A program made the position numbers and the translations under genes. From Mobula hypostoma (Eukaryota), in contig NC_086097.1 in the NCBI RefSeq assembly GCF_963921235.1, positions 153,452,001 through 153,516,000 on the forward strand: DNA of 64,000 bases. Direction: 5' to 3'. Positions 1 to 64,000 of the stretch are shown here, in pieces (position 1 is the first letter of the stretch; each line of letters starts with the position of its first letter). Under the pieces are notes generated by a model. It ran no database searches. It was not told the origin of the DNA and saw only the letters and a list, made by a program, of their open reading frames with translations.

Positions 1-1759
1 GAGATGCTTCAGAAATGGAGCTGCTAAAATCAGGCACTCTTTGTTGACCTGCATTCTCCACATCAGCACATAGTTTTCGTTATATTATTCAATTATCAAG
101 CCCATGCCCTCTATTCATAACATGTATCTTCAAGATTCTGTTTGCTCAGAAGTCCTTTATCTATTGATTTGCATTGGCCTCTTATGTGACAAATGATACC
201 ATGTTGACCTTTCAATCTTAATGTTTAATTACCAGCATAGTCTTGCCCCTGTTCATTCCTGTCTAATTATCAAGCACTACAATCCCCAAGAAACACTATG
301 CTCCTCCAGTTTTATGATTTTGTACATCTCTTACCTTAATTGCTCCACCATTGCTGTCTGAGTTTTGGCATGCCTTTGTCATGTCACTTTGCTTCTTTAC
401 CTCTCTTCTTATGGGATACCTCCTGCAATTTATCTCTCAACTCCCCTTTCATCTTGTATATTTGGTGTTGAATTTTGTTTACTAACAGTCCTGTCAAATG
501 CCTGGTGTGTGCTGCTGCTTTCAGTGTGTTACACAAATGCAGGCTGTCATTACTATTGAACTAGTACCGAAAGAATGGAGGAAATGGGTGTGTTGGGAGT
601 ACAGAGTTATATTTATAGTTCTATTTATGTCTAGCTTCCAAATCCTTTCAGTAAATGACCATTTTGCTATACCTTCCCAAGTTTCAATTAATATCTAGGA
701 AGTCCACTCTTTGACCTTTTCCCTTCATTTTTACTCAATGAACCTGATTGGCCCCTACAGATGCAATATCACAGTATTTCATGGTGCCATATGAATGTTT
801 TAGTTTATCCTGAATTGAGCCTCACACCATGACTACAATTCAAACCCTTCCATTCTGTAATGCAGGGCCCTTTATCAATATTGTATTAAAAAGATATAAA
901 ATACTTCCCACCATTGTGCAGAGATGCAATTGAAAAAAAAAGTTAAATAAAAGTAACGTGGTTTCAGTATATTTTTCATTTTCTGGTAATATTACCTGAC
1001 TGCAGGGAGCAATGTTATTAGTAAACATTTATGAGGAGTATTATGGACATTGTACTGTGGGACTTCACACAATGAAAGAGGCAATACTTCACTATGTAAA
1101 ATAAATTAGGGACTGAAAATGATCACATGCTACTGTAGGAAGGCAAGAAAACTGCAAATAAGACAAGAAGTTGCAGTTAATTTAGCGTTCATCTTTTCAA
1201 TAATTAAAATATATTTTCCAAGTTCTGAAAAATTCTGAGAAAATGTTTAGCTACTGGCTGTATTTTTCCTCTTTATTGAAATGCTGCACAGTTCAATTGA
1301 AGCAGCATTAAAACGTGTTACATAAAATCTCCCTGAAATATAATCCTTTCTTTTTTATTATTCAAGTGATTTTGTTGACATTTTAATATCTGAACATTCA
1401 TTATTGAAATATCCCTGAGGGCTTAATGGGACAGAGTGCAAACCTTGACCGTTATCAAATTCTGCTAGCATTAGCAACACTAATATCTGAAAGCTTTTAA
1501 ATGCCTGATACATAAAGGATGGAACCCAGGCTAGGATGTGCTACAGATCAGATAACAAATAATGTATTTCTACATTAATACCATTTAAATTACAGGATGT
1601 TTCTGATAATAATTTGAGATTAATCCTTTGAAAGTCTATTCACTTACATTCTGGATGGGTATCAGAATGCGAGAAGACTGAGGGACAATTGGCGCCAACA
1701 TAAGTTACGATGTGACTTTATGTTCTTGCAGTGGATTACTCCGACTCTTTTAATACATT

Positions 1760-3050
1760 AATGGGATATGGGCATTGCTGCTAAAGTCACCATTTAGTGC
1801 CCATTCTTAATCGTCCATCAGCAGGTGGGTTGTGCATTTTTGTTTTTGAACACTCGCAATTGCTATTTTGAAGGTACATCTAAGGTACAGTATGGCAGAA
1901 AACTTTGACAGGGAATAGCATAGGATTAACAGCTTATTTCATGTGAGAACATCGAATTTCTTGGTTCCAGCCAATGCCTCTGTTGCCCAGGTTTTTCCAG
2001 ACGGCTGACTGCACTTGACATGTTTGAGAGTTGTTATTACTGGTACAGTGTTGATATGTTACAGTGACAATATAAATTGTCTTTAGGGTATCCAATAATG
2101 AAGAGAAATAATATTAATATTAATGAAGTGAAAGTGATGTCAGCCATCAGGCTGCTTTGTTCTAAATGGAATTTCGCTGATGCTGCTCATTTAGGATACT
2201 GGAAAGCACTTGTGTATTTTTCTGACTTGCACCTTGTTGATGGTAGAAGGGCACTGGGAAGTTAAAAGACCTGTTTTTGTGGCCACATCATTAATATGGT
2301 TTGTCCACTTTAGTTCTTGTCTGAAAGTAATGCCTCAGTTTGGATGATGGAGTAGCTGGTAATGCTGAAGCACACTATAAAGTAGTAAGCCTTTGCTGGA
2401 GATGTCATTTCCTGATTTTTGTATGCCATGATTTCTTGCCTTGTCCAGATCTTGCTGCCTGCAAGCACAAGCAATCATGGAGTCATTGAAATTTGCAGCA
2501 CAGAAGGTTGTCTGCCTCCTTAGAAATTTACAATAATCTGCGAACATTCCCACTTTTAGCTTAATTTTGGATGAAAAGCATTTGTAAGTTGTTTGGCCTC
2601 AGACAATATCATGTGGAACTATAGCAGCTATGTTCTGTGCTGAGATAACTGGCTCCCAACAACTACAATCATCTTGTTTTGTGTATTGCTTCCCTGCTGA
2701 TTCCAATTTAACTTCAAATTTACCAGAGCTGCTTGATATCATCATCTGCCAGAGGCTGCTTTGTCACCTCCTTTCCTGATATTGAATTTTTACCCAGGAT
2801 TGCACCATGGCTGCTAAGAAATCTGAAGCAATATGGAAAGTACAGTGGCAACTGAGGAGAGGTTATTAGTGAGAATGAATACCCTTCCATCACTTTGCAG
2901 TCAATTGAGGACAACACCATGGGAACGTAACTGGACAGGTTGACTAGTAGATAAGGCATACAGTTCCTTGGTGATTTCCATGAGAACAGTGATGTAGATA
3001 TTGAAAGTGAGGGTGAGGTCAGTAGGGAATGTAGCAGGAAGTAAATTTGG
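1760..3050 (-). mobile_element. Old, degenerate LINE fragment (CR1/L2 group), RT C-terminus and 3' end
   Basis: Minus strand near 2290-2335 reads GITFRQELKWTNHIN, resembling the post-RT LINE motif; 1765-1830 resembles a LINE 3' tail. Heavily decayed, boundaries approximate. Confidence 0.4.
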
Positions 3051-4369
3051 CATTAAAAATATAAATGCATTCTTAAAGATGAGAAAATCTGCAGATTCTG
3101 GAAATCCAAAGCAACACAAAATGCTAGAGATTTGAATGCATTTTGACTATTTTCTAAAAAGTCAATCTTAGATGTCCCATTCAGGGACTTGCAGTAATAT
3201 TATTTTCTGATTGTATGTGCTGGATCATTGGTGACTATACGTTAAGTGTTTTGCATATTGGCCCCAGAGGAACTATGCTTTGTTTAGCTGTATACATATA
3301 TATGATTGAATGACAATAAACTTGAATTTCAACTTGAATAAGAATCATTGATCACGCATCCTTTGTGGAAACATCTTCAAAAGTCACATCAGGGGATAAC
3401 TTGTTTCACACCTGGCAGCAATGCCACTGTCCCTTTCCACATAATAAAGCGTAGCTGTAGAAGTCAAGGCTGCAGCAGAATGAAGGTGTAAGATGATTCA
3501 TGGGTCTGCACATTTTACAGATAGCACGTCATCTTAGGCAAGTAACAGTATATTTGATATTCAAGATGATGCTCATGAAGCAAAGAGCTGTTTGTCAATA
3601 TCCCCTGAACTCTGAGGCATTATTGCTTTGAAACTTTGTTCTGTTTATGTTATGACATATGACATCTCAAGGTTTTATCCATTTTCACTATCTAAATTAA
3701 CAGAGATAAGTCCCCAGTGGAAATAAGTTAATAATTACTTGATCAAACAAACCTTTCAAACAGATAGAAGCACATGACCTAGGTCTAGCAAATGCAGTGC
3801 CATGTCAGTAGTGAATATCCTCTAGAGGTTTACTGAATAATTCTTCATAAATAGTATTGGCTGCCTTTGAGAACTTCTGTTCTGACATCCAACATCAGAT
3901 GTCAAGGTAGCAATCAGCAGTAGAAACACTGGCTGGGTTTTCAATTTCTAATCCAGAGTGCAAACACAAGCTGTAGACACAGAAATAGATATAAAAAGGC
4001 CAACTGCTCTACCCAATATGTCCTACCTATGAAATGGCCACAATGCCTAATTGGTTTCACTCTCCACAAATAACTCCTGTGAAAGGTGAAATTATAGAGT
4101 AAACAAAATTCTGGGAAATTACTATTTGATATCTAAGGAAAATTAAGCTTGGAAGTTATAGCAATAAATAGATGGAAGAAATGATTAATGTTTGTTAACT
4201 TCCTTTCGTTACTTGAGGAGTTTACTTAATTATGAAGACTTCAACAAGCTTCCTTTTGGAGATCTGTGGTGCTAACTTGGTAAATTGATTTGTATAGCCA
4301 TATATACTGAGCTGAAACACAGGAAAAACTTTGTTTTACATGCCATTCATCTGTATCATTTCATCACAG

Positions 4370-4881
4370 CAGTACGTTGAGGTAGTACAAGGGCAAAGCA
4401 ATATTAGAATGCAGAATAAAGTGCTATATTTAGAGAGAAAGTGCAGTGCATGCAGACAACAAGATACAAGGTCATGATGAGGTAAATCATGAGGACAAGT
4501 ATCCATCTCATCCTACGAAAGGTCTATTCAATTGACTAATAACAGTGGAATAGAGGCCGTCCTTGAGCTTGGTGGTATCTGTTTCTGGACGTTTGTATCT
4601 TCTGCTCAATAAGCAGAGGGGAAGAAGAGAGAATGCCCAGAATAAAAGGAGTACTTGATTATGTTTTCTTCTTTAATAAGGTAACAAGATGTAGATACAG
4701 AGTCCATGATGAGGAGGCTGCTTCTCATGATGTGCTGAGCAGTATCCATAAATTCCTGCAGTTTCCTGTCATCTTGCACAGAGCCAGTGCCACACCACAC
4801 CATGAATCATCCAAGTAGAATACTTTATAAGGTGTACCTATAAAAACTGGTAAGTGGCAATGGGGATATCTTAGATTTCTT
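4370..4881 (-). mobile_element. Rex1/Babar-type LINE 3' fragment
   Basis: ORF 4606-4803 (WCG...RKLQEFMDTAQHIM) resembles the C-terminal ORF segment of the Rex1 copy at 12560-12800 (KKLQKIVNTAQHIT). Confidence 0.55.
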
Positions 4882-5408
4882 TAGAAACATAGAAAATAGG
4901 TGCAGGAGTAGGCCATTCGGCCCTTCGAGCCTGCACCACCATTCAGTATGATCATGGCTGATCATCCAACTCAGAACCCTGTACCAGCCTTCCCTCCATA
5001 CCCCCTAATCCCTTTAGCCACAAGGGTCATATCTAACTCCCTCTTAAATATAGCCAATGAACTGGCCTCAACTGTTTCCTGTGGCAGAGAATTCCACAGA
5101 TTCACCACTCTCTGTGTGAAGAAGTTTTTCCTAATCTCGGTCCTAAAAGGCTTCCTCTTTATCTTCAAACTGTGACCCCTCGTTCTGGACTTCCCCAACA
5201 TTGGGAACAATCTTTCTGCATCTAGCCTATCCAATCCCTTTAGGATTTTATATGTTTCAATAAGATCCCCCCTCAATCTTCTAAATTCCAGCGAGTATAA
5301 GCCTAGTTGATCCAGTCTTTCATCATATGAAAGTCCTGCCATCCCAGGAATCAATCTGGTGAACCTTCTTTGTACTCCCTCTATGGCAAGGATGTCTTTC
5401 CTCAGATT
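4882..5408 (-). mobile_element. CR1 LINE, 5'-truncated 3' end
   Basis: ORF 4971-5453 RKDILAIEGVQRRFTRLIPG...RTRGHSLK...RKNFFTQRVVNLWNSLP is a typical CR1 ORF2 C-terminus; TAGAAACATAGAAA tail at 4882; near-identical to 22595-23037. Confidence 0.93.
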
Positions 5409-5854
5409 GAGACTATCCATCATATAAATATTATTGTGAAGAAAACACAACATGCGCTCCTCTTCTTCAGGAGGCTGTGGAGGTTCGGCCTGTGGATGGA
5501 ATTAGATCAGAATCCGGCCATGCTGTCATGAAAAGTATGGAGAGTAAATCTGGAATGTGGACACAGACCTGGGAAACACCATTCCTGAGGATATACGTGT
5601 TGGAGGTGTTGCTGCTTGTCTTTACTGATTGAAGTCTGTTGGTCAGGAAGTCAAGGAAGGTAAGTCTGTATTACTGCAGTTAACATACTTCTGTTATACC
5701 AGCAGGGACTAGTTAACACAGACTGAACATTGAATCACAGTAGGTGGATATTGCTTTTCTACTGTACACATGCTGTGCTTATAGAAGTAGTTAACAACCA
5801 ACACTAGGAGAACTCACTTTTTAAGCAGATTTAAACTACAGCATTAAGTTTAAC

Positions 5855-6355
5855 TGTTCACATTCTGCTATCTCCACTGCAGAAGCAAGAGGAGGAGCTT
5901 GAAGCTCCTTCAATAATTCCAAAAGACTGAAGTAGGGTAAATACTGAAAGGCTTTTATTCGCAGTAAGACGTGACCTCCATGCTGAGTGTCTGCCCCCGG
6001 GCTGAGGGGGAGGAGCAAGGCGAAATCACCTTTATTCAGGGGTCTGTGGGAGGAGCCACAGGAGCAGTCAGCAGGGGGGCGAGTCCAGACAGTTAACCCA
6101 GTTACCACATGTATATGGTTTACCACAGAGCTACAGGAGCCTGAAGACATACATTCAACATTTTAGGAACAGCTTTTTCCTCTCCACTATCAGACTTCTG
6201 AATGGGCTATGAATCCATGAACACTACCTCACTATTTTGCACTCTTTTTGCAAGGATTTTCAAAATATATTTCTTATTGTAACTTGGATTGCTTCTTTTT
6301 TTTTAAGTATTGCACTGCACTGCTCCGTAAACAATAGATGTATGTCAATGATACT
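5855..6355 (+). mobile_element. Rex1/Babar-like 3' end, split by the solo LTR
   Basis: ...ggag[LTR]ctacaggagcctgaagac...aggaacagcttttt...ttgaacactacctcac-like sequence matches 16570-16680. Confidence 0.6.
5900..6127 (-). mobile_element. Solo LTR, 228 bp
   Basis: Minus strand begins TGTGGTAAA and ends GCTTCA, with internal AATAAA; perfect 5-bp TSD GAGCT at 5895-5899 and 6128-6132; interrupts a Rex1-like 3' tail. Confidence 0.8.
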
Positions 6356-7534
6356 TTCTAAGCAAACTTCTTCCTGCTGGACAACAACACCACATCCTGG
6401 TGATATAGTTTAGGGGAGACCCTGAAAAACTTGGATCTTTTTGCATATCTTAGAGAAAGTAGACATAGCTGATGAACTTGGCCATTAAATGCAATGCACC
6501 AGTACAGTCCTTAACAGACAGAGTCTTTTGATTCTTTGAGTCTTTGAAGACCAAGCTCTCAAACCTTTTTATCAAAGTCACTGTCTATTGAGTAGAAGTG
6601 AAACTCTCCAACATTCTAGCATTAAGGATCACATTGTGCTCTATTCAGTATGAAAGGGGCAGTCTGCCTCTGTCAGTGAGTTAAGTTACAGCCCTTTGCA
6701 GTGTAGGCCTGAGCTTCACTTTTCAATTCAGCAGGTCTTGAAATGTTTGTGTGTGATCTATGTACTTTTGAAACCAGTCTCAAGTTCAGTCGGACTTTGG
6801 GAGTTTTTCTAATGGGCTTTTTCGAGAAAAATTTTTTTTAAATGAATATCATAAGTATTATGTTTAAAAGCTTTAGATTAGACACTCAGACTCATGTTTT
6901 TGGTGCTATGGATTCCAGATGTACACAATTTCAAAGTAACTTGTACCTTGGGCTACTTGTAACATTGAATTACATTGTATATACACAGAGATATTCAGAG
7001 TATTCCATTGTGAGTTCAAACTTCAAGCAATGTTGACAGCTTTGCTGCAATGAGCTGTAGTATACATATGCACTTTATACACAAGGTGGGATATGTAAAA
7101 AATTTATATCCAAACAGAAGGACCTGCACAATGCTAGTTCCAAGAATATTCATTTCAAGTAGGTTTGTTGAGATTGTGTTAGAAAAGAAGTTATTATGCT
7201 CTCTGTGCCTGATATTTGGAACTGCCAGGATTCTACTGATGATTCCTAATTAACTGAGATGAACCATTCTTGCTATGTGATTTTAAAAAATAGTGCTTTG
7301 ATACTGTTTCAGCTGAGCCTCCACCACTAATGAAAAGCAGAGAAGGAGGATGCCAAGAATGGACTAACATGCCAGTGTAGACTAAAAGAGGAGAAATAAA
7401 AAGACCCTAACCAAACTGATAGGTCACATACAAAATACTTTAAGCATAACATACTTTTGATTTTCCTTTTTGCCACAAAAGGAACATTTACCGACTTGTG
7501 AATAAAATTAGGAATATAGAGTAATTTTACGTTA

Positions 7535-8983
7535 CAGGTGTCCCCCGCTTTTCAAACGTTCGCTTTACGAAACCTCACTGTTACGAAAGACCTACATTAG
7601 TACCCTGTTTTCGCTTTCAGAAGGTGTTTTCACAGTTACGAAGAAAGGCAGCGTGCGCCCCAAGAAGCCGCTCTCCCCCAGATTCGGAACGGCATTGCTT
7701 AAACATGTTACATTGAGCAGCCGTTAGCAAGATGAGTTCTAAGGTGTCGGAAAAGCCTGAAAGCGTAAGGGTGTTACACCTAGCGTAAAACTAGACATAA
7801 TTAAGCGTTTCGATCGTGGTGAACGAAGCAAGGACAAAGTGAGCTTGGCTTGTGGAAGCTGACGAAGATGATGTTGAAGAGGTTTTGGCATCCCATGACC
7901 AAGAACTGATGAAAAGCTGATGCAATTGGAAGAGGAAAGGCTAACAATCGAAACCGAATGCAGTAGCGAAAGTGAAGCAACTGTGTGAGATTTTTGCTGC
8001 AATGATAAAGCACGACTTTAATTTTGAAAGGGTACTTAGGTTTAGGGGATATTTGCAGGATGGTTTGAGTGCTTACAAACAACTGTATGATAGAAAAATG
8101 CGTGAGGCTCAGTAGTCAAGCAAGCATTCCACATCAGCCACAGCAGACGACGAACCTCGACCTTCGACATCGAGGCAGGCAGTCATAGGAGAAGATGAGC
8201 TGCCTGCCCTGATCGATGAGATGACACCCCTGTGTCCCACCACCTCAAGACCCGAGCCCCGGACAGATACTGTACCGATTTGCGGAGAGCACAGCGGTAG
8301 CCGGGAGGCACACAGCACATCTTTAAGAAAAAAGCCGAAATAATCATGCTAATTAATTAGGTGCTGCCTGGCATGTAATTAATTAGCATGTTTATTTCGG
8401 CTTTTTTCTTAAAGATGTGCTGTGTGCCTCCCGGCTACCGCTGTGTTCTTCGCGGCAATGTATCGGGTCAGCGGCCCGGAGGGTAGGGGCCACTGCACCA
8501 CCCCAACCTGCAACGACTCAGCCTAACACACCATCATCAGTGTGCTCGGCGCTGTTTTCCCAATTCCAGTAAGTGATACTACACTGTACATACATTATTT
8601 CTACTTTATATAGGCTGCGTATTTTTACGTGTTATTTGGTAGATTTGGCAGCTTCATAGTTTAAAGGTTACTGGAGAGCGCGTTTATGCCGAGAGCGCTT
8701 GCATGAGATTTTCGCTACGGAGATCTGTGCAGGCAATCGTTGTAGAGAAGTATTTCTACTTTATATACGCTGTGTATTTATCATATCATTCCTGCCTTTA
8801 CTATATGTTACTGTTAGGTTTTATGTGTTATTTGGCATGATTTGGTAGGTTATTTTTGGGTCTGCAAACACTCACAAAATTTTCCCATATAAATAAATGG
8901 TAATTGCTTCTTCACTTTACAACATTTTGGCTTACGAACCGTTTCATAGGAACGCTCTACCTTCAGATGGCGGGGGAAACCTG
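7535..8983 (+). mobile_element. Internally deleted TcMar-Tigger/pogo DNA transposon
   Basis: TA-CAGGTGTCCCCCGC ... GCGGGGGAAACCTG-TA terminal inverted repeats with TA TSD; ~7762-7835 encodes KRKGVTPSVKLDIIKRFDRGERSKD, a CENP-B-like HTH N-terminus; no DDE domain seen. Confidence 0.85.
8282..8453. repeat. Long near-perfect inverted repeat inside the Tigger
   Basis: ACAGCGGTAGCCGGGAGGCACACAGCACATCTTTAAGAAAAAAGCCGAAATAA... from 8291 is mirrored at ~8376-8444; loop about 16 nt. Confidence 0.95.
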
Positions 8984-8985
8984 TA

Positions 8986-9100
8986 TCTTGCTGGCTAATG
9001 TGCAGTTTCTGGTGAATAAAATCGATGATCTCAGAGCTACAGTGCTGAATCAGAGGGACATTAGGACCACGTGGGTCCTTTGTTTCACGGAATCCTGGAA
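8986..9100 (+). mobile_element. Short Rex1/Babar endonuclease N-terminal fragment
   Basis: ILLANVQFLVNKIDDL...LCFTESW, homologous to 10238-10360. Confidence 0.7.
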
Positions 9101-9179
9101 TCCTTGTTCTCCACACAAATGTTCTTAACCTTCCGAAATTCAGGTTTTCTTGGCATCTTGGAATGGATTTTCTACCGGT

Positions 9180-12100
9180 GCCTGTTAATGCACTCCCCAG
9201 AGTACTGAAGGAAGTTGCCTAGAAACAGTGCACTTGTGGTCATCCTCCAAAATTTAGTAAGCCTTGAAGGAGATCCAACTGTCTGGTGGGTAGCAAATAT
9301 GTACACTTAATTTAAATACAGGAGGTGAAGGAGGAGAAAACAGGAAATCACAAAATTGTAAGTCTACTACCATTGTTGAGGAAGATACCAGAATTTATCG
9401 TAAAATCTATAATAGTAAAAGATGGCATTTAAGGATTTCCATTAAAGATGGCGCTGGTAACTGGCGACTTTGCGTGAGCTCTCCCGAGCAAACTGCCCTC
9501 TCCACTATCCTATACCTGAGAAACCCTTCTAAACCTCCAATCTAGCAAGATCAAGATCAACAACACCCTGGCGAAGCTACTGACCCAGCTGGAGACCACC
9601 GCGCCAGAACTGCTTCTTAAACTCCGGACCGCACCTGGACCTGACTAGCGAGGCCCACCACGTTCTCAGAGACCCGCGGTCTGCTACCGTGCCGGAGTGC
9701 TTGGAGACACGCCCATTCCGACCAGCACCTCTCTGGAGCAGACGACCACACAGAAGTGACAGCGGAGACCTCAAAGTGCCCCAGACACCTCCCCGAAGCG
9801 ACCACCGTAAAGCCCCAGTGGTGGCCATCCACAGCTGCCGTAAGTGAGGCCTCTGCGGCCGACCTCCGAAATTAAGCCCAAGGCTCGGCTGGAGCGGAGG
9901 CCTCCGCAACCATGACTCGGCTTAAGGACTTTTTTTCAGCCAGGAGCCCAGCCATCTGGGATTAAGTGTCGGCTTCGGGGCCCGACCCAATCGACAGCCT
10001 GGGCCCCAGGCAGCTAGAAGTGGCAGTGGAGCCTCCCTCGTTACTCGGCCCGACCCGGAGCATCCGACAACGTGACCCGCTGATCGATCCCCGCGGGATG
10101 CGTCCACCAACCGCAAAGAGTTGACAACAACACACTGCATCGATGGAAACCTGGAAAGATGCACTACTTACCGAGGAAGCGTGGGAAAAGATCTGGGCTG
10201 CTGGTCAGATTGAAGTTCAGGGGCTTCGGGGTCCCTATGCCCACCATCCTACTAGCTAATGTGCAAGCCATAGAGAACAAGGTGGATGATCTTAAAGGAA
10301 GCCTCACCTACTGCAGGGAGATGCAGAACTGCTGTGTATTCTGTTTCACCGAGACCTGGCTCTCCCCTGCCACCCCCGACTGTGCCATCTGACCGGAGGG
10401 ATTTTTGATCCATCGGATGGACTGCACGGTGTCTTTGGGCAAGACAAGAGGAGGTGGTGTCTGCCTACTGATCAACACTGCGTGGTGCTCAGACACAGTG
10501 GCACTGACAAGCTCCTGCAGCCCGGACCTGGAACACCTGTCGATGAAGTGTCGTCCCTTCCATCTGCCACGGGAATTCACCTCGGTCATACTAACAGCGG
10601 TCTACATTCCCCCCCAGGCGGACGTGGAGTGTGCCCTGAACATACCGTAAGCCCACATCAGCGAACTTGAGACCAGGTATCCGGAGGCTTTGCTCATTAC
10701 AGCTGGGGACTTTAACTAGGCCAACCTCAGAAAGGCGCTGCCAAAGTTATACCAACATGTCTCCTGCCCCACTAGAGGCCCGAATATACCTGACCACCGC
10801 TACATAGCAGTCAAGGATGCCTACCATTCCGTCCCACGACCTCACTTCAGAAAATCGGACCATCAGGCCGTACTCCTCCTCCCGGCTTACAAAAAGAAAC
10901 TGAAGCGGGAGGTCACGGTGTCAAAAGTAGTGCCGCGTTGTACAGAGGAAACGGATGAGGTCCTCCGTGACTGCTTTGAACCGGTGGACTGGTTAGTATT
11001 CAAGGACTCGGCAGCTAACCTCGATGAGTATGCCTCAACTGTCACGGACTTTATTTGGAAATGCACGGAGGACTGTGTGTCTGGCAAGATGATCTGGGTA
11101 TTCCCTAACTGGAAACCTTTGATGAATTATGAGGTCAAGTCCCTTTTGAAGGCTAGAGCTGCGGCTTTTAGGTCCGGGGATACCAGTCACTACACGGAAT
11201 CCAGCCGTGAACTCCAGAAAGCCATTAAGGGCACCAAGAGGCAATATCCAGCAAAGTTGCAAGCCCAGGCTAACCAGAGGGATGCCAGTAGACTATGGCA
11301 GGGTCTAAATGAGATCACTGAGTGCAAAGAAAAGGCTGGGAATATCAATAACTATGGCACTTCTCTTCCTAACGAACTTAACGTATTCTATACAAGATTC
11401 GAACAGAAGAGGAGCGTCCCGCTCCCTCCGGATGAACCGAACCTGGTGGCATTGAGATTCATCATCACTGAGGAGGATAGTAGAAGGGCCTTCCTGAAGG
11501 TAAATCCAAGGAAGGCGACAGGCCCAGATGTCATCCCAGGAGGGGTTCTCCTGGCCTGTGCAAGCGAGCTAGCTGGAGTGTTTGCTGACATCTTCAACTG
11601 CTCCTTGCTTCAGTCTAAGATCCCCTCGTGTTTTAAGAAGGCAACGATAATCCCAGTACCGAAGAAGAGCAAGGTGGTATGCCTGAATGACTGTCGACCT
11701 GTGGCTCTGACATCAATTGTTATGAAGTGATTCGAGAGATTGGTTTTGGCACACATCAACCACAGCCTACTGGTCAACCTCAACGCTTGGCAATTAGCCT
11801 ACTGGAGCAACAGGTCAACGGCAGATGCCATCTCTCTGGCCCTACATTCCTCCTTGGAACACCTGGAGAATAAAGACACATACGTAAGGCTCCTTTTCAT
11901 TGACTACAGTTCTGCCTTTAATACCATCATTCCAGATAAACTGATTCCTAAGCTCCAGAACCTGGGCCTTAGCACTGAGATCTGCAGCTGGATCTTCAAC
12001 TTCCTCACAGACAGGACCCAGGCTGTAAATTAGGGGACAAACTCCTCTACAATCACTCTGAGCACCGGTGCCCCACAAGGCTGTGTACTCAGCCCCCTGC

Positions 12101-13670
12101 TGTACTCACTGTACACCCATGATTGTGTAGCCAAGTTTCCATCAAACTCAATACACAAGTTTGCTGATGACACAACAATTGTAGTACGTATCTCAGGTAA
12201 TGATGAGTTTGAGTACAGGGAGGAAATTAAGAACCTGGTGGCATGGTGTGAAGACAATAACCTATCCCTCAACATCAGAAAGATGAAGGAATTGGTTGTT
12301 GACTTCAGAAGGAGTAGCGGACCGCACGACCCAATTTACATCGGTGGCGTGCAAGTGGAACAGGTCAAAAGCTTTAAGTTCCTCGGGGTTAATATCACAA
12401 ATGACCTGACTTGGTCCAACCAAGCAGAGTTCACTGTCAAGAAGGCCCACCAGCGCCTTCCTGAGAAAACTAGAGAAATTTGGCCTGTCCCCTAAAACCC
12501 TCACTAATTTTTACAGATGCAACGTAGAAAGCATTCTTCTAGGGTGCATCACAACCTGGTATGGAAGTTGTCCTGTCCAAGACCAAAAGAAGCTGCAGAA
12601 GATCGTGAACACAGCACAGCACATCACACAAACCAATATTCCGTTCTTGGACTCACTTTACACTGCATGCTGTTGGAGCAGTGCTGCCAGGATAATCAAG
12701 GACATGACCCACCCAGCCAACACACTTTATGTCCCTCTTCCCTCCGGGAGAAGGGTCAGGAGCTTGAAGACTCGTACGGCCAGATCTGGGGACAGCTTCT
12801 TTTGAACTATGATAAGACTGCTGAACGGATCCTGACCCGGATCTGGGCCGTACCCTCCAAATATCTGGACCTGCCTCTTAGTTTTTTTTGCACTACCTTA
12901 CTTTCCAGTTTTCTATTTTCTATTTATGATTTATAATTTAAATTTTTAATATTTACTATTTTTAATATTTAATATTTGTAATCCACGGAGTGGGAAGCAC
13001 AGAATCAAATATCGCTGTGATGATTGTACATTCTAGTATCAATTGTTTTGTGACAATAAAGTATAAAGTACTCCGAAGAGCACTATATGTGGTTATTCTT
13101 ACCCTAGGCCATTAGGCAATAATAATGAGCCAACCTATAGCCTGGGAAGTGATGATTCCCTCCTGGTAGACTGTTTAAGATAAATCATTTTTTATTCTTT
13201 CTTAGTTCTCCTCTAATATTTATATATTTGTATATCTCTGCACTTGTTATGCTACTGTGACACTATAATTTCCTTTGGGATCAATGAAGTATCTATCTAT
13301 CTTTCTAAATTGATCATTTAGAAGCATTATGGGATTGGACAAAGTCAACTTGTTTTTATAAAAGGGAAATTATACTTCACAATTCCACTGAAATTTTCAG
13401 AGTCTTATAAGTGTACAGTACATCATTCAAGCATCTGTCTAAAGATAGCTTAAGCATAGTGATTATATCAATTAAAGCACATCTTCTGATGGCATGTTCC
13501 AGATATAAACCACTTTCTATGTAGAAAAAAATTTCCTCAGATCTTCTTTGAAATTCCTTCCTCTCACCTTAAACCAACCTTTTTAGAGAAAGGGATAACC
13601 AAGGTCTAATTGGATTTTAGATAAGTTCCTTTATAACAGGCTAATTTAGAAAGTTAAAGCATATGAAACC
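9180..13670 (+). mobile_element. Old CR1 RT fragment in two pieces (~9180-9410 and ~13310-13670), split by Rex1 insertion(s)
   Basis: Left piece resembles LKEVA...ANVTPLFKKG...; right piece continues HLE...GQSQ.GF.KGK...; collinear with CR1 ORF2 at 49300-49900 (minus). Confidence 0.55.
9443..13050 (+). mobile_element. Near full-length Rex1/Babar non-LTR retrotransposon with disrupted EN-RT ORF
   Basis: Starts AAGATGGCG; GC/CpG-rich 5' region; AP endonuclease (ILLANVQAIENK, FTETW, SDH) from 10238; RT ([38 protein letters not shown] at ~12160); several stops and frameshifts; AATAAAGTATAAAGTA tail. Confidence 0.92.
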
Positions 13671-13714
13671 GGAAATAATATAGAAAGTTAAATATTCAAG
13701 AAGTTCAAAGTAAG

Positions 13715-13771
13715 TTCATTCTTGAAGTACATATGCTACCATCTTCATTCTTGAAGTACATATGCTACCAT
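13715..13771. repeat. 29-bp-period tandem duplication
   Basis: TTCATTCTTGAAGTACATATGCTACCAT at 13715 and again at 13744. Confidence 0.9.
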
Positions 13772-14459
13772 ACACTAAGATTCATTTTCTTGCAGACATT
13801 TACAGGAAAAAAGAAATACAATAGAATTTTACAAAAAAAAACATGAAGAAAGACTGACAAACACCAATCTGCAAAAGAAGCCAAACTGTGCAATTGAAAA
13901 CCACACGGAGAACATGAGTTGGATTGAGAATTAGACGGCAGTGAGTAGTAATAAATAGAAACCAAATAAACAGCGATGTTAGAAACTGAAATAAAAGCAG
14001 AAATGCTGGAATAACTCGGCTTAGTCTTACTCTTTCCGCAGATGCTGCTTGATTGGCTGAGTGGAAAATCACAGAAGTCACTACAGGCTTGATGAACTTT
14101 CCAATGATTTCTTTTCTCCCCAGGATTGAATTGCTCCTTTAATTAGTGGTGTCAGTGGTGACAACACTGGCATTACTAGCGTTTCCCGGATAGGGCTGGT
14201 AGATGACTCCAGAGGTCAGAGGTTTCAGGGTAGGAGGATGAGTCTAACTAGTAATAAAGATACTATTCCCATGCCCTACACAGACAAAGTGCAGGAGGAA
14301 CTCAGCAGGTCAGGCAGCATCCATGAAGGAAATAAACAGTCACCATTTTGGGCTGAGGCCCTTCGGTAGAAGTGGTCTCATGAACTGTCCGGTGTCGTGT
14401 TGGAAGAGAGTACTTCGGTAGGTTCACGTTCCCAAAGACAGTGACCTCAGAGCGATATG

Positions 14460-15153
14460 GCTAGAGTGGGATCCAAATACATAGCTCCTTGAAAGTGACT
14501 GCACAAGGTGATAAGGTCATAAGGAAGGGGTACGGCATGCTCGCTTTTATTAGTCAAGGGATTGAGTTCAAGAATCAAGAAGATATACTACAGCTTTATA
14601 AAACTCTGGCTAAGCCACATCTGGACTATTCCATTAATTTCTGTTCACCCTATTAGAGGAAGGATATGGAGAGAGTGTAGAAGAGTTTTACCAGGATGCT
14701 GCCTGAATAAGAGAGCCTGTGATATTAGGAGTAGTTAGCAACTGGAGTTGTTTTCTCTGGAGCGGTGTGGGCTGAGGGGACACACGATAGAAGTTCATAA
14801 AATCATAAGAGGCAGAGATAGAGTAGACAGCCAACAATTATTTCCTGGGATCCAAATGTCTAGAGGACATACAATTGACATGAGAGGGAAAATTCAGAGA
14901 ACGTGTATAGTATAAGTTTTTACAGAGTGGTGAGTGCCTGGAATGCAATTTTAGGGGTGCTGTTAGAGGCAGATACAACAGAGGTATTTAGTAGACTCTT
15001 AGAGGGGCACAGGAATATGCAGGGAAAGGAAAGATGTGGACTACGTGCAGCCAGAGATGATTATGGTCATTGCCTTAATTGGTTTAGCACAGCATCATGA
15101 GACCATAGGTCCTGTTCCTGTGCTGAACAGTTCTATATTATATGTTCTATGTT
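14460..15153 (+). mobile_element. CR1 3' fragment
   Basis: Degenerate LYKTL.KPHL...FYRVVSAWNA; TGTTCTAT-type tail at ~15130-15152. Confidence 0.75.
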
Positions 15154-16690
15154 TGTTCTCTGTATCCTGTGCATCAACCATATTTTGCTGTGATGACCAA
15201 GGTGTGAAGTAATGTCAGATTCCTGCACTCTGGATCATCCTTGATGGCAGTAGATGACACATGTTGGTTGTGAACTCCTCAGGTAGTGGGAGCATCCTCT
15301 CAGTATACAGTCTTAGAAGTGCTGTAAAAAATTCACATTTGAACAAATCTCCTTTCATTCTTCTAATCGTTAGAGAACACAATCTCAATTTTCTTTATCT
15401 CTCCTCATATGAATAGTTGAAGTGCCAGATACAGGACTACCATGTTTTACTCAGTTTATAATTCCATGTGATAATCCACATTCCTGCATAATTAATCACT
15501 TTTCACCAATACTCCCTCATCTTTACTTGCAGCTTTCAAAGCTCTGGAAAAAAACAGCTGTGGAAAAAAAACAATCTGCTGTTTCATTTTTCTGTGTAAC
15601 CATGCATACTTTCATCAGCTTCTCAGTTATTTGCCGCAGAAAAAGTAGACAAAGAAATGAATAAAAAAGAAAATAGAAATCAGCTTTACATTTACATCTG
15701 CTAAACACCTAAGACAGGATGCTGTTCATTGACTATAGCTCAGCACTTAATACCATCATTCCCACAATCCTGATTGAGAAGTTACAGAACCTGGGCCTCT
15801 ATACATCCCTCTGAAATTAGATCCTTGACTTCCTAACCAGAAGACCACAATCTGTGCAGATTGGTGATTGTATCTCCTCCTCGCTGACGATCAACACTGG
15901 TGCACCTCGGGTGTGTGCTTAGCCCACTGCTCTACTCTCTCTATACCTATGACTGTGTGGCTAGGCATAGCTCAAATACCATCTATAAATTTGCTGATGG
16001 TTCAACCATTGTTGGTAGAATCTCAGATGGTATCAAGAGGGCATGGAAGAGCGAGACATGTCAACTAGTGGAGTGGCGTCACAGCAACAACCTGGTTCTC
16101 AATGTCAGTAGGACTAAAGAGCTGACTGCAGACTTCAGGAAGAGTAAGATGAAGGAACACATACCAATCCTCATGGAAGGATCAGAAGTAGACAGAGTGA
16201 GCAGTTTCAAGTTCCTGAGTGTCAAGATCTCTGAGGACCTAACCTGGTCCCAACATATCGATGCAGTTGTAAAGAAGGCAAGACAGCAGTCTGAAGAGAT
16301 TTGGTATGTCAAAAAATACACTCAAAAACTTAAATAGATGTACCATGGAGAGCATTCTGACAGGCTGCATCGCTGACTGGTATGGGGTGGCTACTGCACA
16401 AAACCGAAATAAGCTGCAGAGGATTCTAAATTTAGTCAGCTTCATCTTGGGTACTAGCCTACAAAGTACACAGGACATCTTCAAGGAGTGGTGTTTCAGA
16501 AAGGTAGCACCATTATTAAGGACCCTCAGCACCCAGAGCATGCCCTTTTCTCACTGTTACCATCAGGAAAGAGATACAGAAGTCCGAAGGTACACTCTCA
16601 GTGATTCAGGAACAGCTTCTTCCCCTCTGCCATCTGATTCTGAAATGGACATTGAGCCCTTGAACACTACCTCACTTTTTAATACATATT

Positions 16691-16894
16691 TGCTGTGTAC
16701 GTTGCCGCTTACACAACAATATCATTAACAAAAACATTAGAGACTGGAGCTAAGTTAACAGGGGCTTTTACTTACGGAACTCGAACTAAACACATATATA
16801 TGTACAGATCAATACACACCTAATAATGCATGCTCAATAACGTGTTACTACAACATAAAATAGTCCCATATTATACTGTAGGCTATGTGGAACA
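16691..16894 (-). repeat. 3' LTR of the Gypsy element
   Basis: TG...CA termini; homologous to 22415-22594 plus 23045-23064. Confidence 0.92.
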
Positions 16895-16904
16895 CTCCTC
16901 CCCT
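16895..16904 (-). promoter_or_regulatory. Polypurine tract
   Basis: AGGGGAGGAG on minus, directly abutting the 3' LTR. Confidence 0.85.
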
Positions 16905-17217
16905 TTTATTTTAAAGGTGTATCAACTTTTTTTTAGGGGCACTACGCTAAACAAATACTGTATGTGTACCCTTAATATACAAATGCCCACCAACTGTTTA
17001 ATTAGTAACTTAATAATATGAAATTATAACAAAGTAATGTAATAATAATTATTATTATTATAATAATTATAACTGAAGTCTCTGGGAGGGCCTTCTCTGC
17101 CTCTTCAGGTAACGTCTGCCCTGCAACATTTGATTTGTGGAATGAGTCTCTGCAGGTACATCAGGTGGGTCCTCAGCACTGATGACAGGCTTATCTGTAG
17201 GCGAGTCTGATGTACCA

Positions 17218-18896
17218 TCAGGAAGTGTTTGCTTCTATGTCCAGGGAGTCCGGGCAAGATGTTGTTGTGTTTTCCACCTGAGTATCCAGGATTTGATCCA
17301 CATGACGTCTCCATACGTTCTCTCGCACCTGTACTCTATACATCAGTGGCCCATCTATGGCGGAAATTACACCCAGCTGCCACTTTTCAGTCCGGTAATC
17401 CCATGCAAGAACTGACTGTCCACATTGAAGCTCCATGTTGACTTAGCATTCAAGTGTTTGAACTATTTGTTCTCTACATCACGCCGTACATTTGGTTGGA
17501 GAAGATCCATGTGGGACCTCAGGTACCTGTTCAGAAACATCATTGCTGGAACCTGGTTAGTAGTTGCATGTACTGCAATACGATAGGCAAGGAGGAAGTT
17601 GTCTATCCTGTGTTGCAGTGGTCCATTTTCGCTGTCCCTTGCATTGAGGGCTTTCTTGAATGTCTGTACAAATCTTTCTGCCAAGCCATTTGTGGATGGA
17701 TGGTAAGGAGCCGATGTAAAGTGCTTGATTCCATTGTTCTTCACAAAACTTTGGAATTCCTCAGAGACAAATTGTCGTCCATTGTCTGTGCGGATTTGCT
17801 CTGGTATGCCATTCCTGGCGAACTTGGTCCTCAGCATCGTAATGGTCTTTTCTGATGTGGCTGTCTTCATTTTGATGACCTCTGGCCATTTGGAATATGC
17901 ATTGATGGCGATTTAAAAAGATAAGTGTCCATGAATGGTCCAGCAAAGTCGATGTACACTCACTACCATGGTGATGAGGGCCACTCCCATGGATGGAGAG
18001 GGGCTTGTGGTGGTGTGTTCTGGATCTTTTGACATCCAGAACAGTTCTTGGTCATGTCCTCAATCTGTTTATCGATTCCTGGCCACCACACATAGGCACA
18101 GGCAAGACTTTTCATTTTCGTGGTACCCAGGTGCCCTTCGTGCAGTTCCTCCAGCACTCTGGTGCGTAGCTTGGGAGGGATCACAACTCGTGAACCACAC
18201 ATTAGTGTTCCCCAACACACTGACAACTGCTCCTTCCTCGCTGAGAAGGCTGGAAACAATGTGTTACCCCGTGCTGGCCACCCCTTTACCGTGATGTCAT
18301 ACACTTTTGACAACATAGGATCATTGCGTGTTTCCCTTTCAGTGAGGCTGTTTGTTACTGGTAATTGTTCAACTATTGTCGTGTGAACAACCTCTGCTAA
18401 ATCCATTTGCGTAGTTACCTCGGAAGTGGGCAGTGGTAAACGTGACAAACCATCTGAGTTGCTGTGTTGCTTGGTCCCTCCTAAGAAAAGGGACCATCAC
18501 TGCAGCCTTTGTGCTGTCATCACTGGAACGCCTTTCTTGGATTGAAGATTGACACGGGCAGCTGATTGTCAGTTAACAGAGTAAACTTTTGGCCATACAG
18601 GTAGTGACTAAATTTCTTGACTCTCCACACGAGGTTCTGTCAATCTGTGCATAGTTGTGTGCAGCTGAAGTTAGTGTTCTTGAGGCAAAGGCTATTGGTC
18701 TTTCGGAGCCATCTGGAAACTTGTGTGATAACACAGCTCCTAACCCATGGGGCGAGGCATCACAAGCTAGTCGGATAGGTAAGGAGGGGTCAAAGTGTGC
18801 GAGCACTCCGTCTGAAATTGAGTCCTTTAGTTTCTTGAAACGCTTTCTCACAGCTCTCAGTCCCCTTCCATTATGTCTCTGCCTGTAATAATTCAT
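17218..18896 (-). pseudogene. pol: Gypsy RNase H and integrase (frameshifted)
   Basis: LACDASPHGLGAVL...ERPIAFASRTL (RNase H); LHEGHLG...CSGC (zinc finger); RTDNGRQF...SAPYHPSTNGLAERFVQ (DDE core). Confidence 0.92.
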
Positions 18897-19072
18897 TTAG
18901 TGGGTGTAGGACTGTGGATAGGTTAGGCAAGAACTTCTGGTAATAGTTCACTAGACCAAGATATGCTCTCAGCTGAGACACATTTTCAGGTGGTGGTGCC
19001 TTAAGCACCACTGCTATCTTGTCTTGAGACAGATGTAAGCCATCCTTGTTGATCACATGCGCACAGTGTGAA

Positions 19073-20099
19073 GTGGTCTATGTTTTCCAGGGTTATTTCG
19101 CCAAGTTGAATTGATGGTTCTATCCGATTTGTCTCAGTTGGTGACGGTTGATAGATGATCTGAGTCTTGGAATTGATGGTAAGTCCAAGTTTCGTGTACG
19201 CACGGTTGAAGGCAGTCAGAATCTGTTGTAGGTGGTTTTTGAAAGAGCTGCAACACTGTTGTCATCTGCATATTGGAACTCGATGTGGGAACAAACGTGG
19301 ACCACTTTCCATATCTTGGAAGTCATCTGTCCTCCAATGTCGACCTTAATGAGGAGATCCAACATCGTCTTAAGTGCGCTGGAACAGCTTTTGGACGTCT
19401 CCGAACAAGAGTCTTTCATGATCGTGACATCCGAACAGACACCAAAATGTTAGTGTACAAAGCAGCGGTGATTCCAACGCTCCTGTAAGCATCAGAAACC
19501 TGGACAACATACCAACTGAAGGCACTTGAAAAGTTCCATCAATGCTGTCTTCGAAACATCTTCAATATCAACTGGGAAGATAGAAGAACCAACGTCAGTG
19601 TGCTAAATGAAGCAAAAACAACAAATATTGAAGCCTACGTCATCAAGAACCAACTAAGGTGGAGCGATCATGTTGTTCGGATGAAAGACGAATGTCTGCC
19701 AAAACAGATCTTCTACTCCCAGCTTAAAGAAGGCCAACGTAAAACAGGCAGACAACAGAAGAGATTCAAAGATGTCCTAAAAGCCAACATGAATAAATGT
19801 AACATCGACATCAACAATTGGGAAACCAATACCAAGGACAGGAAACTCTGGCAAGTCATCATCCGAGAAGGATGAGCAACTTTCGAAGCCAACAAATGTG
19901 CAGAATTAGAAGAAAAGAGAAGAAAATGGAAAGAGAGGCAGCAACAACGAAAGCCCGATCTGCCATCTGGAACTACCTGTCCTGAATGCGGAAGAACTTT
20001 CAAAGCCAAGATTGGACTCATAAGCCACTTGAGAGCCCACAAGTAGATCAACAGAACAATGACAATCATCTTCAACCTCGAGGGGTAGCCACGACGATG
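19073..20099 (+). mobile_element. RTE-clade LINE, 5'-truncated with a 5' inversion, inserted in the Gypsy RT
   Basis: 10-bp TSD ACAGTGTGAA at 19063-19072 and 20100-20109; sense part FPYLGS...AFGRLR.RVF...QLRW.DHVVRM...CPECGRTF; inverted part ~19073-19288 encodes QYADD. Confidence 0.9.
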
Positions 20100-20109
20100 A
20101 CAGTGTGAA

Positions 20110-22040
20110 ATTTCCTTTCTGAAAAACTCACATTTCTGTTGATTAGCTCTGAGCCCATATTCTTGTAACCTGGTGAGCACTTGTTTTAGGTTTGAAAGAT
20201 GTTTGTCGTCATGTTTGTCGTCATCTTTGCCAATGACAATTATGTCATCCAGGTAACACTAAGTCCCTGGAATCCCCTGCAGAACCTATTCCATTGCCCT
20301 CCGACAGATTGCAGGTGCTAATGCTATCCCAAACAGCAACCTGTTGTACTGATAAAGTCCTTTGTGTGTATTTATTGTCAGGTATTTCTTGGATGCTTCC
20401 TCGATTTCCACTTGAAGGTAAGCCTGGGTCAAATCAATTTTTGTGAAAGCTTCCCCTCCTGACAGGGAAGCAAAAATGTCCTCAATACGGGGTAGAGGAT
20501 ACTGTACTGTGTGGGGAACTGTGTTAACAGTCACTTTAAAGTCACCACATATGCACACCTCACTTGGTTTTCCTGCTTATGTGCTGGGGGTTTTCTTCAT
20601 CACTGGAACAACAGGTGTGGTCCATTCACTCCAATCCACCTTCGACAGGACCCTAGTCTGCTCCAGATTTTTCAGCTCTGCCTCTACTGTGGGACAGATT
20701 GCATATGGCACTGGCCTGGCTTTGTGAAATTTTGGACATGCGTTTTCCTCATTCTCAATCTTTGCTTTCATGCCCCGAAGTGTTCCTATTCCTTTCATGA
20801 ACACTTCCTCAGAGTCAACAAGTATTTGTGACAGTCTCTCAGATGTAGCCTTGCTGCCCGCCTTCACTGCCACATTTAGTGCCTTGATGGTGTGCCAATC
20901 CAACTGAATTTTCCTGAGCCATTCATGTCCCAGCAATGGTGGTCCTCCATTTTTCAGTACATAGAGGTCCAGTTGCTGTGTTTTACCTCCGTGGGTCACT
21001 GTCACTTTCATTTTGCCTTTGGGACACACTTTCTGTCCTGTGTAAGTCTTCAGCAGTAGTTTAGTTCATTTCAGAGGTATGTGCGAAAACAGTCTTTTGT
21101 AGTCACGTACAGAGATTACTGTTAAAGCTGAGCCTGTGTTCAACTCCATTTTCAGTCTCACGCCTGCCACTTGTGGAGTGATCCATATTACTCTTCGATT
21201 ATCTGTCTCTTCCACGCTGTGAAGTGGCAGACAAGACAATTCACTTTTGTCTGAGTCACTTTCATCAGAATTGCTTTCTTTCATTTTGTGCACATTGTTG
21301 TATTTTCCTGTCTGGGGTTTCTTGTTTCTCTGTATTTTGTCCTTTTCCAGCTGGTTACTAGCTTTGCATACTCTGCCAGTGTGGCCTTGTTTGCCACAGT
21401 TTCTGCATTCTTTATCTTTAAACCAGCAACAGTCAGGGTCATGTGACCTGTTCCCACAATGGTAACATTTCTTTCCTTCATTTCTGCGCAGTGGCATTTT
21501 ATTTGTAGCATGTTCCAGAGATTTTTGTTGTATCTCTGCAGCACCTTGTGTGGCTATTTCTAATGATATTAAGATGTTCAGCGCTTTCTCGAATGTAAGG
21601 TCTTTTTCACACAGAAGCTTCTTCTGTGTGGTTTCACAGTACATGCCACACACTAACCTATCCCTCAATGCATCTGATAGACCAGCTAAATTGACAATGT
21701 TCTGATAATTTGCGCAATTCAGCACAATATTCAGAAGTGCTTTCATTTTTGCTCTGATTCTATTTATGGAATTTAAATCTTTCAGCAATGACCAGCGGTT
21801 TGGGGGTTAAATGCTGTTGGAAAGTGTCTACTAATTGCTTGAAAGTTTTGTCAACTGGCTTTTCAGGGGTTAACAAGCTCCATAGTAGGCCATACGTTTT
21901 TGCGCCCATTACACTAAGACGCTGGCTTTCTTTTCTGCATTAACATCGTTAGCATCACAATATAACTCTATTCTGTCAATGTGAATTGCCCAGTCTTCAA
22001 TGCCACTATGAAATGCTGTATTGGTTCCAATTAACGCCGT
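20110..22040 (-). pseudogene. gag-pol: Gypsy gag, protease and RT N-terminus (disrupted)
   Basis: LRDRLVCG; CYHCGNRSH and CRNCGKQGH zinc knuckles; MELNTGSAL (degenerate DTG); LLG.EWL; YPLPRIED; YLDD at ~20243-20255. Confidence 0.9.
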
Positions 22041-22400
22041 CCTTGTGTTAATTTATCCTTGTTATGTTAATTCAGCCCCGGTCCCTTGTTAATTTAACCT
22101 TGATCCCTTGTTTTCTTTTTGACTCACGTGATCTTTATTTTCTGCGAGCGTACTGTGTGTGTGTGTGTCACTCCTTTTTTTATCTCCCTTCTAAGGCAGG
22201 CAGACCCTCAGCCCTGGGGTTCAGCGTCGGTTGTGGTCTCGCCTGAATGCGCTTCAGCTCCGATTGTGTCTTTTGGTCTCCTGACGTTCCCGACTCCGGC
22301 TGAACTCCCGCTTCTTTTCAGACTCGTGGCCTCACTCTGTCTCTTCTGAGTGCCGTTATCAACTAAAACACGGCGTTCCGATACGATGCAGGTTCATTAA

Positions 22401-22411
22401 CCTCGTCGCCA
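22401..22411 (-). promoter_or_regulatory. Primer-binding site
   Basis: TGGCGACGAGG on minus, 3 nt inside the 5' LTR end; TGG is complementary to tRNA CCA. Confidence 0.85.
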
Positions 22412-22594
22412 ATTTGTTGTGTATGTGGCCAGTTACACAACAATATCATTAATAAAAACACTAGAGACTGGAGCTAAGTTAACAGGGGCTTTTACTTGTG
22501 GAACCCGAACTGAACACATATATACAGATCAATACGCACCTAATAGAGCATGTTCAATAAAGTGTTACTACGACATAAAATGGTCCCATATTAT

Positions 22595-23037
22595 TTCATA
22601 TGAAGAAAGACTGGATGAACTGGGCTTGTACTCGTTGGAATTTAGAAGATTGAGGGGGGATCTGATTGAAACGTATAAGATCCTAAAGGGATTGGACAGG
22701 CTAGATGCGGGAAGATTGTTCCCGATGTTGGGGAGGTCTAGAACGAGGGGTCACAGTTTGAGGATAGAGGGGAAGCCTTTTAGGACCGAGGTTAGGAAGA
22801 ACTTCTTCACACAGAGAGTGGTGAATCTGTGGAATTCTCTGCCACAGCAAACTGTTGAGGCCAGTTCATTAGCTATGTTTAAAAGGAAGTTAGATATGGC
22901 CCTTGTGGCTACAGGGGTCAGGGGGTATGGAGGGAAGGCTGGGTTCTGAGTTGGATGATCAGCCATGATCATAATAAATGGCGGTGCAGGCTCGAAGGGC
23001 CGAATGGCCTACTCCTGCACCTATTTTCTATGTTTCT
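22595..23037 (+). mobile_element. CR1 3' fragment inserted in the Gypsy 5' LTR
   Basis: SYEERLDELGLYSLE...WNSLP; TSD ATATTAT at 22588-22594 and 23038-23044; TTTCTATGTTTCT tail. Confidence 0.93.
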
Positions 23038-24269
23038 ATATTATACAGTAGGCAATGTGGTAAAATATTTGTTTTTTGCACAATTTTTAATTATTGAATA
23101 TACATATACTGTAATTAATTTATTTAGTTTTTTTTCTATATTATGTATTGCATTGAACTGCTGTTGCTAAGTTAACAAATCTCACGACACATGCCGGTGA
23201 TAATAAACCTGATTCTGATTCTGATGCTGCATCATAGACAATTATTGCTGGAGTAACATAGCAGCTAAGCCACCAGGCAAATTCATAATAATGTGCTTTG
23301 TTGCTGTGATATCATTTTTAATGGGAAAGCATCGTTTGGACCTAGCAGCAATTAAAGTTTTACTCTATTATGTTAAAATGACCTGTAAAACATTTTGGTT
23401 CTGTAATACTCTCTGATTCTATTGTCAACCTTTCTTATGAGGGATTGCTGGATATACAGTTATGGCTATTTGCAAACTGACCTCGTCAATTCCCCTTAAA
23501 TGAAAATACATTACATTTTTGACAACAGTTAATTAAAAATAAACAAAATGTAAATGGAAACTTTGGCTTTTGCCTAAAAAGTTACACTCCCTGTTTGGCA
23601 GCCTTGTGGATGAAGTTCCTGCCCCAGTGTACCCTGCAGATTCAGAGCCTAGCTGCCGGAAGGCTGCTCATTTTCTCTTTAGAACAAATGGGACTACAGA
23701 TGCTGGAATATGAAGCAACCCCTAAAAAAACCTGAGGTACTCAACAGGCCAAGAGCTTCTCTGGAGGGAATTGGACAGTGAACACTTTGTGTTAAGACCC
23801 ATCATCAAGACTGAAAGATCAAGATGGGGGTTAGAAGGTATATAGTTTACCTGTTTTTTTTTATACAAATGTCAACCTCTGTAAGAGGAATTTTGAGAAA
23901 CTGAAGAAACTAAGTTGGACGAAGAAGTGGAGCGTCAGCTAGTGGATAATAAGTAGATTCAAATGAGCAGGGATGATAAATAGATTGCAAAGGGGAGAGT
24001 GGGAACAGTGTCAGATGTTTGGAGTTGATTGGTGCAACCAACCAAGGGATGAAGAGGATGGAATCTGATACAAGAAGCAGGCAGACTATGGAGTAAATGG
24101 AGGAAGGGGTGGGAAAGGCAGATGGGATTAGAAGAGGGAAACAACTAGGATATTGAGATGAGTGTGTGAATGATGGAGAGGGTGGAGGAGGGAAAAGAAA
24201 GAAGGAAATGGGGATTGGGATCAGTTGTAGGAAGAACTGGGTGGATCAGGAGGAAAGAAAAAAGTGACA

Positions 24270-24562
24270 GCAGAGGGCATAGGTTTGAAGTGAGAAGGGG
24301 AAAATTTAAAGGAGATTTAAGAAGCAAGATGTTTACACAAGCACCTGCAGCTGCCTGAAAGATGCCGCCAGGGGAAGTGGTAGAAGCAGATACGATAGTA
24401 GTGTTTAAAGAGGCATTTAGACAGCTGCATGAACAGGTAAGGAATGAAGAGATTCAAACCAATTACAGGCAGATGGAATTAGTTTAGATTGGCATAATGG
24501 TTGTCACAGACACTGAGGGCTGAGGGGCCTGCTGATGTGCTATAATATTTTATGTTCTATGA
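24270..24562 (+). mobile_element. CR1 3' fragment
   Basis: SRGHRFEVRRGKFKGDLR..MFTQ; TATGTTCTATG tail. Confidence 0.7.
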
Positions 24563-27500
24563 AAGCCGGATTTAGTCATAGTTACTGACCCAACAAGGCA
24601 ACAGGTAGAATTGTGTGAGTAAAGTCAATGTCATTTTTCTTTTCAGAGTGCATATCCAATTGGCAGCCACATTTAAAATAAAATTGTTGAATTTAGTCAC
24701 TTATTGATTGACAAGGCAGTGTATTACAGTTGATATCTGTGATATAGAAATCATTTCATTTCTTCATTCAGTGGAGTTCTCGGCAATGCTTGCTTAGTCA
24801 AGAGCCAAATATGATGACAATTTACTGCAGAAAGCAGATGGCATCCATTTTATTAGGTTTGTCACAGTTACTTTTGAACCTGAAACCATTAATTCAGAAC
24901 ACAGAGTAAAGGAAATTCAAAAATACTTTTTTTTAAGCAGTTCAATTTTCAAAAGATTTTCTGTGATAAGATCTTGTCACTAATTAATTGATCACTGATA
25001 ACAATTGCTTAGATGGTTATATGGATGTTCTGCAAATTATTTTAATACATTAGATATTATTTGAGCCAATATCATAAGTGAGTCATTGTGAATTATTTCT
25101 TTTTCCGATATCTGAAATAAAATAGAGTAATTTTCTACTTATGTAAAATGGTTTGCCAAAGACTAATGATGAATGTTATAATAGACCAAGAATGAATATT
25201 GTTAGACAGCAGTTTTATGGCAATGTAATAGTCATTTAGTACTTTTGCTTCTGTATTAAAATTCAGCTCAGAATGAAGGATGAAAAGGCTTGCATGTTGA
25301 AAAATACTTTTCTGTTTGTGCTTCCAGAATTGTATATGATTTGAATTTAGCCCAGTATCTTTCCCTTGAGCGTAGTTATCCCTTTGCATCAATCTTGTGG
25401 CAATCACTGTACCTGCAATGTCATCATCAACTGCCTCTCCCTCTGAGGTCTCATCTCTTCTGGACCTTCCTTAAAAGTCAACACCTAGACCAAGCCTCTG
25501 GATGCTCATGTAGTGGCTTCACACAGGCAAATCATTTGAAATGTAAATCTATTCAGAATTTATAATTAAATGTATCAAGCCTGTAATATTGCTTTCTTCC
25601 TGCTGCAACCCTGCAGTGAAGTTCCCTTTCATGTACTAAATTGGGACTTCAGTTCTTGCAATTGGGATGCTAAAGAGCTCAGTGAGAATGTCAGTTAGTA
25701 TTCCAGATGAAAGGTCTCAACCAAAAACATCAACTGTCCATTTTCCTCCACAAATACAGCCACTGAGTTTCTCCAACAGTTATTTTTGCTCTATACTCTA
25801 GCATCTGCAGTCTCTCATGTCTCAATTAGCTTTTGCTCACTGGCGGGTTTCAACGATAATGATTACATACAGGTTTCACATTTCAGTGAAGAAAGATTGG
25901 CAGAAGCAATGAAGGCATTGGTGACATTCTGCCTCCAGGTGTCAATGTACTACCCTTGAACTAGGACACTTTTGCAAAGGGAGAAGTTCATTTGCTGAAG
26001 CAGTCTTGGACCAGGGAGAAAAACATGTTTTTTTTTAACCAGATTATTTATGAATGCAGCATAGGACTGTACACTAGATTGTTGGCTTTACAGTAGTGAA
26101 GGTGTGATTAATGATACTCACATGGTCATCAAGGGCCCTAGGCTGAATGCAGTACCCTGCATCAACAGAAACTTTGTCACCATGCAGCTGTTCTTTGATA
26201 ACCTAATGTGTCAACACTCTTGTTGCAATAACCTGACCTGTGCAGTACTGGGCTTGTTTAAAGAGGAGAAGCTGGAAAAAAAACTCATTGAAGATGAACC
26301 TTTCATTTTTAATGCATCTAGAGTTTAATTCATATTTTGTTAGTATCTTAACTCAATGTTTTAGGAGTGTGAGTAGTTATGTTTGCAGACATAAAAACTG
26401 TGGCTGTATCTCCAAGTCTTTTAATGCTATTGACACCCGAGAGTCCCAGTGTATGATGGGAAGACCAGGCCAGATCATTTCAGGATGCAACACTGATCAA
26501 TAACATGTAACTCTGTAGAAGGCAATGTGTCCAAACAGATTTCTGCGTCATATGCTCATCCAGGATCCTCTTAATGCCTATCTATCAGAATCAGAATTTG
26601 AATTATGTTTATTATCACTGATTTACATAATGAGAAATTTGTTGCTTTGCAGCAGCAGTACTGTACATTGTTATAAAAGTAATTGTAAGTTAATAATTCT
26701 AATTACTTCTAATCACTGGAAACAGAACATATAATATTTGAATGAAGGGGATTGGGGGGTGAATATAAGACATTGAATTAAAGGTGTAATTAAAATAAAG
26801 TTAGTGACATCACTAATGGGTGATATGCAGTGGGGAAGGAAGTGGAAATGCTGCTCTCTCTAATATAAACATGACCAAAACTGTAAAATTGCATGCAGTC
26901 ATCATGAGAACATACAAATTCCCTACAGACAGCACTGAGAATGGAAACCTGGTCGCTAGCACTGCAATGCGTTGCGCTAACTGCTCTTTGTGAAGTTGGA
27001 ATAATCCTCTACCTAATATTCTTTCTGATTTTACATTGCACTGAAGTCAATAATAAATTTTATCAGATAGAATGTAAAATGGACAACAATTTGATTGTAC
27101 ATTTTCAATATGAGTGCATTTAGTTAAAATGGCTTTGTTACCTTTGTTTATAGAGATATAAATTCTTGAAACTATGAAAGATGGCTGATTCAGCGCCGAA
27201 AATGCCAAATCTACTCTTCTGGTAGTACAGTGTCTGCAGAAGGAAAAACTTTTCAGGTTGAAATCCTTTCATCGGAATTCCATCATTGACAAATCTGCTG
27301 AATTTTCTTCTTTTATTTCAGATTTCCAGCAAGTACAGTTTTTTAGTTTCATTTGCTGAGTAGACAGGTAAGTGTTCTGCAGTTTTATTCTGATTTCTGT
27401 GCCTTTAACTCTTCAGATCAATTATTTAGCTTCAGATCTGCACTCTGTGCAGGATCAGGATCTGGGTTATCACGGTTTCTGGTTTTGCTGCAGCAGTACA

Positions 27501-27894
27501 GTGCCAAGACAAAATTACAGTCAATTGCAAAATAAATAAACAGTACAAAAAAAAAGAAATAAATAATTTGAAGGACCATTAGAAATCGGAAAGTGGAGGG
27601 GCTTTGTGCTTGCCATTTTCTAGGAGATTGCTGTTCTGTCCTGTGTTGACAGACTATAGTTTCATATATTCAGTGGCAGTGCTGAATCACTGAAAGAGAC
27701 AACTCAAGGTTGATAGGCCTGCACTTCCATTTAATTTGAAACAAGACTAAGCTTCTACTGCCACTCAAAACACGGCTGTTTAAATAGCTACTGCTCAGAT
27801 GATTGAAAACTCTAAACAAATACGTGCATGATTTCAACAGCAGACAACACAAAAAAATCTGGTTAATTTGATATAAGCACCACATGCTTTAAAG

Positions 27895-28635
27895 CAATAC
27901 CAAAGTGCTGGAGGAACTCAGCAGGTCAGCCAGTGGCCATGGAAGTGAATAAACAGTGGAAGAAGGATCTCAGCCCAAACATCAAGACTGGAAAGGTAAG
28001 GGAAAAACATCAGAATAAAAAGGTCAAGGGAGGGGAAGAAGTATAGCTAGAAGCTGAGGCCAGGAGTGTAGAAAAGGTCTGGAAAGGATGGAACCTGATT
28101 GGAGAGGAGAGTGAACCACAGCAGAAAGGGAAGAAGGGGGACCTAGTGGGAGGTGATAAGCAGGAGAGAAGAAGTAAGAGGCCTAATGGGGAACAGAAGA
28201 AGGTGAGAAGGGGAGGGATTTTTTGGCAGATGGAGCAAAGGACACCAATTTACAAATGGTTTCACCAATTTAGAAATGGCTGCATTGAGAGCTCCAGACA
28301 CAATAGACAACACCCTGGTAGATTCACAGGTGAAGTGTTGCCTCACATGAAAGGACTGTTTGGGGCCCTGAATGAAGGTGAGGGAAGAGGTGAATGGACA
28401 ACTGTATTACTTTGGTTGCTTGCAGGAATAAGTACCGGGAAGAAGATTGGTGGGAAGGGACGAATAAACAAGGGAATCACAGAGGGTGTCATTGCGGAGA
28501 GCAGTGGGCGGGGGGGGGGGGTGGATACTTAAAGATGTTCTTGGTGGTAGGATCCCTTTGGAGATGGCAGAAGTTGTGGAGAATGATGTGTTAAATGCAG
28601 TGGTTCATGGGGTGGCAGGTAAGGACAAAAGAAAC
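27895..28635 (-). mobile_element. Penelope-like element fragment (GIY-YIG region and terminal sequence)
   Basis: Minus strand VRQHFTCEST.V.YC, the motif leading into the GIY-YIG endonuclease; purine-rich UTR and terminus resemble 62400-62760. Confidence 0.6.
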
Positions 28636-28901
28636 TCCACCACATGCTTTACTTCAGCAGAGGTCCTGCAATTCTACCAAGCAAAGTCACTGCAAGTGAG
28701 TAAGAAATTTTCTGGCAGAAGCTCACTCCAGTTGAAGACATTCCTATTTTCCTTCAGTTTTAACACATTTGTTACACCACAGAGCAACTCTGGTCTCTTC
28801 CAATTTTACACCAAGTTTTGCTTGCATCAGCCATTAAATTCTATATGAAATTGGACAGGTAATACATTCTTCAATGTTCATCTTTTTAGTCTGGTAATGA
28901 C

Positions 28902-29301
28902 TGTTAGAGTGATTTTTGGGTTTAGTATGTCTAGCAAATAACTTCAGCCACCTATCTTCAAATCTGAATATAGATTCTAAATATAGATTAAAATGTAGCT
29001 CTGGACAACAGGTTTCCAAAGACCTTGAATCACAGACCAGACAATGATTAAAATTCATTTAGATGTCTGTGGTGTGGGTGTGAAGTTTGTGTGTAGTTTC
29101 AAAGAAAGCATTGTGGATGTATTGTAAAAATGGTTGTCCTTTGATGTTTAGCATATAAAATATCAGGCCATGTTGGGCCAGCCAGATGTTTCCACTGAAA
29201 GCATTCCAATATGATGCCTGCTGTATCTTGTTCTGTCGATTACAGAGACTGCTTCATACCTACCAGTACCTTTCTCCAGTCTCTTAATTCATGCAACAAC
29301 A
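28902..29301 (+). mobile_element. Old solo LTR (copy A)
   Basis: TGTT...AACA termini; TATAAAA near 29154; collinear with 46368-46442 plus 61050-61404; flanks ATGAC/ATAAA are only a partial TSD. Confidence 0.65.
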
Positions 29302-29689
29302 ATAAAACCTCCACATTTTCTATCTCTAAATACAGTACCTGTCTGAAGTCAAGGGGATGTTGATTGCCATAATGAAAATTTACACTAATGTGTAATCATT
29401 TAATATTTTAAGTGTTTTCATGTGAATCACAAATATTCTTATTTTTAGAAATCGCAGATGAATGGAAGACGGATGCATTCCTAAACAGATAGAAGCAAAT
29501 ATTGATGGATATACCTATTTTGTGAAGTGCTAGCACCACTAGTAGAGCTGATACCTTGCCGTTCCAGTGGCTCCAAGTGCTGTCTGCATGTTGTTCTATC
29601 ACAGTGTGTTTTCAACTCTAGGCTGTTTGGCATCTATGAATTGCTCCTACATTCTGGAGGATGTTGATGGTAATGTGAGGCGATTAAAA

Positions 29690-30890
29690 GGGAAGAGTAC
29701 CTACACTTTCTGAGGGCGCTCCCCTCCCCTCCACTCTTACCACATTCCACCAGAGCACGATGGAGAGTCTCCTGCCCAGCTGCATCACTGTCTGGTACGG
29801 GAATTGCAGTGCATCAGATCGCAAGTTCCTGTAACAGATAGTGAGGGCTGTTGAAAACGTCACAGGGGTCTCTCCCCACAGCCCTCCCACCAGCACATAT
29901 ATCAGCAGTGTTGCATATGCAGTGCCTCCACCATTGTCAACAACTCATCCCATCCCTCCCACAATCTCTTTGACCTCCTTGTCAGGCAGAAGGTACCATA
30001 GCACAAGAAACAGAACTGCCAGGGCTTCTTCCCCCCAGGCTGTTAGACTTGTTAACTCTCTGCTACTACCCAGTGCACACGTACACGCGCTCTGAATGCC
30101 CTGCAATGCTCCACCACCACCCTTCACTGGTCACTTTGTAACTTTTATTGGTTCCATTTTACATAAACTGACAACATTTTATTTTCTGACAATGACATAC
30201 ACCTCATACTTTACTTCAAGCTGTCAATCTTCGGGCCACGTGCTAATTTTATTTTGTGACTGCACGTGATGGATTGTAACTATTTGTGTTGTGTGTGACG
30301 ATATGTACAATGTTTTTCACCTTGACCCGAGAGGAAAGAGGTTTCATTCAGCTGTATACACCCCGTGGCCACTTTATGAGGTGCACCTGCACACCAGCAC
30401 TTTAATGCAAAGATCTAATGAGCTGATCATGTGGCAGCAACTTGAAGTAGACATGGTCAAGAGGTTCACTTGTTGTTCAGACTAAGCAGCAGAATAGGGA
30501 AGAGGTATGATCTAAGTGACTTGGACCATACAATGGTTATTGATGCCAGAGAGGGTGTTTTTGAGTATCTCAAAAACTGCTGATCTCTTGGGATTTTCAT
30601 GGAAACAGTCTCTTGAGGTTACAGAGAACGTTGCGAGAAACAAGAAGAATTCCAGTGAGAGGTCGTTCAGTGGGTGAGAACACATTGTTAATGAGAGACG
30701 TCAAAGGAGAATGGCCAGACTGGTTCAAGCTGACAGGAAGATGACAGTAAAAAAAAATGACGCATTACAACAGTGGTATACAAGTAAGTATCTCTGAATG
30801 CACAGGGCATCGAACATTGAAGTGAATAGGCTGCAACTGAGCGAACATGTGTATGGTTAAAGAACAATAAACGTGACCTTGAACTTGAAA
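29690..30890 (+). mobile_element. Rex1/Babar 3' fragment interrupted by a Tc1-like element
   Basis: TTFHQSTMESLLPSCITVWYGNCS..., SGRRY; the AATAAAC...(CTTGAA)n tail resumes at ~30848. Confidence 0.65.
30359..30847 (+). mobile_element. Tc1-like non-autonomous DNA transposon
   Basis: TA + CACCCCGTGGCCACTTTAT terminus; transposase remnant RRMARLVQADRKMTV near 30706-30750. Confidence 0.7.
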
Positions 30891-31749
30891 GTTGGATTAA
30901 TGTGAAGAGGCCTGCACGGACTTAGTGGGCTGAAGAATCTGTTTCCATGCTGAAGGAATAAACAACATAATGCCGACAAGCAAAAGGCTTTTTGCAAATG
31001 CATTTTCAAAATGGAGCAGCAAACACTTAGATTTATTTATTGCATACAGTATCCATGTTCTCCATGAAGATAAATCTGACACTACTTCTTCCTGATCATC
31101 AGGTGAATTTGTTAGTTCTGGGATGGTTCTAAGAAACAGGAGCATCCTGTACTCAATGTGAGAATGTGTTACTGTATAAATAGTACCATTATTTATGAGG
31201 AATCACATGTTAGCATGATTTGACTTTTTTTTTGCAAGAGAGCCAGGGTGATTAAATTCAAAATACAATTTTGTTCAGTGATCCTTCCTGAATTATCACT
31301 GTATTTAAATCAAAACACTGCATCATCCCCTGCACTAATTATCTTCCTTCCCCAAGTCTCAGAACTTACTGGGGATGGTATTTTATTTTATTACCAGTAA
31401 AAACTGAATCTTTCCATGAAAGAAAAAAACACAGATGATCAATGAAAATAAGCCAAAACTAATTATCAGGTGAACCTTTATTAAAATGGCTAGAAGGAAG
31501 GATTTAATTAAAGAATTGATTTTATGTTCAGTTTATTACTGAGGTTAGAGACACCAATTTGAAATTGTGCAACGAATTTAGGATTTGATTTGAAGCGACT
31601 TATGCAAGTTTTTTTTTATTCCATATTATCAATAACCTCACCAATCTTCGCGTCATAAGCAAACTTACTGATGACATCCAATGTCCACAAGCAAGTCATT
31701 TATGTATATTACAAATGAAGTATCCCAGCACCAGTCCTTGTAGTACATA

Positions 31750-32286
31750 CATTCAGTGACCACATATTAAGTGCCTCCTGTACCTGATAAGATGGCCACT
31801 GTTTACATGTTTGAGGTCTTCTGCTGCTATAGACCATCTCCTGCAAGGTTCGATGTGTTGTGTAGTCAGAGATTCCCTACTGCATATTAGTGTTCCTATG
31901 CATGTTTAGCTGAGTTACTGTCACCCTCCTGTCAGCTTGAATCAGTCTGGCTATTCTGCTCTGACTTCTCTTAGTTTAGCCACACAACTGTCACTTACTG
32001 AATTTTTTTTTTGATTTTCTGTAAAATTTAGAGACTGTTATGCATAAAGGACCCAGGAGATCAGTACTTTATGAGATACTCAAACCACTCTGATTGACAC
32101 CGATAATCAATCTACAGTCAAAAACACTTAGATGACAGTTCTTCTCCATTTTGATATTCGGTCAGAACAATAACAGATCCTCTTGACCATGTCTGCATGC
32201 CTTTTTACATTGAGTTGCTGCCGCATGATTAGCTGATTCAATACTTGCATTAACAAGAAATTGTGCAGGTGTCCCAAATAAAGTGG
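31750..32286 (-). mobile_element. Second Tc1-like copy, opposite orientation
   Basis: Reverse-complement similarity to 30370-30740; GGCCACT and AATAAAGTGG TIR remnants. Confidence 0.65.
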
Positions 32287-32289
32287 AAA

Positions 32290-33440
32290 TACTTAGTTAC
32301 AGACATCTGATTGTACAAGCAATCCTCTACTTTTACCCTCTGCCTCATATCACTGAGCAAACTTTGAATCCAGTTTATCCTTGCCCTGTGTTCATGGATG
32401 TTAATCTCTTGAACGATTTTCACACAAGGATCCTTGTCAAAGAACTTTCTAAAGTTCATGTAAACTAAATCCAATAGGACAGGCAGAATCTTTCCTTGAC
32501 AAAGCCATGTTGGTTGTCTGTGATTCTTCCCTGCCTTTTCAAATGTTATTAATCCTCTTCCTTAGAATGTATTCCAATATCTTCTCTACCACTGATGGCA
32601 GGTCTGTAGTTAAGTCTTTTCCCTGCTGCTTTTCTTAAAAAGAGGGAAACATTTTTGCTATGCTCAATCACCTGCACCTCACTTATGTCCAGAGAAGATT
32701 TTCCAAGCTCTGCCAGTACTTAACCAATTAATTCCCTTGCCCCTTGTAGCATTCTTGGATAAATCCCATCCAGTCCTTGATATTTATCTGTTTAACCCTA
32801 CCAAGACACTGAGTTTATGCTTGGTAGGTTAAAGTCATGTACAAGTGTGTATTTATTTATGCAAATGAGCACTAAACTTTCACCTACCCCTTCACTGAAT
32901 TCTCCGACTACATATTCTATTTTCTTTATGAATACTAATGAAAAGTATTCATTTAGGATCTTGCTTAATCCTTCTGCATCCCATGCACCAACTGGCAGTT
33001 TGTCCCAAATTCACCCTACTTTTTCCCTGATTATTATTTTGCCCTCAACATGCTACAAACTGCTTTCAGGTTTTACTTAATCCTACCTGTTGATATTTTT
33101 TGTACACATTCTTAGTCTTCCTCATTTCCTTCTTAAGCAGCCACACTCAATATACTCTTGATAAACCTCCTCTCATCATAAGTTCCCTACATGTTATTTT
33201 TTTTCTCCTCTTTTTCTGACCCCCAATGTGTCCAACGTCCAGGATTCCCTATACTTGTTGCTCCTACCTCTTAACGGCATGGGATCACATTGGCTTTGAA
33301 CTCTAATTATTTCCCCTTGAATGTTTTCAACTGTACAACTATAAGATTACCAGCAAGTAGAATCCACCTTTGCTTATATTAATGAAATTTATATTTCTCT
33401 CAATTTAAGACCTTAATTATTAGTCCATCCCCATCCTTTG
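32290..33440 (-). mobile_element. Old CR1 RT fragment
   Basis: MDLVYMNFRKFFDK...WIQSLLSDMRQRV and QHGFVKE; collinear with 49330-50500. Confidence 0.7.
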
Positions 33441-34339
33441 GTTTTAATGTAGTGGAAAAGCAACCTTGGAATTAAAAGCCGGAGTACCAGTATTGAACAA
33501 TCTTGCTGAGGCACTAAGGAGAATAACAAAATCTGAGTTTAACATCTTAGCAATGCTGCACCATGTCTGTGTCCATATCAAATGTGGATTGAAAGGTTTG
33601 TTTGTGCGCAAGGTCGTTGTGAACACCATGAGTAAAGACACATTGAAGTGACTGGAGTGTAAAGCTCCTCAAAGGATCTGTTGAATTTTCAAAGTAATGG
33701 AAAAGGCCTTATTACCAAAAAAAAAGAACATCTGATGTCAGCAGCAGAACAGTTTCAGAAATTATCTAAAATGAATGGGGGATTCTGGAGTCTGTAAATG
33801 TGAAACAATTGCAAGGAAGTTGTGATGAATCATCTTACACAACCTTCTTTCTTTCACTAATAAAAGAGCAGAATTTAATATCCTTTCTAGCTCAGCATAG
33901 CTACATTACTTAGAATTAGTATCCTATTTAGGTCAGACTAAGATGATACATTTGCTCTCAAGAAAATATTAGTAACCTAGACAGTTTTATTTTTAGATAA
34001 TCCTGTGGTTTTGTGGTAATCATTTCTAAGATTAGATACATTTTGTTTAATGATTTCAGATTATTCAACTGCCTTGGTGGGATTTCACCTTGGGACCCTA
34101 GATCTCTGGGTTAGCAAACTAGTAACTTCAGTCCCACACAGGCTACAATTACAGTGCCACACTCCAGGAAAGATGTAACAGCAGAAGAGAAGGTATGGAA
34201 TAAATTTACAAAAATGATTCCAGGGAGTAGGAACAGATGTTAACAAAAAATTGAAGTAGCTGGAATTGTTCTTGGAACACTGAAGGGTGTAAGAGGTAAT
34301 CAGATAGGCATGTCTGAATTGTGAAAGGTATAGGCAGAT

Positions 34340-35002
34340 CAGGAAGGCAAATGCCATGTTAACATTCATTTCAACAGGTCTAGAATACAAGAGCAAAGAT
34401 GTGATGCTGAGGCTTTATAAGGCACTGGTGAGCCCTCATCTTGAGTATTGTGAACAGTTTTAGGCCCCTCATCTTAGAAAAGATGTGCTGGCATTGGAGA
34501 GGGTCCAGAGGAGGTTCACAAGGATGATTCCAGGAATGAAAAGGTTATCATACGAGGTACATTTGATGGTTCTGTGTCTGTACTCACTGGAATTCAGAAG
34601 GATGAGGGGGGATCTTCATTGAAACCTTTTGAATGTTGAAAGGCCTAGACAGAGTAGATGTGGAAAGAATGTTTCCCATGGTGGGAGAGTTTAGGACAAG
34701 TGGGCACAGCCTCAGGATAGAGAGGCACCTTGTCAAAACAGTGATCCAGAGAAATTTCTTTAGCCAAAGGGTGTGAATTTGTGGAATTTGTTGCCACATG
34801 CAGCTGTGAAGGCCAAGTCATTTGGTGTATTTAAGGCAGAGATTGATTGGTTCTTGATTGGACATGGCATCAAAGGTTACGAGGAGAGGGCCGGGAACTG
34901 CGGTTGAAGAGGAAACAAAAAAAGGATCAGACATGATTGAATGGCAGAGCAGACTCGATGGGCTGAATGGCCTAATTCTGTTCCTATGCCTTATGGTCTT
35001 AT
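34340..35002 (+). mobile_element. CR1 3' fragment
   Basis: LYKALVSPHLEYCEQF...RKDVLALERVQRRFTRMIPG; CTTATGGTCTTAT tail. Confidence 0.88.
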
Positions 35003-36180
35003 AAGTGGAGGAAAAAATAAATACAAGAGATCCAGCCGTGCTGGAAATCCAGAACAACATATACAAAATGATGGAGGAACACAGCAGGTCAGGCAGCAAC
35101 TTTGGAAATGGGCCTTAGCCCGAAAGGTTGATTCCTTATTCATTTGCATTGATGTCGACTGACCTGCTGGGTTCCTTCAGCATTTTAAGTGAAAGAAAAA
35201 ATTTAGATCGAAGGTGATTGATAGAAGAGAAATGAGGAGAAACATTTTGTTTCACAGCAAGGTGGATTTAACTGTGGTGTTCAAACATGAACTAGGTGGG
35301 ACTTCTGTGGGAAGTGGGTTTGGCTGGATGCTGTGACATAGAGCCAGTGCTGATTCAACAGGTTTCCTATGCTGTAAACACTCAGTGGGTCTGCATAGTT
35401 AAAACTGATGTAAACCCCACTGCATTGTCAAATAGCTCAGGAAAACTCATGGAACAATACATTTCTGTAATGTATTTTAATTTCTGCCAAATGCCTTGTG
35501 CAAACTGAAGCAATAATATTTCAGCAAATAACAAGTTGCACTTTATCATCATGTATTTCTGCAAGCTTTTATAAATTACAACAATGTCGAGTTGAGTCTT
35601 TCATGCAGTGTGTAAGATGCAGATATGGACTGTATCCTCTTGGTCAGCATACAGCACATATTTATGTGACTGGCTCTGAGCTAATTATACTTTATGTATG
35701 CAAATCAAATTACAATACATCTATAAGATTATAAAAATGATGCTTTTATATGGTAATCTATGCCTTAAGAAAATAGTCTACATGATGGCTCATAGTTTTT
35801 GTTATTTTATGCTAAAAACAATTATTATTTGTCTCCATGAACACTTGCAGGCAGCATAACTAAAATTTGCCAAGTCATTCTTCTACCATGTTATTGCACT
35901 TTTGTTATCCTTCTGCCAGCCATCACAGGCTGTTATCTCATTGCAAGCGGTGCTACTGATACTGGTGTTACCAGTATTTGTATGTGAAAAGAATGCATTA
36001 GTTGGATGAGAAAGTCAAAGTAAAATTCCTAGGCAATGTAATTATTTTTGTGGTTTCTAGTCACTTGTTTGAAAAGACCAATACAAAACAATGTCTTCCA
36101 AGTCAGAAATAGTTCAGGTTGGTTCCCCAGTGCATGATCTTTTACCAAGGCATAAGTACTATCACAGAAACCCTTTAAGG

Positions 36181-37142
36181 CAGGGGTCCCCAACCATTTT
36201 TGGACTGCGGACCGGTTTAATATTGACAATATTCTTGCGGACCGGCCGACCCAGGGGGGCGGGGAGGGGGGTATGGTTGCCAATGGACAAAAGTGGCAGT
36301 CAGATACGTTGTGTTTACCCAGAGAAAGACTACAAGACCATGAAGTCTTGCGTGGGCTCCAGTGCGCATGCGTGCACTTGCCGATTTTTTTTTTTCTCTC
36401 TGCAAATCGTTTTTGGCGATTCTGTTCAGAGGGGCGCAGGAGGTGTGAATCATGACCGGAAGATAGGTGATAAGTGGCTAATACACTCAATTTCATTTCT
36501 AAAAGCGATTATCTAACAAATTTAATATTAAACACAGTGCATATTTTCCTCGCATGAATATAGTGATAAGTCAATTATCAGGGGAGGACAGGGAAGCTTG
36601 AAGTAAGTGTTGAAGGAACTTCCAGTAGAAGTGGCAGAAGCAGGTTCGATATTATCATTTTAAAAAATTGGTAGGTATATGGACAGGAAAGGAATGGAGG
36701 GTTATGAGCTGAGTGCAGGTCGGTGGGACTAGGTGAGAGTTGCGTTCGGCATGGACTAGAAGGGCGGAGATGGCCTGTTTCCGTGCTGTAATTGTTATAT
36801 GGTTATATAAGTCACATAATATTTTAAGTAACATTTGGATATTAAACACACAGCAGATATTTTCCCTGTATGAACATATAAAATCATTGCAACATACCAA
36901 TATCGCTGAATCAGTGGGAGCCCTGGGCTTGTTTTCCTGCAACAAGATGGTCCTATCGAGGGGTGATGGGAGACAGCGATACTCGAAGGGGGTTCTTTAT
37001 GTCCAGTCTATTCCGCAATTTAGTTTTTGTTGCATTCATTGCAGAAAACTCCGCTTTGCAGAAAAATGTTGGAAATGGAAGCATATCGGTTCCTCGCAGC
37101 CCGGTAGCACATGCTTTGCGGCCCGGTGGTTGGGGACCGCTG
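36181..37142. mobile_element. hAT (Charlie-like) non-autonomous element carrying a CR1 tail
   Basis: TIRs CAGGGGTCCCCAACC / GGTTGGGGACCGCTG; perfect 8-bp TSD CTTTAAGG at 36173-36180 and 37143-37150; internal ~36615-36808 matches the CR1 end at 62988-63182. Confidence 0.88.
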
Positions 37143-38879
37143 CTTTAAGGCCCTAGGTTTTTAAGCCATTTTACAGTTGGTCAAGTTTTTAAGTAACTTC
37201 AGTTTGCATCTGTTCAAGTGATTTACTTTGATCACAATGGAGAATGTTGCAAAGAACACCTGTCAGTGGAGCTGGATTGAATCACTAACATCAACTTTTG
37301 GATGACTTCGTCAAACTACATATGTTATCAGTTTAATGTGGTAATGACACCAAAAGCTGTTACTTTCGTCAGCTTTACTCATCTGGACTACTGTTACACC
37401 AATATGTGGATACCAGGAAACAAAACTAACGTGTTGACAAGGAGCTGGTCATTGATGGTCGCATCCAGACTCATTTCCCCATAGTCTTTCCATATTATCT
37501 CCCATTTACTTTTGAAGCAAATAACTAAATCCTTGCAAACCAAGAATTAAAGTCCTTTTGATCTTTAAAAGTATGCACATCTCAATTTGCAGTTGCTCAG
37601 GTTAGTGGTTAAAATTTGTGTGAGGACAGGTCCGCAAGAATGATAGATAGGTGATACGCTGTTGAAGAAGTCTTCTTGTTGGAGGATTAATAAGGACATA
37701 TAGATGCAGAGAGCAGAAAGGAGCACATAAATGTTGTGAAATGTACACCTGTAAGAAATGCGCAGCAGTTCAGGCCATGTTAGAAAAATTGAATTACTAC
37801 TACAGATGGATGAAAGAACGAGAAGCAAATTTTGAGGTAAACAGATTACATTCAATTATTGAATTCCATTTTAAGGCAAAAAAAAGTACAGCATACTCGT
37901 ATGGAAAAAGATTTTAAATGGGCTTTATGAGAATTTTAGCCACACTTTATCAAAGAAACGAAGGAAAACAAAAACACTGAGCATGAACAAAACAAGAAGA
38001 GACAAATAGAAACACCAAAGAGAGAAATACAACTGTTTTAATTTTGGGATTCCAGTAACTGTAGTAGCAGTGAAACCAACACAATTACAAATTCCTTGCA
38101 GGCTGGTTATATCCCATGATAAAAATCTGTGATCCATGTGTTAGTGATTCTCTGGAGATGTTCTCCCTAGTGTGCTGCTGCTTGTGGACAATTACGGTGC
38201 ACAATATCAAGTGATTTGGATGGGAGCATTTTGCAGAAGACTTTAGCACATTAATGGAGGGGCTGTGTGGTATTACCTCATGGAGGCAAGGATTTTTCTT
38301 TGTGGAGATGGTTGTGCATGCCGCAATATTCTGTAATCAGAGCAATGAGTAAACTGCAAAGCTGTGACTATCAGTGCATCTAGATAACAGCAACTCTTGT
38401 GGTCTAACATGTCCGTCCCTGCTGTCATCACTCTCTACCATTGTAATTGTCAGCCAGGTTTTACTTCTAGAGGCTTAACGTTACTTTTAATTACTCCATT
38501 CCCACTATTCCCTGTTGATTTAGAATGGAGAATTCAGAAGAAACTTTTGAACCCAAAGAATGGGGTGTGTTTGAAAAATGCTAACACAAGGGAAGAATTG
38601 AAGCAAGTAGTTTAGAAAAAAAGTAGGAGAGCTGGTCAAATATGTGTCAGAGTGTGAATTAATGTGTAAACAGACATATGTAAGTGACAAAAGTTGGGAG
38701 GAGTTTTAAATGAAGCTAAAACATCAGAAAAATTGAGTTCTATATATCCCACATAATCTTTCAAATATGCAAATAAGGAAATACTGATAAATTGGCAGTT
38801 TCAGTACCACTGACTTCTGAAAATGCTTGTGTGATCCCCATGTGTAATTTTAGAATCATTGACTCCATCACAGTTAACT

Positions 38880-40520
38880 TTTCAATTTCAAAATCAAACC
38901 GAGTTTATCACTTGCACAGGGCCATGTATGCACAGGTGCAATGGAAAAACTTACTTGCAGCATCATAGGCACATAGCATCATATAATCAGCATTCACAGG
39001 AAAAAGAAACTCAAACTCAAGCTCATCGTCATCTCACTATACATATATACAACCACAGTTAATAAAATATAATTCAAAGCACATTTAATATGCAGCACAG
39101 GTGAACAGTAAACAGCTCGCTGTCCTAGTAATGGGACCTCAGTCGAGGTCTCACAGCCTTGTGGGGAAAAACCTGTTACCCAGTCTGGCAGCCTTACTCC
39201 TGATGCTCCTGTGCCTCCTTCCTGATGGTAGTGGGTCAAAGAGATTGCTGGATGGTGGGAGGGGTCCACACCAATGTCTCAGGCCCTTCATATACAACAT
39301 TCCCAGTAAAATATCACAAATAGCGGGGAGGGAGACCCCCTATATCCTTTCGACATTTTTTTTTACTATTCTCTCGCGGGTCTTGCAGTCTGATGCCTTG
39401 CAGCTTCTATACTACACAATGATGTAGCCAAACAGGACACTCCCGATGGTACTCTTGTAGAAAGTTGTTAGAATGGGGGTGGGTAGCTTTGTAGACCTCA
39501 AACTCTTCAAAAATAAATTCAGATGCTGCTGTGCCTTCCTGACCACCGAGGTGGTGTAGTGGGTCCATGTTAGATCGTTTGTTATGTGCACACCAAGGAA
39601 CTTGATGCTCTTCACTCTGTCAACGGCAGAGCCATTGATGTGCAATGGAGAGTCGTCAACCTGTGTCTCCGTAGTCCACAGTTATCGCTTTTGTTTAGTC
39701 TGCGTTGAGATTCAGGTTATTGTTCTCACACCGTTTGTCAAGCCTCTTTACCTGACCATTGTATGCCAACTCCTCATCGTTGCTGATGAAGCCAGCCACT
39801 GCAGTATCATCAGTGACTTGATGTGGTTAGAGCTAGACCTGACAGTACAGTTACGAGTCAGCAGCGTGTACAGCAGCAGGATGAACACACTGCCTGAGTG
39901 GGGGGTGGGGGGTGGGGGGGTGCACCAGCATTCAGTGTGATGGAACTTGAAATGTTGCTGCCAACACAGACAGACTGGCATCTTTCATTCAAGAAGTCAA
40001 AGATCCAGTTATTGAGAGGGGTGTTGAGTCCCAGTGAGGACAATTTACCAATCAGCCTCTGTGGGATAATTATGTTAAACACTGAACTGAAGATGATGAA
40101 CAACAACCTGGTATGAGGCATTGTTTTCTAGTAGGGACAGGACATAAAGGAGAACAGGAGTTATGGCATCATCAGTATATTGGCTTAAGTGGTAGGCAAA
40201 TTGGAAAGGGTCCAGTGTAGCTGGAAAGCAGGATTTTCTATGATCTATTACCAGCCACTCAAAGCACTTCATGATTGTTGAAGTCAGTGCCATTGAGTGC
40301 TAATCATTTCAGCAAGCTTCCATTACTCTCTTGGTCACCAGAATGATGGTGTCTGCCTTAAAGCCTGCAAGGACAAGTGGACTGTTGCAAAGAGAAATTA
40401 AGAACGTCCATTAAAACCTCTGTTCACTGGGCTGCCCAATCCCTCAGCACCTGACTAGGTATGTTGTCTGGCCCCACAGTTTACCCTGGCTAGTATCCCC
40501 CTCAACTCTGCTGTGGCCAG
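38880..40520 (-). mobile_element. Rex1/Babar LINE fragment (RT to 3' end)
   Basis: [44 protein letters not shown]. Confidence 0.85.
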
Positions 40521-40807
40521 ACAGAGTGTTAGGATCACTAGCAAATTTAAGTGCAGGAATCACTGAGACTTCAGCAATTAAAGTAAAACTAAAGATTAAT
40601 TACAAACATTAGCAAAAAAACTAACAAGAGTTCAAGCAAACTGTATAGGAATTTTGATGAACAGAAATCACTGACGATGGGGTCTGAATTTCACCCGACA
40701 AAGAACAATGACCTAACAGAGAGAAGTTATGTTCCCCTGAAATAGGCACTGGGCCATGCAGGAATTCCTGACATTGAAAATAATGTGCTAATTCAATTAC
40801 CCCAAAT

Positions 40808-41090
40808 GTATTTATTTATTGATTGGGATACAGCAAGGAATAGATCCTTCCAGCCCTTCAAGCCATGCCATCCAGAAACCCCAATTTAATCCTAGCCTAA
40901 CCATGAGGCAATTTACAATGATTAATTAACTTACTTTCTGGTATGTCTTTGGCCTGTGGGTGGAAACCGGAACACCTGGAGGAAACCCATGCAGTCATGG
41001 AGGAATGTACAAACACCTTACAGATAGTGGCAGGAATTGAACCTACGTCACTGGTACTGTAAAGCATTGTGCTAACCACTGTGCTGCCCC
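40808..41090 (-). mobile_element. tRNA-derived V-SINE (HE1-like)
   Basis: Minus strand: A-box-like TGGTTAGCAC, B-box GGTTCAATTCC, V-domain TGGGTTTCCTCCAGGTGTTCCGGTTTCC, CR1-like 3' tail with (TAAA)n. Confidence 0.8.
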
Positions 41091-41559
41091 ATTAAAAAAA
41101 AGTGTTAAATATGAAGAGATTAACAATCTCTATGATCACAAATAAGGCTCCTGCAAAACAAAGAGAAAAACCAGAGCAATTAAACACAAAAGGTAAACAA
41201 CCCAAGTACAAAGCATATGCAAGAGGTGACGCCAACAAAAAAAAAGTCTACATACTAACAGACAAAAAGAAAACTCTTTCTCAAAAACAACCCCTAGTTG
41301 TGAAACAGCATGCCTGCTGCTCGGTGGCGGGGGGGGGGGGGCCCGGGGGATGAGGGATTTCCCTCAATGTCACTTCACTCATTGTGTCAAATTGTGCATA
41401 GAATGTATTCAGCCTATCAAGAAGGGAGGAGTCACTGTCATCGACACACAGGGTGGACTTGTAGTCTGTAAATTATACACCTTTACTTTGCAAGGAGGAA
41501 CACAAAAAAAAAACAAAAGTCAATTTTTGTGTCAAGGGATCAAAGTGGCCAATGTGTTG

Positions 41560-41870
41560 TTAAACTCTGGTGATCAGGGTGTGCCAATTGGTTCAAGAAC
41601 TAAATGGTTAAAGGGAAGTAGCTGTTCTTGAACCTGAAGACTTTAAGACTGAAGCTCCTTTCTGATGGTAGCTGTGAGAAGATGGCATGGGACAGGTGGC
41701 ATGAATCCTTGATGATAGATGTGGATTTCATGAGGCAATGTCTCTTTTAGATACTGCTGATGACAGGGAGGATTTGCCTGTGATATTCTGGGCATAATCC
41801 ACAATTCTCTGAAGCTTCTTACATTCCTGCACCTTTGAAATGCTGTGCCAGCCCATGATGCAACCAATTT
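41560..41870 (-). mobile_element. Rex1/Babar 3' fragment
   Basis: ORF 41643-41867 region resembles the Rex1 C-terminus and the AGGAACAGCT(T/A)CTTCCC motif. Confidence 0.55.
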
Positions 41871-44147
41871 GCAACAAAGCTTTCTGATTTCTAAAATATT
41901 CTGTATATTAAGATTAGTTAATTTGAAGAAAATTTTCCTGGCTCATTTGTTCTCAACTCATATGCTAATTTCATAGTTATCTGAAAGAAATATTCATTAG
42001 AACAACCAGACCATGCTTTGTGCTTCATTTTAAAGCTGACAACAAAGCATATTCAAAGCAATTTGGGAAAGGGTAGTTTTTTGAGGAGAGTGAAGTTCAA
42101 GCCTTTCAATCTTGGACTCAATGTCACAACATTTCTTCCTGCAAATTTAAACAAAATAAGCATTCTGACATTTTCTTGGTCATTATGACTAAAAATCTGA
42201 GGCTCTCACCCACCTCAACAAACCCCCATCCCCACACATAGTGCAGTTGTGAAATTTATTTGAACATCCAAGACTTTAATTACCTTTGGAGTTTCAAATC
42301 CTGTGATTTGCAAGGTATTTATTCAGCCGCTGGAAGTTAATGGATGTAACATTAATTGTTTTTGCTCAAGTCAGTTTCCACTCTGCTTTTTAAAAGAAAA
42401 CATCTGATATTAAGTCTCAATTGAGGCTTTTTAATATTCTACTTACAACCTCTAGTTCATTAAGGAAAACAATACCATTTACCGTGAAGACAGCAGTTAA
42501 TGTAGAAAAGTTACAAATTTTCAAATCACGGATATCTTGTTTTTGCAGTTTTGTTTCTAGTTTAACACTGGCTGGAAAAAGAACTTACGGATGCTTTCTG
42601 AGAACAACTTAACCATCCTTTCTTATCTAAAATGATGGCCAAATTGTTCAGATAATCCAAATTATTCCTGTTTTACATACGCTTGAATAGGCCATTATTA
42701 AATTACATGGGAGAAGTAATACAGGAATAGACCAACAAACAATCTGCTGGAGGACCTCAAACGGCTAAGCAGCAACTGTAGGAGGAAAGGAATTGTTGAG
42801 GATGAAGGAGTTGATGCAGAGTTTCAACATAAAATGTTGGAAATTCTTTTCTTCCTGCAGATTTTGCACAACTCATTGGGCTCCTCTGGCAAATTGTTTG
42901 TTCCTCCAAAGTTCAGCATCTGCAGTGTCTTGTGTCTCCACAGAAACAGGTCACTTGGTCTGACAAAACCAAGATTCAGACAAGCCTCCTGCTATTCTAT
43001 TTGCTTCATATCAGCCTTTTAAGAAATCTTTCCATTGTCTGTTCTTCTGAGTAGTTACCTAGTTTCTTCTGAAAGGATCCAAGCTATTTGTCTCAATCAG
43101 TTCCTGAGATAGCAGGTCCCTTATTCTAACTACTAATTGAGTAAAGAATTTTCTTGAAAATTCCCTTCTAGATTTATTGTCAATCACCTTGTTTTCATTG
43201 TTCCAATGAAAGGTATTTGACCTGAAACATCAGCACATCTCTTACCACAGTTGCAACTTGACCAGAATTATATTTAAAATTTCCAGTATATGCAATTTTT
43301 TTTTCACTAGATTTTATAACCCGTTTTCAATTCTTCTACAAGTGGAAGCATTCATTTGACATCGACTCAGTGTAACCCAGTGATATTTTTAATAAGTATG
43401 CAAGGCTAATTTTATTTTCTGAAGGGAAAGGTCATAGAGAAATAGACATTTTCAGACTGGTTATTGCATAGAAATGAAAACATATCAATATTTTAACAGA
43501 CTGGAAGGATACTGATAATCTAATGGAGTAGCCCAGTTCTTGACTCTCACTTATTTATACTCAGAATCTCCCACCAACAAACCACACTGACCTATCCTGG
43601 TGCATTCCAAGTGTGGATTAATCCTATACATCTGAAATATTTCCAGTAACTTGTTTATCAATAATGCTAGATTCACTGGTCTGTAATTACCATCAAATAA
43701 AGCAGTTTATACTTGTATGCATTAACACCCAGAAAATATACAGACATGGACCGATAAACAGTTAGTGTGGTATCACAAATGTACCAATCTAACTACCTAC
43801 CCATGATATTCTTATAGCCATAGAATCAACGAGCACAGGAAAAGGCCCTTCAGCCAATCATTTCCATGTCAGCTATCAAACACCCATCAAACTGATCACT
43901 TTTACCAGCCCTTAGTCCATTGTCTTGGCAGTTCAGATGATCGTCCAGTTACGATTTAAGAGTACTTGCCTCCACCCCCTTCACAAGAATCATTTTCCAG
44001 GTAGGTTCCAAACATTTTCTGGATTTAAAAAAATTCTCACATCCCTTCTAATCAATTTACACCTCAGATTAAGCCCATGACTGGTGATTTTTAATGCTTC
44101 TGTTATGGAGGAAGTAAACACAGCCTATCCAGTCTCTCAGTGGAAGC

Positions 44148-44691
44148 TGTGGTAAGGCAAGGGTTGAAGACCACATCCAGACAAGATTAACTGCGGCAGT
44201 ATGTATACAAACCCAAATCAGGGAGACCTTTGAAGTGACACCGCCAAGTCAATCTTGTTTACTGCAGTAGGTGGAAGTGACTGTGGCAGAGTGTAATCAA
44301 CCTAGAAGAACATAGTTTCCCTTTATACAATGGGGGGGGGGGTTCTGGAGACAAACGAGATGGGAATAACTGAAGGATGTGAAATGCACCCAACAACCAA
44401 GGGTCTTAGAATTGTCAGTTTGCAGTTTCTATTGACTTTTAACATCTCCATTGTGAATGGCGACTGATCTTACAAATAAGAAATTAAAACATACACAATT
44501 TACAAGATGGTGAATATTGATAACCAATAAGCCAATTCTGTATAAAAATAGTAGTTTTCTGTCTCGCCTTCGGAACAGTGTGGGTGACAGGGGCTGTGCT
44601 GATCTCCTAGGGACAAGAAAAATAAAAATATGTTTCAGCCTTGTGTGTGTTCAGGGCCTATTTATTTTATTATCGATGATGACTGTTACTT
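44148..44691 (+). mobile_element. Possible solo LTR
   Basis: Starts TGTGG; CCAAT twice (~44524-44536); TATAAAA at 44541; AATAAA near 44620; flanks GGAAGC/GGAGGC; no clean CA end. Confidence 0.35.
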
Positions 44692-44707
44692 GGAGGCTCC
44701 ACTAAGA

Positions 44708-45448
44708 CAGTGTACCCAACCACCGGGCCACCAAGCATGTGCTACTGGGCCACGAGGAAACCATATGATTTGGCGATATGAAAAGATACAAATCAGCTGC
44801 ACCTTTCCTCATTCCCTGTCACGCACTGTTGAACTTGAACATAGGGTTGCCAACTGTCCCGTATTAGCCAGGACATTCTGTATATTGGGCTAAATTGGTT
44901 TGTCCCATATGGGACCTCCGTTGTCCCGTATTTCCCCTGCTAAAGTAGAGCGTTCCTATGAAACTGTTTGTAAGCCGAAGCAGCAATTACCATTAACTTA
45001 TATGGGAAAAATTTGAGCATTCCCAGACCCAAAATATAACCTACGAGGTCATACCAAATAACACTAACATATAGTAAAAGCAGGAATGGTAATGATAAAT
45101 AAACAGCCTATATAAAGTAGAAATAATGTATGTACAGTGTAGTTTCACTTAACAAAATTGGGAAGATTGAGCCACAACCGATTTGTAGAAAAAAAATTGG
45201 CACGTACATGCATGTGCATGTCATGTATGCATACGTCACGCATGTGCACACAGGTGCCCGCGCAAGGCTTCATGGTCATGGTAGTCTTTCTCAGGGTAAA
45301 CACAAGGGACCCGTATTTGACTGCTACTTTTGTCCCTTATTTAGGAATGAGAAAGTTGGCAACCCCACTTAAACACCCCCACCGCCGGTCAGCAAGAATA
45401 TTGTCAATATTAAACTGGTCCGCAGTACAAAAAGGTTGGGGAACCCTG
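44708..45448. mobile_element. Second hAT (Charlie-like) composite MITE, inverted relative to 36181-37142
   Basis: Both ends are reverse complements of the 36181-37142 ends; TSD (C/T)ACTAAGA at 44700-44707 and 45449-45456; inner TAGGGTTGCCAACT...AGTTGGCAACCC element ~44842-45366 contains a Tigger end. Confidence 0.82.
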
Positions 45449-46615
45449 TACTAAGATAGCTATTCCTTGGCTTTGTTGTATGAGAAAAAGGAATTCAGCT
45501 CTGGTAACAGATCAGTCCTAAATCCTAGGCTGCTCATATTTGAGCAAGAGACTGAGTCTGCTACTGGAACACAAACTTCCTCCTGTGAGGAGTAGTCAAG
45601 GTATGTCTACACCTTGCCACTGACATAGGACAGCTGCAACATTAAAAAAGGCTGCCATGGTTTGTGTTGTGACCCACACAAAGTTGCCACGGTTCGGGTC
45701 ATATTCCTCGTGAAGTTGCCGTGGGTAGGTCCCACAAGAAGCATAGGAAAATTCAGTAAGTTTGTTATTAAAAAAGGAATTCTAAAATGCATGTGACTGT
45801 GTGCATATACGTACTTGCATGTGTGTGTGTGTGCGCGCGCATGGTAGCATGAAAGCCCCCTGTCCTGGACATCTGAAGGACTTTGTTTGCGTGCATGTTT
45901 GTGCATTATGACCAGAAGGCATCAAGTATGTTGAGAAGTACATTGTATGGGTGGAATGGATTAAGTGAGTGTCTGCAGACCTGTTGTTCAAGAAAGGAAA
46001 ATGTGAGAAGACTATTGGGTGGCTGTGATTATTCAATGTAGATATGAAATGCAAAAAAGCCATTAGATGAATCCAGTAAATATGCAGAGAAAGTGAACAC
46101 AAGTTAAAAAAGGAAAAGACACAAAAAAAGGCAAAGGATAATAGTTTCAACCACAGTGTTTGAAAAAAAAAATTGGTACCAGAGTCTGAGGGTGAACGAG
46201 ATGCTGGATGTCTGCCTTCCCCAGATGTCTCTCGAGTACTCAGTGAGGTCAGCATCAGCAGGTGCTCTGCCACAGGTGGTAGTTCCCAATGTCACTCAGG
46301 GAAATGGGAGGCGAAGGGGTAAGCGAAATGGTGATTTAAAAATACCTTGACCTGATCTAGTAGGAGCTATTATGGCATTTTTGTAGTTGGCACGTATAGC
46401 AAGTAACTTCCACAACTAACTTTAGCCACCAATCTTCAGATCTGTGACAAGGATGAATTGGACCCGAATGCTGGGATATCCACAACAAAGTTTGAGACAC
46501 AATATCACACTGGATCTGAACTGAAAACAAACTAAACAATATCACTAGTAGGCTTACAATTGACCACTGAACCGCAATTCAGGTGTCCCTTAAATACTCA
46601 GTTCTTGGTGTTCAA

Positions 46616-46746
46616 AACATGATTACCAGTTAGTGTGACTATTCTGAACTATGATGACAAATTCGTGTGACTATTCTGAACTATGATGACAAATTTATGT
46701 GACTATTCTGAACCATGATTACTAATTAGTGTGACTATTCTGAACC
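46616..46746. repeat. 32-bp tandem repeat, about 4 units, in the 3' LTR
   Basis: GTGTGACTATTCTGAACTATGATGACAAATTC units. Confidence 0.9.
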
Positions 46747-48343
46747 CTTAAAGGGGCCACTCCAGTGAGCCATACTTAGGGGAGTTTGAGGGTCCAAATC
46801 CCAGAAGTTGGCGTGGTTGGGGGCATCTCGTAACAGGACCCCCATCCCTATGGCTGGCCCCTGATAGCCTTGGCTGCTGTAAGAGGTGGTGATGGTAACA
46901 GTGGATGAGACCTGCATCCAAGTTGTCTCTTTCAGGCACCTAGCACCTTCTCTTTGGGTCCAAATTTTTCCCAGTCCACGAGGTATCGCTGAACACATCA
47001 AAGACAATGCGAGTCCAAAAGTCTCACCGTGAAGACCTGGTCTCTATCAATAAACCAGGGTGGCAACAGGGCCAGTGGTGGTGGGTTAAGGGGCTGGTGC
47101 TGGAAGGATTTAATTTAGAGATGTGGAAGGTGGGATTGATTCTCAGGGTCTTGGAAGCTGCAAGGTGTAAGCCACTGGGTTTACTTTCCTTAGGATTTTA
47201 AAGACCAATGAACTTGGGCACCAGCATTCTAGATTCCACTCAGAGGAATATCAGGAATAGACAGGTAGACCTATTGCCCAGGCTGTAAAATGGATTCCTG
47301 ATTTCTTCAGTTTGGCTTGGTCTCTGCTTTCCAGGTAGAGGCTAGCAAAATCCCCAATCCATTTTTGCTTGCAGCGTTGGATGAGATTTTCAGCCACAGG
47401 GACCCCAACCTTGGGATTTTGTTCTGGAAAGAAAGGTGGAGGATAACCAAGCTGGCACTTGAATGGTGATATCTGTGTGCCAAATGCTGTAAGGTGTTGT
47501 GAGTGATCTTTGCCCATATTAAATAGTCACACCACTCATTAGGTCTTTCAGAGGCCAGGCATCTTAGAGTATGTTCTAAATTTTGGCTGGTCCTCTGTCT
47601 GGCTATTGGACTGAGGATGAAACCCAGAGGAAAAGCTTGCTGTTGCCCCTGTCAGCTTACAGAATGCTCTCCATAAATGTGATGTGAATTGTGGACCATG
47701 ATCTGAGATAATGTGTACTGGCTTTTAAAGACCGATCAACAATTACCATGATAACTGACTTCACCTCAGATGGCGAAAGACCTGTGACAAAGTCCATGAA
47801 AATATGTGCCCAAGGTCTCTCTGGAACAGATAGGAGGTAGAAGAGCCCTTGAGATTGATATGGGAGTCCTTGTTCAAGGCACACAATGCTCATGCCTGCA
47901 TGAACTGCTGAACTTCTTTCATTCCTCCAAAGCTAACAGCTGCAAAAAGCTCCTGATTCCAGATGTTCTTTTCTGCCGGGAATAGCCACCTGGAGAAGAA
48001 AACACACAGATACACTTTACTGTCCTGAAGGTGATTGTTGAGACAAGACAGCACACACTCCGATGTCAGAGGCGTCCAACTCCACGATGAAGGAAAAATT
48101 TGGATTTGGTTCATCAAAACCTTTTAAGTTCACTGCTGCTCTCCCAAGGTGAGGGCATACTTCAATTCATCTTAGTCTGTTGTGGTAAAGCGTGGACGAG
48201 GCCTCCCCATTCCAACCACACTCCTCGGCCAAGGTCTGAAATTTGATAACATAATCAGCCATGGATCATACCCCCTGTCGAATCTTCATCAGGTGGACTG
48301 TGGTTTGGTTGGCTGCAGCGGGGTGATGAATCATCTTTCTTAT

Positions 48344-51300
48344 AGAAACATAGAAAACCTGTAGCACAATACAGGCCCTTCAGCCCACAAAGTTGTGCTG
48401 AACACGTCCCTACCTTAGAAATTACTAGGCTTACCTATAGCCCTCTATTTTTCTAAGCTCCATGTACCAATCCAAAAGTCTCTTAAAAGACCCTATCGTA
48501 TCCGCCTCCGCCACCATTGCTGGCAGCCCATTCCACTCACTTACCACTCTGTGTAAAAAAACTTACCCCTGACATCTCCTCTGTACCTACTCCCCAGCAC
48601 CTTAAACCTGTGTCCTCTTGTGGCAGCCATTTCAGCCCTGGGAAAAAGCCTCCGACTATCCACATAATCAATGCCTCTCATCATCTTATACACTTCTATC
48701 AGGTCACCTCTCATCCTCTGTCGCTCCAAAGAGAAAGGGCCGAGTTCACTCAACCTGTTTTCATAAGGCATGCTCCCCAATCCAGACAACATCCTTGTAA
48801 ATCTCCTCTCCACCCTTTCTAAGGCTTCCACATCCTTCCTGTAGTGAGGCGACCAGAACTCAGCACAGTACTCAAAGTGGGGTCTGACCAGGGTCCTATA
48901 TAGCTGCAACATTACCGCTCGGCTCCTAAATTCAATTCCAAGATTAATGAAGGCCAATACACCATACGCCTTCTTAACCACAGAGTCAACCTGCGCAGCT
49001 GCTTTGAGCGTCCTGTGGACTCGGACCTCAAGATCCCTCTTATCCTTCACACTGCCAAGAGTCTTACCATTAATAGTATATTCTGCCATCAAATTTGACC
49101 TACCAAAATGAACTTCTTCACACTTATCTGGGTTGAACTCCATCTGCCACTTCTCAGCCCAGTTTTGCATCCTATCAATATCCCTTTGTAACCTCTGACA
49201 ACCCTCCTCAATATCCACAATACCTCCAACCTTTGTGTCATCAGCAAACTTCCAAACCCATCCCTCCACTTCCTCATCCAGGTCGTTAATAAAAATCACG
49301 AAGACCAAGGGTTTCAGAACAGATCCCTAAGGCACACAACTGGTCACCGACCTCCATGCAGAATATGACCTGTCTACCACCACTCTTTGCCTTCTGTGGG
49401 CAAGCCAGTTCTGGATCCACAAAGCAATGTCCCCTTGGATCCCATGCCTCCTTACTTTCTCAATAAGCCTTGCATGGGTTACCTTGTCAAATGCCTTGCT
49501 GAAATCCATATACACTACATCTACAGCTCTTCCTTCATCAATGTGTTTAGTCACATCCTCAAAAAAATTCAATCAGGCTCGTAAGGCATGACCTGCCCTT
49601 GACAAAGCCATGCTGACTCTTCCTAATCATATTATATCTCTCCGAATGTTCGTAAATCCTGCTTCTCGGGATCTTCTCCATCAACTTACCAACCACTGAA
49701 GTAAAACTCACTGATCTATAATTTCCTGGGCTACCTCTACTCCCTTTCTTGAATAAAGGAACAACATCTGCAACCCTCCAATCCTCCGGAACCTCTCCCA
49801 TCCCCTTTGATGATTCAAAGATCATCACCAAAGGCTCAGCAATCCCCTCCCTCACCTCCCACAGTAGCCTGGGGTACATCTCATCCGGTCCTGGCGACTT
49901 AGCCAACTTGATGCTTTACAAAAGCTCCAGCACATCCTCTTTCTTAATTCTACATGCTCAAGCTTACCAATACAATCACCAAGAACCTTTTCCATAGTGA
50001 ATACTGAAGTATTCATTAAGTACCTCTGCTGTTTCCTCCGATTCCATACACACTTTCCCACTGTCACACTTGATATGTCCTATCCTTTCACGTCTGATCC
50101 TCTTGCTCCTCACATACTTGTAGAATGCCTTAGGGTTTTCCTTAATCCTGCCCACCAAGGCCTTCTCATGGCCCCTTCTGGCTCTCCTAATTTCCTTTTT
50201 AAACTCCTTCCTGTTAGCCTTGTAATCTTCTAGATCTCTAACATTACCTAGGATCTTTGAACCTTTTGTAAGCTTTTCTTCTTGACTAGATTTATTACAG
50301 CCTTTGTACACCACGATTCCTGTACCCTACCATAACTTCCCTGTCTCATTGGAACGTACTTATGCAGAAATCCACACAAATACCTCCTGAACATTTGCCA
50401 CATTTCTTCCGTACTTTTTCCTGAGAACATCTGTTCCCAATTTAAGCTTCCAATTTCCTGCCTGATAGCCTCATAATTCCCCTTACTCCAATTAAACGCT
50501 TTTCTAACTTGTCTGTTCCTATCTCTCTCCAATGCTATTGTAAAGGAAATAGAATTATGGTCACTATCTCCAAAATGCTCTCCCACTGAGAGATCTGACA
50601 CCTGACCAGGTTCATTTCCCAATACCAAATCAAGTACTGTCTCTCCTCTTGTAGGCTTATCTGCATATTGTGTCAAGAAACCTTCCTGAACACAACTAAC
50701 AAACTCCACCCCATCTAAACCCCTCGCTCTAGGGAGATGTCAATCAGTATTTGGGAAATTAAAATCTCTCATCACAACAACTCTGTTATTATTACACCTT
50801 TCCAAGAACTGTTTTCCTATCTGCTCCTCGATAGCCCTGTTACTATTGAGCAGCCTATAAAAAACACCCAGTAGAGTTATTGACCCCTTCCTATTCCTAT
50901 CCTCCACCCACAGAGACTCCGTAGACAATCCCTCTATGACGTCCACCTTTTCTGCAGCCGTGACACCATTTCTGATTAACAGTGCCCTGCCTACACCTCT
51001 TTTGCCTCCCTCCCTGTCCTTTCTGAAACATCTAAAACCCGGCACTTGAAGTAACCATTCCTGTCCCTGAGCCATCCAAGTCTCTGTAATGGCCACCACA
51101 TGATAACTCCAATACTCCTTGCATTAAAATAGATACATCTCAAACTGTCTGTCTGAGCGTGTCCCTTCTCTATCACCTGCCTGTCCTCCCTCACACAATG
51201 TCTCTAAGCTTCCTCTATTTGTGAGCCAACCGCCTCTTCCCCAATCTCTTCAGTTCGGTTCCCACACCCCAACAATTCTAGTTTAAACTCTCCCCAGTAG

Positions 51301-52465
51301 CCTTAGCAAACCTTCCTGCCAGGAAATTGGTCCCCCTGGGATTCAAGTGCAACCCGTCCTTTTTGTACAGGTCAGTCCTGCCCCAAAAGAGGTCCCAATG
51401 ATCCAGGAATCTGAATCGCTGCCCCCTGCTCCGATCCCTCAGCCACGCACTTGTCCTGCACCTCATTCTATTCCTATACTCACTGTCGCGTGGCACAGGC
51501 AGTATCCCTGAGATTACTACCTTTGCGGTCCTGTTTCTCAACTTCCTTCCTAACTCCCTGTACTCTTTTTTTCAGGACCTCTTCCCTTTTCCTATATATG
51601 TCGTTGGTACCAATATGTACCACAACCTCTGGCTGTTCTCCCTCCCACTGCAGGATATCTTGGACGTGATCTGAAACATCCCGGACCCTGACACCTGGGA
51701 GGCAAATGACCATCTGAGTTTCTTTCCTGCATCCACAGAATTGTCTGTCTGACCCCCTAACTATAGAGTCCCCTATCACTACTGCCTTCCTCTTTCTTTC
51801 CCTACCCTTCTGAGCCACAGGGCCTGACTCTGTGCCAGAGGCACGGCCACTGTTGCTTCCCCCAGGTAGGTCACCCCCCCCTGCAACAGTACTCAAACAG
51901 TAGTATTTATTGTCAAGAGGTACAGCCACAGGATACTCTCTAGTACCTGACTCTTCCCCTTCCCCCTCCTGACTGTGACCCATTTGTCTGTCTCCTGTGG
52001 CCCCGGTGTGACCACCTGCCTATAACTCCTTTCTATCACCTCCTCACTCTCTCTGACTAGACAAAGGTCATCGAGCTGCATCTCCATTTCCCTAATGCTG
52101 TCCCTTAGGAGCTGCAGCTCGACACACTGGGTGCAGATATGGCCATCCGGCAGGCTGGGAGACTCCAGGACCTCCTGCATCTGACACCAAGCACAGAAAA
52201 CTGGCCTCACACACATAATGCTTCCTTTCTGCAATTAACACATGTAAACCTACCTCGCCTCGTTACCACGTAAGCCTGTTGAACCAAGCCCTATCACTCT
52301 GCCACCTCTCACTCCACCGCCCGCTGGATATGGTGGTCTTCTTTCTAAACTTTTCCCGCTCTACCGGCTGACGGCACGCACCTACCTCCCTTTTAACCCA
52401 AGTAGTAAAATGTCTTCGCTCCGGAAATCCTTAAGCCATCCCACTCGCAGCCTTCTTGCTCTGAA
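48344..52465 (-). mobile_element. Full-length CR1 LINE inserted in the chromovirus gag
   Basis: ORF1 has CxxC...CxxC and an SGNH esterase (VVIGDSIVRG, HIGTND, DGLHLN); ORF2 has EN (YFNARSI, ITETW, DFN, SDH) and RT (QHGF, DFSKAFDKV, FADD); AGAAACATAGAAA tail; 4-bp TTAT duplication at 48340-48343 and 52466-52469; frameshifted. Confidence 0.93.
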
Positions 52466-52952
52466 TTATGGTGACCATGAATTACCCCGAATCCAAGCAA
52501 ATCTCTGACCCATGTTCCCAATGCATGGTAGCCTAGGCCAGGGCTCCTCCAGTAAGGAGAGAGATACTGAAGGCCATTTTTCTGCACTCCAAAAGGAATT
52601 GGGAGTTCAAACACCAGTAAGCATTGGGTGAGGAAGCTGTGGCAAGAACCTAGGTCACCGTTGAATGTTTCTGGGACTGGAAGATGTGCTGGCTTCACAG
52701 AATGACAACCTGGCTCTCCCAAGCAATTTTAGCTTCCTCCTTGCGAAAGTTGATGAACAGCTACCTGGAGGTTATGAACCTCCAGGCCACGTTGGCTCAA
52801 TCCTACTGTGACAAGAGTCCTTAACATGGATGAAATGGACCCAATCCTGAATATCCAAAGCAAGGTTTCAGATACGATATCGCACTGGATCTGAAGACAA
52901 AAGAAACACTAGACAATATCCCTAGTAGGCTTACAAATGAGCACTGAATCTT

Positions 52953-55900
52953 CTTCTTCATCTTCTTCTATTTCTGGCTGTTTAGACGCATCTAGGCGTA
53001 TTATAGACCTCCGCAGGATGTATAATTAATTACAGAACTTCAAGGAACTCAAATTCTCGAATACAACCTAGTCTCACGTATAAACTGAATAATAAACTCT
53101 TCAATCAGATGCTGATTCTCTTGATGGCCAAACAAAGGTTGAATAAAAAACCAAAATAAATTTAAGCCAGATAACCTATTGAACAACATGCTTCTTTCAA
53201 TTTTGTATCGATTACAGCTCAGCAAAACATGCTGGACTGTCTCTGGACTACCACAGTCACATAAGCCAGTAGGATGTTTTCCTATTACCTTTAAATAATA
53301 ATTTAGCCCACAATGCCCCAACCTAAGTCTTGTAAATTTCACCATATCTCTACGAACTTAAGGTAACAGTCTGAGACCTTTTTAACTTGTGGGTGACTAG
53401 AAAAATAATGCCTGCCCCTTAATTCATTTTTCCAATCCTCCTGCCACTTCTTCTCTATACCTTTTTTAATGCTACTTCTTAATTCTGTTCTGCCTAGGGG
53501 AACTCTAATTTTTACTTGCCTGCTCTGTAGGGAAGATTTTGCAATGCCATCCACAATTTCATTTCCTTCCACCCCAGCATGTCCAGGTATCCATGAAAAT
53601 CTAACTGCACAACCCATCTTCCCTACTCTAAACAGCACTAAGAGAATATCAATAACTATGTCAGGATGAGCTTTTAATTTACTCCCTTTTATGGACTCTA
53701 AGGCAGCAGCAGAATCCGAACAGATGATAACCCTACGTGGTCGAGAGTCTTCTATCCACCATAAGGCCCAGAGGATTGCTAATAATTCTGTTGCAAAGAC
53801 AAACACCATCTGAAACCCAGTGACCAATCTTAATTCCAAGCTGAGACATATACATGCCAAATCCTGCCCTACTGCTCTCTGGGTCCACTGAGCCATCAGT
53901 AAAAATATTCAGATAAGATCCCCATTTATTATTTAAATATTCATTTGTGATCAATGCTGATGAAATTGCACTGCTTCCTTGAAGCTGAAAATGGAGGAAT
54001 AGGTCTACTTCTGGTTCTGGGAAGAGCCAAAGAGGGATGGGTGGCAGGCAAATTTGGTCAAATATGTCTTCCTCAGTCAGTTTCAATTTCACAGCCCAGT
54101 TATTAACCAAATCTAAAAATGGGTATCTTTTAATTTTACTTTGGCGCTCTGACTTTCCCTGCAAAAGACACTTTAATGGACAGCTGTGATTGAATCCATT
54201 TAGTTTAACCCAATACTGCAGGCCCAACTGAATTCGTCTTAAATGTAGAGGCATTTCTCCCATCTCCACACATAATGCCGGGACTGATGTCCTTCTAAAA
54301 GCTCCACAACAGAGTCTAAGTGCTTTGGACTGCACAGTGTCTAGTTTTCCAAACACTGCCGTAGCAGCGGAACCATAAGCAATATAACCATAATCTATAA
54401 CTGATCTAATCATAGCTAGATATATTAAGTACATAGTTTCCCACCCTGCTCCCCAGTTGCATCCAGCAATGCTTCTCATAACATTTAAAACTTTCTCACA
54501 CTTTCCAATTGTTTTACCTATATGAACCCTCCAAGTGTTCCATCAAACTAGACACCTAAAAACTTGAATACCTTGACTCTTTTTAGTGGAGAATCATATA
54601 GACACAATTCACAATCAGGAATCTTTCTTCTAAAGCCAAAAATCATGTATTTGGACTTAGAAGCAGAAATCCTGAAACCCCATTTATTAGCCCAGTTTTC
54701 AACTGATCTTAAAGCCTTTTGTACCTGCCTTAATATATACTTGATGTTTCTTCCTCTTTTCCAGATTGCACCATCGTCTCCAACCAATGATTTGCCAAAT
54801 CCTGTCCCTACCTGATCAAGGATATCATTTATCATGACATTAAAAAGAACTGGACTAATGACACTTCCTTGAGGGGAACCATTACCTATATTAACTGACT
54901 TGGAGCTTGTTCCGCCTATTCTTACTTGAATTGTCCTTTCCTTAAGGAAATCTTTGATCCAAGTAAACCTTCTACCTCTAATTCCCGCATCATAGAGTTT
55001 AATTTATAAGCCATCCTTCCATAGTGAGTCATATGCTCTTTCAATATCTAGAAATACACTTACCATTATTTTTCTATTTTGAAATGCTTTTTTAATATCA
55101 TGATCTAAAAAGGCAACAGATTCCATTGTTGATCTTCCAGTTCTAAAACCGTGTTGATAGGCAGAAAAATATCCCTTATTCTCCAAAAAATAAACAAGTC
55201 TGTTGGTGACCATTCGTTCCATAGTTTTACAAAGCCCTGACGTTAAAGCTATAGGCCAATACGAATAGGACTAGACGTGTCCTTACCTGGCTTTAAAACT
55301 GGAACTACCACCACATGCTTTCATTCCTGAAGGGAGAAAAACAAATTTATGGAGCTATTATCATCCAAACTCCTGTCCAATTTCCAACTTTCCTTTAACA
55401 TAATTTCCTTTCTCAAATCACCTAACTCTCCAGAACTGTGTACGCTTGGACCACCTCTACAAACGTATCAGCCTTTTCCTTATCGTTTACAGCTTCAATA
55501 TCTCCTTCCAGCAAAGCTGGGATAGATGGTTTCCTATATATCCCTGACATTCCGTGAATGATCATCCATAGCTGCTTTATAGGTGTCTCAGGGCTCAGGG
55601 TTCCACAAAATCTTCTCCAACTATCCCTCTTTGCATTTTTAATTACTCTCCTTGCTACTGCTCTTTCCTTTTTATGCTCCATAACATTATCTAACACTGG
55701 GTATTTTCTTAATTTCCAGTAAGCCTTATTTTGTTTTCTTACTGCTATATCACAATTTTTACTCCACCACGGAACTAATGCTCGAGCCTTAGGAACATGC
55801 CGTAGCAGAATAGTCAACTGACCAACTTTATGAATTATGGAACAGAAGGATTCATTCCAATCGTCTATGGAGCCCTCGCTATTAATCTCTTCTATTATAT

Positions 55901-57925
55901 CCACAGCTTTCTCCTGGTACTCATCCCAATGGGCCAAAGAAAAATTGTACCTAACAGATCTCTCCTCAACTTCTACTATCAAATTTCTACCAAATCTACA
56001 TAATATAGGATTGTGATCACTTCCTAGTGTGTATCTGTCCATAACATCCCATTCCCTAACCCTAGCTAAGTTTGAGGAAGTGATAGGTAAGTCTAAGTGA
56101 CTACAAATATTCTTTACAATATTAAGTCTTGTAGGCCTTCCATCATTTAGTTTATCTAGAAACTCCTCTACCACCGCTCCATTACTATCTTTACTTTCAC
56201 TGCCCCATATAGGATTATGGGCATTGAAATCTCCAACCCAGATTACTGGGGATCTTACCTTATTCATAATTTCATCCAAATCTGATAACATCATATTATC
56301 TGGATTATAAAAGTTAATCAAAGTTATTTGACCACGAGAGCTCCAATCCTCCACAGCCACAATTTCAAGGTTAGATTTAAAATCAAGTCTTCTAAACTGG
56401 AGTCCTGTTTTTATGAAAGTTGCACACTAGATTTACCCGTTCTGTCAGCTCTCAAACCATCATATCCAGGGATCACAAAATCTAAATGAGGCTTTAACCA
56501 TGTCTCCTGCATACAGATCAAATCAGGCTTGTCTTTAAAAGTTCCAAGAAATCTTTTTAATTCTTGACCATTTGCAGATAAACTTCTTGCATTCCATTGT
56601 AATATTAAAAACATCCAAATACTAATTATTGGCCTCTTCATCCACATAAAGCCCCTCTGTACTCTCTGATCCCAACAACTGGAAAGTATTCAGTGATTGT
56701 TTGTCTGTCATATACTCATGTAATTTTTCCGGCAAAATCTGTTTTATATCAAGGAATCTCTCTGCAGCTCCAACAACTACTTTTATCATATCCAACCTCT
56801 TGGCTGTAGTTTTAGCCCCAACCAGTACATCAACAACAAATGCCAAAAAAAGACTCTTTAGTCATCAACAACATGCCTAAAGGAACCATAGTTGGAGAAC
56901 TCGGAATGAACTGACTCCCCATCATTCCAAACTTTTCTTTACCTATCCTTTGCTCTCTATCAACTTTCCTTACTGCCTCAGCATATGATATTTTTTGTTG
57001 GATACTAACATCCTGAATTTACTTTGCCTTACTAAAATACTCACATCCTCTGAACGCCGCTATATGGTCCCCTCCACGGTTACTGCATTTAGGCACCGCT
57101 GCCTTACATGCTTTAATATCATGATCCTCTCCACATTTCATACATCTTCTTTTACCTCAACATGAACCGGCAACGTGTCCAAATCTCTGGCAATTACAAC
57201 AGCGTAAGGGAGGCCTAATGTATTCTCTAACTTGATAAGACATGCACCCAAGATAGACCCAAGGAAGAACATCACCTACAAAAACCGGAAGAATAGGGGA
57301 ATCCCAATTACCACCTTCTCTCGATTTTAATCATTTGGTTTCAATCACTTGACCACCTTTAATATTGTCCAAAATTTCCTTTTCAGTCATGCCAGACCAA
57401 ATAACATGAACTACCCCCTTAACTACTTTCTTTTCTTTCAGAGTAATACACTCCACTTATACAACCAATTTTCCCACCATTTTAGCACTGTTATATTGGT
57501 CAATATCTTTGCAACAAATTTTCAGCAATCCATTAGACAAAATCTTGGCCTAGAATCCTTTACCTATTTGGTTCTCTACTGCTGCTGCCACTTCCAAAGG
57601 ATTAAGGGCTCTAAATCCTCTTCCTCCTTCCTTCTGACCTTTAGTTTTATACAGAACTATTAATTCCTCCAATTCACCCATTTTCCTCAATTTGTTGTCC
57701 CCCATTACTTCTGGTCTTTCACTTGATGCACCCTTTTTTTGGCTACCCTTACTTTTGGAGAATTCCACAGTCTCCCACCCTCCCCCTTCAATCTCAACCC
57801 CCCCCTCCCTTTTGCAGCCATAGGCTACAAACTAACCCTTTCCAAGCTACTAGGCTCCTCCACACCAAAGTCCCCACCCACTCAATCAACAGCCCCAACT
57901 GCCAGACTCCTTCCCCCATCGCCAC
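52953..57925 (-). mobile_element. Nimb/I-group LINE copy 1, full length (ORF1 with CCHC knuckles; ORF2 EN-RT-RNase H), disrupted
   Basis: ORF1 57768-56622 (CCNCQRFGH, CMKCGEDH); EN ILQWNARSL, QETWL, GDFNAH, GSDH; RT QHGFR, FLDIERAYD, PQGSVISP; RNase H FTDGS, WIPGH, GNE; (GAA)n tail; flanked by GAGCACTGAA. Confidence 0.9.
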
Positions 57926-57939
57926 GAGCACTGAAACTT

Positions 57940-58895
57940 CTTCTTCTTCTTCTTCTTCTTCTTCTATTTCGGGCTGTTTAGCCACATCTAGGCATATTAC
58001 AGCCCTCCACAGGATGTATAATTAATTACAGAACTTCAAGGAACTCAAATTCTCGAACACAAGCTAGTCTCACGTATAAACTGAATAATAGACTCTTCAA
58101 TCAGATGTTGATTCTCTTGATGGCCAAACAAAGATTGAATAGAAAACCAAAATAAATTTAAGCCAGATAGCCTCTTGAACAGCATGCTTCTTTCAATTTT
58201 GTATCGATTACAACTCAGCAAAACATGCTGGACTGTCTCTGGACTACCACAGTCACATAATCCAGTAGGATGTTTTCCTATTATCTTTAAATAATAGCTT
58301 AGCCCACAATGCCCCAACTTAAGTCTTGTAAATTTCACTATATCTCTACGACTTAAAAGGTAACAGTCTGAGACATTTTTAACTAGTGGGTGACTAGAAA
58401 AATAATGCCTGCCCCTTAATTCATTTTTCCAATCCTCCTGCCACTTCTTCTCTATACCTTTTTTAATCCTACCTCTCAATTCTGCTCTGCCTAGGGGAAC
58501 TCTAATTTCTACTTGCCTGCTCTGTAAGGAAGACTTTGCAATGCCATCCACAATTTCATTTCCCTCCACCCCAGCATGCCCAGGTATCCATGAAAATCTA
58601 ACTGCACAACCCATCTTCCCTACTCTAAACAATACTAAGAGAATCTCAATAACTATGTCAGGACAAGCTTTTGATTTATTCCTTTTTATAGACTCTAAGG
58701 CAGCAGCAGAATCCAAACAGATGATAACGCTATGTGGTTGAGAGTCTTCTATCCACCGTAAGGCCCAGAGGATTGCTAATAATTCTATTGCAAAGACGGA
58801 AACACCATCTGAAACCCGGTGACCAATCTTAACTCCAAGTTGAGACACATACATCCCAAATCCTGCCCTACTGCTCTCTGGGTCCACTGAGCCAA
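57940..58895 (-). mobile_element. Nimb/I-group LINE copy 2, 5'-truncated, same family as copy 1
   Basis: Open 280-aa frame 58045-58887 (RNase H plus C-terminal CDCG...HVLLSC), highly similar to 53049-53895; (GAA)n tail. Confidence 0.92.
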
Positions 58896-58908
58896 AGCAC
58901 TGAATCTT

Positions 58909-60867
58909 CTTCTTCTTATTATTCTTCTTTTTTGTTTTATGGCAGTTGGCAACCAGTTTTCAGTGCATTACCGCCACCTGCTAGACTTGTGGTGTTCCAA
59001 CCAAAAATGTCCTGGAGTTCTCTACTTTAGACAATCTAGTTCAGCCTGCAGTTCTCTATTAGCATCACTGTGTAGTTGCAATTCCTCGTGAATGCTTAAT
59101 GCGCTCATTAGATAATGCTGCAAACTGCTATTCTTCCCTAATTATGTCACTTGTTTTTGCGTAGTTGCATTACCTCAATTACATTGATTTCATCTACATC
59201 ACTTGTAAGACTAAAATTGTCTTGTTAAAGAATAGTAATTATCGCACATTATACTTTTAAAATAGCTGTTTTTCCAAGTCTAACTGCTTTTTCATGTTTT
59301 CCTTTCCTTGGATCGTAGCCTGCAGTTGTTTACCGAGACCTCGGAGTTCTCCTTCATTTGCGTCCATGTTTTCATTTTATAATCTGAATGTAGATAATTC
59401 ACTTTACAACAACTTCCTTTTCCTTTCATGTCCTTGTAATAATTTCCTCTATTTTCCAACCTCTTTCCAACTCACTGTTGTTCTTGTCGGGTACTTCTTT
59501 GTTGTTGGAGTTCTGCACATTTACCTTGGGCTTCAACCATAAAATCTGGGTATTTTCCTTAAATTCTGAAATATTTCTTAAATTCTTGACCATTTGCGAT
59601 AAATATACTGCCATTAAGATTCCATCTCCCCTGCCTGTGAACTGTTGGATCCTCCATTCAGAGTATCTTTGACTTCTTCCCACCTAATTCCTTTAAGACC
59701 AAGATATTTTTCTGTAGACTTGACGATAATTTTAATTTTATCAGTTCTTTTGCTTGTTTGCGCTGAACAATTAATTGCATCCACCATAAAAAGCACAAAC
59801 TCCTTTCTACTCATTAATAGTGTATCCTTATTTTTCCTATTACAGCTCTCACAATTCACCAGTTTATTATTCCCTGTATTTGTTCGCTTGACAGCCTTTT
59901 TTTCATCAAATTCTTTCACTGCCTCTGGATAACTGATCCCTTGAGTTACTTTTACATATTGTATCTCAGCTGCCTTCTTGCTATAAATGCACCCTCGATA
60001 AGCTACACTTTCCTCACCACAATTGCAGCATTTCAGCCCAGCGCCCGCTTAACGTTTCCCATATTCATGTTCTCCAGCACATCTTCCACATCGTTGTTTT
60101 CCTCTGCAGACCACTGCAATGTGACCGAATTTCTGACATTTATAGCATCTTAAAGGTAGTGGTATATATATATTCTAACCGCATAACACATATATCATAA
60201 GTAAACGTTAGTCAGCAATCTCTCTTCATCAAAGTTAATCATTACCGATAAACTATCACACTTTTTCCTATTTCTTGTAACTTCCAAATGTTTGGCCTCA
60301 ATAATTTTTGCTCTTTTTATGTTCTGTTTAATCTCATCCATAGTAACTTTTGTTGGTATCCCTGAAATAATTCCTCTAGTCCACTTTCTATTGTTGGGTA
60401 TTGAGCACTGTGCTTCTTTGCCGTCTATTTTACATAATCTTATCACTTTTCCTTGCTGAGCACTATCCTGACAAATCACTAATAGTGATCCATTTCGTAA
60501 AATCTTTGCTCCTTTAATCTTGCCTATAATTTTGTTGAGCATCTTCGTCAAACGAATTGGGTTCCAATCACCAAAAGATGCCCCGTCTTCACCTAGTTTT
60601 ATAATTGCTTTAATCTCATCTTCTTTCCATTGTTTTGCTGTCCTGCTTTGATCATCCGCTGACTCCTCAGTGTTTGATATCCCGTAGCTCTGCTTTCTTT
60701 TCTTCCTCTTTCCATTCCATTCCTCTTTCCTGCTGACCCCCATCTCTAGTTCACTTCCTTCAACAGCTTGGCTCTTTCCTTGATGTTCTCTCTCTCTGCT
60801 ATTTTCCAGTCACAACTTAACTCTCTCTTTCCACAACCGACCGCCAAGGGTCAGACATAGCCCAAAA
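58909..60867 (-). mobile_element. Nimb-like LINE copy 3, different family, ORF1 retained and ORF2 almost entirely deleted
   Basis: ORF1 60743-59614 (LRNGSLLVIC, GIISGIP, CYKCQKFGH, CGRCAGEH, CCNCG); only an EN start (IANGQEFKKY...WLKPK) follows; 3' end GGTGGCGGTAATGCAC plus (GAA)n. Confidence 0.8.
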
Positions 60868-62178
60868 CACTGAATCTTGGTTCGGATGTTCCTTAAATAC
60901 TCAATTCTTGTTACTCAAAACATGATTACTGATTAGAGGGACCATTCTGAACACTTCAAGGGACCACGCCTGGGATCCATACTCTGGGGAGCTTGAGCGT
61001 CTAAATCCTAGAAATCCACTAAATCCACTGTTGGGGGCGTCCGGTAATATTAAATTTAGATTATATTTAAAATACAGCTCTGGACAATAGGTTCCTAATA
61101 GCAGTGAACCACAGTTAATTGGAAGACCAAACAATGCTGATTTAAATTCATTTGGGTGTCTGTAGCGTGTGCAAATAGTGAGGTGTGAAGTTTGTAGTTC
61201 AAAGTAGGCATTGTGGTTACATGTAAATATGGAGTTTCCCTTTGATATTTAGCATATAAAATGTCATTTAGTGTAGGGTCAAACAGGCCTTTTCCTCTGA
61301 AAGAGTCTCAATATGATGCCTGTTGTGCCTAATTTTGTTGATTAAAGAGACTACTTAATATCTACGAGCTACTTCTCTCTGGTGACTTTGTTCATGTGAC
61401 AACAGGAGCTCTAAGAAAATGTTTCCCTCGCAAGGTAGATTGGTATAAAATAACAGTGTCATACAAAATGTACTATGTAGAACCTGTCTGTAAATGTTTT
61501 CAAAAATATTCTGGATTAACCTTAGATGTGGGGACACCCATCTTAATAAGTGTTATTGTAAATGAGTTACAACCTAGGTTAAAGAAAACATATATGGTTA
61601 CTTGAATGAGATGAGAAGAACTAAGTAAAATTGTGAATGTCTTACAATATTGCCAAAAGCAATTACATCAAATGATTAAAACTGCCCAGGGGAATGAGGA
61701 CTTGTTTGAAACTTCCCAGTTGCTCCACTATAACCTCTGGGTAATAGTATACTTTGCTTTAAAAATACAGGTCGACCTTCGCTAAACCGGCACCATTGGG
61801 ACCTGAGGAGTGCTCAGGACTAATCAAAATAGGACATACATGGTAAATGGTAGGGCATTGAAGAATGCAGTAGAACAGATGGATCTAGGAATAATGGTGC
61901 ATAGTTCCCTGAAGGTGGAATCTCATGTGGATGGGGTGGTGAAGAAAGCTTTTGGTATGCTGGCCTTTATAAATCAGAGCATTGAGTATAGGAGTTAGGA
62001 TGTAATGTTGAAATTGTATAAGGCATTGGTAAGGCCAAATCTGGAGTATTGTGTACAGTTCTGGTCACTGAATTATAGGAAAGATGTCAATAAAATTGAG
62101 AGAATACAGAGGAGATTTACTAAAACGTTGCCTGGGTTTCATCTCCTAAATTACAGAGATAGATTGAACATGTTAGGT

Positions 62179-62759
62179 TAAGGCATGGATTTATACACAT
62201 CGGGAGAACCGGACGTTTATACACAGCGGGAGCACCGGACGTTTTTAATTCCACATCCCATTCCCATTCTGATATGTCTATCCATGGCCTCCTCTACTGT
62301 CAAGATGAAGCCACACTCAGGTTGGCTCATATTCCGTCTGGGTAGCCTCCAACCTGATGGCATGAACATTGATTTCTCAAACTTTCGCTAATGCCCCACC
62401 TCCCCCTCGTACCCCATCCGTTATTTATTTATATACACACATTCTTTTTCTCTCTCTCCTTTTTCTCCCTCTGTCCTTCTGACTCTGGGTTTTCCCCCCA
62501 CCTCCCCCTTGTCTTTCTCCCTGAGTCTTCCTCATATCCCCTTTGCCAATCACCTGTCCAGCTCTTAGCTCCATCCCTCCCCCTCCTGTCTTCTCCTATC
62601 ATTTTGGATCTCCCCCTCCCCCTCCCACTTTCAAATCTCTTACTAGCTCTTCTTTCAGTTAGTCCTGACGAAGGGTCTCGGCCCGAAACATCGACTGTAC
62701 CTCTTCCTAGAGATGGTGCCTGGCCTGCTGCGTTCACCAGCAACTTTGATGTGTGTTGC
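62179..62759 (+). mobile_element. Penelope-like element 3' fragment
   Basis: LIFRLGSLQPDGMNIDFSNFR* (GIY-YIG C-terminus); 15-bp duplication TTGAACA[T/A]GTTAGGT at 62164-62178 and 62760-62774. Confidence 0.85.
62661..62696 (+). ncRNA. Minimal type I hammerhead ribozyme motif (Penelope-associated)
   Basis: AGTC-CTGACGA-A-GGGTCTCGGCCC-GAAAC-ATC-GACT: conserved core boxes, stem II and stem I. Confidence 0.7.
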
Positions 62760-64000
62760 TTGAACAAGTTAGGTCTTTATTCGTTGGAGCATAGAAGGTA
62801 GAGGGGGGACTTGATAGAGGTATTTAAAATTATGAGGGGGATAGATAGAGTTCACGTGCATAGGCTTTTTCTGTCCAGAGTGGCAGAGATTCAAACAAGA
62901 GGACATGAGTTGCGAGTTAAAGGGCAAAAGTTTAGGGGTAACATGAGGGGGAAGTTCCTTACTCAGAGAGTGGTAGCTGTGTGGAATGAACTTCCAGCAG
63001 AAGTGGCTGAGACAGGTTCGATGTTGTCATTTAACATTGAATTGGATAGATATATGGAGGAAAGGAATGGAGGGTTATGGGCTGAGTGCAAGTCGGTGGG
63101 ACTAGGTGAGAGTAAGAGTTTGGCACGGACTAGAAGGGGTGAGATGGCCTGTTTCCATGTTGTAATTGTTATATGGTTATATGGATTAGTGAAAATGCCG
63201 GATTACTGAAGGATCACATTAAGCATTAGCTAACCACCTTATCATACTTCTAAAATATCATGTAAATCGGAACAAGTTAGATAATAATGAAACAGAAATA
63301 TCAAATGAGTAGCAAGTGAAATTTTAATAAAGTAATATACTATACAGGCACAGATAAAATAAAAAGTATAGGTAAATGTACTGGAATTAATTTATACAGA
63401 AAAGTTGAGCACTTCCCACTTCTAAAGTGAGAAGTTTAATATACCTTCAGGCAAAGTTACATGTTTGCAAGTGTGGGGTTGTTAGGATCATCAACATCTT
63501 CATTTTGAAAATGAGTGAAGCAGCAGGAACTGGTGCTGAAACTGGTTGGTGGCAGCACATCTGGGTGAGCAGAAGTTGATGGCACTGGATTTTGAAGTGT
63601 TAGCTCCCCTGTTGCACTTTTTCTAGCAATTTTTTTGAACATATCTTCCAAGGTAAGCTGTTTTGTATATTTTGGTCTCTCTCTGATTAGCTTATCCTGC
63701 AGCATATAAACACTCATTATTTCTTACTCAGTTATAAAACTTTGTTGCTCTAATCCTTTCAGCATTCACCTGTCAACTTAATTAGCCTGTCAATAGAAAG
63801 TCTGTCTGCTACAACTTCCTTATCTTCATCACTGCTTTCTCCTCCAATTTCTTCCTTCCCCGGATGTACAACCATCTGCACAATTTCCAAGTCAGTATAA
63901 TGATGAACAGTAGGCTCATCCTCATCTATATTCATCCGTTCTTCAACATTGCCATCATTGAACCTTGATGCAAGATCCTTGGCAGCAGCATTAGTTAGCT

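Follow-up and report, generated by a model that had tools for sequence, protein, structure and literature searches.

Three stacked Nimb-like LINEs in a gypsy LTR of Mobula hypostoma and the possibility of position-directed insertion at Pol II start sites

A preference for Pol II promoters is found in Tf1 of fission yeast and in the Drosophila P element, which differ from the elements described here in their integrase or transposase chemistry, their regional preference and the absence of target-primed reverse transcription. LINEs with a known site preference are directed to multicopy RNA genes, repeats or Pol III genes. As described in excerpts of PMC4640811, R1, Tx1 and early-branched RLE LINEs resemble the present case in the reuse of one nick, occasional tandems and transposon targets; those groups rely on a conserved multicopy sequence as their fixed target, whereas here the motif is not conserved in the LTR family and the flanks of relatives are unrelated. 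TRE5-A of Dictyostelium discoideum, according to excerpts of PMC5391098, inserts at Pol III starts in a set orientation and can occur in tandem, and its ORF1 binds TBP in vitro. In the same excerpts it is, like the present elements, an APE-type LINE placed relative to a start in a specific orientation, with tandems and an ORF1-only non-autonomous partner; it inserts, however, ~46-47 bp upstream of Pol III (tRNA) genes with its 5' end facing the gene, whereas the stack lies at or just before a predicted Pol II-type start and runs in the same direction as the gene. The Nimb clade of I-group non-LTR retrotransposons was described by Kapitonov and Jurka 2009, as cited in excerpts of PMC4758252. 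In salmon, 18% of Nimb copies lie in promoters (-1000/+200 of the start), the sole exception among large superfamilies (PMC11960703). Shared with Nimb are CCHC knuckles in ORF1, an APE-RT-RNase H ORF2, a microsatellite tail, fish hosts and promoter-proximal copies; the published figure is regional only and says nothing of orientation, nick position, stacking or mechanism. A search of freely accessible papers, without Repbase Reports, returned no account of sequence specificity, start orientation, stacking or mechanism for Nimb.

The window, the whole 64,000-nt stretch of DNA analysed here, contains the features listed in Table 1. The original prediction described three co-oriented LINEs of two families separated by copies of one motif, and this was borne out: CACTGAAWCTT has exact matches at 52942, 57929, 58898 and 60868, the only ones in the window (~0.09 copies expected from base composition), and these copies separate elements A, B and C, all on the minus strand and all within the 5' LTR of an old gypsy element. 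With one mismatch allowed the motif was found seven times in the window, not above shuffles (mean 4.4), so the signal lies in the exact matches, one at each of the four junctions. Read on the minus strand, the target duplications are nested, of 11, 13 and 14 nt, all beginning AAG, and the unique sequence copied per duplication is 8, 10 and 11 nt. The proposal that three separate target-primed events each duplicated the one site anew is supported by these nested duplications, the two families, the 5.8% distance between A and B and the confirmed outer junctions. Contigs of runs X1 and X2 (one sample) showed 0 differences over 52622-52990 and 60788-61094, and those of X5, which carries another organism label, showed 16/310 and 7/327 differences at the outer junctions; the contig evidence consists of 32 contig pieces among the matches listed, and the confirmation is confined to the outer junctions.

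Table 1. Positions of the stacked elements, target copies and host LTR in the window
Feature	Positions	Strand	Description
Target copy 1	52939..52952	-	14 nt, continuous with LTR; outer junction in X1, X2 and X5 contigs
Target copy 2	57926..57939	-	14 nt, one substitution; between B tail and A 5' end
Target copy 3	58896..58908	-	13 nt; between C tail and truncated 5' end of B
Target copy 4	60868..60878	-	11 nt; includes predicted initiator TTCAGT (A at 60871); outer junction in contigs
Element A	52953..57925	-	near-full-length family-1 LINE; ORF1 and ORF2 (APE, RT, RNase H), broken; (GAA)n tail
Element B	57940..58895	-	family-1, 5'-truncated at RNase H; open frame to C-terminus; 3' hairpin; (GAA)n tail
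Element C	58909..60867	-	family-2, ORF1-only; endonuclease-start remnant; 3' motif GGTGGCGGTAATGCAC; predicted hairpin; tail
LTR 3' part (predicted R/U5)	52807..52938	-	109/127 aligned bases identical to 46443-46571
LTR 5' part (predicted U3)	60879..61049	-	135/169 aligned bases identical to partner LTR
TATA-like box TATTTAAG	60892..60899	-	first T 28 nt before initiator A
Partner (3') LTR, empty site	46443..46835	-	alignment to split 5' LTR
Decayed gypsy internal region	46836..48345	-	RNase H-like, integrase and SH3 pieces; PF17919, PF00665, PF24626

Element A had been called full length; it is near full length, its ORF2 having ~90% amino-acid identity to an intact 1257-aa relative (P0001), but it carries frameshifts, stops and deletions (the largest ~150 nt, aa 447-496). 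Pfam matches in A were PF14529, PF03372 and PF00078. Element B is 93.7% identical to A (55 substitutions and 3 indels) and matched PF00075 (RNase H). The 3' hairpin was significant for B only (z = -3.6; predicted hairpin of C, z = -1.0). ORF1 of C differs from that of A, with 40-54% amino-acid identity in three blocks, and C has ~600 nt without ORF2 similarity and a 3' end of its own. The ORF2-less part of C (58910-59675) showed continuous high depth and diverged contigs in public runs; being multi-copy there, it indicates that C likely belongs to a non-autonomous family.

CCHC zinc knuckles in ORF1 are an I-group feature, and three Cys/His (CCHC-type) clusters were read in frames in ORF1 of A and C; a Pfam scan of the ORF1 pieces gave no match. 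A second such feature, an ORF2 with APE endonuclease and RT, was seen as Pfam matches in A and P0001. A 3' end of GGTGGCGGTAATGC with a hairpin and an (AAG)n tail is a putative Nimb signature; C carries the 3' motif, as do fish-like loci whose ORF2 is related. RNase H following RT, listed as an I-group feature in excerpts of PMC4640811, was found as PF00075 in B and at aa 970-1097 of P0001. A tree of RNase H yielded no strongly supported branch. The closest solved endonuclease by sequence was TRAS1 (E 9e-5), a match that reflects I-group kinship. A, B and C are assigned to the I-group LINEs, with Nimb-like as a putative clade label.

Removal of the three inserts had been described as restoring an LTR collinear with a partner copy. 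The flanks are collinear with it (244/296 aligned bases, 82%), but the partner reads CACTGAACCGC, without CTT. A decayed gag start follows the 3' part of the LTR on the minus strand, with gag-like frames judged by eye; beyond 52807..52938 these frames had no Pfam match, and the Pfam matches of the gypsy internal region (E ~1e-4 to 1e-5) were all below curated cut-offs. The stacked elements are co-oriented with the gypsy transcript. TATTTAA-type TATA boxes are used in retroviral LTRs. The partner LTR has the same TATTTAAG box (46589-46596) as the split LTR, with the same 28-nt spacing to the initiator, and the window contains only four TATA..TCAKT pairs, two of which are these LTRs, the motif having been chosen after the site was seen. 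TATTTAA as a TATA box is also supported by one passage of a plant preprint. The target site overlaps the predicted core promoter of the LTR; this feature, like the position of relatives at gene starts, is absent from the original prediction.

The reading that we consider on balance probable is that these LINEs are placed by position at Pol II start sites, and that base pairing between the (AAG)n tail and the target may have assisted at this locus. The LINE group would seek the predicted Pol II start of the LTR by position and not by a fixed sequence, its protein-RNA complex being drawn to, or cutting more easily at, the open start site. The template strand would be nicked first, ~7 nt ahead of the predicted +1, and the opposite strand afterwards, at +4 to +7. 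Each insertion would copy the initiator, so that a start-like junction would survive and could be hit again; AAG at the nick may pair with the RNA tail, (AAG)n, which would give this LTR copy an advantage over the empty paralogs, and C would have moved in trans. The stack would then amount to one experiment that nature ran three times, readable to the single base. Several observations count against this reading. The two LTRs are 18% apart and far older than the LINEs; CpG o/e around the site is only 0.33-0.57; the partner LTR and the paralogs sharing the initiator are empty; and B, possibly the youngest, used a target copy with no TATA box before it. Among the matches listed, the initiator was not kept in two of four LTR paralog sites, and CTT was absent from the partner LTR and from all four paralog sites, which are empty.

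The flanks of related copies were analysed in 35 3' ends, after removal of two non-elements (L020, L025) and a duplicate (L031). These fish-like copies belong to families other than those of A, B and C, and 34 of the 35 came from two assemblies; the set was picked by an exact motif and may be biased towards CpG islands. No shared flank was found among the 35, and the target motif followed the tail in one. In the first 300 nt beyond the tail, 21 of 34 copies had a Kozak ATG in sense against 11.4 expected (reached by 0 of 200 shuffles), 15 had a sense donor site against 8.4 (3 of 200) and 14 had an ATG followed by a donor, in sense, against 6.1 (2 of 200). Raw donor-site counts were strand-biased upstream too (7:1), and shuffle-controlled counts were used for this reason; in the same counts no enrichment was seen in antisense, at 300-600 nt or in upstream bins. 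CpG o/e was 0.70-0.92 in the first 500 nt after tails against 0.31 at 1-1.5 kb (paired test, p = 0.017, 16 loci). YY1, ETS and CRE promoter motifs were sparse in the flanks.

Six copies precede tool-confirmed sense host gene starts, with the ATG 17-171 nt after the tail; this distance is measured to the ATG, and the LTR start is a predicted one. Three (L011, L012, L021) were confirmed by Pfam, where 3 of 110 ORFs from both strands matched, all in sense; the others are APRT (L022), FUBP1 (L038) and NAD synthetase (L001). PDB look-ups of L002, L017 and L007, three of six hand-picked ORFs, gave no match. The sense-only enrichment and the six confirmed starts show a fixed orientation to the transcription unit, in the opposite direction to that of TRE5-A. 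Same-orientation stacks occurred in 3 of the 35 copies (L007, L013 and L027; two types of 3' end are combined in L027). Tandems at one target, as in TRE5-A, are seen in these and in the present stack. Candidate duplications were found at 5 of 36 fish-like loci against 1-4 in controls, and all five start no more than 3 nt from where the tail ends.

The (AAG)n tail could also act by itself. The original prediction had raised a landing pad formed by tail pairing. In a fuller version, a chance first hit at AAG would be followed by RNA tails pairing with (CTT)n at tail/duplication junctions, and as a full account this is rather unlikely. It would fit the AAG with which all four target copies begin at the nick, missing from the partner LTR and the listed empty paralogs, and the positions of A and B, each directly behind a tail, as are the second elements of L013 and L027; it leaves the initiator overlap and the sense gene starts unexplained, and in-tail priming should, we infer, vary the unique copied length more than 8, 10 and 11 nt. 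Exact AAG in the upstream copy was found in none of the five fish-like candidate duplications. What stands of this proposal is pairing as a possible helper at the present nick.

The sense gene-start pattern of related copies fits targeting or retention alike. Under retention, insertion would follow a loose open-chromatin bias, the precise same-strand position at gene starts would come from later retention or co-option, and the stack would be a local hot spot from which no general rule follows. Old copies dominate the fish-like set, and the possible CpG-island bias of that sample points the same way; we nevertheless judge this reading improbable, since L018 and L032, whose ORF2 tails are long and little broken, also precede sense ATGs, open chromatin in the region is too little to account for three hits at one nick, and other TE groups thin out towards start sites (PMC11960703).

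Recognition of CACTGAATCTT by a sequence-specific endonuclease of both families, as in R1/Tx1 elements, had also been proposed and was not supported. Such an enzyme would explain the same nick used three times and would agree with TRAS1 as the closest solved endonuclease, but it is very improbable given the motif after a single related tail and the LTR paralogs without CTT. Neither a common target flank nor a target conserved in multicopy sequence, both features of sequence-specific LINEs, was found in the related copies or among the contig matches listed, the motif being unconserved even in the LTR family. Flanks of this animal's own families, which rest on few contig rows, argue in the same direction: in 5 contigs the loose ends at tails of the C family disagree with one another (agreement 0.59), in a 603-nt contig the 410 nt beyond the C tail match nothing in the window, and X5 has two family-1 tail joints with different spacers, of 11 and 14 nt. 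An assembly artefact or local duplication would find some room at the inner junctions, which no long read spans and whose absence among the contig matches listed speaks neither way; it can be nearly dismissed on the exact outer junctions in independent contigs, their presence in a second organism, the differences between A and B and the nested duplication at each junction.

Beyond this locus, position-directed insertion can be tentatively extended, as a possibility that falls somewhat short of probable, to the Nimb-like LINEs of bony and cartilaginous fish as a clade homing to Pol II start sites. Such elements would nick the template strand in the opening promoter, insert along transcription, duplicate the initiator and pile up at promoters of housekeeping genes and transposons. 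They would be to Pol II in vertebrates what TRE5-A is to Pol III, and would have rebuilt the core promoters of many fish genes. If true, sense homing to Pol II starts would explain the published salmon outlier, many fish housekeeping promoters would begin directly behind a retrotransposon tail, and a testable model coupling target-primed insertion to transcription initiation would be at hand. Were tail pairing or retention the sole cause, the locus would be a hot spot that is well documented but only modestly interesting. Outside these hosts, 17 pattern matches in viral contigs included no real 3' end or ORF2 relative, and a protein scan of them found none; six pattern matches in prokaryote genomes included one real 3' end (L059).

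An insertion order derived from the duplication lengths was rejected, as 11, 13 and 14 nt are compatible with every order. Amino-acid polarisation of A and B (14:13) and CpG decay (2:6) gave no confirmation that B is the youngest. Divergence from X9 contigs was 5.7% for C, 3.7% for A and 2.2% for B (p = 0.06 for A against B and 0.08 for A against C), and B has 0 indels against 3 in A; B may be the youngest insertion.

Exact matches to CACTGAAWCTT lie at 52942, 57929, 58898 and 60868, four in the whole window where base composition predicts about 0.09, and they separate three LINEs of one orientation, A, B and C, as the original prediction held. On the minus strand the four copies form nested duplications of 14, 14, 13 and 11 nt, each starting with AAG. 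By their domains the elements are I-group LINEs; the name Nimb is provisional and draws on a 3' motif and on the host range given in the accessible text of PMC4758252 and PMC9004415. The ORF2 of A is about 90% identical to P0001, an intact relative of 1257 amino acids. A had been described as full length: both ORFs are present, and with about 150 nt missing at amino acids 447-496 and a broken ORF2 it is better called near full length. B, of the same family, is 93.7% identical to A. The ORF1 of C is 40-54% identical to that of A in three blocks, and about 600 nt of C have no ORF2 similarity. All four public sequencing runs used contain many diverged contigs over this part of C, which makes C a likely member of an ORF1-only family mobilised in trans.

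Features of the LINE stack and its predicted promoter
Feature	Position	Strand	Description
Element A	52953-57925	minus	ORF1 and broken APE-RT-RNase H ORF2
Element B	57940-58895	minus	5'-truncated family-1 copy, open frame
Element C	58909-60867	minus	second family, endonuclease-start remnant, 3' end unlike that of A
TATTTAAG, predicted TATA box	60899-60892	minus	upstream of TTCAGT
TTCAGT, predicted initiator	A at 60871	minus	28 nt past the first T of TATTTAAG

The expected collinearity of the stack flanks with the LTR at 46443-46835 was borne out by an 82% match. Decayed gypsy pieces, with weak Pfam matches below the cut-off, lie on the minus strand between the two LTRs; the interrupted copy is thus the 5' LTR, and the LINEs are co-directional with the expected gypsy transcription. 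The nested duplications bear out the proposal of three target-primed insertions at one nick, all in the orientation of the host unit, and the three-fold re-use of that nick by two LINE families is real. A target duplication flanking the gypsy element was looked for in the window and none was found. A minus-strand LINE, recognized by RT similarity and presumably CR1/L2-like, splits the gag region at 48345-52400, and the 3' LTR carries a 32-nt tandem expansion (46619-46745) that the 5' LTR lacks.

The likeliest account of the stack is that Nimb-like LINEs tend to seek start sites and that it is one clear-cut example. From the usual consensus, LTR layout and one supporting passage, we take TATTTAAG to be a TATA box and TTCAGT an initiator. 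Both motifs recur in the partner LTR, again 28 nt apart; only four such pairs occur in the window, for a motif chosen post hoc after the site was seen. Relative to the predicted start, the duplications span -7 to +4, +6 and +7.

Searching metagenomes for the C-type 3' motif followed by a tail yielded 38 loci, of which 35 were kept (L020 and L025 are not elements, and L031 nearly duplicates L023). These are families other than A, B and C, 34 of the 35 from two assemblies, and of inferred fish origin judging by gene content; ORF2 pieces in several (30-50% identity to ORF2 relatives) and a family-1-type 3' end in L027 tie them to the stack. It is in their position that these insertion sites agree. 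Of 34 loci, 21 had a sense Kozak ATG within 300 nt after the tail (11.4 expected, a count that none of 200 dinucleotide shuffles reached); in the same interval 15 had splice donors (8.4 expected; 3/200) and 14 an ATG followed by a donor (6.1 expected; 2/200). The same shuffles showed no enrichment of these signals on the antisense strand, in the 300-600 nt bin or in the upstream bin. CpG o/e was 0.70-0.92 in the first 500 nt versus 0.31 at 1-1.5 kb (paired test, p = 0.017, 16 loci). Pfam matches were found in three of 110 ORFs from both strands, all three sense (L011, L012, L021). Among six hand-picked sense ORFs, the N-termini of three match solved proteins (APRT, FUBP1 and NAD synthetase) and the remaining three match none. 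These six confirmed gene starts lie 17-171 nt past the tail. A second same-orientation element sits at or close behind the first tail in 3/35 loci (L007, L013, L027), and candidate duplications of 11-15 nt begin at the tail end in 5/36 (the 35 plus L059, added from a prokaryote genome scan) versus 1-4 in controls. In Atlantic salmon 18% of Nimb copies lie in promoters, the sole such exception among large superfamilies, with neither orientation nor mechanism given in the text available (PMC11960703).

Several loci have further features. The conserved 3' motif (C/A)AG(C/T)AGGTGGCGG, at 58960-58978 (minus) and in L001-L038, resembles the CTCF core site; if it is bound, tails at promoters could serve as regulatory sites. 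A pair of Nimb-like 3' ends in L036 (690-1207 as oriented) diverges, about 410 nt apart, which might reflect a bidirectional promoter. The 14-nt duplication at the L024 tail junction contains ATGGCCGCC and CCTTTCT, which resemble a YY1 site and an initiator of the TCT type. At L018 (1594-1728) a copy whose ORF2 tail is long lies 30-42 nt upstream of an ORF without a Pfam match that we take to resemble a BED-finger transposase start, possibly a second landing at another transposon's start. In L005, L019, L021 and L034 the tail goes on in stretches of AAG with short spacers between them; repeated insertion of tails alone, or slippage of the microsatellite, may have produced this pattern.

Under start-site seeking, an open Pol II start would attract the insertion complex or be its preferred place to cut. 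The template strand would be nicked near -7, roughly where the initiation bubble begins on its upstream side, and the opposite strand would be cut between +4 and +7. Every insertion would duplicate the initiator, and the middle target copy is at the same time A's own 5' end. Since fish gene starts lie directly behind tails, a tail-plus-initiator junction can evidently remain a start region, making repeat hits possible. Against this reading, the LTR is old and CpG-poor and its promoter activity is putative, paralogs with an initiator are empty, and B used a target copy without a TATA box. B was probably the last insertion (0 indels versus 3 in A; 2.2% versus 3.7% from contigs of run X9, p = 0.06), an order that private residues (14:13) and CpG decays (2:6) did not confirm. 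Among the LTR copies compared, this one alone has AAG at the nick, so the tail pairing originally proposed may well be a co-determinant; as sole cause it is doubtful, exact AAG being found in the upstream copy of none of the five candidate duplications among the 36 loci. Retention of elements at starts, instead of targeting, is improbable.

The closest parallel to the proposed working of the stack elements is TRE5-A, a LINE that inserts at tRNA genes in a specific orientation, occurs in tandems, is accompanied by an ORF1-only partner and has an ORF1 that binds TBP (PMC5391098); the likeness lies in the first three traits. Unlike TRE5-A, the stack elements sit at predicted Pol II-type starts in the opposite orientation. 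The accessible parts of PMC9341512, PMC13319265 and PMC11481361 contain nothing on Nimb targets. The literature searched yielded no description of Nimb orientation at start sites or of stacks; Repbase Reports, subscription literature and supplements lay outside that search and may contain such a note.

That an endonuclease reading this LTR motif chose the target, as also suggested originally, is very unlikely. The partner LTR reads CACTGAACCGC at the equivalent site; among the matches listed, all four empty paralog sites with letters at the target lack CTT, and two keep CACTGAA. Of the 35 related loci, one has the target behind its tail, and with one mismatch. Loose ends at C-family tails agree at 0.59 (five contigs), and one 603-nt contig runs 410 nt beyond the C tail into sequence matching nothing in the window. 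In X5, a run with a different organism label, two family-1 tails are joined via different spacers, 11 and 14 nt long; the 14-nt one leads into an internal family-1 position as in the stack, which can be taken as a hint. The sequence evidence thus argues against a fixed target. By the tests of membership in the accessible text of PMC4640811, the elements fall outside the sequence-specific R1, Tx1 and R2 LINEs, and they are not a new sequence-specific family.

Contigs from the four runs (at most three samples) were mapped to 52500-61300. Both outer junctions show 0 differences in contigs of X1 and X2, runs of one sample, and 16/310 and 7/327 differences in X5. The left-end family-1 element and the right-end C must therefore be older than the split between the two organism labels. 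Neither inner junction is among the 32 contig pieces listed, beyond which there are 20,091 more. An artefactual stack is scarcely credible. Two X5 joints, 54917-52956 and 58698-52956, have spacers that both start CCTCTG after the tail (element strand) and agree at 9/11 bases; both could be duplications from a single further stack, whose flank is CpG-rich. Two others, 56602-59606 and 56605-59603, are short links (side 21 nt) from a C-type ORF1 end to an A-type ORF2 start, and might come from a chimera or from a third family.
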